The notes below the pieces were generated by a model. The model searched no databases. It had not been told where the DNA came from and saw nothing but the letters and a program-made list of their open reading frames with translations. From NCBI GenBank assembly GCA_964016885.1, contig OZ024743.1:197904001-197968000 (forward strand): DNA of 64,000 nucleotides, written 5' to 3'. Positions within the stretch are counted from its first letter, which is position 1. Each line of letters starts with the position of its first letter. The stretch is from Eledone cirrhosa (lineage: Eukaryota). The position numbers and the translations under genes are program-made. Of the stretch, positions 1-64,000 are shown in pieces.

Positions 1-206
1 TAGAAAAGTATTTTGATTCTCTTCCATAAACGATTTGTTCCACAAACAAAACACTGTATAAAGAAATCCATACAATAAAAAATATACAAATTAACAGCGT
101 TTATTCGAATAGAGGTTTAGATGAAATCGTAGATCAGTATATACATAAATATAATGTTATATATACATCAGACATTGCATATATTAACAATACATATTAA
201 CAATGT

Positions 207-281
207 ACAGAGTGTCCCCCAAAAATGTATACATACATCAACAGCATTTAATAAATATAAGTATACATTTTGGGGGGACAT
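207..281. mobile_element. Tiny Tc1/mariner-type MITE remnant
   Basis: TA-cagagtgtcccccaaaaatgtatac ... gtatacattttgggggaca imperfect terminal inverted repeats. Confidence 0.4.
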
Positions 282-959
282 TTTGGGAAAAACAACAACC
301 CATTATGAACACCATGGCATGTAAATCTGAGAAAATGTCACATATTAGGTACTCTCAGGTTTTCAGTAATAATCCCACCTAACGCTTATTAGTTTTTCAG
401 ATTTTTTCCAACTTATCCCCGCTTTTATCACCCTCCTGCTTAGTAAATTTTACTAATATATCTCCAGCGAAATTTTGTTGTAAGTGATTCTTATCGATAC
501 AGTAGGTGAAGAATCTAATAATAATTTTATTATACATTAAAAAACAACATTATATATGACAAAGAAAAAATAACATTACAAGAAATCCCATATTTATTAG
601 CTTACACTATACAATTACCGATTTCCCAGCCCCTCGATATTCCGACCCCGCCCTACTTTTAAGAATTTAAGCAAAAATCTACCCACCACCCGCTTATTCT
701 AAACCCACCTATGAGTATATAATTTATATAAATGGAAGTTGAAGACTTCACGGCTACAACTGTTACATGGGCCATACAAGTTCAACGGACTTACTATGGA
801 TCCTCAATAAGGAGCAATTGCAACTAGATACGCTGGACACGACAAAAACAAAGCTAGTTAGAAAAATATTAGCAGACAACGTTTCAATATTATATAGAAT
901 CACCCAACTACGTAAAAAAATCAACAAAAAAATTCGAAACGACAGGAGGTAAATCATGC

Positions 960-1210
960 AGCGACACATTCTCTAGTGGCAAGCTTTTGCAGTCTGCGAC
1001 TAACCCAGACTCTGCTGCACTTCGAGCCGAGGAGGTCAAACTCTCCATATATCGGTCTCTCTCCGACAGGTTTGCGGTCGAGCCCGTATCAGTGGAGACG
1101 TCTGGTGTCCTTGGCCCTACGGCCACCTCCTTGGCTACCTGCAGGTGTGAGTATCGCGAGCTGGAATGTCAACCTCACCATCCTCCTGGGAAACGCGTTC
1201 TCTATTCTTT
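960..1210 (+). mobile_element. CRE-clade non-LTR retrotransposon 3' fragment (restriction-like endonuclease region), degenerate
   Basis: ORF 987-1319 SAALRAEEVKLSIYRSLSDRFAVEPVSVETSGVLGP, plus GNAFSIL in another frame, match the CRE C-terminal pattern AE..K..KY..L....F.P.AVET.G..G ... RGNA. Confidence 0.7.
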
Positions 1211-1720
1211 CACGCTAATTTCATTATCATGTTGTTCCGGTGATCGAACAACTGGTACATTCATCGTCGAAACTGAAGAGGGACCATTCCATGTTGTTCT
1301 GCGTATATCGTTCTTATGACAAATGGATAGATATAAGTGGATGAACATGAAGATATAAAAGGTTTTACGTAATTCGCAATGGAGCTTTAGAAGCGCCGTC
1401 GTGACATATGGCATGATTTGGACATTTTAAAACTGACATACCCCATCTCCTCTCCAGTTGGGAACAACGAGAGACAGAGAAAGAGATTCAGAGAAAGGAA
1501 GTCAGAAAGAGAGAGATAAAGATAGAGACAGATAGAGAAAAAGCGATATGCATTTATATATATATGGTGTTATTAAATTAGACATGGCCTGGGACAATAC
1601 TGGCCGAAATCTATAATATATATATATAGAGAGAGAGAGGGAGAGAGGGAGAGAGGGAGAGATGGAGAGAGGGAGAGTGATAGAGAGAGAAAGAGAGCGA
1701 GAGAGATGGAGAAAATTGAC

Positions 1721-1850
1721 CATAGTACTAGGCTCGTATTTCTTTTATCAACCCCGAAATGCTGAAATGATGAAAGGCAAAGTTGATCTCAACTGAATTC
1801 GAACTGCAAAGTATTCTGTCCGACATTCTAACGACTCTGCCATTTGTCTG
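1721..1850 (-). mobile_element. tRNA-derived SINE, degenerate
   Basis: tttatcaaccccgaa..gatgaaaggcaaagttgatctc..aattcgaact, same family as 34841-35027. Confidence 0.6.
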
Positions 1851-2023
1851 ACTTATATAAATATATAAATGTGTAAATGGGTGCATGTGTCATTGTGAAT
1901 GGTACCATCACTTGTTAATAATTGTGTAAAAAAGAAACAACAGATCAGTAAATATGTGTTAATGTTTGCATGTTATCTGTGTTTATCTGAGAGTGCGTGA
2001 CACTGTATGTTTGCTTGTGCCTG

Positions 2024-2118
<95 letters not shown>

Positions 2119-2182
2119 GTATAAATATATATATACATATATATATATTTATATAAGTATATATATATATATATTTATATAC

Positions 2183-2235
<53 letters not shown>

Positions 2236-2726
2236 TGAGTCTGTGTATATATTATATTTGTGTGTGTCTGCGTCTTTACACGCTTATGGATTTCTGTGTG
2301 TATGTGTGTTTATGAAGGTCTGCTTGTATGTGTGACTGCGTGAGGTTTGAAACAATCTACGTATGTTTAAGCACAACCAGATGTCTTTATTTCTAACACC
2401 GCACTAGGTGGGCGAGAATCCGATATATACAACAACAAAATTCGTGCACCGACTCACACGCCCTCAGCTACTGATCCGAATCCCAATGACAATATAGACC
2501 TGAGTGATCAGCTGGGGGAAAACAGAGCGGGGAGGTGTAGAAATGGATAAACTATGACTCAGTGTGTAGGCGTTCTGATAGAAAGAAGCGGCTGCATAAC
2601 TCCACGTCCTGCTCTCATTCAACGACTATCTCTTTCGTTGGGCCATTTTTTTCTCCTTTCTTCCTTTTGTTTTATGTTGTTTTTGTTATTGTTGGTATTA
2701 TTATTCCTTGTGGCCAATAAAGAAAC

Positions 2727-2779
<53 letters not shown>

Positions 2780-3467
2780 TATTGTTATTATCATTCTTCC
2801 TCTTATAATTTTGTTTTAATCTCTTTATCTGTATAACTCTAGTATATAAATCATCTTATATTGTTGATTCTAAAGTTAGAAAAGGAGTGTATATGAGGTT
2901 GTTACCTACTTTTACCTCTCATGTTTATCCCTTCACTAATCATTTATCCGTTATTTTTTCAGATAGATCCAGTCACATTTCCAACCAGACTGGAAAGAAT
3001 TAACCTACAAAGATTTCTGTTCGAATCTGTCTCAAGGATTCAAGAAAAGCTCGTTGGCTGGGTGGTCGATTGGGTGGTTCGATCGTTGGCTGGTTGAATG
3101 AAGGACAGAGACCATGTATTCGATGTGTTGTTGTGTTGGTATTGTTGTTTTTATTGCTGGTACTGGGCTACCAATACAATATAACAAAGCATACCCAAGC
3201 ATAAACAACAACAATAATAATAACAAGAGCAGATGTACACATATGTCATGTTTCACTTATGTCTTCTGACGTTGTTATTTTTTTAATAAATATCCTGTCA
3301 CGGAACTTTCACACTCACACACACACACATGTATATATATATATATGGAGAGAAAGATAAATATATATATATATATACACACACACGAACAAACATCCAT
3401 GCACATGCAAACACATACAAACATCCGCACACATATGTACACGCACGCACACACACTCTCTCTCTCT

Positions 3468-3517
<50 letters not shown>

Positions 3518-4319
3518 TAAAAATTCATATGCACAAATACATACACATACATACATTACAGACAGCGACACACAAATACATTCATACCTATATACATACA
3601 TACAAAATATATACATACATACGGTCATACATACATAGATAAATACAAACATACAAACATATATACAAACACACATACACGCATGTATACATACAAATAT
3701 ACATACATACATACATACATACGGTCATACATACATACGTACTTACATACGTACAAACATACAAACACACATGCACACATATGTGTGCATACGCACATAC
3801 ATTCATACAACCATACATATATATATACATACATATATACTGACATATATATTTATACTTTCACAGACGAATGAAGTAATAAAAAAATAAAAAATAAAAA
3901 GTGAAAATGCAAAACAAATAAAAAAAAACACGTAAAAAGCAAAACAAAAAATAACACATAGCTTAAGAGAAAATAGGGAGAAGAAGTGGAGCCTTGCTGA
4001 TAATTATGGGGCACACTGATAAACAGGGAGAATAAGATGGTGTGATGAACTCCTATAATAAATAAAACAACAAGGGAAGCAGAAGAAAAGAAGTCAGTAT
4101 AGGGTGGATAGTCGGGTGAGTTGATGGGGTTGTTATATAGAAGAATAATGTGTTAGATATGATAGGGGTTATGAGGAGGTGGAGTGTGGTGGTGGACCAG
4201 AGATGAATAAAAGGAAAAAGCAAAATGAAAAAAATGAATAACTAATAAGGAGTATATTACATGTTGGTCTGTTATCTACCTGATACTCTTATCTATTACA
4301 CACACACACACACGCACAC

Positions 4320-4385
<66 letters not shown>

Positions 4386-4540
4386 GTATATATATATATA
4401 TATATATACATTCCCACACACACTCGTGCGCACACACACACATATATATATGTGTATGTGTGTGTGTGTGCGTGCGTGTGCGCGTGTGTGTGAATGTGTG
4501 TGTATATATATCTATCTATGTGTGTGTGAGTGTGTGTGTG

Positions 4541-4688
4541 TAAAGGCCAGACGAAAAGGAAGGATAAAGAATCAAGGGAGAAAAACGTAAGATAAAGTAA
4601 AATGAAATGAATAAAATGTAATAATTAAGAAAAAATAAGTAACTAAGAAATACACCCACAAGAAAATAGAATGATCAAATACGTATAT

Positions 4689-4768
<80 letters not shown>

Positions 4769-4930
4769 TACATGCATATATATATATATGTATTTGATCA
4801 TTCTATTTAATGTGGGTGTATTTCTTAGTTATTTATTTTTTCTTAATCATTACATTTTATTCATTTCATTTTACTTTATCTTACGTTTTTCTCCCTTGAT
4901 TCTTTATCCTTCCTTTTCGTCTGGCCTTTA
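4541..4930. repeat. ~140-bp inverted repeat with central (TA)n
   Basis: 4541-4682 (taaaggccagacgaaaagg...tgatcaaatac) is the near-exact reverse complement of 4790-4930. Confidence 0.85.
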
Positions 4931-5017
4931 TCATATATACTTCTTAAAAGATGTCAGCCTGTCACGACAATGATCTATCCAAAAAAAGAAGAGATGAACT
5001 GAACTGTACAATTGACA

Positions 5018-5089
<72 letters not shown>

Positions 5090-8000
5090 TAATAATGAAA
5101 ATAACAATAAAATAAAATAACATAAAAGTAGAAATAAATATATAAATATTTAAAGGAAAATGCAACACATCTACAGACAAATAAGTGAATTATTTTATCT
5201 TGGTATCCAAATATTCTTCCTGGCTTGCTGGCACATTCCATTGTCATAAATAGTAAAGAATTTAAATGAATGTTTTCAAACGTGAGAATGTTAGAAAGTA
5301 TTCTTGTTTAACCCCAGGCCAAATAGGATCGAGTAGACCAACAGTCAAAACTTTCTAGCAGTGACCATCCCATCTTTTTTTTTTTTTTTCAAGCATGGTG
5401 TTAATCCACATAATGTCAACACTTGTTTTGGGGTTTAAGTTATTCTGATCCGTTTCTGTCTTTGTTGCTGCTCTTACTGTTGTTATTTTCGGTGCCGTTG
5501 CTGTTGTTTTTATTTTTGTTGCTTAGCTCCAGATTAAGCCTATTTCAGAGTAGATGTATGGCCAGAAACCATATAATGACAATCCCGTATTTCTAGGAGT
5601 TTCTCAGACTAAAGTATCTAACATGTTCTCTCTGTTTCTAAAGTGGTTCGTGTTTCTTCAAGGAAATGTGGCCGCTATTTCTAACTAGACCAGCTACCAT
5701 GTAGGGGTTTCTATATTGGCTTATTTTTTCGATTTTTTAAGACAGTAGGATTATGATTTGAGGGCGAATTGGCTGCTGTTTCTAACAGATCTACGAATCA
5801 AGTAGAGCCTTCTTCACCGACAAAACATTATGAATCTAGTTTCTCGAAGATGGCCTTGAACATTCCACATCACAGACATTGATCTTATTGGCACAGACGC
5901 TTCATATTATACAACCATTAACGTATAATATCTTCACTCCTATACATTTCTTAATCGATACACAGACAACCCTTTCATATTTAATAATTTCCTCAGCCTT
6001 TATCAAACTACAACCACCTCTACACGTATGACATTTTAAAAAATTCTAAAAAGCAAAGTTCACCTAGCCAGGATATGAACTTAGAACCTAAACGTATGTA
6101 ACTAAATATTGAAAACCTTTACCTCGATCTACCATCAGGTAGTCCGATATCGATGCATAATTCAAGACCTTTTAGCGAATGGTAATGATGAATATTCAAT
6201 ATAATTGACGCCAATATTTGATTCATGCTTATTTTATTGACCTCGGTAGGATGAAAAGTAACATCAACCTCGGTGGGTTTTGAACTAGGAAACGTAAATA
6301 AGAAAAAAAAAAAAAATAAATAAATACCACAAAGCATTTTTTTCAGTGCTTCACCATTCCTGTCAGTCCATCGCACAGAATTAATCCACATAATGTCAAC
6401 ACTCATTTATTTATTTTTGTCGCTGGTAAGTAAATTATCCATAATTGGAGCCACTGAAAGACGACGTTTAGCAGATAGAGGCTGTGTAAAAAAAAAAAAG
6501 GAAAAAAAAAAAGAACAGAATCTGCCGTAATTTTAAGACAAAAAGCAGTAGAAAGAAATAGAGGATATAGAGGAAAGAGAAGGGTAGGGGACATTTATAT
6601 ATAAGATAATGAGGAAGAAGTGCTATAAGGCATTAGATATCGGTCAATGGTATCTAGTCCCTGCATGAGACCTAAGATTGACTTACTATTCATTAAGTAG
6701 CCAACGAAAAAGGTTATCTTCATCTGGACAGCTTTATCTTTGTGAGTTTGCCAGGAACATCTGCGGTGTGCTTCATAAGGGTTTGGTGATATGAAGAAAA
6801 GTAGCAGAAAGTTTTATCAAAAACATCACTCAATCTCTGAGAAATCTTAGAATGCAGTGAGGCGTGAAGAAACGTTGTCACAAAGAATGACTCCCATTGA
6901 TCATAAAGTTTATGATTTTTATATTAACTGATTTCTCCGATATAGAAAGACCTACCTTCTATATTTACATCAGCTCCAGCAATCTGGATTATCGTACTGA
7001 AATTATTATATTACTGCTTACCGAAATCACCCCCTTTATTTTAACTCTGCTCTTTGTTTCACATAACTTCTCCTTCTCCCCTATCTCTGTCCACCCTCTC
7101 TCTCACTCTTTCTTTCTCTCTCTCTCTTCCTCTCTATTTTTCTCTGTCTTTCTTTCACTCACACACACGCAAACACATCTCTCACTCATACACACATACC
7201 TACACTAATACATCCTCTGTGCCCCTCTTTCTTTCCATCTTTTTTCTCACTCCCTTCCTCTCTCTCTGTCTATCTCTCACTCACAGACGCAAAATCAGCT
7301 CTCCTTGTCTCAAAGACACACACACGTATACATACACACTAATATATACACTCCTATCCGCAGAGCAATGTGACATATTAATTTACAGCCCTTCTCTATT
7401 ATTTTTTAACACAACTATATACACACATAACATTTCCTCATACGCGCATTATCGTCTATGTACAGAAATACGATGAGTCGTTAAAGTTTATGACAAAATT
7501 CCATGTCATATTTGTCATATTTGTTTCGACTCTCCATTCATTAAGTTTAAATATCACCGAGGTAATTGAAATTAATTAATAGCCCGGCGTGGTGGATTAG
7601 TGGAATTATTAGAGCAACAGACGAGACGTCTTGCAGCAATTGTTCCGGCACCTTGTGTTCTGTGTTTAAAACCAAATGTGGCCTGTTTAGGTGGGAGAAA
7701 TTAACTTAATACATCATTAAGTTTAACACCAGCACCTAGCACTTTGGAGCCCTTAGCGGTATCAGCTCTGTTGCAAACATTGATAAAACAGTAAAAAAAA
7801 AAATACTCTCTTTAAATCTTCCTTTCTGACAAATACATCTAATTACAGATTCATGTTTATGCCCACCCCAACCACTTACTCGCTGGAAAAATACTTGCAA
7901 ACAAACTAACCGAGAGAAATTACTCAGACATTACACAAATATTATAAACAAGATCTTAAAACGAGAGTTAAAACTATGTAAACATCTAAACCCTTCAATC

Positions 8001-8612
8001 TAGGATACACATAATCAACCAGACGAATATGCACTCACACCGACACCCACGCAACCACAAACAGAAGAAGATCCATATCACAGTCAAGTTTAGATATATT
8101 ATGGATGACAGATTTAGTCAGAGAATCTTTGTTGAGTCTACAGGCGCCCCAATTTGATGATCACTTTTGTTCTTGCTATGGCCATGTTGATGAGATTTTC
8201 TAAGGTTTCGTGCAGAAGGCTGCTTAACAAGTCTAATAACTTATAGCCAACATTTAGGGCCTTTAAGGACAGCTAGTATTCAACAACAACATCTCTCCTG
8301 GTAGATGGTGTAAGTGGATCTTGTGGGGACTGGAGAATTTAATCATTTCGACTTGCATGAGCAACAAGCCGGTATGGTAGAGATCGATTTAAGAAAAGTA
8401 ATAGTCAACTGGAGGTTCAGATTCGCAATTGAAAACAACAAGGGAGTGACAAGGGGAGATGCTCTACATCGGCCTAGGAGACATTGTAGCAGAAGTGACA
8501 CATCAACAGTTGGATCTTTGGCTAGCCTCGGTGGACAAATGAAGCCTGGCTTGGATACTAGCATGTGTGTGTATGTGTGTGTGTTATCATACGTCCGTAC
8601 GAAGCTAAGAGG

Positions 8613-8657
<45 letters not shown>

Positions 8658-9176
8658 TAAAAGAGTGCGTGTGTGCTTGTAAGTACGAAGCTGTGAGCAA
8701 GATTGTGTGAATATATGTGTGAATATGTATACAACAAACACACATAGCGTATAGACATAGCTATACACACGAACCCAAACCTATATGCAAACGCATACAC
8801 ATCCTCACTCGCATACACACACACAAACACACACACACCTTCACTCACACACACACATACATACACACACTTAACCGTTATCGTAAAAAAAAACACAATC
8901 ATTTTGAAGATGATAGAATGAAGCAATTTTATGTGTTTATCTGAAGTGTGTCTTTATCATTGGTGTTTTTTGTTGAAGCGAATAACACAGTATGTCACCT
9001 TGATACCTCATAATTGGTTACTTCTCTAACATACATTACTCAGTCAAGGGATCATGACGTTGAATTACTGTCAACCTTATCTCCAACACACCAACTGAAC
9101 CGTGTCCTAACTACTACTATTACTATTACTACTGCTACTACTGCTACTGGTGCTGCTGCTACTGGTGTTACTACTG

Positions 9177-9220
<44 letters not shown>

Positions 9221-9264
9221 GCTGCTACTACTACTACTACTACTAATACTATTACTAATCGTAA

Positions 9265-9790
9265 GAATTGTTTCTACTTTTGGCACAAGGCCAGCAATTA
9301 CCCAGTACATTACTGGTAATTTATTTTATCGACCCCGTAAGGATAAAAGGCAAAGTTAACCTCGACGGGATTTGAACTCAGACTCTATGCTGCAAAACAT
9401 GGTTTCTGACACTCTACCGATTCTACCAATCCACCGAATAATAATAATGTTTTTTTTTTATATAGGCACAAGGCCAGCAATTTTGGGGAGGGGAAAGTCG
9501 ATTAAATCGACCCAGTGCGTTACTGGTACTTTATTGTATCGACCTCGTAAGTATGAAAGGCAAGGCTCACCTCGGCGGGATTTGAACTCATAACGTATTT
9601 ATTTTAGCACAAGACCTACAATTTTTGGGGAGAGGAAAGTCAATTAAATCGACCCCAGTGCGTCACAGGTACTTTATATTATCGACCCCTTAAGGATGAA
9701 AGGCAAATTTAACCTCGGTGGGATTCGAACTCACAACTTAGAAAGTCGTAAATAAATAGCACACAATATTTTGTTCAATGATCCAGCGGT
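9265..9790 (-). mobile_element. Cluster of three tRNA-SINE copies
   Basis: Three repeats of gcacaag..., ttttatcgaccc.gtaaggatgaaaggcaaag..., gggatt(t/c)gaactca (B-box on - strand). Confidence 0.8.
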
Positions 9791-10344
9791 TCTCCAATTC
9801 AATTGCATTTAATGATTTATAATTTAGACACAAGGTCATTAATTTAAGGAACTCGATTAAATCAGTCTCAGAACTTGACATGCATTATGTTAGCAAACAC
9901 AGAAGAAAAGGAGACAAAGATAACGTTAATAGGTTTTAAACAAAGAACTTATAGACTCTTAATAAATACTACATAGTATTTTGTACGAATTTATAAATCC
10001 TTGGTTGCTAATTTAAGTACAAGGGAAGTAAATTTAGGAGAGGATAATAATCGGTTACATCGATATCAGTACTTGACTGGTATATTAAGAGATTTAACTG
10101 TAAGTATGTGTTAAAAAAAAATTAACGCATAACTATAAGAAACCTCAACGTATTTTTGACCCTATTAATGTTGTACTTTCACCCCATTAATTTTGCACTT
10201 TGACCCCATTAATTTTGTACTTTGACCATTCCTTTTTGTTGTTGCTGTTTTTATTTGTATTTTTGTTACCAGTGTCCGACCTGGATTTGATTTACTTCGA
10301 TAAAATTTACGTTTGTTTACCTGATTATTTCCACTACATCCCTC

Positions 10345-10428
<84 letters not shown>

Positions 10429-10849
10429 TGCACATACACTCACATGCTCACACACATGTTTACCTGATTATTTCCACTACATCCCTCAAGACACACATAC
10501 ACACATACACACACACACTCACACGTGTTTATATATATTATAAATTCTTTGATAACACAAGAACGAGCATAATTTACGTTTAATACCTAATTCCTTGAGT
10601 TAATGCTCAGGTTATGATATATTTATATATCGGTAGTGACCTCATTTATGTTTAATAAAACACATTAACTTGTACTTTCCCAGAATGTCAAGTAATAATA
10701 AGAGGAAAGAGAAGAGGAGGAGAGACCTCAAATAACATCTATCGTTGTCTTATCAAGTGAGCGTGCGTTGATATTCTCCCTCTTTCATTCATTGCCTCCA
10801 CCTTGCTCGCTCTCCCAACTCTCACTATTATATGCAAATGAGAGCCCAC

Positions 10850-11130
10850 GCGCTGGCCGCTCCGCGGTCCCGGCAGACAGAATAGAGAAGGCGTTTGCCC
10901 AGGGGATGGTAAGGTAGACGCGCTGGAAGAGCCATTCCAGCTCGCGAGGTTAACACCTGCGGGTAGCCAACTCCATGCCGATGGTGGTGAGTAGGGAAAT
11001 GGTCCACTGCTTCTGGCTCGACCATAAATCTGTCGGAAGTGACCCGTATTTGGAGAGTTTACCTTCCTCGGATTGGTCGCAGACTGCACCAGGTTGCCAC
11101 CGGAGAAAGTATCGCTGCAGGTAGAATCCC
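10850..11130 (-). mobile_element. CRE-clade LINE 3' fragment
   Basis: EEGKLSKYGSLPTD and RELEWLFQRVYLTIPWANAFSIL-like translation; homologous to 960-1210. Confidence 0.6.
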
Positions 11131-11222
11131 AGATGAGGGCTTATATGCACTATTTTTCATAGTAAAAATTTCGCATTGTGACCCGTAACTGTACGTTATA
11201 TTATATAATATATACATACATA

Positions 11223-11268
<46 letters not shown>

Positions 11269-11979
11269 AACTTAAATTAAGGGTGTCATGTCCAAGAGAC
11301 ATGCACCATATCCACTGTAGAATATGCTCAAAGATTCCAATGAATAGAAATTTATTGACATATATATATATATCTAAAATAAACATATGAATCAATCACG
11401 CGGAATAATTTCTAAAAGTGTGTAAGCACACACAGCTAGGTAGGTAACTAATTAAAGTTTAACTACAACTTTAAATATAGATACCTTTTAAAATGATTAA
11501 TCTTCCTTGTATATATTTCATTAATGAAATATATTTCACCATCAATCGATCGGTAAACCACAGTAGCCAAATCACGGATTTTCAACAAGGGAGAAGATTT
11601 AACTATCTGTGTTTACATAGCAAATTCAAATCTTTTACAGATTATATATGTATATATATATATATCAATGATATTAATAAATGGAAACTATCCTCATTAG
11701 CATATTCATCCTATGATTTGAAGTTCTTCACTATTCAAACAGAATTCAAAACGTTAAGTTCTAGTTTTGAACATGTCACTATCTGTAAATCAATTTTTGT
11801 ATTTTATCTGAAAATGTTGGTATCCTTGAAATATATATAATAAAATAAATATGCTTTTATAAAGATAGTTTCCATTTATTAATATCATTGATATTATACT
11901 CCAGAAGAATAGTGTAGAGTGCTTCTAATCTGTTATAAACTAAATTTGTTGAATAATCAACAAATAAAATAACTCATTG

Positions 11980-12018
<39 letters not shown>

Positions 12019-12425
12019 GCATGTGTGTGTGTGTGTAGGTGAGTGTGTGTCAGTGTATGTGTATGTGTGAGTGTGTGCGTGAGTATGTATTATGTATGTA
12101 TGTATATTTTGTGTGTATGGATGTATATGTTTGCGTGTGACATATGGTGGAGATTATTCGGTGAAAACCACTTCTAGCGTGCAAGTTCTAAAGATCTTGT
12201 AATTATTGATACTGTTGATGGAGAAATAAAGAAAGGAAATACAGTTAAATCATAAGACAGTTCCTGCAAGATCTGGAATAAAGAATGGTTTGGTGGAGTA
12301 ATGGAAGGAACGAATCTTATCAACACAGTTGTCATTGGTAAGTAAGATTCTGTTTTTTTCGGTCATGTTTCATGGTCGTCCTTCTTTCTCCCTTACTTGT
12401 ACTTGTAACAATATGTATCTTTTGT

Positions 12426-12632
<207 letters not shown>

Positions 12633-12934
12633 CGAGGGAATAAGATTTGTTCATTTAGCTATTAGTCACAATGCTTCATCACTTTCCGTTTTTTAACGTC
12701 TGGTAAATATCAGATATTTATCCACTAAGTAAAACTGGAAGCAAACATGAAGAGTATTTATCGGGTGAATAGCTCCAATGGCTATTTGATCAAATACAAT
12801 CATATCAAGTAATTATACCATGTAATAAACTTTCGCTTAAATTATTCTGTTATTGTCTTATTTCGGTTAGTTTGTTGTACGCTAATGTCTTCTTCTTCTT
12901 CTTCTTCTTCTTCTTCTTCTTCTTCTTCTTCTTG

Positions 12935-13265
12935 CTCGCCGAGTCCGGGGTCCTCCTAAGCCAGCAATCCCAAAACGTCAACGTGGGTAAAGCCGGCCAG
13001 GTCCATCAGCGCTCTCCATGGTTGCCCCATCATCCGACTATTATGCGGGGGGGGGGGGGGCAACAACCCGCTCAAGAGGACCATCAACCTGTTACGAAAC
13101 CGACTAGAAGAAACCAGACAGCCCGACACGAGTGGCTACGTAATTTAAACCAGCGTCCGAGCTGTAATGTATCTTCAAACGCGTCTCCCTCACTATCCTC
13201 CAGGGAAACGCCTTCTCTATTCTGTCCACCGGGGCCACGAGGCGTTCATCAGGTGAGCCCACATT
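12935..13265 (+). mobile_element. CRE-clade LINE 3' fragment next to (TTC)n
   Basis: 3' end ctcactatcctccagggaaacgccttctctattctgtc..gagcccacatttg matches the ends of the 960 and 10850 copies. Confidence 0.55.
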
Positions 13266-13896
13266 TGTGAGAGTTAGGGAGAGCGAGAGAGATGGACGCA
13301 GTGACGATGGAACTTTATTTCCTTTATGTTTGGACATTGTGTATATGTATATATTTATTTACCGCTTCACCAGTAAACACTATTTATACCTGTGTTAGGA
13401 AATAGTTGCTTGAATACGTTTTATTTCCTATTTTCCTTCTATGTAAAGCTAGATATATAGTTAATTGTACACATATAAATGGGTACAAGTTAACTGCCAT
13501 GATACTAGAGTATATATACTCGTTTAGAAATACTATTAAAAAAAATAAATTCATTTTACACTTCCGTAATGAATATTTATATAAACTTAAGTTAGAAGTA
13601 GTGGTCTAAGATTTGATGCGTTATAAATAGTAGATTTATATCGTACATAAAATACAGATTACATTCCAATTCATTAGTTATAAGCTGGCATTCCTTCCTT
13701 ATATTAAGGTGATTATGTATTGATTTCTATCTTAGGCAGAAACCTAGCAAATTTTCGGAGAATATAATTGATTAATCAACCCCATTACTTGATAGTGCGT
13801 TAATTTATCGACCACGTAGAATGATAATCAAAGTTGAGCTCAGCGGAATTTGACCATCTACCATTCTTCCAACCCGCCTCTTTCAAGATGGATATA

Positions 13897-14094
13897 CGAG
13901 GCTCGGTTGAAAGGTTCATAGGATGACCAATATACTTTCATGGAAAGATTAAATGAGGTTTATTTTTCAACATAGTCCCTGTAAAGGAACAATATTGTTA
14001 TTAATAAGAAGATTTGAAATTAATGCATGCAAACTTTAAAAGCACTAGCATGAATCGTTCATAGTCAGTCTATGAAATTTTCAACCAACCCTTG
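13897..14094. mobile_element. Mariner-type MITE
   Basis: TA|cgaggctcggttgaaaggttcatagg ... ctatgaaattttcaaccaacccttg|TA imperfect TIRs with TA duplication. Confidence 0.65.
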
Positions 14095-15309
14095 TACAAA
14101 GTACAACGATCATTACATTATTGCGAGGCTCAGTTCAAGTCCTAAATTTATGCCAGTTTTAAATTTAACCTGATCATTGATATTCTAATCACTGACAAAC
14201 TGGTGGTATCATTATATCGTCTGTTTAAATGATTCAATGTTTGTTCAGGCTCACTGCACTCTTCAAAACCTTCCGAAGTAAACTGTGCCTTATGTTATTT
14301 TGAGGTTGATAAATAAAGTATCGGTCTAATAGCGAAGTGACAGAATTTTTAGAGTCGGATAGCATGCTTTGTTTGCTCTTCGAGATATGATTTTAAATTC
14401 CACATTGTGAAGCCGTAAGTTGGGAGGGAGTATCAGAGATCGAAAGATTAATAGAAACATTGATATCTTGACTGGATCTGACTTCTTTTCTTTGTGATAT
14501 TCTAACTAAATTACTTAAGATCATTTGTTCAACAAATACGGGACAGAACTCCGGACATCTGATAGCTTTATAATGAATATAACAGAAGCTCACTCAGCAC
14601 GCTATTTCCGAGGTAAAACTGTCGTAATTAAAGGGAAACTATCATATTATAAATGTGGGTGTCCACTGTCTATTATAATGTTAATATCATTATGTATAAT
14701 ACTATTTTCAAAGAAACTGGGATTATCTACTATGTATAATCTTTATATATATAAAAGAGAGGTTGTGTGTGTGTGTCTGTGTACAACTTTGCATGCATAA
14801 GGCTTTCACAATTACCAACTGAATTTGACCAAATTTTCTGTGCACGTTGCACAGGTCACTAAAATTGTCACATCAGAAACATTTTTCAAATCGACCCACG
14901 TTGAGCAATAAAAAATCGATATCAAAATTATCGGTAGAAAAATTGATGTAAGGAAGATAACAAACTTTATTGACAATCCTTATAAAAAAGGGAGATAACC
15001 TTTTCACCGAATATGCCTCGTAAAATAAAGTATGCGCATATTGGCTATCGGTCGAAGAAAACAATGCGTGTAAATGACGCTCCGCCGATAACCGAAAATA
15101 GACAATCACTAAATGCGGTGAGTACAGTTATTGCAACATCTTTGTCCGCCGCTGAGCGTCGGTTAGTGCGGCGAACCATTAATGCTAAAGCACGATCTGC
15201 AGAGACTACAGAGCAACGTGAAACACGCCTTGCTATGGATGCTACAGATACTGCTGCAGCAAGATCTGCAGAGACAGTACAAAATATGAAAGGCAGCAAC
15301 TTTTATCTC

Positions 15310-16452
15310 TGGTGGAAGGACGGCACATTCAGTTTTTAAATTGCCCCTTGATTTGGCAAAATTGGAAACTCCTACTTGTCATATCACCAAAGACTCCGAA
15401 AGGGCTCATCTGCTGCGAAAGTGTCACCTTATTGTTTGGGATGAGTGCACAATGGCGCACAAAGGTGCTCTTGAGGCACTAGACAGGTCTTTGCAAGACA
15501 TACGGGATTGCAGTGATGTTATGGGGGGTCACCCTTCTGCTATCAGGAGACTTCAGACAAACTCTTCCTATAATACCGAAAGGAACAAGAGCAGATGCGG
15601 TAAATGCATGTCTTAAGTCTTCACCTTTGTGACGACAAGTGACATCATTAAGACTAACTACCAACATGCGTGTAAGGTTGCATGGGGACCCTCTGTCATC
15701 AACATTTTCTGGAGACATTCTTACAATAGGAGATGGTAACTTACCTCCGGATACAGATGGACATACAGCAATTGATCACATCTGCAATGTAGTTGAAACT
15801 GTCGATGATTTCAAGGCATGATAACTATACGAATCTTGATTGGCTATGCGAAAGAGCCATTCTTGCACCATAAAATATCACGGTTAGCTGTATTAACGAT
15901 CAGCTTCTTCAGCATCTTCCTGGATGTCCACGGATATATAAATCTATTGATACTGTATGTGATCCAGAGGATGCGGTCAATTATCCAGTTGAATTTCTAA
16001 ATTTTAAATCCTCCTGGTTTACCTCCTAATACATTGGTTCTGAAAGAGGGAACACCAGTTATTTTGCTGAGAAATATCACTCCTCCAAAACTATGCAATG
16101 GTACACGCCTTGTGGTTAAAAAACTGTCTCCACTTAGTATTGACGCTACCATTCTATCCGGATGTGGAAAAGGCGAGGATGTGATAATAACAAAAATTAT
16201 CCTGACTACATCAGACGTGGATACTCCCTTCTCCTTTCGCCGAACCCAATTTCCCCTTCGTGTTGCCTTTGCGATGTCCATAAAGAAGTCGCAAGGTCAA
16301 AATCTGTCCGTCGCTGGAATTCACTTGGATAAACCTTGCTTTTCGCACGGACAATTCTACGTTGCCTGCTTATGAGTTGGCAGTCGAGATAATCTCTTTG
16401 CGTTTGTTCCGAAAAGAAAAACAAAGAATATCGTCTATCCTGAAGTACTTTA
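15310..16452 (+). pseudogene. Helitron PIF1-like helicase, frameshifted/with stops
   Basis: Motifs LIVWDECTMAHK, GDFRQTLP, LTTNMR, LLRNITPPKLCNGTRL, QFPLRVAFAMSIKKSQGQ, FSHGQFYVA spread over several frames. Confidence 0.9.
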
Positions 16453-16860
16453 GTGTTAACAAAAAAACTTATTACAGCTCTGCCTTCACTTCACCTTACT
16501 CATTACAAAACATACCAATGAATATGTCATGCAGGATATTTTGGATTATAAGTTAAAAATTTAACCATACACAGCAAAGGATGCTCTCAAAGAAGAGATT
16601 TTCTCTTATTCTACCCTCATTGTTTTTTTGTTTGTATACAATTCTGCTTTCATTACAACTTTTTGTACTTTAGCAAAACCGCCCGTTTTTTTTACACATT
16701 TGCAATGTGTATTGTCTTTAATCATTTGTATAACTACATCCTGTTCAGTGTTTTCGTTCATTATCAGCATATTTTTATGTGTACAAAGATTGCACAAAAT
16801 ATTCGTTTGCATTAATTATTGAAGACTTCTGCTTATTTTGACAGGTTGGGGACAAATAAT

Positions 16861-16935
16861 TGTTTCTACTTTAGGCACAAGGCCAGCAAATTACCCAGTG
16901 CATTACTGGTACTTTATTTTATCGACGATAAATAA
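16861..16935 (-). mobile_element. 5'-truncated SINE inserted in the Helitron with 15-bp TSD
   Basis: SINE 3' part flanked by direct repeat ttggggacaaataat at 16846-16860 and 16936-16950. Confidence 0.75.
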
Positions 16936-17045
16936 TTGGGGACAAATAATGTTCTTCTTTTACTTCCTAGCTGTATATTCTTAGCATAATTTCAAACCCC
17001 GAGCAACGCCGGGTAAATCTGCTAGTATAATATAATATAATATAA

Positions 17046-17183
17046 TATAATTGTTTCTACTTTAGGCAAAAGGCCAGCAATTACCCAGTGCATTACTGGT
17101 ACTTTATTTTATCGATCCCGTAAGGATGAAAGGCAAAGTCAACCTCGGCGAGATTTGAACTCAGATCGTAAAGGGACGTAACT
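17046..17183 (-). mobile_element. tRNA-SINE, 5' truncated, within (ATATA)n
   Basis: Close match to 34841-34975. Confidence 0.85.
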
Positions 17184-17277
17184 AATATAATATAATATAA
17201 TATAATATAATATAATATAATATAATATAATATAATATAATACAATAATATATATATACATATATATACATATATAT

Positions 17278-17311
<34 letters not shown>

Positions 17312-17399
17312 GTATGTGCGTGTGTGTGTGTGAGTGTGTTTATGAAAGTTGCATATACCATAAGACAGTTTAAGTCGGAATCGTCTAGGCTTCTCTGTT

Positions 17400-18520
17400 A
17401 TTTCTCTCCTTTAATATTTCGTATATTAGAAATTGCATCAAGCATGAACAGTTATGTGAAATATGTCTTACCATGTTACAAGATTATGACACTGTCATAA
17501 GTTAAATTATTTTTCTGTAATTCTTTATCGAAAGACAGACCCTTTAAAACGTTGTCAGATATCATTCGTTGTGTTTTACCTCGGAGACATTATCATGGAA
17601 AGTCCCATCCTGTGAAAGATATTGTATGCTTTCTTGTAAAAACAATATAAAGAAATATTCATTCCCTATACAGAGAAACCGAGATAGTATCACGAAAATT
17701 ATAATGAGCTGTTCGAATGTATTCCAGCAATGTGTTGTATGGGGAAATATATATGCAGAAAATATGTTAAAAATATGCAATTTAAAATTCCTGCGTAGTA
17801 GAACTTTTCATAAATGTGCAACGGATTCTTTTCTTTGTTAAAATCTTCTAACACGAGCTTACTTACGTCAATAACAGCCTTTGCCAGAAGGAAATGAAAC
17901 AAGGTAGGCAGTGGAGAGAGTCTACGCAAGGCGTCGACTATAAAATACCACAAACGTTTGTGGAATACTGGTTACAATTATGAGAATGTCGAAGTGAATC
18001 CGGTCAATGACAGGCGAACATTTCTTTGGAATTCTCCCAGCAGTTGGTAACACAACAAGAATATTTAGTAAAATGAGAAGAATAAAAAGAAAAAAAAATG
18101 AAACCAAAAAAAAAAAAAAATGGGAAATCGTCTGGACATAGTTGTTTATGAGAATGGCAAAGCTCAATTGGTACCTTAAATTGAAATTATATATGATGAG
18201 CTGGCTGCTCTCCACTTGGGTTTTGAGCCTTCTGTTGAAGCGGGACAAGCAGTTCGATATCATGCAGACGACAGATTTTTTTGAATGTAGGGAAATAGCC
18301 ATTTATCTTCCGTTGCATTCTAAATGCCAGTATACGATTTGGTGGAGAAGAAGGGGTTTGTTCTATAATTGATATTTATATCGCAAAAAGCAATCCTAAA
18401 GTAAATTGATATCAATTTTTCTCTCAACTTTTTATTATAATCCATAAGATATCTGACAAGAAAATTTATTAATCTGTCAATGTGAAAAACTGAAAAGACA
18501 ATATTCGGTGTTATTGTCAC
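17400..18520 (-). pseudogene. Possible decayed ABCA-subfamily transporter fragment (TM domain into NBD start), intronless
   Basis: FHFLLAKAVIDV resembles ABCA PHFCLGRGLIDM; hydrophobic segments upstream; DSVIIL*HGKTY..DAISNI..IKGE downstream resembles the NBD entry; many stops and frameshifts. Confidence 0.35.
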
Positions 18521-18688
18521 GTGATGATTCTTAAAACCATTGCTCTCCCTTAATGAAAAAAAAAAAATGCATACGATAAAAATTTGCTCTCAACTTCAAT
18601 ACTTTACACAGACACACACACACATATATATATATGTATATATATATGAATATATATCTATATATCTATATCTATCTACTATATATAT

Positions 18689-18851
<163 letters not shown>

Positions 18852-19468
18852 ATATATATATATATATAATATATATATATATTTGTTTCTTTCTTTCTAC
18901 TTTTCTACTTGCGAAGTACTGGAAGAGACTGAAATAATCAAATATACTTTATATTCTTCAAAAATATATGAATTTGGTGATTCGAATAAAACAATAACAG
19001 AAACAACAACAACAAGTAAAATACCCAGAGCACGAATAAAAACAATCGATTATATATTTTTTATTGAATATAACATCTACCTTTTCTGTACAAGTTTAGC
19101 TATTAAGTGTGTTCATTGATTGATATATGTATCTTGTATAAAGATTATCAAGTAGCACATATTGGGATTACAAATGAAATATGTGATCAATAATTTAAAA
19201 GTTGTTGTTCAGGCTTCTGTAATTGTATATGGCGTGTTTTCACTTTTAAATACAAAACAAAATTAATGTCGAAGCAGCAAAACAGCGTCTACACGGTGGT
19301 TCGATTTGATAGAAATAGCAAATGAATTTCCCTAAACAACGTGAAGAAGGATGCGATGCGTTGAATAATGTAGGCCCATTTTCACTGTAGCTAGAAAGAA
19401 AAACAAGACTGAAAAATCATAATTGCACAGCCATTGATCAGAGGTGTGTTCGACTAAGTTAACCCGTA

Positions 19469-19518
<50 letters not shown>

Positions 19519-19637
19519 GCAGCAGCTGTTTCAACAACAACAGTAACGACAAAACAACAATAAGAGCTAAAGCGAGAACATCTAAGTAGACGCTTAACCG
19601 GCTAGCTAGATCTCACATCTAAATCACATCTTACTTG

Positions 19638-20215
19638 ATAATTGTTTCTATTTTTGGCACAAGGCCAGCAATTACCCAGTACATTACTAGTGCTTTATTT
19701 TATCGACCCCGTAAGGATGAAAGGCAAAGTTAGCCTCGGCGGGATTGAATTCAGATCATAAAGGGACGTAACTCTATGCTTCAAAGCATGGTGTCCGACT
19801 CTCTACCGATACTGCCAATGTATTATACAAATAATTGTTTCTACTTTTGGCACCAGGCCAGCAATTATCCCAGTGCATTACTGGTACTTTATTTTATCGA
19901 CCCCGTAAGGATGAAAGGCAAAGTTAGCCTCGGCGGGATTGAACTCAGATCATAAAGGGACGTAACTCTATGCTTCAAAGCATGGTGTCCGACTCTCTAC
20001 CGATACTGCCAATGTATTATACAAATAATTGTTTCTACTTTTGGCACCAGGCCAGCAATTATCCCAGTGCATTACTGGTACTTTATTTTATCGACCCCGT
20101 AAGGATGAAAGGCAAAGTTAGCCTCGGCGGGACTGCGGGATTTGAACGCAGATCATAAAGGGAGGTAAGTCTATGCTTCAATGCATGGCGCCCGACCCTC
20201 TACCGATACTGCCAA
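19638..20215 (-). mobile_element. Three head-to-tail tRNA-SINE copies (~193-bp period)
   Basis: Units start at ~19638, 19831 and 20025, nearly identical including the spacer tgtattatacaa. Confidence 0.9.
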
Positions 20216-20264
20216 TATCATTGGCCAATAACATTTTGATGGAATCATAGGGGCGCCGGCGTGA

Positions 20265-20510
20265 TCTACGAAGAAGATCAGAGGTATCCGCTTTGAGGAT
20301 GTAGAGGAGTTGAAGGAAGCTATGAGCAACGTCCTGGACACCTTCATTTTGGAGGACTACAAGGGGGCATTCCAGAAGTAGTTGGAGTGCTACAACATGT
20401 GCATTGAAGTTGGGGGATCCTACTTTGAGAGAGAGACAAGAGTCTTTGTATTGATCTGAGTTAAAGAAATGTCTCGCTGATAAAAGTCTCAAAGCATCAC
20501 GAGTGTTCCT
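20265..20510 (+). mobile_element. Mariner transposase C-terminal remnant
   Basis: Translates KKIRGIRFEDVEELKEAMSNVLDTFILEDYKGAFQK*LECYNMCIEVGGSYFE, a typical mariner C-terminus. Confidence 0.8.
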
Positions 20511-20551
20511 CAACAGTTACCCATCGCTCTTCAGTTCATAACACAGCTAAT

Positions 20552-20621
20552 TTCTTCTTCTTCTTCTTCTTCTTCTTCTTCTTCTTCTTCTTCTTCTTCT
20601 TCTTCTTCTTCTTCTTCTTCT

Positions 20622-20676
<55 letters not shown>

Positions 20677-20796
20677 GAGAAGAGGGAGAGAGAGACATAG
20701 GGAGAGGGAGAGAGAGAAAGACAGAGAGAGACAGATAGACAGATAGAGAATGCAATTCAGAGAAAGAACCAACCTTCGTAGTGAACTGAAAGGATG

Positions 20797-20827
<31 letters not shown>

Positions 20828-20853
20828 CTTCTTCTTCTTCTTCTTCTTCTAGG

Positions 20854-20903
<50 letters not shown>

Positions 20904-21023
20904 GAGAAGAGGGAGAGAGAGACATAGGGAGAGGGAGAGAGAGAAAGACAGAGAGAGACAGATAGACAGATAGAGAATGCAATTCAGAGAAAGAACCAAC
21001 CTTCGTAGTGAACTGAAAGGATG

Positions 21024-21054
<31 letters not shown>

Positions 21055-21077
21055 CTTCTTCTTCTTCTTCTTCTAGG

Positions 21078-21127
<50 letters not shown>

Positions 21128-21247
21128 GAGAAGAGGGAGAGAGAGACATAGGGAGAGGGAGAGAGAGAAAGACAGAGAGAGACAGATAGACAGATAGAGA
21201 ATGCAATTCAGAGAAAGAACCAACCTTCGTAGTGGACTGAAAGGATG
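20552..21247. repeat. Three tandem ~225-bp units of (TTC)n-(GA)n plus SINE-end fragment
   Basis: aatgcaattcagagaaagaaccaaccttcgtagt recurs at ~20748, 20975 and 21200. Confidence 0.9.
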
Positions 21248-21353
21248 AAAGACAAAGTTGACCCCCGCATTATTTGAACTCAGAGCTACATCTCTCCAGC
21301 CTTTAATACTTCCATGATTTGTAATATCTTCAGTCTCAGAAACACATACACAC

Positions 21354-21402
<49 letters not shown>

Positions 21403-21440
21403 CTCTCACTCTCTCACACTGTTTTTCTCTTTCTCTCTAT

Positions 21441-21539
<99 letters not shown>

Positions 21540-21571
21540 CATGTATATATACATATTTATATATATAAATA

Positions 21572-21663
<92 letters not shown>

Positions 21664-21893
21664 TAGATACATGTATAGACCATTTCGTAATCATCCATCG
21701 ATCCAATTATGTCATTATGACAGGGTAACCAGGATGTTTCTTTGTATTGGCACTTACTGAAAGAGGGTATTTGTTTAATCTACAAGTCAAAGGCAGGGGT
21801 TAGTAGGTGATAGAACGAAATGTTCAAAGCGTTGTAAAGAGACATTTACTCAGAAAGATCTGATTATTGCGCAGGAGATATTGTAGGGATAAA

Positions 21894-21979
<86 letters not shown>

Positions 21980-22055
21980 ATACCCGCATGTACACACCCA
22001 CGCATTCACACATACAGACATATATAAGTTCATTATATATGTATTTATATATATT

Positions 22056-22196
<141 letters not shown>

Positions 22197-22238
22197 GTAC
22201 TGCCTCTCTGTTTTTTGTTCTCTGTTCATTTATTCAAC

Positions 22239-22279
<41 letters not shown>

Positions 22280-22355
22280 TTGTGGGTGTGTATGTATATA
22301 TATATATAAATATATACATATAGGAGAGAAGGGGTGATAGAGAAAATGCAGAATG

Positions 22356-22408
<53 letters not shown>

Positions 22409-23266
22409 ACGTGCATGTGTATGCGTGTACGTGAGTGTGCACTGGTGTATGTAAAGGGTTGTATCTGTACAAAAATTAGTAAAAACAAAGGTAGATGATG
22501 AAAGATTGTGTAAAATTAAGGAAAGAAGGTTGATAAAGTTTGGTAAATCAAATTAAACTGAAACTAAACATGGAAAAATGAAAAAAAAATGAAAATCAAA
22601 CTTAAATGAATAATATATAAAGAATATAAATAAAAGAAGATTGTTTTTCTTTTTTGTTATTTAGAATGCTTTTAAGAAAACTAAACATTTAAATTTTCAA
22701 TTATCAACTTTACAAATATGCTGCAGTGAATTTATCCTGTTTATGAAATTTCATTGATGCGAATTTAATATTATATTTCGTTTTGCTTACTGTGCTATAA
22801 ATTGGAAAGCTCTTCTCACCACTAGTATCGCTTAGAATAATAGAACATGCTGTGGTCAGGCTTGGAAAGGTTTTTTAATTTGTTAGAAATAAAACCAACA
22901 GATATGTGTATGGCTTGCTTAAATGAAATTACACGCATCACTAATCAGGTCTGTTTCTCATACCCATCTATCACACGTCACACATCACTTAATTCACTTA
23001 TTTCACTATTATGAATTAACGAATATGATTTCTTTTCAGAAACCTGCTTTGAATGAAAATTAAATCAAAAACAAAACCAAAACGAAAAATCAAAAAACAA
23101 ACAAACAAACACAAAACACAAGCATGTTTGATTAAAATATCTATAGTATCTACGCATATATGTAGTGATGTATGTATGTATATATGCATGTATGAATGTA
23201 TGTATGTATGTATGTATGTATGTATGTATGTATGTATGTATGTATGTATGTATGTATGTATGTATG

Positions 23267-23297
<31 letters not shown>

Positions 23298-23599
23298 GTA
23301 TATATGTATCTATGTATCTATGTATGTACGTATCTATGTAAGTATGTATGTATGCATGTATGTATGTCTATGCATGTATGTATGTATGTATATATGTATG
23401 TCTATGCATGTATGTATGTCTATGCATGTATGTATGAATGTATGTATGTATGTATGTATGTATGTATGTATGTATGTATGTATATATGTATGTCTATGTG
23501 TATATCGGCATAATTGACTTGAACACGGATAAATAATAAATATATACACACATATCCACACACGCCGCCTATACTCACACATACGTATTATGTATGTAA

Positions 23600-23633
<34 letters not shown>

Positions 23634-23781
23634 GAATTATAAACATATAGAATGAATATACAAATTAAAACACTGGAACCCAAGCTTATATATCTGTGAG
23701 CGTGTGTGCATTTGTGTGTGAATGTGTGTCTAATTACGTGTGTTAGTCAGTGTATATCTATCTATCTATATATATATAAAT

Positions 23782-23874
<93 letters not shown>

Positions 23875-25599
23875 TGTTTGTTTATATGGCGAAGTGAAGT
23901 TTTGAAATGAGAACATTATATATTACATATTGATTAAATCGCTGTTTGTATATCAATTTATCACGTCTATTGAGCTAATATTGACACTGAACTGCCTCTG
24001 TTTGTTCTTACAAACGAAAAAGTCTCTGAAGTTCTCTACACAATTTACAGCTTGTCTTGCATATATTTCATTCATACACAAGAATGCACACATATGTATA
24101 TTTTCTTACATACACATAAGCATACGTCTGTACGTGCGTACGTATATTCATACATGCATAAATACATACTAACACATATATACATACATACGCATATATA
24201 TATATATATATGCACACATATATGCACACAAATACACACACATACACATATACACATATGCACACATATATACATATATACATTTATACACATACGTACG
24301 TACGTACGCACAGATATACATACGCACACATATACACATATACATATATACACACATACATTCGAACGCACGCACATATATACATACGCAGACATATACA
24401 CATATATACATATACACATATATAGATAATATTCAAATACATACGTACGTACGCACATATATACATGCGCACACATATACACATATATACATATATACAC
24501 ATAGATACGTACGTACGCACATATATACATACGCACACACATACAATATATGCATAGATGCACATACATACGTACACACACACACATTGTGTCTATATAC
24601 ACGTAGACACAAACCTAGCTGTATACACATACATACATATATGCATATATACATACATACAGGTATATATATATTTATATATATATATAGTAATAATAAT
24701 AAATTTGAAGACTAAAATCCAAAGAGGGCTCGATAAGGATATATATCGATAAGGATATATATCGATAAGGATATATATCGATAAGGATATATATCAAATA
24801 TATAAGAACCGTCAGCGATTCTTTGCTTAAACTTTAATCTGTTATTTTAATAAATATATATATATATATATATATACACATACATGAATATTTTTACTTA
24901 TATAGATATTTACACATACATACATATATGCATGTATACATACATACATAAAGGTATATATATATATATATATACACATATATACATATATGCATATATA
25001 CATACAGGTATATATATATGCATATATACATACATACATACAGGTATATATATACATGCATACATACATACATACATACATACATACATACATACATACA
25101 TACATACATACATACATACATACATACATACATTCATATATATAAAAAGTCACATATATAAATATACATATGTTCGTGGCACCACGTAGTTGTATACAAT
25201 ATGTATGTATGTTGTATATATTTAAAATGTCATGTAGATATACATCGTAATTATTACTTCCATGAATCGTGCTTTTCCCTAACCATAGGAGACACTTCAT
25301 GATTAGACTGGATAGTTTGACAGTTAATGAGTAGATGTGTCTTCCATCTTTAATATGTCTATATACATATATGTTAATCTTTTTTAACCTGTTAGTTCTT
25401 TCGTTACTTTGGTATTGTGTGGTTGGGTTTTGCCTACCGCAATGTTCAATTTGTCAAGCTATTTAAACGTATGTTATTACTCTAAGGACCAACCCTTATT
25501 GAGTGCTTTACTAACTCATTCCTATTGTAGGTCGACTTTGCTTGCCCACAGCCAAAGCTTCGATTTTACTAAGCTTCCACTTGTATATATATATATATA

Positions 25600-26072
<473 letters not shown>

Positions 26073-26199
26073 AGCTGTCGAAACGGCCGGAGCTCAGCCG
26101 TCGTGGTCCTGACTCTTACTCTATTACCCACTCTACTATCCTAAGTATTGAGTGCTCTGGTGGTTATGGGCCATCTGGTATCTTACAACACCCTCTCTG

Positions 26200-26276
<77 letters not shown>

Positions 26277-26556
26277 GAATATATTAAATTTCATTGGTTT
26301 TGGGGTGCAGTTATGGCCACACTAAATATTGCGGGAGATTCTTTTAAACTGACCCCCTCATCGGGTACGAGGACAAATTTGCCCAAAGATGGGTCAGTTT
26401 AGAAGAGCCTCTTCCAATATACAGCGGTGGCTATAACAGGACCCCGAAACAAACGTCTCAAATACATGTTAAGTGTATGGAACTTTATTTATATAAAACA
26501 AGTATTCTTGCAATGGATTGAGCATTGTTTTCCTTGATCTTTCATCTACTGATATA

Positions 26557-26627
<71 letters not shown>

Positions 26628-26648
26628 TACACACTGACACACACACAC

Positions 26649-26693
<45 letters not shown>

Positions 26694-26944
26694 TCTTAGT
26701 TAGGTGTGTAACAACAGTTACAGTTGGAGCGCCGTTATGTGCCATTACACATATAAGCTTGTATATCTGATGAGATGTAAAAGAGTCGGGCCCCGTCACC
26801 TTCATTGTACCTTATAACTTATAATATGCAAATACAGTTTGTACATATGGTGCAACACTGACTCTTTTAAATCTCTCTCTCCCCCTCTCTCTTCCTCTCT
26901 CCCCCTCTCTCTCTACACACACAAATATATATATATATATTTTT

Positions 26945-27676
26945 TCTAGGGCGAGTAAAATTCCCGAGATCCATGGACGAGTTCTCTCCAGCGGTCTGTG
27001 TCCCTCATTATCGCTGCCATGTCCTGCGTCTCCAACAGACCAGTGTCTGTCCTTAGGGCATCAACATACGTTAAGGTTGGTCTTCCAGTTCCAGTGTGTC
27101 CATGTAGGGGCTCCTACATGAGCACTGAGTGCAATGTCAACTCTGGATGTCGGTGAGCATGTCCAGCTAACCTCAGTCTCCTCTGTGTCACTTTTGAGCT
27201 GACTTTTGGGAGGCTCCCATACAGCTCTGAGTCTTTCATCCTCAGTGTATACTGATTAATGTTCAGAGCCATCCTCAGCATTTTCGTGTAGCACCCATCC
27301 ACCATCTGAGTGAGTTTCCTGGTCAGTGTCCAAGTCTCAGACCCATACAGCTGCACATACTCCACTACAGCAATGAAGAGGGGTCTTTACGAAGGGCCGA
27401 CTTCCACACCAATCTCAAGCTGTGGCACGCCACCCAGGCTTTGTTCTTCCTCTCACCCACCCCATCTTCCTTATTACTAATCTTTGCTCCCAAATACAGG
27501 AAGTCCTCAATCAGTTCTAGCGGCTTCCCGCCTACATTAGTGATCCCCTCTGGCTTCTCAACATTCTCTACCAGGTATTTTGTTTTAGACTCATTCATTC
27601 TCAGCCCCACACTCATCGACACAGTCTCAACCTCCTGTATCAAATCCTCTGTCTCCTTCACTGTATTTGTTACCAA

Positions 27677-27680
<4 letters not shown>
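26945..27680 (-). mobile_element. RTE-clade LINE 3' fragment
   Basis: VGLRMNESKTKY, EDFLYLGA, LYGSETWTLT, RRLRLAGH motifs; internal deletion. Confidence 0.85.
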
Positions 27681-27732
<52 letters not shown>

Positions 27733-27878
27733 TTTTGAGTTTATGTTGGTTGTATACCAACACCTCAGTATGCAGGCTGGAGCACTCGACGAAGTGCGCA
27801 GGTTGGTTTGGTTACTCCGGAGTAGTGTAAAATAAAGTTAAATAAAAGTAAAATGATTAAAATTTAGCTTCGTTTATT

Positions 27879-27933
27879 ACTGCTATATATATTTCAGTGA
27901 CAGCCATCTTTGGCTGTGACCTCTTCAGGCAGT
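27879..27933 (-). ncRNA. Type I hammerhead ribozyme
   Basis: Inverted copy of 28142-28196. Confidence 0.8.
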
Positions 27934-28141
27934 TTGAATTAGTATGGTATAGACAAGTACATATGTTGTTTAGGTGTATGATATTGTCAATACTCTGATA
28001 TGCCCAGTTCCTTGCTGGGTTGTTAATTCACTCCAGTTCCCCAGTGAATTAACAACCCAGCAAGGAACTGGGCATATCAGAGTATTGACAATATCATACA
28101 CCTAAACAACATATGTACTTGTCTATACCATACTAATTCAA

Positions 28142-28196
28142 ACTGCCTGAAGAGGTCACAGCCAAAGATGGCTGTCACTGAAATATATATAGCAGT
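28142..28196 (+). ncRNA. Type I hammerhead ribozyme (palindromic stem III)
   Basis: actgc CTGAAGA ggtcacagcc-aaagat-ggctgtcact GAAA tatata TA^ gcagt; stem I actgc/gcagt. Confidence 0.8.
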
Positions 28197-28240
28197 AATA
28201 AACGAAGCTAAATTTTAATCATTTGACTTTTATTTAACTT

Positions 28241-28272
<32 letters not shown>

Positions 28273-28364
28273 GGATAGAACACTACTCCAATAAACACGA
28301 TGGCTGGGGACAAAGCAGAGGACGTGTGTTTTTTTTTCCTGCTGGCAGCATATCACAAAATCGA

Positions 28365-28456
28365 ATTCATCTGAGGATACCGTTCTCATAACAGCAACAA
28401 ATGCATGAATTAAATCTTGATTGCTTGGGAGAACCGATGAAATAATTATAATGAAT
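28365..28456 (+). ncRNA. Type I hammerhead ribozyme with extended stem II
   Basis: attcat CTGAGGA ..gttctc..gagaac.. GAAA taatta TA^ atgaat; stem I 6/6, palindromic stem III ATAATTAT. Confidence 0.7.
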
Positions 28457-28516
28457 AAACCATTTATGTAATACCAGTATCTTTATTAATGTTATATATA
28501 TATATATTTTTTAATA

Positions 28517-28584
<68 letters not shown>

Positions 28585-28585
28585 T

Positions 28586-29165
28586 ATATTGTTATACTTG
28601 GGGAGGGTCATATTTGTGTAATAATATTGCCAGAATTAATAACAGAACACACTCACTGTTTGGTTGGTTTTCGCTTCTGTGTCTTTTATATCGGTTAATT
28701 TAATTTATTCGGTCCTCGATGTTACCATTCACTGACCAACGGTCAAAAATACAGATACAATATAGACACAAACACATATATATAGTCTAACAAAGTTCTT
28801 GTGTTGCACATCTGCAACATCGTCAGTGGTGCTATTATGTTTCCCCCCGTTCTATTGTATGTCGACCTAGGTAGACATACAATACAACGGGAGGAAACAT
28901 AACTTTGTTAGACTATATATATGTGTTTGTGTCTATATTGTATCTGTATTTTTGACCGTTGTTCAGTCAATGGTAACATTGAGGACCGAATAAATTAAAA
29001 TAACCGATATAAAAGACACAGAAGCAAAAACCAACCAAACAGTGAGTGTGTTCTGTTATTAATTCTGGGTATATTATTACACAAATATGACCTCCCCAAG
29101 TATAACAATATTTGTTTCGACACACGATTTCATATAAAATACCTCGCAAAACTAATTCATCGCCG

Positions 29166-29168
<3 letters not shown>
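28586..29168. mobile_element. Fold-back non-autonomous Penelope-type element (ttgttatacttggggagggtca family)
   Basis: 28586-28800 inverted at 28903-29110; decayed HHR at ~28790-28832(-) with GAAA changed to ACAA; family also at 53098-53890 and 62905-63232. Confidence 0.7.
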
Positions 29169-29250
<82 letters not shown>

Positions 29251-29298
29251 CCAGTGCATTACTGGTACTATATATATATATATATAGGAACCAGTAAG

Positions 29299-29392
29299 AC
29301 CCCGACAGCTGAGCTCAAGCCGTTTCGACGGCTAATTCTGGACTAAATGTAAATTTATCCTGGTATTTAAATAGCCGATCTTCTCAAGGGGT
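29299..29392 (-). ncRNA. Type I hammerhead ribozyme, U3-A8 core variant
   Basis: acccc TTGAGAA gatcggcta..tagccgtc GAA acggct-tgagctc-agctgT C^ ggggt. Confidence 0.75.
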
Positions 29393-30484
29393 AATTCCAT
29401 ATATGGTCAAAGTGATTGTCAAAAATCAGTAGTAATTCTGTGGTTGCAAATTAGTAGGGGAGATGGTGGCTAAACCTGCCAGTAGGAGAAGGAGGGGAGG
29501 GGGTGGAGTAGACCCAATCAAGCGTTGGTAGTGCCAGCTACAGCTGGGCATGAGGTCAAAGAAGATACAGGGGAGGGGGAGGGGGAGGAAGTCGGAACGG
29601 TAGGTAGAACAATGGGGGGTAGAAATAGGAAAGAAAAAATACTGAGAGTGAAGAAAAGCAAATAAGTGTAAAGAAAAAAGTAAAGTAAATTAAATTCTAC
29701 GACCTAGGTCTCAGGCTATTGTTAGGCTAGAATAAAATAAAGAAAGAAAGAAAGAAGTAAATAAATAAATAAATAAATAAATAAGGAAATAAGTAAGAGA
29801 ACTAGGTGGGACGGATAAGGCAAGGACCCTTTTAAGAGGTATAAGTACGTAAATGATACGGTGACGGGTCAACAAAAGGGGCCAAAATACTAAAGAGACT
29901 ACCACGAAATAAACAATAAAGGTTTCCATCCCGGGCCAGCAACGACCCAGTGCAGCAAAGTGAACTTGTACGAGATAATAATTCTGAGTCCCGAGAAAAA
30001 TAAATACTAATGCTAACTCTAAAAGATCTAAAACAAGCTACATGAAAGTTCGTACGAAATAAAGGTAGAATACGGAGAAATAAATTCAGAATCCACCCCG
30101 CCCAGAAGAAAAGCGAAGCAAGAAATACTGAAACGAAAAAATAAGGCATGTGCCACTAAGAAATATAGAGGGCACAGAGAATAGTGGGAGCGGTCGGAAA
30201 AAGGGGGAAAATATCCGGGGTCTAAGCCAACTGCTATAAAGGGCGGAGTCCGCCAAATCTATCAAAGACTAGGGGAGGGGGGGTGGGGGTACTAAGGCTA
30301 CATGGGGCCAAAGGGCAGCCTCGGGTGGGCGAGAAAAGACGCCGACAAAGGAGAGGAGCTGGGGTAGAAGGACAAAGGAGAGAGGGGGGAAGGAAATAAA
30401 GGAAGCGATAAAAGAATACAAAGAAGATCTTACGTCTTCCTTGGCAAGCAGGGGTTACCCATTGCAAAATCGGCAAGTGGGGTG

Positions 30485-32203
30485 TTATAGCCCTAGTCTA
30501 CCCTCCCCCGGGTCATTATGGGGTTTGAGGGCGAGGTAAGTCCTACGCAATCTATGTTTACATGCAGTGACCAGTTCATCTTTCTTGTTTAGGAGTTGGT
30601 CCGTCGAAAACAGCATTTGTAAAGTTTCCTCCGAGCATAAATTGCACGGACGGCGTCCTCCCGTGTAAGAATTGGCTCTGGACAGTAATCTCCAAGTGAG
30701 ATCATAGGTGATGTTGTTGTCCTTGAGGTCCCATATGTGGCCCGAAAGTGTAGTGGCGTGACGCCGGGCCGGGTTTCGGAAGGTATGTCTATGTTGGTAT
30801 AGCCGGGTCTTGAAGTCACATGCGGTAAGTCCTATATAGGCTTTGTTGGAGGTATCCGTCCTCACGTTGCACTGGTAGATCACATTACGGTCTCTATATC
30901 TATTGTCGAGTGGGCAAATAGATCTATCCGGGCAGTTACACCTCCTGGTCGGTTCTCCACTGCTATTTAGGTTATTTCTGCCATCGGGGTTGAGATTTTT
31001 GTTGTTAGAGGAGACGATGTTTTGTGCGAAGTTTGGTGTAGTGCTGTAAGAGAGTTTGATGGTATTTTTGTTAATTATGTTGTGGTAGCGGTGTTGTAAT
31101 GGGAAGTGTTTTTCAATGAGCCTAAAGAATAGTTTCCCGATGGGAGTTGTCACCTCTGCGTTGTGGGGAGGATTGAACCATGTTACATTGCGTGAGCGGC
31201 GGTGTCTCCTGCTGGTTCCGCTAATGGGAGCTGGACAGTAGGATATTTCCTCCCGGAAACCACTCCACTTGAGGGCCTGGTTGTAATAAGGCGCAAGTTC
31301 ATCGAATATCCGCTCATTAGCTGACAAACGGGATATGCGGAGGGAGATGTTTTTGACCAGGTTGTTTGTGATGTTCCTAGGATGGTTTGATCGGCGGTGG
31401 ATGTAGTGCAGATTGTCATTAGGTTTCCTGTATGGGTAGTACAGGTCGTTTTCGAGGTCGAGGGTCACGTCCAGGAAGTTTACTCGGGTCAGGGACGTTT
31501 GTAGGGTTATTTTAAATCCCCAGTCGCGGAAGAATCTGATTAATTGTTTCCGGACCCGATCTGTACTACTGGGGTTGTACCCTTTAAGGGTAAGGAGCCC
31601 ATCATCACGGTACAATCCACCACCGAATGCAGGAAACATATCAGTGAGTTTGGCTATTAGGAATAATCCTATAAGATCTGTGACCTCCGCCGAATCCGTG
31701 GCGCCCATGCTGACGTCGAAGGGTGAGTCGGGAGCTCTTTTTATCCATTTAGAGTCGTCAAAGAGTAAGACTGTCTTCCTGGCGTGGAGGATGATTTTTC
31801 TTTCCTGGTCGGTGATGGGCACAAGTATTTCGGCGAAGTCCAAGGCGGCAGTAAGTAGCGGTAAGGTGATTGAAGCATAGTAGCTCTCTATGTCGAACTG
31901 TATGAATTTAGTTTCTCGTTTATCCTCCATATTGCTGAACCAGGAGATTACTTCCTGGGTGTTGATCCATAGGCTAAGTCGGGTGTGTTGCTTGACTTTT
32001 GGTATCACGCGGTCTAGGACTTTTTTGCTGATTCTCCCTATGTCGGACTTCGTTGGGTTAATAAGCCTGATAGAGGGTTTACGGTCAAAATCGGATTTAT
32101 GGTCCTTCAGTGTGAAGTATGGTGTCCGTGGGTCTAGAGGTTCCGTGCGGTCGGCGACCCCGAGGCTGGAGGTGATTTGTTGTCCATCTCGATTTATGTC
32201 CAT
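30485..32203 (-). CDS. Penelope-like reverse transcriptase / GIY-YIG endonuclease (N-terminus disrupted)
   Basis: RT motifs FDIESYY, SMGA, YRDDGL, NFLDVTLDL; linker CNCPDRSIC (CxCx5C); VIYQC...YIG endonuclease; CNLCSEE. Confidence 0.92.
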   Translation of the reverse strand: MDINRDGQQITSSLGVADRTEPLDPRTPYFTLKDHKSDFDRKPSIRLINPTKSDIGRISKKVLDRVIPKVKQHTRLSLWINTQEVISWFSNMEDKRETKFIQFDIESYYASITLPLLTAALDFAEILVPITDQERKIILHARKTVLLFDDSKWIKRAPDSPFDVSMGATDSAEVTDLIGLFLIAKLTDMFPAFGGGLYRDDGLLTLKGYNPSSTDRVRKQLIRFFRDWGFKITLQTSLTRVNFLDVTLDLENDLYYPYRKPNDNLHYIHRRSNHPRNITNNLVKNISLRISRLSANERIFDELAPYYNQALKWSGFREEISYCPAPISGTSRRHRRSRNVTWFNPPHNAEVTTPIGKLFFRLIEKHFPLQHRYHNIINKNTIKLSYSTTPNFAQNIVSSNNKNLNPDGRNNLNSSGEPTRRCNCPDRSICPLDNRYRDRNVIYQCNVRTDTSNKAYIGLTACDFKTRLYQHRHTFRNPARRHATTLSGHIWDLKDNNITYDLTWRLLSRANSYTGGRRPCNLCSEETLQMLFSTDQLLNKKDELVTACKHRLRRTYLALKPHNDPGEGRLGL

Positions 32204-32313
32204 CTAAGTCTTTTCGCAAATAGATCGATTTTTTGCGTGAGCATCCGAAGATAAAGTTTTTTCGGTGGGATTGGGATGTTCTTGGTAGAGAAGTCAATGT
32301 TGTGTTTTCGCAT
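32194..32313 (-). pseudogene. Probable true N-terminus of the Penelope ORF, out of frame with the main ORF
   Basis: MRKHNIDFSTKNIPIPPKKLYLRMLTQKIDLFAKRLRWT* resembles the S.KNIP.P...Y...L..K...F..R.RW N-terminal motif; too short for the ORF track. Confidence 0.7.
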
Positions 32314-32414
32314 GGTGCGGGGTCTTACTGGTTCCTATTACCCACTCTACTACCTCAAGTATTGAGTACGTTGGTGCGTTATGGTCCACCTGGTTCCTTA
32401 CCACATTTCCTTCG

Positions 32415-32461
<47 letters not shown>

Positions 32462-32500
32462 CAGTAATGCACTGGATAATTGCTGGCCTTGTGCCTAAAG

Positions 32501-32553
<53 letters not shown>

Positions 32554-32917
32554 TGTAATAAACAACATAAGGCAATTATTCCATTTACCAGTGGTTTCTT
32601 AAAAGCAAAAAATTTTGCTTTCAATCATCAGAATGAAAAAATCCTGGTCTGTTTATTGAATTTGGATTTAAAAAAAAAAAAAAAAAAAATTTTATTTTTT
32701 TAATTTATTTTTTATTTTTTTATTATTTTTTTATTTATTTTTTATTTTTTTTATTTTTTTTTATTTTTTTTTATTTTTTTTTATATATGTATATAAGGTG
32801 AAACAATTGTTCTCGGACCAGTGTCGTCCAACGGAATAAGTACTCTACTATTACGGATATAACCCACTAGTGTTCTACTATTATATATATATACATATAT
32901 ATATATTTATATATATT

Positions 32918-32980
<63 letters not shown>

Positions 32981-33432
32981 TTGTGTGTAGGTGAGTAATT
33001 ACCCGAAATTTCATTGTCACACAAACAGGTGTCTTCTCTCAATTCTTCCCATTATGCTACTGTCAGACCTCAACACCCCTGGTGCTGCCTTTACTAGTCT
33101 GACCGTCGAACTGCTCCTTTCACCTCGTGTAGTGTTCCATCTTCCGTTCAAGATCTAATGTTCGAACTAGTCCTTAACAAACATTTCTCTTTTCATTACG
33201 GTTATCTATCAGTGCCCCTTTGCTTGATAGTTTCTGTTTGCATTATACTTCAGGTGCGTTCTTCTCCCGTATTGGTAAGTAGTGTTTCGCCTCGTTTCTC
33301 ATCCGTATATTGTATTGGTCGTCTTCTCTCATATTTTGTTGCAATATATCATTGTAATAATATACTAAGTTCCTTTCTTGCTGGACTATTAGTCCACCGG
33401 GAACTGGAAAGACGCACAAATGTATAGGATGG

Positions 33433-33525
<93 letters not shown>

Positions 33526-33526
<1 letters not shown>

Positions 33527-33574
33527 TCTTTTACCTGTTTCAGCCATCCGGCTGAGGCCATGCTGGGGCACCGC

Positions 33575-33577
<3 letters not shown>
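33526..33577 (-). mobile_element. End fragment of a second SINE family
   Basis: ctcttttacctgtttcagccatccggctgaggccatgctggggcaccgcc between (TA)n tracts; degenerate relative at ~37612. Confidence 0.5.
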
Positions 33578-33637
<60 letters not shown>

Positions 33638-33647
33638 TATAGTTCAT

Positions 33648-33772
33648 TGTTTTACGATCGTTTCAGAGGGTCGATTGATGGTGGAAGATTGGTGTATCGA
33701 CTAGCGTGGTAGTGGTTACTACCTATTTCTAGTCTCAAAATTATTTTCAATCGACCATCTCCTTCAGAAACA
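33648..33772 (-). ncRNA. Hammerhead-like motif, CUGAAGG core, long stem II insertion
   Basis: tgttt CTGAAGG agatggtcgattga..~70 nt..tcaatcgaccctct GAAA cgatcg TA^ aaaca; followed by snap-back hairpin 33763-33798. Confidence 0.65.
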
Positions 33773-33794
33773 CTAAACATCAGTTTAGTGTTTC

Positions 33795-33872
<78 letters not shown>

Positions 33873-33875
<3 letters not shown>

Positions 33876-34631
33876 ATAAAAAAACATGAGAAGAATGAAT
33901 ACTGCGTGGTTGCACATGGGTTACATATGATAAAAATAGTCCTTCATCAGTGATTTTCCAACCTTCATTGGTATTTCATCGCTTTAAAAATCATATACCT
34001 CCAGTTGGTGCGAGCAATAGCTAAATAAATCTATTGGGACAAGTAAATGGCGTAAAGCGAGCGAGACAAGTAAACACACATAGAAGGATAGCAACGCAAA
34101 GATAGGAAAAAACAAGCACATGGGAGTCCGATCAGCTTAAGCTGTGTGGATTTCATGAGCGAGAGACAACAGACCGTGCGACGCGAGTGAGGTGTGAACA
34201 AGAAAGGACCCCACTTCAGGCCAAACGGGTGGAAGTGAGAAGGGGTGAAGCAGAGAGTGAGTGAGTGGAAGTGCGAGGAAGAGGCCAGTCGAGAGAAAGT
34301 GTAACTGACAGAGGGGGCGAAAGAATATGAGAGAAACAGAGAGAGGGGGGAAGCAGTAAGAGAGAAACAGACAAACGCAGCTGGGGAAAATATATATAAA
34401 AAACATGAGAAGAATGAATACTGCGTGGTTGCACATGGGTTACATATGATAAAAATAGTCCTTCATCAGTGATTTTCCAACCTTCATTGGTATTTCATCG
34501 CTTTAAAAATCATATACCTCCAGTTGGTGCGAGCAATAGCTAAATAAAGCTATTGGGACAAGTAAATCGCGTAAAGCGAGCGAGACAAGTAAACAAACAT
34601 AGAAGGATAGTAACGCAAAGATAGGAAAAAG
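33873..34631. repeat. Partial tandem duplication (~519-bp period), pLTR-like arrangement
   Basis: 33873-34112 repeated at 34392-34631. Confidence 0.85.
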
Positions 34632-34840
34632 CATATATATATATATATATCCCGAATGAAGTCGGAGGTAACGACAGTTAGTAAGGTATTTAATACATTA
34701 CTAGAGTGTAAACATTATCATTTAATATTTAATATAGAAATGGCTTCTACACGACTAGAACTCTAGAAGTGTTTCAGTCATATGAAAATCATCATACTAA
34801 TGAAATAGTTCTAGTCCGGTAGAAGCAATATCTATATCAA

Positions 34841-35027
34841 ATAATTGTTTCTACTTTAGGCACAAGGCCAGCAATTACCCAGTGCATTACTGGTACTTTA
34901 TTTTATCGACCCCGTAAGGATGAAAGGCAAAGTCAACCTCGGCGGGATTTGAACTCAGATCGTAAAGGGACGCAACTATGCTGGAAAGCATGGCGTCCGA
35001 CCCTCTACCGATACTGCCAATCCACCG
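34841..35027 (-). mobile_element. Full-length tRNA-derived SINE (reference copy)
   Basis: On - strand A-box tggcagtatcgg, B-box gagttcaaatcc, central gcctttcatccttacggggtcgataaaataaagtacc, (att)-type tail. Confidence 0.9.
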
Positions 35028-35040
35028 TCAAATAATGATA

Positions 35041-35084
<44 letters not shown>

Positions 35085-35152
35085 TGTATCATTATTTGAT
35101 ATATATATATATATATCATTATTTGATATATATATATATATATATCATTATT

Positions 35153-35236
<84 letters not shown>

Positions 35237-35268
35237 AGATCAAAAGATGGTTAAAGGAGTTCCATATA

Positions 35269-35335
35269 TTTTATTATGCGCATTTCAAAAACAAACATCA
35301 TCATGCAATAATATTTGTGTTTTCATCAGATAAAA
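35269..35335 (-). ncRNA. Type I hammerhead ribozyme
   Basis: ttttat CTGATGA aaacacaaatattatt-gcat-gatgatgtttgttttt GAAA tgcgca TA^ ataaaa; palindromic stem III ATGCGCAT. Confidence 0.8.
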
Positions 35336-36154
35336 CAGGAGAACATGATATGAAGGCTAAAAAACACTTGTGGATAGTGCAGTTTTAAATCAACATATGA
35401 AAAGTGGTTTTAGATTGATGTGTGATATTGGGAAAAATATTTTATTTAGAGAGGGGGGGGGGGAAGAGATGAGAGGGAGAGATGGGTGATAGAGAGAAAG
35501 AGATAGTTTTTATAACTGAGAGGAGATATATTTTTTACATAGAGAGGTTGAAAACCGTTGGAAGATACTGTATAAATTAAAAATTTTGAAAATTAACGAA
35601 GGAAGGATATGTGCGAGGAAAAAATATTTTATTTAGGGAGGGGGGGGGGATGAAAAAAAGGTGGAGGAGATGAGAGTGAAGGTGGAGAGGGAGAGATGGG
35701 TGATAGAGAGAAAGAGATAGTTTTTATAACTGAGAAAAAGATATATTGTTTTAATATAGAGAGGTTGGGAACCGTTGGAAGATAATGTATAAATTAAAGG
35801 AATTTGAAAATTAACGAAGGGAAATTATGTATGAAGATAGAGAGAAAAAAATAATAATTGTGGGTGAATATTCTAACGTCAAAAAAAGAAATGTATGTAT
35901 TGTGGCAATTTCAAAATTAGCGAAGAGAAAAATTGTTAAGGTTTGTGTGTAGAAGGATTTGAGAAAAATAATGTGAAGTTAAAGTTTGTATATTGATTGA
36001 ATTGATAATATATGCGAATAAAGAGTTAATATGTATTAATAATGAGTTCGTTGATGGGGAGAAAAAAATAATAATAAATTAAGGATGAAATTGAGATTAT
36101 CTTATCCGATATCTGCACTGCTTTATTGTACTACAATAAAAACTCACCTCCTAC

Positions 36155-36261
<107 letters not shown>

Positions 36262-36282
36262 ATATATAGATATATATATATG

Positions 36283-36323
<41 letters not shown>

Positions 36324-36347
36324 ATATATATATATATATATATATGG

Positions 36348-36379
<32 letters not shown>

Positions 36380-36425
36380 GGAGATATATATATATATATA
36401 TATACATGGATATATATATATATAT

Positions 36426-36465
<40 letters not shown>

Positions 36466-36477
36466 ATATATATATAT

Positions 36478-36519
<42 letters not shown>

Positions 36520-36572
36520 ATACATATATATATATATGGATACATATATATATATATATATATATGGATACA

Positions 36573-36651
<79 letters not shown>

Positions 36652-36668
36652 ATATTTATATATGTATG

Positions 36669-36727
<59 letters not shown>

Positions 36728-36758
36728 TTATTTGATATAGATATTGCTTCTACCGGAC

Positions 36759-36910
<152 letters not shown>

Positions 36911-37057
36911 ATGCTTTGGGAGGGTCATGTTGCCAATAATAAACACAGGCACCAGGTGCTTTCACTCCAATTTATTATAAATTAAATTTATACATTTAAG
37001 AATTTATAAATTTCCGGTGGTTGGTTGGTTCCACAACCGGACGGTTGTTCATATATT

Positions 37058-37100
37058 GTCAAAGTTCTTTCGTCACACATTCTGTGACCTCTTCAGTGAC
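37058..37100 (-). ncRNA. Minimal type I hammerhead ribozyme
   Basis: gtca CTGAAGA ggtcaca..tgtgac GAAA gaac TT^ tgac, in element fragment 36905-37190. Confidence 0.7.
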
Positions 37101-37187
37101 TGGGGATTATTTTCTTTGTTTTTGTCCCTCTCCTTTGTTCTGTCCTACGCCCTCTTGTTTTGTGTGCTAAACAAATTCAGAAACGAA

Positions 37188-37277
<90 letters not shown>

Positions 37278-37799
37278 ATGCACACACACACACACTCTCA
37301 CACACACACTCACATATATATAACGATCCACAGTTTTAGTTTACCTAATTTCGCATGCATTGTCAACCCTATACTTATAGTAGAACGCACCTAACTCAGG
37401 TGTCCCATAGTAGAAGTGAACCTGAAATCACATAGTTTTGAAGTAAACACTTCTACTCACCAAACCACCCCTGCGCAAATAAAGAAAACAATATGATTCT
37501 ACATATACCACTGTTCAATATCAGTTTACATTTAAAACTTCGATCAACTGCCTGATTATTAATTTAATCTTTTCAGACATGGACATTCCTCTTGTGGTCA
37601 AAAACCACTTTTCTTTTACTGGTTTGAGCCATTGGACTGCTATATTAGAACATACACTCATTATATAAACACCCTGAAGGCGTTTGATTAGCAGAATGGA
37701 TAGGTTTTCTGATAAATTACCTGACGTTATTTAGTTACCTTTCTTTTAGTTCTGAGTTCAAAAGCCACCAATGTCCACTTCGCCTTTCATCCGTCTACG

Positions 37800-37947
37800 C
37801 ATTGCCGAATTTACAATTGTACTTAGGTGTGCTTAAGGGCAGTGGGAACCTTCCTGCCCCCCAAAATGTGTCCCTCCTTCAGGGCCCAAGTAAGAGTCCT
37901 CATAGCTTAACTGGCACAGGGCCTCATGTGTCCTAAATCCGGCACTG
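37800..37947. mobile_element. hAT-type MITE inserted into a SINE
   Basis: TIRs cattgccgaattta / taaatccggcactg; 8-bp flanks cgtctacg / cttctaca; splits the SINE gcctttcatcc..ataaaataag. Confidence 0.65.
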
Positions 37948-38581
37948 CTTCTACAGCCAATAAAATAAGGCACCGATCAATTTGTGGGGTCGCTGTCATC
38001 GAATTTTTTCCCCTCCCTACATATTAATTGGCTCAGTGCATCTATTAGAAACGATTATCTGAGCATATATGTCGATTTGTAAAATCGGTGAAGCGTCCGA
38101 CAAAATGTTCCGAGTTCAAATTCTACCGAAGTCAACTTATCCTTTCCTTCCCTCGGGATCGATAATTGAACAGCCAGTCAAACCCTGAAATCAATGATAT
38201 CGACTATTCCAACAGAAATGATTGGTCTTGTGAGGAAATTAGAACCCATTATCTGAACACACTGAGCTAGGAAGCCAAACATAATACTTTAAATGTGATG
38301 TGGACTAACGTTTCTTTTTTTAAATTTCAGGTTTGAAGGTCAATTTTTGCTAGAATGTTTGAGATAGCGAATGTGTCCTTAGAGTATGAGTTTGTGTATT
38401 ATAGTGTCTGAATTACTGCCCGCGTATGTGTATATACTTGTGTGTGCCTGTCTGCGTTGGTGCATGTTTGTATGTGTATAATGTTTGCACGAGTGTAATT
38501 TGATTTGTTGATTTGGTCGAATACTTTTTATTAAGATACAAACGTAAATATGATTATGAATATATATATATATATATATGG

Positions 38582-38731
<150 letters not shown>

Positions 38732-38807
38732 ATATATATATATATATATTTAAATGGATATATATATATAAATATATATGGATATATATATATATATATA
38801 TATATGG

Positions 38808-39013
<206 letters not shown>

Positions 39014-39137
39014 ATATATATATATAAATATATATGGATATATATATATATATATATGGATACATATATATATATATATATATATATATGGAGATATATA
39101 TATATATATATATATATACATGGATATATATATATAT

Positions 39138-39179
<42 letters not shown>

Positions 39180-39191
39180 ATATATATATAT

Positions 39192-39233
<42 letters not shown>

Positions 39234-39317
39234 ATATATAAATATATATGGATATTTATATATATATATGGATATATATATATATATGGACATATATATA
39301 TGGATATATATATATAT

Positions 39318-39443
<126 letters not shown>

Positions 39444-40478
39444 GATATATATATATATATAGGTGTTTATAGTCTTGGAATTAAAAGTAGGTGTTTTTTT
39501 AGAGTAATCAAATACATTTTTACACACCACCCTATGTATGTTGTCTTGCAGTCTTTGTAATTATAAGGCTTTGCCAGACTCGCTGGAATTATAGCGTATC
39601 AATAGAAGGGGAAGCTTAACAGCACCTAATATAATATATAATGAGAAATAATACATACATCTATTCATTTAAATACTGCTTCAAGTTTGTTTCAATCAAA
39701 TTTTTAGTCTTTGATAATTCTTTAGTAACCACTAAATTAAGTTTGCTACCTTTTAATTTTTTATATATGTGTAGGTATTTTAATATTATATTTATTATTC
39801 TTTTCAAAACTTACATACAAGATAACAGCATAAAAAATGTGAGAAATACTTTTTTATTATATTTATAAACGAAAGCATTGAAAAATAATTAAACGAAGGA
39901 AGAGAAAAAAAAAATCTCCCTTTTGCTTCATTCTTGGTTAAGTCTCATATCTATATTTGGTGGGAAATATAATTTGGAATGGTAACAATTATAGAAGAAA
40001 AGCTGGGAAAAAAATATATACGATAAACAAATACGTATTTTTTTGCTAAATATCTGCCATAATTAAAGTGCAAAAGGAAATGTTCGTTGAAGAAAAACAC
40101 AACCTATAAAATAACATTTTATAGCTTCGCCTTTTCATCCACTCCAAACACATACACACACGTAAACATATATACACGTTAACACACACACATATAAGTA
40201 TATATATATAAGTATATATATATATATATATATAGATATACATATATAAGTACATATGCATATATATGTATAAGTATATATCTATTTACATATATAAGTA
40301 CATATGCATATATATGTATAAGTATATATCTATATAATATATATAGATATATATACACAGACATATATTATTATATACACACATACACGTATATATATAT
40401 TCATATAAATATATATATATATATATATATATTCATATATATATATATATATATTCATATATATATATATATATTGTA

Positions 40479-40766
40479 TAAAAAACGAAAAATCAGTGAT
40501 GCATCTGGACTCAGTTTATTGCGTGTTACAATTGTTTCGCCGACAGGTAGCTCGAGACATGATCACTGTATGGTTCTGGCTGATTCTACGGCTGCAGGTT
40601 CCTTCGAGAAAATTTGCTCCGAACGAACTACCCGTGCCCGAAGGAACCTGCAGCCGTAGAATCAGCCAGATCCATACAATGATCATGTCTCGAGCTACCT
40701 GCCGGCGAAACAATTGTAACACAATAAACTGAGCCCAGATGCATCACTGATTTTTCGTTTTTTTAT
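40479..40766. repeat. Fold-back element (~128-bp arms) with hammerhead-like motif at 40634-40722(+)
   Basis: Arms 40479-40607 and 40639-40766; gtgc CCGAAGG ..long stem II.. GAAA caattg TA acac. Confidence 0.75.
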
Positions 40767-41486
40767 GCTATCCACACTCTGCTCTGGATGAATATTGAGT
40801 GCTAATTTTGGCATACCGCCTATGGAAGCACCATAGCTACCATTATACACAAGTATATATATATATATATATATATATTAATACACATCTTCACACACAA
40901 AAGCGCGCGTGCACACACTCACACAAACACACACAAACACACACATATATATGTATGTTGTTTATGTTAATCAAACAAAATGATTAGACATTAACTCAGT
41001 ATAATATGTAGAGGGTAGAAATTAATGTTACAAGGAAAATGTTGACAGTGAACTGGGAAAATACACGAGGGTCACTCAAACGTCTATACTTTCATGGCAA
41101 AGCCCTTAGCATGTTTTGAAAATGTTATAAGTGCTGTAGCTCATTATTCTGGGTGTACGAAAAGAACATGTGATTTATAGAATAAAAAAATATTCTGTAT
41201 AAATTGTTATACATGTTGACTGTCGTTTGTAAATTAAACGCTCTGTATTTTTGTGTACACAACATATATACACATAACTGAAAATGCGACCTCTAAGAAG
41301 TACAAGTAAAGTATCTAATAAGCTGGCACCCTGATAGCGTTTGACACCCCACTGAAAACACACACACACAAAAAAAAAACATGCAAAAATGCATGCGACC
41401 TCACATTGCACGTATTTATCTCGCTAACGGTCGTTCCACGGAGATGATAATGGAGTTGAGTATTTGCTCGACATGTATTTATATAT

Positions 41487-41563
<77 letters not shown>

Positions 41564-41690
41564 ACAAAGAAGGTATCGTAAGATACCAGGTAGACCATAA
41601 CTCACCAGAGTACTCGATACTTAGGGTTGCAGATCTTTTAGGATCTAACTAGCGAAACGGCCGGAGCTCGGCCGTCGGGGTCCTGCCTTT

Positions 41691-42762
<1,072 letters not shown>

Positions 42763-42808
42763 GTATATATATATACATTTATATACGCATATATACATAT
42801 ACAAATAC

Positions 42809-42878
<70 letters not shown>

Positions 42879-43364
42879 ACATGTGTGTGTATGTATATGT
42901 GTGCGCGCCCGCGTGTGTATGTGTGTGTACGAGTGTGTGTTTATCAGATGTATTTGAATTTCTGCGGTGCTATAATTTACCCTGGAAGATAATATTGTCT
43001 TGCCTTATATATATTTTTAAATATTTTAATTTTAAACAAATTGGTTTCCTTTGGAGAAATATGAACGGTATCTGTTTAACTTTGCCGTTCTAACCAATTT
43101 TAATGAAGTCTCTTCTCCCAACCCCTAGTGCAGATTTCCTACGTCTTACTATATGCCATGCTCTACATTGCTACTCCTTCCTTCCTGCTTGTCATCATTA
43201 GACAGGAAATATATGTTATCAAAAATAGACAAGAAAATAAACATGCCCCTCCTCGCCACTCTTTCGCAAAACGGAATCTGTCACTATTGTCCTTCTACAT
43301 AACTTTATCACAAACGGATCTATTCGGCGTACTCTTTTAACTCAAACTATTCACTATCTTAGCA

Positions 43365-44670
43365 GCAGTGAATTGGCAAAGCTGTGAGAACGTCGGATAG
43401 AATACTTGAGGTATTCGTTCAAGCTCACTGCACTATGAGTTCAAATCCCACGGAGTTCAACTTTGCCTTTCATCCATTCAAGGCCGATAAATAAAGTACA
43501 TTTTCAGTACTGGGGTCAATTTTTCCTCTATACCTATTTTTCATTGTGTTTTTCTTCATCATATTGCATTTCTGTTTCAGTGGTCTTATTCGCGCCGGTC
43601 ACCAGTCTGGTATTGTGTCAAACCCACGAAGACTAAGCTCTTTTAGAAGTGGCCTTTACTCACCTCGTCATAGCTACGTCACTGGGTTGTGAGAGTCTTC
43701 ATGGGAGCTACTAGTGACACTTATTTCCACATCTCCTGTTGGTCCGGAGTTGCTTATTCGTCCGGCAGTTGCCCGCTGATATCGCAACTAGCCATCATAT
43801 CTAGTGACTGTATCAGCCACCTGTGACCCGTTCTCTAGCAGAACAGTTGGAACAGTAGGAGACGGCTGCTTTTGACAGGAGCTTCTGGAAGTAGTGTTTG
43901 AGGACTCTGCCACCATGATCCTCTCAGGAATATGTGGGAGAAGAAGAAGAAGAAGAAGAAGAAGAAGAAGAAGAAAGTCATATGGAAGCACTGTCGACCC
44001 CCAATTCTGAATCGATATTGTTTTATCGAGCTCGAAATGCAAAGTTGACATTGGCGGAATTTGAACTCAGAGTGCAGAAAACTGGAATGAACACCACAAA
44101 GTATTATTTCCAATGTTCTAATGAATTTTCCAATTCGTCACTTCCAACAATAAATAATCCAGAATATTTCTTTCTAGAAAGCGAGGAATTCGTACAGTCG
44201 TTAACACGTCGGATAGAACGCTTTACGGTATTAATTTCGGTTCTTTACTCTTTGCGTTCAAATTCTGCCGAGATCAACTTTACCTTTCATCTATTCGTGG
44301 TTGATAAAACAGTACCAGCCTAGTACTGGTGTTAATTTTTCCTCTATATCTCTTTCCCACTTCCTTTCTCTCACTTTCTGTATCCTTCTCTGGACGAAAT
44401 CTGCTGTATTCAGATTTGCAGAAGTGATGTGCTCCGACATGTTTAAAAATGGCTTAGAAACGCCTTATGTCAATACGGCGTCCCTAGTCACGTGACCATT
44501 TATGCAGCATGCATTTCTTTCTTATTATGACAAAGATCAGCAATTTGAGGAAAAGGAAAAGTCGATTATATAGACCCAGTGCTTAACTGGTATTTTATTT
44601 CATTGACCCCAACAAAGGCAACATCGACGGGATTTGAACTACTCTCTATTGATAATGCCAATTCCTCGCT
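43365..44670. mobile_element. Cluster of degenerate tRNA-SINEs, both strands
   Basis: gagttcaaatccc..gcctttcatcc (43438), gcaaagttgac..gaatttgaactcag (44040), gttcaaattctgccgag (44257), gggatttgaact (44628). Confidence 0.7.
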
Positions 44671-45384
44671 CTTACATATATATATATACCAAAATATTAA
44701 AAGCTGATGCAACTTTGTCTCACTATTTAAGTATATTCACCTCTGGACCTGACATTTCTTAAATGATTCATGTAACCTCTGTTTTCTTCGCCGTTTTTAT
44801 TTAATAACATTCTGTCACATTTACTTACTCTATTGCTGAAATGTTATAAGCCATGTCTTTTCGCTCTCTCCACCTCCTCTATCTCCTTACCTCTCTCATT
44901 TTCTCTATCTATGTTTCCATCTAGCATTATAAACTGTTTTCACCATCCACAACATCAACAAAACATAAATCCAACAACAGCAGCAATAATAACTCCAGCA
45001 ATAGAAATAGCAACAACAACAGCAGTAATAACTCCAACAAGAAAAATAACAACAACACCAGCAGTAATAACTCCAATAACAACAATAACAACAACAGCAG
45101 TAACAAGATCAATAACGACGACGATAACAACAGCCGCTACATCGACAACAACAACGACAACACAACCAACTCTACCACTACCACATCCTCACCACCACTA
45201 TCAAAACCACAACAACCACTATTACCCAATTGCACCACCACGACCATGACCACCACCAAAACAACAATTACTACTACTATCATATAAAATGACAAACACA
45301 TATTTCTTTCAATTTTATAATGACAAATGCAACAGCAACAAGAACAACAGTCAGATGAAAAGTAACATAAGTAATAACAACAAC

Positions 45385-47480
45385 AAAAAACATCAGTAAT
45401 AGCGACAACAACAACAACGAAAGCAATAACAACAACAAAAAACATCAGTAATAGCGACAATAATAACAACAAAAGCAATAACAACAACAAAAAACATTAG
45501 TAATAGCGACAACAATAATAACAAAAGCAATAACAACAACAAAAAACATCAGTAGTAGCGACAACAATAATAACAACAAAAGCAATAACAACAACAAAAA
45601 ACATCAATAGTAGCGACAAAAATAACAACAAAAGCAATAACAACAACAAAAAACATCAGTAGTAGCGACAAAAATAACAACAAAAGCAATAACAACAACA
45701 AAAAACATCAGTAATAGCGACAACAATATATAACAACAAAAGCAATAACAACAACAAAAAACATCAGTAATAGTGACAACAATCATAACAATAAAAGCAA
45801 TAACAACAACAAAAAACATCAGTAATAGCGACAACAACAACAAAAGCAATAACAACAACAAAAAACATCAGTAATAGCGACAACAACAACAACAAAAGCA
45901 ATAACAACAACAACAAAAATCAGTAATAGCGACAACAACAACAACAAAAGCAATAACAACAACAAAAAACATCAGTAATAGCGACAACAACAACAAAAGC
46001 AATAACAACAACAAAAAACATCAGTAATAGCGACAACAACAACAACAAAAGCAATAACAACAACAAAAAACATCAGTAATAGCGACAACAACAACAACAA
46101 AATCAATAACAACAACAAAAAACATCAGTAATAGTGACAACAATCATAACAACAAAAGCAATAACAACAACAAAAAACATCAGTAATAGCGACAACAACA
46201 ACAAAAGCAATAACAACAACAAAAAACATCAGTAATAGCGACAACAATAATAACAACAAAAGCAATAACAACAACAAAAAACATCAGTAATAGCGACAAC
46301 AACAATAACAAGAAAAACATCAGTAATAGCGACAACAACAACGAAAGCAATAACAACAACAAAAAACATCAGTAGTAGCGACAACAATAACAACAAAAGC
46401 AATAACAACAACAAAAAACATCAGTAATAGCGACAATAATAACAACAAAAGCAATAACAACAACAAAAAACATTAGTAATAGCGACAACAATAATAACAA
46501 AAGCAATAACAACAACAAAAAACATCAGTAGTAGCAACAACAATAACAACAAAAGCAATAACAACAACAAAAAACATCAGTAATAGCGACAACAATAATA
46601 ACAACAAAAGCAATAACAACAACAAAAAACATCAGTAGTAGCGACACAAATAACAACAAAAGCAATAACAACAACAAAAAACATCAGTAATAGCGACAAC
46701 AATATATAACAACAAAAGGAATAACAACAACAAAAAACATCAGTAATAGCGACAACAACAACGAAAGCAATAACAACAACAAAAAACATCAGTAGTAGCG
46801 ACAACAATAACAACAAAAGCAATAACAACAACAAAAAACATCAGTAATAGCGACAATAATAACAACAAAAGCAATAACAACAACAAAAAAACATTAGTAA
46901 TAGCGACAACAATAATAACAAAAGCAATAACAACAACAAAAAACATCAGTAGTAGCAACAACAATAACAACAAAAGCAATAACAACAACAAAAAACATCA
47001 GTAATAGCGACAACAATAATAACAACAAAAGCAATAACAACAACAAAAAACATCAGTAGTAGCGACACAAATAACAACAAAAGCAATAACAACAACAAAA
47101 AACATCAGTAATAGCGACAACAATATATAACAACAAAAGGAATAACAACAACAAAAAACATCAGTAATAGCGACAACAACAAAAGCAATAACAACAACAA
47201 AAAACATCAGTAATAGCGACAACAACAACAAAAGCAATAACAACAACAAAAAACATCAGTAATAGCGACAACAACAACAACAAAAGCAATAACAACAACA
47301 AAAACATCAGTAATAGCGACAGCAACAACAACAAAAGCAATAACAACAACAAAAAACATCAGTAATAGCGACAACAACAACAAAAGCAATAACAACAACA
47401 AAAAACATCAGTAATAGCGACAACAACAACAAAAGCAATAACAACAACAAAAAACATCAGTAATAGCGACAACAACAACA
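45385..47480. repeat. AAC-rich minisatellite, ~50-bp unit, roughly 40 copies
   Basis: Unit aaaaaacatcagtaatagcgacaac(aac)n aaaagcaataacaacaac. Confidence 0.95.
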
Positions 47481-48310
47481 AAAGCAATAACAACAACAAT
47501 AACATCATCAGTATTAACATCAATAACAACAGCATTAACAACAACAGCAACAAAAACAACAACAACAACAACAACAGCAACAACGACAACAACAATACTG
47601 TCAAAGTACTAAAATAAGAAAGACTAATATTGGCAGCTGAAAATACTGTTGCTTTTCAAAGCGAAATGATGAAACAAATTGTTGAGAATGAAATGAAATA
47701 ATGAATAAAATAAAAATAATGTGATAAAGTAAAATAAATAAAAACAAAATCGAGTAAAACAAAGATAAAATAAAAAAAACACCAACAACAACAAAGAAAC
47801 ACCATTAAAAAATTACAACAACAGCAATATAACAGTTAAATAAACGAAACAGGTAAGCAGGAGAGCATCAATTAGGAAGGTGACAAATAAACGGAAAGAA
47901 AGTACAGAGAAAGAAAAGAAAGGGGAAAATTATAGGAAAAAACGAAAGAATATAGGAAGTTAAAAGGAAATAAGGGAGATAATTGCAAAAATATAGGGAG
48001 GGTATTTTGTGTATTTTTGACAGTTGCAGTAGATTGTAGAGTGAGGTTGTCTTCCATTTGTTGTTCTTTGATATTGTTGTAACATCATTTGTGTTCGATA
48101 ACTGTTGATTGGGATATTAGAATGATAGAATATAGTTGAATATGTCAAGATAGATAGTTCAAATGGTAGTTAAATTCGAAATACATATTAATACACAAAA
48201 TACTTTTACATGTACGAGCACACACAGACACATACGAACATAACCACATTTAAATGTGTACGTATGTATGTATATATGTGGATATATGGGTATAGGTGTG
48301 CATGTGAGTT

Positions 48311-48380
<70 letters not shown>

Positions 48381-48484
48381 TACACTCATACAGACAAACA
48401 TCTGTATGTATATATGTATATGTATATATATACATATATAGATATAAATATATATATATGTATATATATAAATATATATATATA

Positions 48485-48916
48485 TAAGAACAAAAGATGG
48501 TTAAAAGAGTTCCATGTATTTTATTATGCGCATTTCAAAAACAAATATCATCATGCAATAATATTTGTGTTTTCATCAGATAAAACAGGAAGACATGATA
48601 TGAAGGTTAAAAAACACTTGTGGATAGTGCAGTTTTAAATCAACATCTGGAACTGACATTTCTTAAATGATTCATGTGTTTTTTAACCTTCATATCATGT
48701 CTTCCTCTTTCATCTGATGAAAACACAAATATTATTGCACAAATATTATTGCATGATGATATTTGATTTTGAAATGCGCATAATAAAATACATGGAACTC
48801 TTTTAACCATCTTTTGTTCTTATATATTATGTATACTCCAGTCCTACAAACTGTAGAGTGCTTCTTATCCGATATCTGCATTGCTTTATTGTACTACAAT
48901 AAAACTCACCTCCTAC

Positions 48917-48920
<4 letters not shown>
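48485..48920. mobile_element. Fold-back Penelope-type fragment with two HHRs (family of 35233-36158)
   Basis: 48485-48617 inverted at 48676-48825; HHRs at 48519-48585(-) and 48708-48788(+); 48863-48920 matches 36101-36158. Confidence 0.8.
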
Positions 48921-48966
<46 letters not shown>

Positions 48967-49014
48967 TATGTATGTATACGTACATACATATATGTATACA
49001 GACGTACAGTGGCA

Positions 49015-49100
<86 letters not shown>

Positions 49101-49250
49101 CAGGTACACATACATATATGCACGCATCAGTTTAGCGGACGCTTATTATAACGCCGCTTTGTTCGTTTGTAAACAAACTGAACAGCCTGAATTTATGCCA
49201 TACGGTGTTAAGGCAACCACGTCACCTTTTTGTTCAACACTGACACAGGA

Positions 49251-49293
49251 ACGATGTACTAGTTTCAAGCTTGTTAGCTATCATCAGCACCGT
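49251..49293 (-). ncRNA. Type I hammerhead ribozyme, array unit 1 (also 49755-49797, 50249-50291, 50723-50765)
   Basis: acggtg CTGATGA t-agct-aaca-agct-t GAAA ctag TA^ catcgt; palindromic stem III ACTAGT. Confidence 0.85.
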
Positions 49294-49528
49294 ATACCCA
49301 TCTGCCAGATAGTTGAACGTTCGAAAGTATATACTTTCCTTATGAAAATTAACGGCTGAACAGCCTAATTTGCATATTGAGTGAGTTAAATCGGTCAGGC
49401 ATACCGAAAACGATAAGTTGGAAAAAATGAAAACGAAATTTCATTTCTCCCTCTTAGTATAGCACTTACTTAAATGTAAGTATGTATGTATACGTACATA
49501 CATATATGTATACAGACGTACAGTAGCA

Positions 49529-49604
<76 letters not shown>

Positions 49605-50032
49605 CATGTACACATACATATATGCACGCATCAGTTTAGCGGACGCTTATTATAACGCCGCTTTGTTCGTTTGTAAACAAACTGAACAGCCTCAATTTAT
49701 GCCATACGGTGTTAAGGCAACCACGTCACCTTTTTGTTCAACACTGACACAGGAACGATGTACTAGTTTCAAGCTTGTTAGCTATCATCAGCACCGTATA
49801 CCCATCTGCCAGATAGTTGAACGTTCGAAAGTATATACTTTCCTTATGAAAATTAACGGCTGAGCAGCCCAATTTGCATATTGAATGAGTTAAATCGGTC
49901 AGGCATACCGAAAACGATAAGTTGAAAAAAATGAAAACGAAATTTAATTTCTCACTCTTAGTATGGCACTTTCTTAAATGTAAGTATGTATGTATACGTA
50001 CATACATATATGTATACAGACGTACAGTAGCA

Positions 50033-50098
<66 letters not shown>

Positions 50099-50526
50099 CA
50101 TGTACACATACATATATGCACGCATCAGTTTAGCGGACGCTTATTATAACGCCGCTTTGTTCGTTTGTAAACAAACTGAACAGCCTCAATTTATGCCATA
50201 CGGTGCTAAGGCAACCACGTCACCTTTTTGTTCAACACTGACACAGGAACGATGTACTAGTTTCAAGCTTGTTAGCTATCATCAGCACCGTATACCCATC
50301 TGCCAGATAGTTGAACGTTCGAAAGTATATACTTTCCTTATGAAAATTAACGGCTGAGCAGCCCAATTTGCATATTGAATGAGTTAAATCGGTCAGGCAT
50401 ACCGAAAACGATAAGTTGAAAAAAATGAAAACGAAATTTAATTTCTCACTCTTAGTATGGAACTTTCTTAAATGTAAGTATGTATGTATACGTACATACA
50501 TATATGTATACAGACGTACAGTAGCA

Positions 50527-50575
<49 letters not shown>

Positions 50576-50951
50576 GTACACATACATATATGCACGCATC
50601 AGTTTAGCGGACGCTTATTATAACGCCGCTTTGTTCGTTTGTAAACAAACTGAACAGCCTCAATTTATGCCATACGGTGTTAAGGCAACCACGTCACCTT
50701 TTTGTTCAACACTGACACAGGAACGATGTACTAGTTTCAAGCTTGTTAGCTATCATCAGCACCGTATACCCATCTGCCAGATAGTTAAACGTTCGAAAGT
50801 ATATACTTTCCTTATGAAAATTAACGGCTGAGCAGCCTAATTCGCATATTGAGTGAGTTAAATCGGTCAGGCATACCGAAAACGATAAGTTGATAATTTT
50901 CATAAGGAAAGTATATACTTTCGAACGTTCAACTATCTGGCAGATGGGTAT

Positions 50952-50994
50952 ACGGTGCTGATGATAGCTAACAAGCTTGAAACTAGTACATCGT
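50952..50994 (+). ncRNA. Type I hammerhead ribozyme, inverted units (also 52049-52091; 51601-51637 lacks stem I 5' strand)
   Basis: Identical motif read on the + strand. Confidence 0.85.
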
Positions 50995-51167
50995 TCCTGT
51001 GTCAGTGTTGAACAAAAAGGTGACGTGGTTGCCTTAACACCGTATGGCATAAATTCAGGCTGTTCAGTTTGTTTACAAACGAACAAAGCAGCGTTATAAT
51101 AAGCGTCCGCTAAACTGATGCGTGCATATATGTATGTGTACCTGTATGTATATATATATATTTTATC

Positions 51168-51452
51168 TATCTAAGGCGGGTAAAATTCCCGAGATCCATG
51201 GACGAGTTCTCTCCAGCGGTCTCTGTCCCTCATTATCGCTGCCATATCCTGCATCTCCAACAGACCAGTGTCTGTCCTTAGGGCATCAACATATGTTAAC
51301 CTTGGTCTTCCTCTTCTAGTGTGTCCATGTAGGGGCTCCCAAAGGATCACTGAGTGCAATGTCAACTCTGGATGTCGGTGAGCATGTCCAGCCAACCTCA
51401 GTCTCCTCTGTGTCACTTTTGAGCTGACTTTTGGGATGCTCCCATACAGCTC
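51168..51452 (-). mobile_element. RTE LINE 3' end inserted into the array
   Basis: ELYGSIPKVSSKVTQRRLRLAGH..RRGRPRLTYVD; close relative of 26945-27225. Confidence 0.85.
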
Positions 51453-52241
51453 AATATATATATGCATGCTACTGTACGTCTGTATACATATATGTATGTA
51501 CGTATACATACATACTTACATTTAAGTAAGTGCCATACTAAGAGTGAGAAATGAAATTTCGTTTTCATTTTTTTCAACTTATCGTTTTCGGTATGCCTGA
51601 CTGATGATAGCTAACAAGCTTGAAACTAGTACATCGTTCCTGTGTCAGTGTTGAACAAAAAGGTGACGTGGTTGCCTTAACACCGTATGGCATAAATTCA
51701 GGCTGTTCAGTTTGTTTATAAACGAACAAAGCGGCGTTATAATAAGCGTCCGCTAAACTGATGCGTGCATATATGTATGTGTACCTGTATGTATATATAT
51801 ATATATATATGCATGCTACTGTACGTCTGTATACATATATGTATGTACGTATACATACATACTTACATTTAAGTAAGTGCCATACTAAGAGTGAGAAATA
51901 AAATTTGGTTTTCATTTTTTTCAGCTTATCGTTTTCGGTATGCCTGACCGATTTAACTCACTCAATATGCAAATTAGGCTGCTCAGCCGTTAATTTTCAT
52001 AAGGAAAGTATATACTTTCGAATGTTCAACTATCTGGCAGATGGGTATACGGTGCTGATGATAGCTAACAAGCTTGAAACTAGTACATCGTTCCTGTGTC
52101 AGTGTTGAACAAAAATGTGACGTGGTTGCCTTAACACCGTATGGCATAAATTCAGGCTGTTCAGTTTGTTTACAAACGAACAAAGCGGCGTTATAATAAG
52201 CGTCCGCTAAACTGATGCGTGCATATATGTATGTGTACCTG

Positions 52242-52303
<62 letters not shown>

Positions 52304-52413
52304 TGCTACTGTACGTCTGTATACATATATGTATGTACGTATACATACATACTTACATTTAAGTAAGTGCCATACTAAGAGTGAGAAATGAAATTTCGTT
52401 TTCCTTTTTTCAA

Positions 52414-52451
<38 letters not shown>

Positions 52452-52456
<5 letters not shown>

Positions 52457-52886
52457 TAAAATAACAGATTAAAGTTTAAGCAAAGAATCGCTGCTTTCAC
52501 CCTTAACGGGATCTTCTGAAACTAACAAAGTCAATCTGTAAACGCAGAAGTGGATATTTAAAAAAACATTGCAACCGGAGGCAGACAGGAAGACGATCCT
52601 TTGGTTCGTGGAAACGTTCGCTGGCAAAGAACGGGAAAAAAACGAATATAATACGTCATTATTTGGAGCAGTGAAAAACAATTACGCTCAAAGACAGAAG
52701 CACGTTTATGGTATAAAAGAAGTCGTAGAATATATATATATAGTAATTATATATAATAAATTTGAAGACTAAAATCTAAAGAGGGCTCGATAAGGATAAA
52801 TATATATCAAATATATAAGTTTCTGAAGATCCCGTTAAGGGTGAAAGCAGCGATTCTTTGCTGAAACTTTAATCTGTTATTTTAAT
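52452..52886. mobile_element. Fold-back fragment with HHR-like motifs at 52473-52523(-) and 52817-52869(+)
   Basis: agttt C(A/T)GAAGA tccc-gttaa-gggt GAAA gcag-cgattct-ttgc T(T/G) aaact. Confidence 0.7.
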
Positions 52887-52892
52887 AAATAA

Positions 52893-52996
<104 letters not shown>

Positions 52997-53097
52997 TATA
53001 TGAAGAGACTTTTTATTAATTGCATATTATAGAATACTTATTTTGTATATACAGTTGTACTCCCCGCCCCATAATGCATATATACATATATATATAT

Positions 53098-53892
53098 AGC
53101 GGCGATGAATTAGTTTAGCGAGGTTTTTTATATGAAATCGTGTGTCGAAACAAATATTGTTATACTTGGGGAGGGTCATATTTGTGTAATATTGCCAGAA
53201 TTAATAACAGAACACACTCACACACTAACTGTTTGGTTGGTTTTCGCTTCTCGCTGTCTTTTATATCTGCGATCTAACTTAATCGGTCCTCAATGTTGCC
53301 ATTGACTGACCGATGGTCAAAAATAATACAGATACAATATAGACACAAACACACATATATAGTTTACATAATTTACATAAATCTTTCGTTGCACATCTGC
53401 AACATCGTCAGTGGTGTTATATTTTTCCTCCTGTTGTGTTGTATGTCTACGCCATTTTTTATTCAGTCTGACTATATATTTATTTATTTATTTGCTTGTT
53501 TGTTTATCTTATTTTGTCTTCTTTGCGCATGCGTTTGCGTGTGTGTACAGTGTTGTGTGTGCTGTGTGACTAGTGTGTATAGTGTTGTGTCTGCTGGGTG
53601 ACTAGTGTGTGTTTATGTGCTTGTTGTTATTGTGCTTGTGTATGTATTTATTTATCTTATTTTATTTTATTTTATTTTATTTATTTACTTATTTATACTT
53701 CTCTTAGGTCAGTGTTGTTTGTTTGGGTGTTGTTGTTGTTCCACTCATTCTTTCTGTTTAGCTTTGGTCTTCTAATTTCTATTTCACTGGCCTCTCTGAT
53801 TTGCCTATCTGCTGGGTCATTCCTATGTTTAGATATTATTCTAATTTCTATGTTGTCTATGTTACCGTCATGTATACCCCAAGTATAACAAT
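53098..53892 (-). mobile_element. 5'-truncated Penelope-like element retaining GIY-YIG C-terminus and HHR-like motif
   Basis: IRIISKHRNDPADRQIREASEIEIRRPKLNRKNEW; CTGACGA tgttgca-gatg-tgcaac GAAA at 53374-53415(-); short inverted end cccaagtataacaata. Confidence 0.7.
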
Positions 53893-53950
53893 ATATATAT
53901 ATATATATATATACATACATATATATATATATATATATATTGATATACAT

Positions 53951-53981
<31 letters not shown>

Positions 53982-55380
53982 CAGTGTGCCCCGCAAAAGT
54001 TTACAACACATTTATTAAATCATCTCTAAATATTTCGTAGCGTAACCTTTGTTGCTAATTACAGCCTGTAGGCGTTTGGAGTAGCTTCTTGCATGTTTCT
54101 TGGCTAATATTTATCCATTCTTCACAACAAATTTTCTTTAGTTCAGGGATATTTTGGGGTTTCCTTTTTTGAATTTTCTCCACAAATTTTCGATCGGGTT
54201 AAGATCTGGAGACTGACATGGCCATTTTAGAACATTTATTCCATTCGTACTTAACCAAGATTGTGTTAGCTTTGCAGTATGCTTTGGATTGTTATCTTGT
54301 TGAAAAAACCAACCTGGCTTTAAGCTGAGAGAATGTGCACTTTGATGTAAATTCCTTTGCAAAATACCTCTATAATAAGCGCCACCCATTCTTCCTTCTA
54401 TTATTTCAATATTTCCTACACCTGTAGCACTAAAGCAACCCCAGACCATGACTGATCCACCTCCAAATTTTACAGTTGGAATAGTATTCTTCGGCGAATA
54501 TTTAGTACCTTTCTTTCTCCAGACTTTTGCAACAGCATTTCGACCAAAAAGTTCAATTTTTGTTTCGTCCGACTAAAGTATATCTTCCCAAAATGACGCA
54601 GGTTTGATGAGATGCTCATTTGCAAAGTTTAATCGACGAAGAACGTGTTTCCTCGTAAGAAGTGGTGTTTTCCTTGGAGACCTCGAGAAGATATCATATC
54701 GACGAAGTGAACGACTAATTGTATCTGTGCTCACTTTTACTCCACTTTCTTCTAGGTCATCCTAAAGATTTTTAAGAGTACACCGGGGTTCGTTGCCAAC
54801 CTTTCTCGTCAATAACCGAGCTGCACGTTCCGTTATCTTTCTAGGACAACCAGAACTAATTAGAGGACAGATGGAATGATGAGATTTCCAGTGACGAATT
54901 ATAGTACCAACTGAACTCAATAGCACATTTAACTGACAAGATATCTTTCTATAACCAACACCATTTGTATGAAGGTCTACAATGCGTTTACGGAGGTCTT
55001 CATCAATCAGTTTATTTTTCCCCATGTTGTCAATGTTTACAGGATGGTTGCCAGACAAATAATGACGTAATGTTTTTAATAGTCCTTAGAAGTTACCTTA
55101 AACCTAATCTAGAGCATTCTACTGAATTTTATATCTGAAAATTTAAGAATTTTCTTGAAAAAAAGCGATAAATATAAAATGTGTTGTAAACTTTTGCGTT
55201 ATAAAAATATTGATTTTTCTTCATGAGTTATTTCCTTGTTATTTTTTTAAAATTATGATTGTATCATTAAATTCCTCATTATATGTTCTATCAGTAGTTA
55301 AATTTTCATTACCCTAATTTTATTAAAACTACCTAAAACTGCATTTTTCCTAATGTGTTGTAAACTTTTGCGGGGCACTG
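53982..55380 (-). mobile_element. Tc1-like DNA transposon, defective
   Basis: TIRs cagtg(tg)ccccgcaaaagtttacaacaca / tgtgttgtaaacttttgcggggcactg, TA flanks, inner direct repeat at ~55178-55198. Confidence 0.92.
54138..55025 (-). pseudogene. Tc1 DD34E transposase with in-frame stops
   Basis: MGKNKLIDEDLRKRIV HTH, *SDETKIELFG, MVWGCFS, FQQDNNPKH, SPDLNPIENLW. Confidence 0.92.
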
Positions 55381-55492
55381 TATATATATAATTCCAATTG
55401 GTCATCTAAACCTATTCAAACATGTCAACACAGGCACAAGTGTTCATATATAATTATTATACATACATAAACACATACAAGTATTGATATAC

Positions 55493-55554
<62 letters not shown>

Positions 55555-55575
55555 TAACGGTGTGCTTCTGTGTTT

Positions 55576-55645
<70 letters not shown>

Positions 55646-56552
55646 TTATATATTTGTGTACAGTATATATATAGTAATAATAATAAATTTGAAGACTAAA
55701 ATCCAAAGAGGGCTTGATAAGGATAAATATATATCAAATATATAAGAACTGTAGAGCAAATATTTATTAAAATAACAGATTAAAGTTTATGCAAAGAATC
55801 GCTGCTTTCACCCTTAACGGGATCTTCTGAAACTAACAAAATCAATCTGTAAACGCAGAAGTGGATATTTCAAAAAACGTTGCAACCGGAGGAAGACAGG
55901 AAGACGATACTTTGGTTCGTGGCAAAGAACGGGAAAAAAACGAATATAATACGTCATTAATAGGAGGGCTGGAAAACAATTACGCGCAAAGACAGAACCA
56001 CGTTTATGGTATAAAAGAGGTGGTAGACTAATGTTCTCTTAGGTGGTGCATAGAGACGTTCTCTGGCAATAAACGAAAAAAACGAAGATAATACGTCATA
56101 AGTGGAGCGTGGAGAACAATAGCACGCAAAGACAAAACCGCGAAAATGGTATAGCAGAAGTCGTAGACTAAAATTCTAACTAGGAGACCGAATGAATCTC
56201 CGCTACAGAGTTAAGAACAAAGTAAATAAATTCAATACAGAAGTAATAGAAATAAATAAATACATACACGCAAACAAATACTTACATACACAAGCATACG
56301 CAAAACACTTACCATAGGTATACAAAACCACGCACATATAAATATGTGTGTGTGTGTATGCGTGTATACAAATAAATAAATAAATATATAAACGTATATA
56401 AATAAATAAATACGTATATAACAAGCGGACACACATACCTACATGTAAATACACGAAAGTCAACCAAAACATTCTTCTCATTTCTGTTTATAATATATGT
56501 ATTAATGTCCATATATATATATATTTACTTACAAGCATTTATTCCTATATGA

Positions 56553-56630
<78 letters not shown>

Positions 56631-57639
56631 GGACATTAATACATATATTATAAACAGAAATGAGGAGAATGTAAATGACTTATTAGGAAAAAATATGCTA
56701 CTTATCTAAAATAGACTTAGAAAATATAACAGTGACTTTTGTGTGGCAATAGAACACTGAGAAAATATGAGTTGTGTACGGGTTAGATGTAGTTAATTAA
56801 AGTCTAAAAGTTTCAGAGGTAAATAGGTTTGGAATAGCGACAGGAAGCAAACTATTTTCCATAAACATTTGAATTAATACTTTTCTTTTTACTAAATTAT
56901 TTCTACCACTAAGTAAGAATGGAACTAATTTAGAACTGTAATCTGCGTTGTACTTAAAACAATCATTTCTATTGCCTTAAATTTTAATATTTAGCCCTCC
57001 CCCCTCCCCTCCACACACACTGACCATCAAAATCTAAGAATTAGTATGGTAGGTGGATTGTTAATAGTATCTTTACTGGTGGACATATCCTTGTGAATAT
57101 TTCTAAAATTATCTATTAACACTCAGCAATGATTTAGCGAAAAATATCAAAAAATCACTTCGTTAATTGAAATGTTTATAATATCTTTACTATTGGACAG
57201 ATCATTGTAAAAAATTCCAGTAGTATCTATTGATATCATGTAATGATGTATCAAAATGCATCTAACAACTAATTTGTTAAATCAAATATTTATAGTGTAT
57301 TTACTGGTGGACAGATCATCGTGAACATCTACGGTAAAGTAAAGTCAAAACTTCTATTTTTAATGTAATATCGTCACGGTACTGTTTTGTACTTGACAAG
57401 AATATTTTTCTAATTCGTTTTTATGTGAATCAGGACGTTAAAAGTTTCTATTGTCGGAACTTCTTTTCTGGTTCTTTATTAGATCCGGCTATAAGGACCA
57501 GATCATGTTCAGGGAAACGTTCATCGTCAGCCGGGCTAAAACTCCTCTGTTATAGCCTGGAGAACTATCACGAATAGTAGTGGGTTATGAACCGAACCCT
57601 GATAAACACCTACCTGTACTTTGGATTACTCACTAAACT

Positions 57640-58570
57640 CAACGCCTACTCCCACTTTGCTGAAAGTTCCTCTGTACATGGCTGTACTACTGTCACCAGC
57701 CATTCTTCTACACCTAATTTCCTTAAGACCACCAGATAATAGATCGAAGTACTCTGAAAAAGGATGTTTCTGGATAAATTAAAGGTGGGTGTAGAAGCTT
57801 ATTTTCGACTAGGAACTTCTCTTGTAGTTGCCTCACTAAAACGAGGACTTCCTTAGTAGATTTCGCACGAAACCAAATTGCAGCTTATCTAATTTGACTC
57901 TTTCTCTAATTTGTTACACTATAACGCTTTCTGTCACTTTCATAAATTGGTCCATTAGTTTTATTCCTATAAAGTTGTTCCTTTCAAGAGCATCGCCTTT
58001 TTCTTTGTAGCAATTTATGATTGTACTGCTGCGCCACTCATTGGGTTTGACACCGTCCTGTATTATCTAATTGACTATGCAAGTTACTAGTCTGACTTCT
58101 ACTTCTCCCTATGCTTTTAGTATATCAGCAACTATTTCTGATGCTGCAGCAGCTTTACCAGTTATCATCTCTTTGGTTGCGTCTATAACCCTATAACTGT
58201 CAACTTCAATGGCTGTTCCTTCTGTTGGGTAGGTTAGGGGTAGTTTCTCTACCACCAATTTATTTTTTACATTCAGTCTCCCATGGTCGTATTTCCAGGT
58301 CTCTTTCTCTTGCGTATCAGTGGTACTAAATGCACCGGTGTCATTTCTAATACACTTTTCCCCAACAACATCATTATTCACACAGATACACCGCCTGGCA
58401 ATGAGGAAAATTTGCCACTCTGATCTTCACGTCTTAGGACGTTGGCAAAGTTTCTTACTTCAGCCTCACTCCGAGCTGTGTATACCTGTTGTTTAGCGTC
58501 TCTCTTACCTACATGTAGCCAGTTTCTGCTGCCCCCACTTTTCCAATCTTTCCATGCCTGCCTCAACCAC
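57640..58570 (-). mobile_element. Degenerate RTE-like LINE fragment (RT N-terminal part)
   Basis: KEMITGKAAAASEIVADILKA; PNEWRSSTIINCYKEKGDAL; LVRQLQEKF-like motifs. Confidence 0.7.
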
Positions 58571-58660
58571 CAAATCAATCTCTATTTGACTGGTACTCTA
58601 CTTCGTCTTGTCAGTAGTTTGCAAAAATGGTGTGACGCCAAAATTTCCAGTTGTCTTCTG

Positions 58661-58716
<56 letters not shown>

Positions 58717-59045
58717 CCTCCCTCTCTCTCTCCACCTCTCTCTCTATCTTTATCCCCCTCTCTCTCTCTCTCTTTCTCTTTCTCTCGCTCTCTCTCTCCC
58801 TCTCTCTTCCCCTTCTCTCTTCCCCCTCTCTCTTCCCCCTCTCTCTTCCCCCTCTCTCTCACACACACATATATATATATAAACATGTATATATATATAT
58901 ATATATATATATATTTACATAAACATATATAAACCTATAGTTTTATATATATATGCATATATATATATATTAAATATGTATGTATATATATATATATACA
59001 TATATACATGTATATATATATATATATATATACATATATATACAT

Positions 59046-59106
<61 letters not shown>

Positions 59107-59261
59107 TATATATATGTGTACATATATACATACATACATATTGTGCTTGTGTATGTGTGTGAATAAGCATCTAACCAACGGGGATGTCAAACGATGACAC
59201 CATAAAAGGGTAGTAAGTGCAAGAGAGATACAGATGCTAAAGAAATTATATAGATATACAT

Positions 59262-59318
<57 letters not shown>

Positions 59319-59414
59319 ATAGACAGACCCCACAAGGAGAGTCAAGCTGCACTGTCTTCACTATAAAAACAAACATAACAAAGCGTAAAATACAAAACAC
59401 GCGCGACATAAACA

Positions 59415-59497
<83 letters not shown>

Positions 59498-60259
59498 GCG
59501 TACACACACATACACACACACAGACACTCACTTGCGTGCGTGCACACGCACCACACACAAAAACGAAAAAGTGCATAAAATAATCGAATGAATCAACATT
59601 AATCATATTGCTATTATATAACATTTACATTTGCCATGAGAGATCTACACAGAAATATTTATCTTATTTTATTCTATATTGTTTTTCACTTCAAGTCAGC
59701 AATATGACGGTTGCGTCTATTTGACACGTTAGTTACAGTATTCTCAAAATAACAAATTATACATTTAGATTATGACTCAATACTTATTAGTTTTGGCGCC
59801 CTCTCCGTTTCAGTTAATATTAGGCACTAAATTTAGGAAAACGAACGTAGCAAATGTAATATCTGCCCAGTCTTTGAAGCTACAAAGCGATCTTATTATT
59901 TTGACACTTGCAATGAGTTTGTCTTGGTCATTGTTCAAAGAAAGCCCCTTTCTCCTGCAAGGCCAGCTCTCAATTTAATTAACGCATATCTAAATTCGTA
60001 CTGCCAGTTGCTGCAGAAACAGCTATTACAGAAATTTGTTTCGTATTCCATCATTTTCACACTGCTCTGTCTCTTCTCTACTTCTCTCTATATTCCTTTA
60101 TTTCTCTACTCACTCTTTCTCTCACAAGTATTCTAACCATTTCTCTTACATTTCTCTTCTATTCGTTGCCTTTCTTATACTCTCACCTGGATATATATTA
60201 ATATATATATATTGTGATTTAAGATAAACTCACACACGCACATACACTCACACATTATA

Positions 60260-60342
<83 letters not shown>

Positions 60343-60347
60343 GTGTA

Positions 60348-60464
<117 letters not shown>

Positions 60465-60723
60465 ATTTTACCAGATATTAAGACGAATATTAAGCAGAGT
60501 ACTCCATATTTGGGACAATAGAATGTAAATATATTAAAGAGTCGAGACCCGACAGCTGAGCTGTTGCCATTTCGACTGCAAAATCGAGACTAGGAATAAA
60601 TCTTCATCCACGAATCGGTACGCCAATCACTTTAGGCAGCAACTTTTAATCCTTATCTGGAATTTGTTCTCGAAATGACAAGAGCTTAGCCCTCAGGCCT
60701 CGACTCCTATATACATACATACA

Positions 60724-61270
60724 TGATGACTGCCTCCTCGTTATCGAGTATGGCCATTGCATGATATACCATTATTAATAATTATTAATTAATTCTATCG
60801 TGCAATGCCTGTTCGTGAAGATATTTTTTAAAGTGACGAAAGACTGTGCACTGAGCCAATCCCACTCTCTGAGCGACAGTAGCTATAACCCGAAAAGAAG
60901 AAAAGATCAACATCATCGGTAACTACTGAGCTGCAGGTTTTATATCGGAGTTATCCTGGTTTCCTGAGTTGCCTTCTCCTAGAAAATTGCCCTGACAAAG
61001 TCTAGGGGTTCTTCACTCCCAGTGGTTTAACCACGCGGTACATGTGTATATACATATTTACACACTTTCGGATGGCCGTTGACACTTATGAGTTCTTCCC
61101 CCACCCCCCTTTGTCAGGTTTTGTGTTTTGTCCTGCAGGGTGTCAAAAATCACCCTCCTCACCAAGTAAACTTGGTGGGGTTGCCGGTTTAGTCGCCGAC
61201 GACCCGACCATGCGACATGTTGTACTGGGTTACATGTTACCAGTAGCACTCAAGAGTGACACGGCATAAC
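60724..61270 (-). mobile_element. Probable non-coding RTE-associated short retroelement between (TACA)n tracts
   Basis: GC-richer non-coding block with terminal stem ctcg-ttat-cgag, flanked by acatacatacat on both sides. Confidence 0.35.
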
Positions 61271-61320
61271 ATACATACATACATATATACATACATACAT
61301 ATATACATACATACATACAT

Positions 61321-62905
61321 TGGATGATAGAGGCCCTCCAACTTGCTAAAGTCCCAGACATTATTGTCAGAGCCATAGAGAGGCTGTCTTCTTCTTGGGC
61401 TACTATCCTTAGGTTAAAGACAGAGTGGGAGGACTCTATTTTCAATGATAAAATAAAATATCGCAGGGGTATATTTCAGGGAGACAGTCTCTCCGTGATA
61501 TTATTCATCCTGTTATTAAATCCCTTGTCTTTTCTGCTCAAGATATGTGAAGGATACATCATTGGCTCACAGGAGGACAGAAATACGAACCTAACCAATA
61601 ATTTCTTTGTGGATAATCTGAAACTCTATACCAAGAACATGAATGGGATGAAGAAAAATCCTGACCTTGTTACAACGTTCTCAAACGATATAGGAATGGA
61701 GTTTGGTCAAGATAAATGCTCGTATATTACTGTAAAGCGGGAAAAAAGAACAACACAATCTAGCAACATTGTCATCAATGGCCTAACTGTTTCACGGATA
61801 TCTGATGAGGACTGCTACAGATACCTGGGGATAGATGAGAACTTCATATCCTATAATGATATCTGTAATAAGGAACGCGTAACCAGGGAATATTACACCC
61901 GATTAAGAAATATTTGGTCATTTGGTGCCTGTTCTAACACCAACGTTTGGAATACTCAATTGGGCGATAGAGGAAATCCGAGCAGTTGATGTTGGAACTC
62001 GAAAAATACTGAACAACACAGGAAACTTCCACATCAACAGTGACATAGACCGCCTTTACTTGAAACGTAAGCAGGGAGGCAGATGCCTAACATCAGTCCA
62101 GACAAAATTTGAATGTCGCATCATATCCCTCCGACAACATCTACGAACCTCGAAACAGATAAGATCATGAGAGTTGGGAAGGAACTCCTCAAGAGATATT
62201 CCCTGTGTGATAATCAAAAACTCACACCCAGGTAAGTCGCTCAGCAGTACCGCAGTGAAACCATGGATGAAAAACTGCATGCTTATCAGCAAAAAATCAT
62301 GCATGGATATGTTGCCAGTTATGATAACACCTAGTTGTGATAACAAGTGCAGACTGTGCAGAACTAACATCGAAGATGTCACCCATGTCATCATCAGCTG
62401 TCCAAAGATGTCATTGCGGTACTATCTACCTATGAGGCATGATGTAGTGACCAAAACACTGTACAATGCAATGCGTAGAAAAGATAGCCCCGATAATAAA
62501 CACATTAAAAGCTACAGCAATGTGGAACACATCCATGTACATAATATGAAAGAGTACTGGTGGAATGTTCCAGTAAAAACCCCAATAAAATGCAGGCATA
62601 ACAGACTAGATATTATGATATGGGACAGGGAGGAGAAAGCATGCGCAGTGGTGGAAATTAGCTACCCATCAGATGCCAATATAATATCAAAGATTAGCGA
62701 AAAGGAGAATATTTATGCAGAACTGATGAGAAATCTGCAGATACTCCACCCTGATTACACCTTCAGATTTATGCCTGTGATTATTGGGGCACTGGGGTAT
62801 GTTAGTAACTGCCTCAATACAAATCTTGAGAAGCTAGGCTTCACAGGAATAGAAAGAACACAACTAGTTAGGAAATAACAAGTACAATCCATTAATGGAA
62901 CAGTA
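61321..62905 (+). mobile_element. R4/Dong-like (REL endonuclease) non-LTR retrotransposon, 5'-truncated and frameshifted
   Basis: RRGIFQGDSLS, FFVDNLKLY, YRYLGI, RLYLKRKQGGR, CRLC..EDVTHVIISC, RHD, RLDIMIWD..VVEIS. Confidence 0.88.
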
Positions 62906-63232
62906 AAAATAAACAAATAAATATATAAATAAGCAGACTAAATAAAGATGGCGTAGGCATACAATAGAACGGGAGGAAACATAATAGCACCACTGACGAT
63001 GTTGCAGATGTGCAACGAAAGAACTTTGTTAGACAATATATATATGTGTGTGTCTATATTGTATCTGTAATTTTGACCGTTGGTCAGTCAATGGTAAAAT
63101 TGAGGACCAAATAAATTAAATTAACCGATATAAAAGATACAGAAGCGAAAACCAACCAAACAGTGAGTGTGTTCTGTTATTAATTCTGGCAATATTATTA
63201 CACAAATATGACCCTCCCCAAGTATAACAATA
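62905..63232 (+). mobile_element. Penelope-type 3' end with HHR-like motif at 62989-63030
   Basis: acca CTGACGA tgttgca-gatg-tgcaac GAAA gaac TT tgtt; ends ccctccccaagtataacaa-(TA)n. Confidence 0.7.
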
Positions 63233-63241
63233 TATATATAT

Positions 63242-63348
<107 letters not shown>

Positions 63349-63788
63349 GTTGAGTATTGCCCTGGCACGTGCAACCTTATGGTAATTCTCAGTGAATCAG
63401 GGTGATAGGGTGTGTGAGAAGACTGAGCCATCTGCCATACTTACAAACGTTTTCCATTTGCCCATGTTTACTTATAAGTGTTGGCTTGACATGATGCTAT
63501 TGTTAGAGTAATCTACCCATCATGTCGTACAGTAGAATCGAACCTACAATCTCTTGATCGTGAAGCGAGAATGTTAACTGAAGTATAAGTACATACGTAC
63601 ATATCTACATACATATAAAGATACATATATACATGCATTCATACTTTCATACAAGCAGATGTACACACATGCACACATCTATGTTTGCGTGTGTAAATTT
63701 ATGTCTATATATATCTATCTGTATATATTTAAATATATATATGCATATATATATAGATACATATATATATATATATATATATATGCAA

Positions 63789-63869
<81 letters not shown>

Positions 63870-64000
63870 GCATATATATATATATATATATATGTATCTA
63901 TATATATATATATATATATATAATCAAAAGAGGCAAAAAGCTGTGATGTGAACGTCAAAATATGTTAGTGATGATGACAATAGCACGTGAGAGAATGTTA

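Follow-up and report, generated by a model that had tools for sequence, protein, structure and literature searches.

Inverted arms of a Hydra-type Penelope-like element in Eledone cirrhosa probably record hammerhead cleavage of template RNA

A Penelope-like insertion and its predicted hammerhead

The window is a 64,000-nt stretch of the Eledone cirrhosa genome (contig OZ024743.1, positions 197,904,001 to 197,968,000). On its minus strand, a Hydra-type Penelope-like element (PLE) insertion runs from 32318 to 29285, bordered by TA repeats on both sides. Positions within the element are numbered from the predicted hammerhead cut: +1 is the first base 3' of the cut (window 29303, minus strand) and -1 is the C before it. 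In intact copies, +1 to +190 forms a 5' UTR running to the ATG. The locus carries the following features.

29246 to 29286: left flank, a TA run with a 22-nt fragment of another repeat
29285 to 32318, minus strand: main arm, from +186 (5 nt before the ATG) through the ORF, 3' UTR and cut site to the short priming site at +19
29299 to 29392, minus strand: type I hammerhead, predicted cut between 29304 and 29303
29388 to 29392 paired with 29299 to 29303, minus strand: hammerhead stem I
29381 to 29387, minus strand: hammerhead core UUGAGAA
29344, minus strand: position -41, a predicted transcription start where family arms pile up with an extra G
30485 to 32203, minus strand: 572-codon frame with reverse transcriptase (FDI, YRDD), CxCx5C linker and C-terminal GIY-YIG-like nuclease (YIGLT, CNLC, CKH)
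32191 to 32313, minus strand: ORF start, separated from the rest by an internal deletion near 32197
32318 to 32321: 4-nt microhomology, CGGG, at the inversion junction
32319 to 32415, plus strand: inverted arm, +1 to +97, lying between the long priming site (+99) and the cut site
32416 to 32502: right flank, a TA run (the target) with a 44-nt repeat fragment that has seven more matches within the window

The inversion junction is less sharp than it first appeared. A sequence-only reading of this locus had the inverted piece starting at the cleavage site with a 1-nt C overlap; the piece does equal +1 to +97, but the overlap, judged against five of five intact 5' UTR copies, is the 4-nt CGGG. 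Because the junction shares 4 nt, the tail-side break might lie anywhere from -1 to +4, and the single locus is ambiguous. Two further details of that reading stood. The main copy ends at +19 (29285) and the inverted piece extends 78-80 nt further, matching the described overhang of about 80 nt, and the ATG at 32313, 5 nt from the inverted piece, serves as the start codon across the family (as in L025). This 80-nt overhang corresponds to the PLE 'tail' known to arise from internal priming and is unrelated to the cut. The main arm crosses the cut seamlessly, without an insert.

The flanks hold an inverted duplication of their own: 29246-29286 and 32440-32480 are perfect 41-nt inverted copies (22 nt of the other repeat plus TA), possibly a templated patch laid down during repair. 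Flank duplication was rejected as a family trait, being found in 2 of 66 other pairs, both of them short matches resembling other repeats. Diverged relatives of the ribozyme-and-tail unit lie elsewhere in the window at 26072-26242, 41543-41711 and 60511-60592, the second of which resembles a short inverted pair. The window also contains a perfect inverted repeat of 205 bp around a 10-nt spacer (27828-28247) and a 197-bp inverted repeat, 95% complementary and set between TA runs (28601-29097), which may be an inverted pair from another family.

The coding region resembles that of endonuclease-bearing (EN+) PLEs. Relative to intact copies, the deletion near 32197 removed about 340-350 nt. A Pfam scan of the ORF returned nothing significant (only RVT_1, E 0.12) and a PDB sequence search gave no significant match; the atlas neighbours of the ORF bear RVT_1, GIY-YIG and HTH_animal at 0.95-0.98. 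The family has the EN+ organisation of a single ORF combining, by motifs, a reverse transcriptase with a C-terminal GIY-YIG nuclease, together with partial tandems, an inverted partner and an optional tail. The Hydra hallmarks are present as well: RWR (RWK-like) and DKT in L025 (the deletion in the window copy removes the DKT stretch), the CxCx5C linker, CxxC and CxH without CCHH, and insertion into (TA)n. The unit length of about 3.5 kb, obtained by adding the deletion and the 5' UTR to the window arm, exceeds the general Hydra length of under 3 kb, which the available description presents as typical and not strict (PMC8557442). Judged by its motifs against that published description, the element is assigned to the Hydra clade of C-terminal endonuclease PLEs (PMC8557442). 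Neptune and Nematis were considered and rejected, as neither the CX2-5CxxC linker nor CCHH is found. Several further variants of the CNC-x-CPL linker were seen among the loci examined, pointing to more Hydra-type families in the E. cirrhosa genome.

The predicted ribozyme continues from its core into a long-looped stem II, GAAA and a stem III capped by a palindromic loop. All 19 of 19 pairs in stems I, II and III are standard and appear in the minimum-energy structure. The core is UUGAGAA, a U3-A8 variant, and not CUGANGA. The 3-8 pair, GAAA, A15-U16 and H17 of type I cores are found in the window copy and in two subfamilies; the CTACTCG and ATACTT groups have C3-A8 in place of the 3-8 pair. 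Changes between subfamilies strike N7, the stem II bulge, loop II and one G-C/G-U pair, and U3-A8 is kept in the two subfamilies that lack the mismatch, with N7 free to change. The Rfam search gave no hammerhead among 51 matches at E <=1, a miss that the long loop II and the unusual core probably explain, and shuffled sequences fold about as stably (z-score -0.42). As modelled, the hammerhead is real as a fold. The CTACTCG subfamily accounts for 8,017 of 19,011 copies and carries the C3-A8 mismatch in 13 of 13 complete hammerheads examined. Such a mismatch is expected to impair hammerhead catalysis; a literature search for the activity of C3-A8 hammerheads returned nothing.

Arms, priming sites and starts across the family

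Family counts rest on exact patterns, with listed matches drawn from the first contigs and several tallies made by hand. A 28-base stretch beginning at +1 has 19,011 exact matches, so the family numbers at least 19,011 copies, and 4,578 arms extend back into the 5' half of the ribozyme. Across 60 loci examined, most insertions consist of two short inverted arms ending at +19 and about +99 within TA repeats. The 5' starts of these arms fall mostly between about -33 and -45, with the main pile-up near -41; the majority of family arms cross the cut site uncut, and starts at the cut were seen in 3 of the 60 loci (the window, L027 and L035). When four contig sets were aligned to L269, only the +19 and +99 ends into TA emerged, with no usable +1 joints.

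The pile-up at -41 has its own signature. After non-family bases, 1,439 arms begin at this position, and the preceding purine is G and not A in 77 of the 100 listed. Some loci carry the extra G on both arms (L202/L203), and up to about 6/22 of the G excess before -41 (30 loci) may stem from the partner arm. We read -41 with its extra G as a probable capped transcription start. Before +1, unlike -41, G stands at only about 29%, with no excess.

Short tandem arrangements were also encountered. L241 holds -44 to +212 twice plus a tail, five matches spaced 273-274 nt apart lie at G000:C3:214146640-214147757, and at other loci an arm beginning at -42 or +1 comes after units whose ends lie at +172 to +316. 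These short units suggest that short RNAs are copied repeatedly, in a retrozyme-like manner. At L267 (= L079), three pieces of one insertion all start at +1: an inverted +1 to +20, +1 to +245 and +1 to +103. An arm ending at +1 is joined to an arm starting exactly at -3 at 12 loci genome-wide. The G run just after the cut is itself variable, with one extra G in about 117 copies and one fewer in about 144; slippage or repair at the cut may lie behind these changes.

Arm ends at the predicted cut

Arm starts are concentrated at the predicted cut. Starts were counted in 2-nt bins, requiring three preceding mismatches, and normalised for the chance of three mismatches. The -1/+1 bin holds 152 arms, to which about 19 genuine starts with G at -1 are added (14 of 100 listed among 136), and raw counts in the neighbouring bins are 98 (-5/-4), 48 (-3/-2), about 88 (+2/+3), 85 (+4/+5) and 109 (+6/+7). 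Normalised values are 212, 140, 191, 149 and 236 for the five flanking bins in the same order, compared with about 615 at -1/+1, so that ends at the cut are about four times as frequent as at neighbouring positions. The +2/+3 and G-at--1 bins were corrected by hand because one-base changes in the G run dominate them (62/100 and 86/100 listed, respectively); the +6/+7 and -5/-4 values are uncorrected and hence upper bounds. Joins in which the partner ends in CCCC, about 205 additional cases, escape this pattern; with these included, arms ending at the cut make up 3-4% of all arms. Background ends occur at every nearby position at about 0.4-0.6% per base. The spike itself is precise, with C at -1 in only about 26% of the -1/+1 arms. 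The enrichment goes against a random distribution of breakpoints, the outcome that would have refuted the sequence-only reading.

The nature of the cutting agent can be approached through the subfamilies. The CTACTCG subfamily contributes 31 of 100 +1 arms, 23 of 98 loci in which both arms end at +1, and 2 of 12 loci with A/T-rich inserts at the cut. Its +1 rate is 0.29%, against at least 0.68% elsewhere, about 2.4-fold lower (p 1e-4), which could fit either a weaker ribozyme or greater age. The persistence of a signal in C3-A8 copies, albeit 2.4-fold weaker, counts against ribozyme cutting and would fit an element or host nuclease that recognises the three-way junction and cuts the same bond, as would the dependence of Anolis hammerhead cleavage on added protein (PMC11167929). 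A protein cut is nevertheless improbable: the bond is exactly the hammerhead bond, U3-A8 is conserved in two subfamilies with N7 variable, the rate is lower in the mismatch subfamily, and in the Anolis study, as available, nuclease mutants still permitted cleavage while core mutants abolished it (PMC11167929).

Partner arms distinguish ends at the cut from ends nearby. Among the 100 of 152 +1 arms listed, 49 partners end at or after +1, 31 are absent, 6 cross the cut locally, 3 bear the ORF (the window, L279 and L294) and 3 are direct units whose ends fall at +200 to +296; 6 more cases are insertions at the cut within a continuing arm and 2 are other (tally corrected by hand for L073, L283, L299, L309, L331 and the insertion cases). 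Crossing partners number 6/100 listed in the +1 class, compared with 32 of 42 examined (of 48) in the -3/-2 control (Fisher p 2e-14), and 15 of 30 examined (of 85) in the +4/+5 bin.

Many insertions end at +1 on both arms. The form GACCCC-spacer-GGGGTC, in which A or T is the first spacer base, occurs at 98 loci (23 + 75), in 92 of which the spacer also ends in a base other than C. Double ends around such untemplated spacers indicate that microhomology is not needed. Among 100 listed of 380 short junctions, tallied by hand with a script agreeing on 30, 32 are of the spacer type, 22 are perfect palindromes, 21 are trimmed, 20 cross the cut and 5 are ambiguous. These junctions bear on the possibility that uncut RNA halts reverse transcriptase, either at the stem III hairpin or in the G run, with joining by microhomology afterwards. 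A 6-bp hairpin does lie directly upstream, and CGG-type microhomology joins do occur (about 20 of the 100 listed short junctions). A stop at stem III should, however, include C-1, and double ends number 0 at -1 (none of 13 matches there has the form) against 98 at +1; stalling also leaves unexplained why inserts lie between C-1 and G+1 and why they go with +1 partners. The absence of -1 double ends largely refutes stalling, which we regard as very improbable.

Inserts mark the other side of the cut. Exactly between -1 and +1, 22 inserts were found, of which 13 (12 loci) are A/T-rich and 5-19 nt long, 7 are of 1-2 nt and 2 are duplications; A/T-rich inserts at control positions numbered 0/8 at +5/+6 and 0/1 at -5/-4. 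Arms running on into the 3' UTR account for 11 of the 12 A/T-insert loci. In the twelfth (L363/L364), both arms of a short insertion carry an identical 5-nt insert, so the insert was already in the template RNA or the source copy. Two of the 11 A/T-insert arms lack a partner; in 8 of the other 9 the partner starts within 2 nt of the cut, and in one at +12. By comparison, of 16 other arms that carry 3' UTR and show a partner, 0 have that partner at the cut (p 8e-6), a control that left out loci chosen for a start near the cut. Another reading would make +1 a second start of transcription, with inserts that are 3' ends of unrelated origin. Transcription starts follow a pyrimidine-purine rule, and C-1/G+1 matches it. 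The lack of a G excess before +1, unlike -41, and the separate coincidence required for tailed 3' ends at C-1 leave a second start scarcely probable at all.

The window copy can be weighed against these classes. Its layout recurs with an insert in L354/L376 and L358, and without one in L294/L375. The window copy alone might instead be an ordinary truncation, joined on 4-nt microhomology that fell at the cut by chance while the family signal is real. The CGGG overlap, the background of ends everywhere nearby and the insert-free crossing of the cut by the main arm all favour chance, and ORF-bearing partners are rare in the +1 class (3/100 listed), which likewise counts against the window as a cut event. 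The recurrence of the layout with inserts and the absence of partners at the cut from 16 unselected 3' UTR-bearing arms speak for cutting, leaving chance truncation somewhat unlikely. The window copy is probably a cut-RNA event with the layout of L354/L376 and L358 but lacking their insert, like L294/L375, a judgement held at that strength because of the 4-nt microhomology.

Proposed mechanism and known systems

The family-wide junctions are consistent with a small share of arms ending at the hammerhead cut because the template RNA was cut there in the cell. We put this at roughly 80%, from genomic junctions, with cut RNA a minor template. Counting against it, besides the signal in C3-A8 copies, are the many family arms that cross the site uncut, the Rfam miss, the unremarkable fold energy and the Anolis results on RNA ends and in vitro cleavage (PMC11167929). 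The claim that such copies record hammerhead cleavage in vivo gains support from the +1 enrichment, the double ends with spacers, the A/T inserts and the coupling of inserts to +1 partners. The inverted piece records the 5' terminus of the product downstream of the cut, and an RNA with its 5' end at +1 and its 3' end at -1 would explain both the +1 starts and the inserts.

Under the proposed mechanism, the element protein would prime two cDNAs near the RNA 5' end, at +19 and +99, one for each end of the broken target. These cDNAs would run off either the capped start (-41) or the ribozyme-made 5'-OH end (+1), and the usual outcome would be two short cDNAs joined into a tiny inverted element. 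Sometimes one cDNA might pass from +1 to the RNA 3' end (C-1, perhaps short-tailed) and go on to copy the 3' UTR and ORF. Candidates for this crossing are a template jump, ligation of the RNA, or a read-through transcript whose 3' copy stayed uncut, and the inserts might derive from RNA tails or from bases added by reverse transcriptase. The window copy may have taken the tail-less route, in which the +19 cDNA crossed the site and continued to +186, the +99 cDNA reached the end of its template at +1, and CGGG served to join the two. Since an RNA starting at -41 would lack the 5' half of the first ribozyme, its cutting would need upstream read-through or the half in its own 3' UTR. A wider scheme, in which the genome would preserve an entire PLE cycle at base resolution, is tentative: short strong-stop cDNAs might run off the cap or the cut end, full or tandem copies might form only after one of them transfers to the RNA 3' end, cleavage might yield a unit-length template, end-to-end transfer might build the pseudo-LTR tandems, and C3-A8 ribozymes might cleave in the cell too.

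Hammerheads occur in most PLEs, and their role is described as unclear or unshown in vivo in the portions of three studies consulted (PMC4209133, PMC8557442, PMC11167929). The inverted partner, tail and hammerhead are known PLE traits; comparable genomic evidence of PLE hammerhead cleavage in vivo was not found in the open literature, and the evidence put forward here, for a known kind of element, is new on that basis and fairly strong. It would provide countable germ-line traces of both cleavage products together with a frequency (a few per cent of insertions), and any genome with many PLE copies could be counted in the same way. The junctions also hint at transcription start and tandem formation, the least understood steps of telomerase-related PLEs.

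The closest described elements are those of the Hydra clade (PMC8557442), with which the family shares the RWK-like motif, DKT, the CxCx5C linker, the lack of a CCHH pair inside GIY-YIG, CxxC and CxH, TA targets, a hammerhead, an inverted 5'-truncated partner and a tail. The unit is longer here (about 3.5 kb versus under 3 kb), as is the tail (80 nt versus 30-40), and the hammerhead core differs in being U3-A8 or C3-A8. In its available text, that description treats the function of PLE hammerheads as unclear and contains no analysis of junctions (Craig et al. 2021, PMC8557442).

Poseidon PAc of Anolis carolinensis likewise extends both target strands, uses two internal priming sites that define the tail, and primes downstream of the hammerhead cut (Frangieh et al. 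2024, PMC11167929). As far as the accessible account goes, no Anolis RNA reads end at the cut and cleavage is not needed in vitro (Frangieh et al., PMC11167929). Unprocessed RNA dominates in E. cirrhosa also, but a 3-4% class would record cut RNA, and a capped start is predicted here within the ribozyme.

The ribozyme itself resembles the minimal hammerheads of other PLEs, which are type I with a long stem II, G10.1-C11.1, a palindromic loop 3 and, in their Cercyon case, the U3-A8 variant (Cervera and de la Pena 2014, PMC4209133); the E. cirrhosa version has a 6-bp stem III and a loop II of about 37 nt. Cleavage followed by ligation into circles has been proposed for PLE hammerheads, with in vivo evidence stated to be absent in the text available (PMC4209133). 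Hammerhead-cut retrozyme RNAs are ligated into circles (PMC7229834), and retrozymes have been linked to PLEs (bioRxiv 10.64898/2026.07.22.740005). Relative to the circle proposal, run-off at +1 in E. cirrhosa indicates that linear templates are used, not circles alone. The HDV-like ribozyme of R2 offers a precedent for reading a cut site from genomic 5' junctions (Eickbush et al. 2013, PMC3774820). R2 differs in ribozyme and element class and its cut makes the standard 5' end, whereas the cut in E. cirrhosa would be a minor route in which both cleavage products are recorded.
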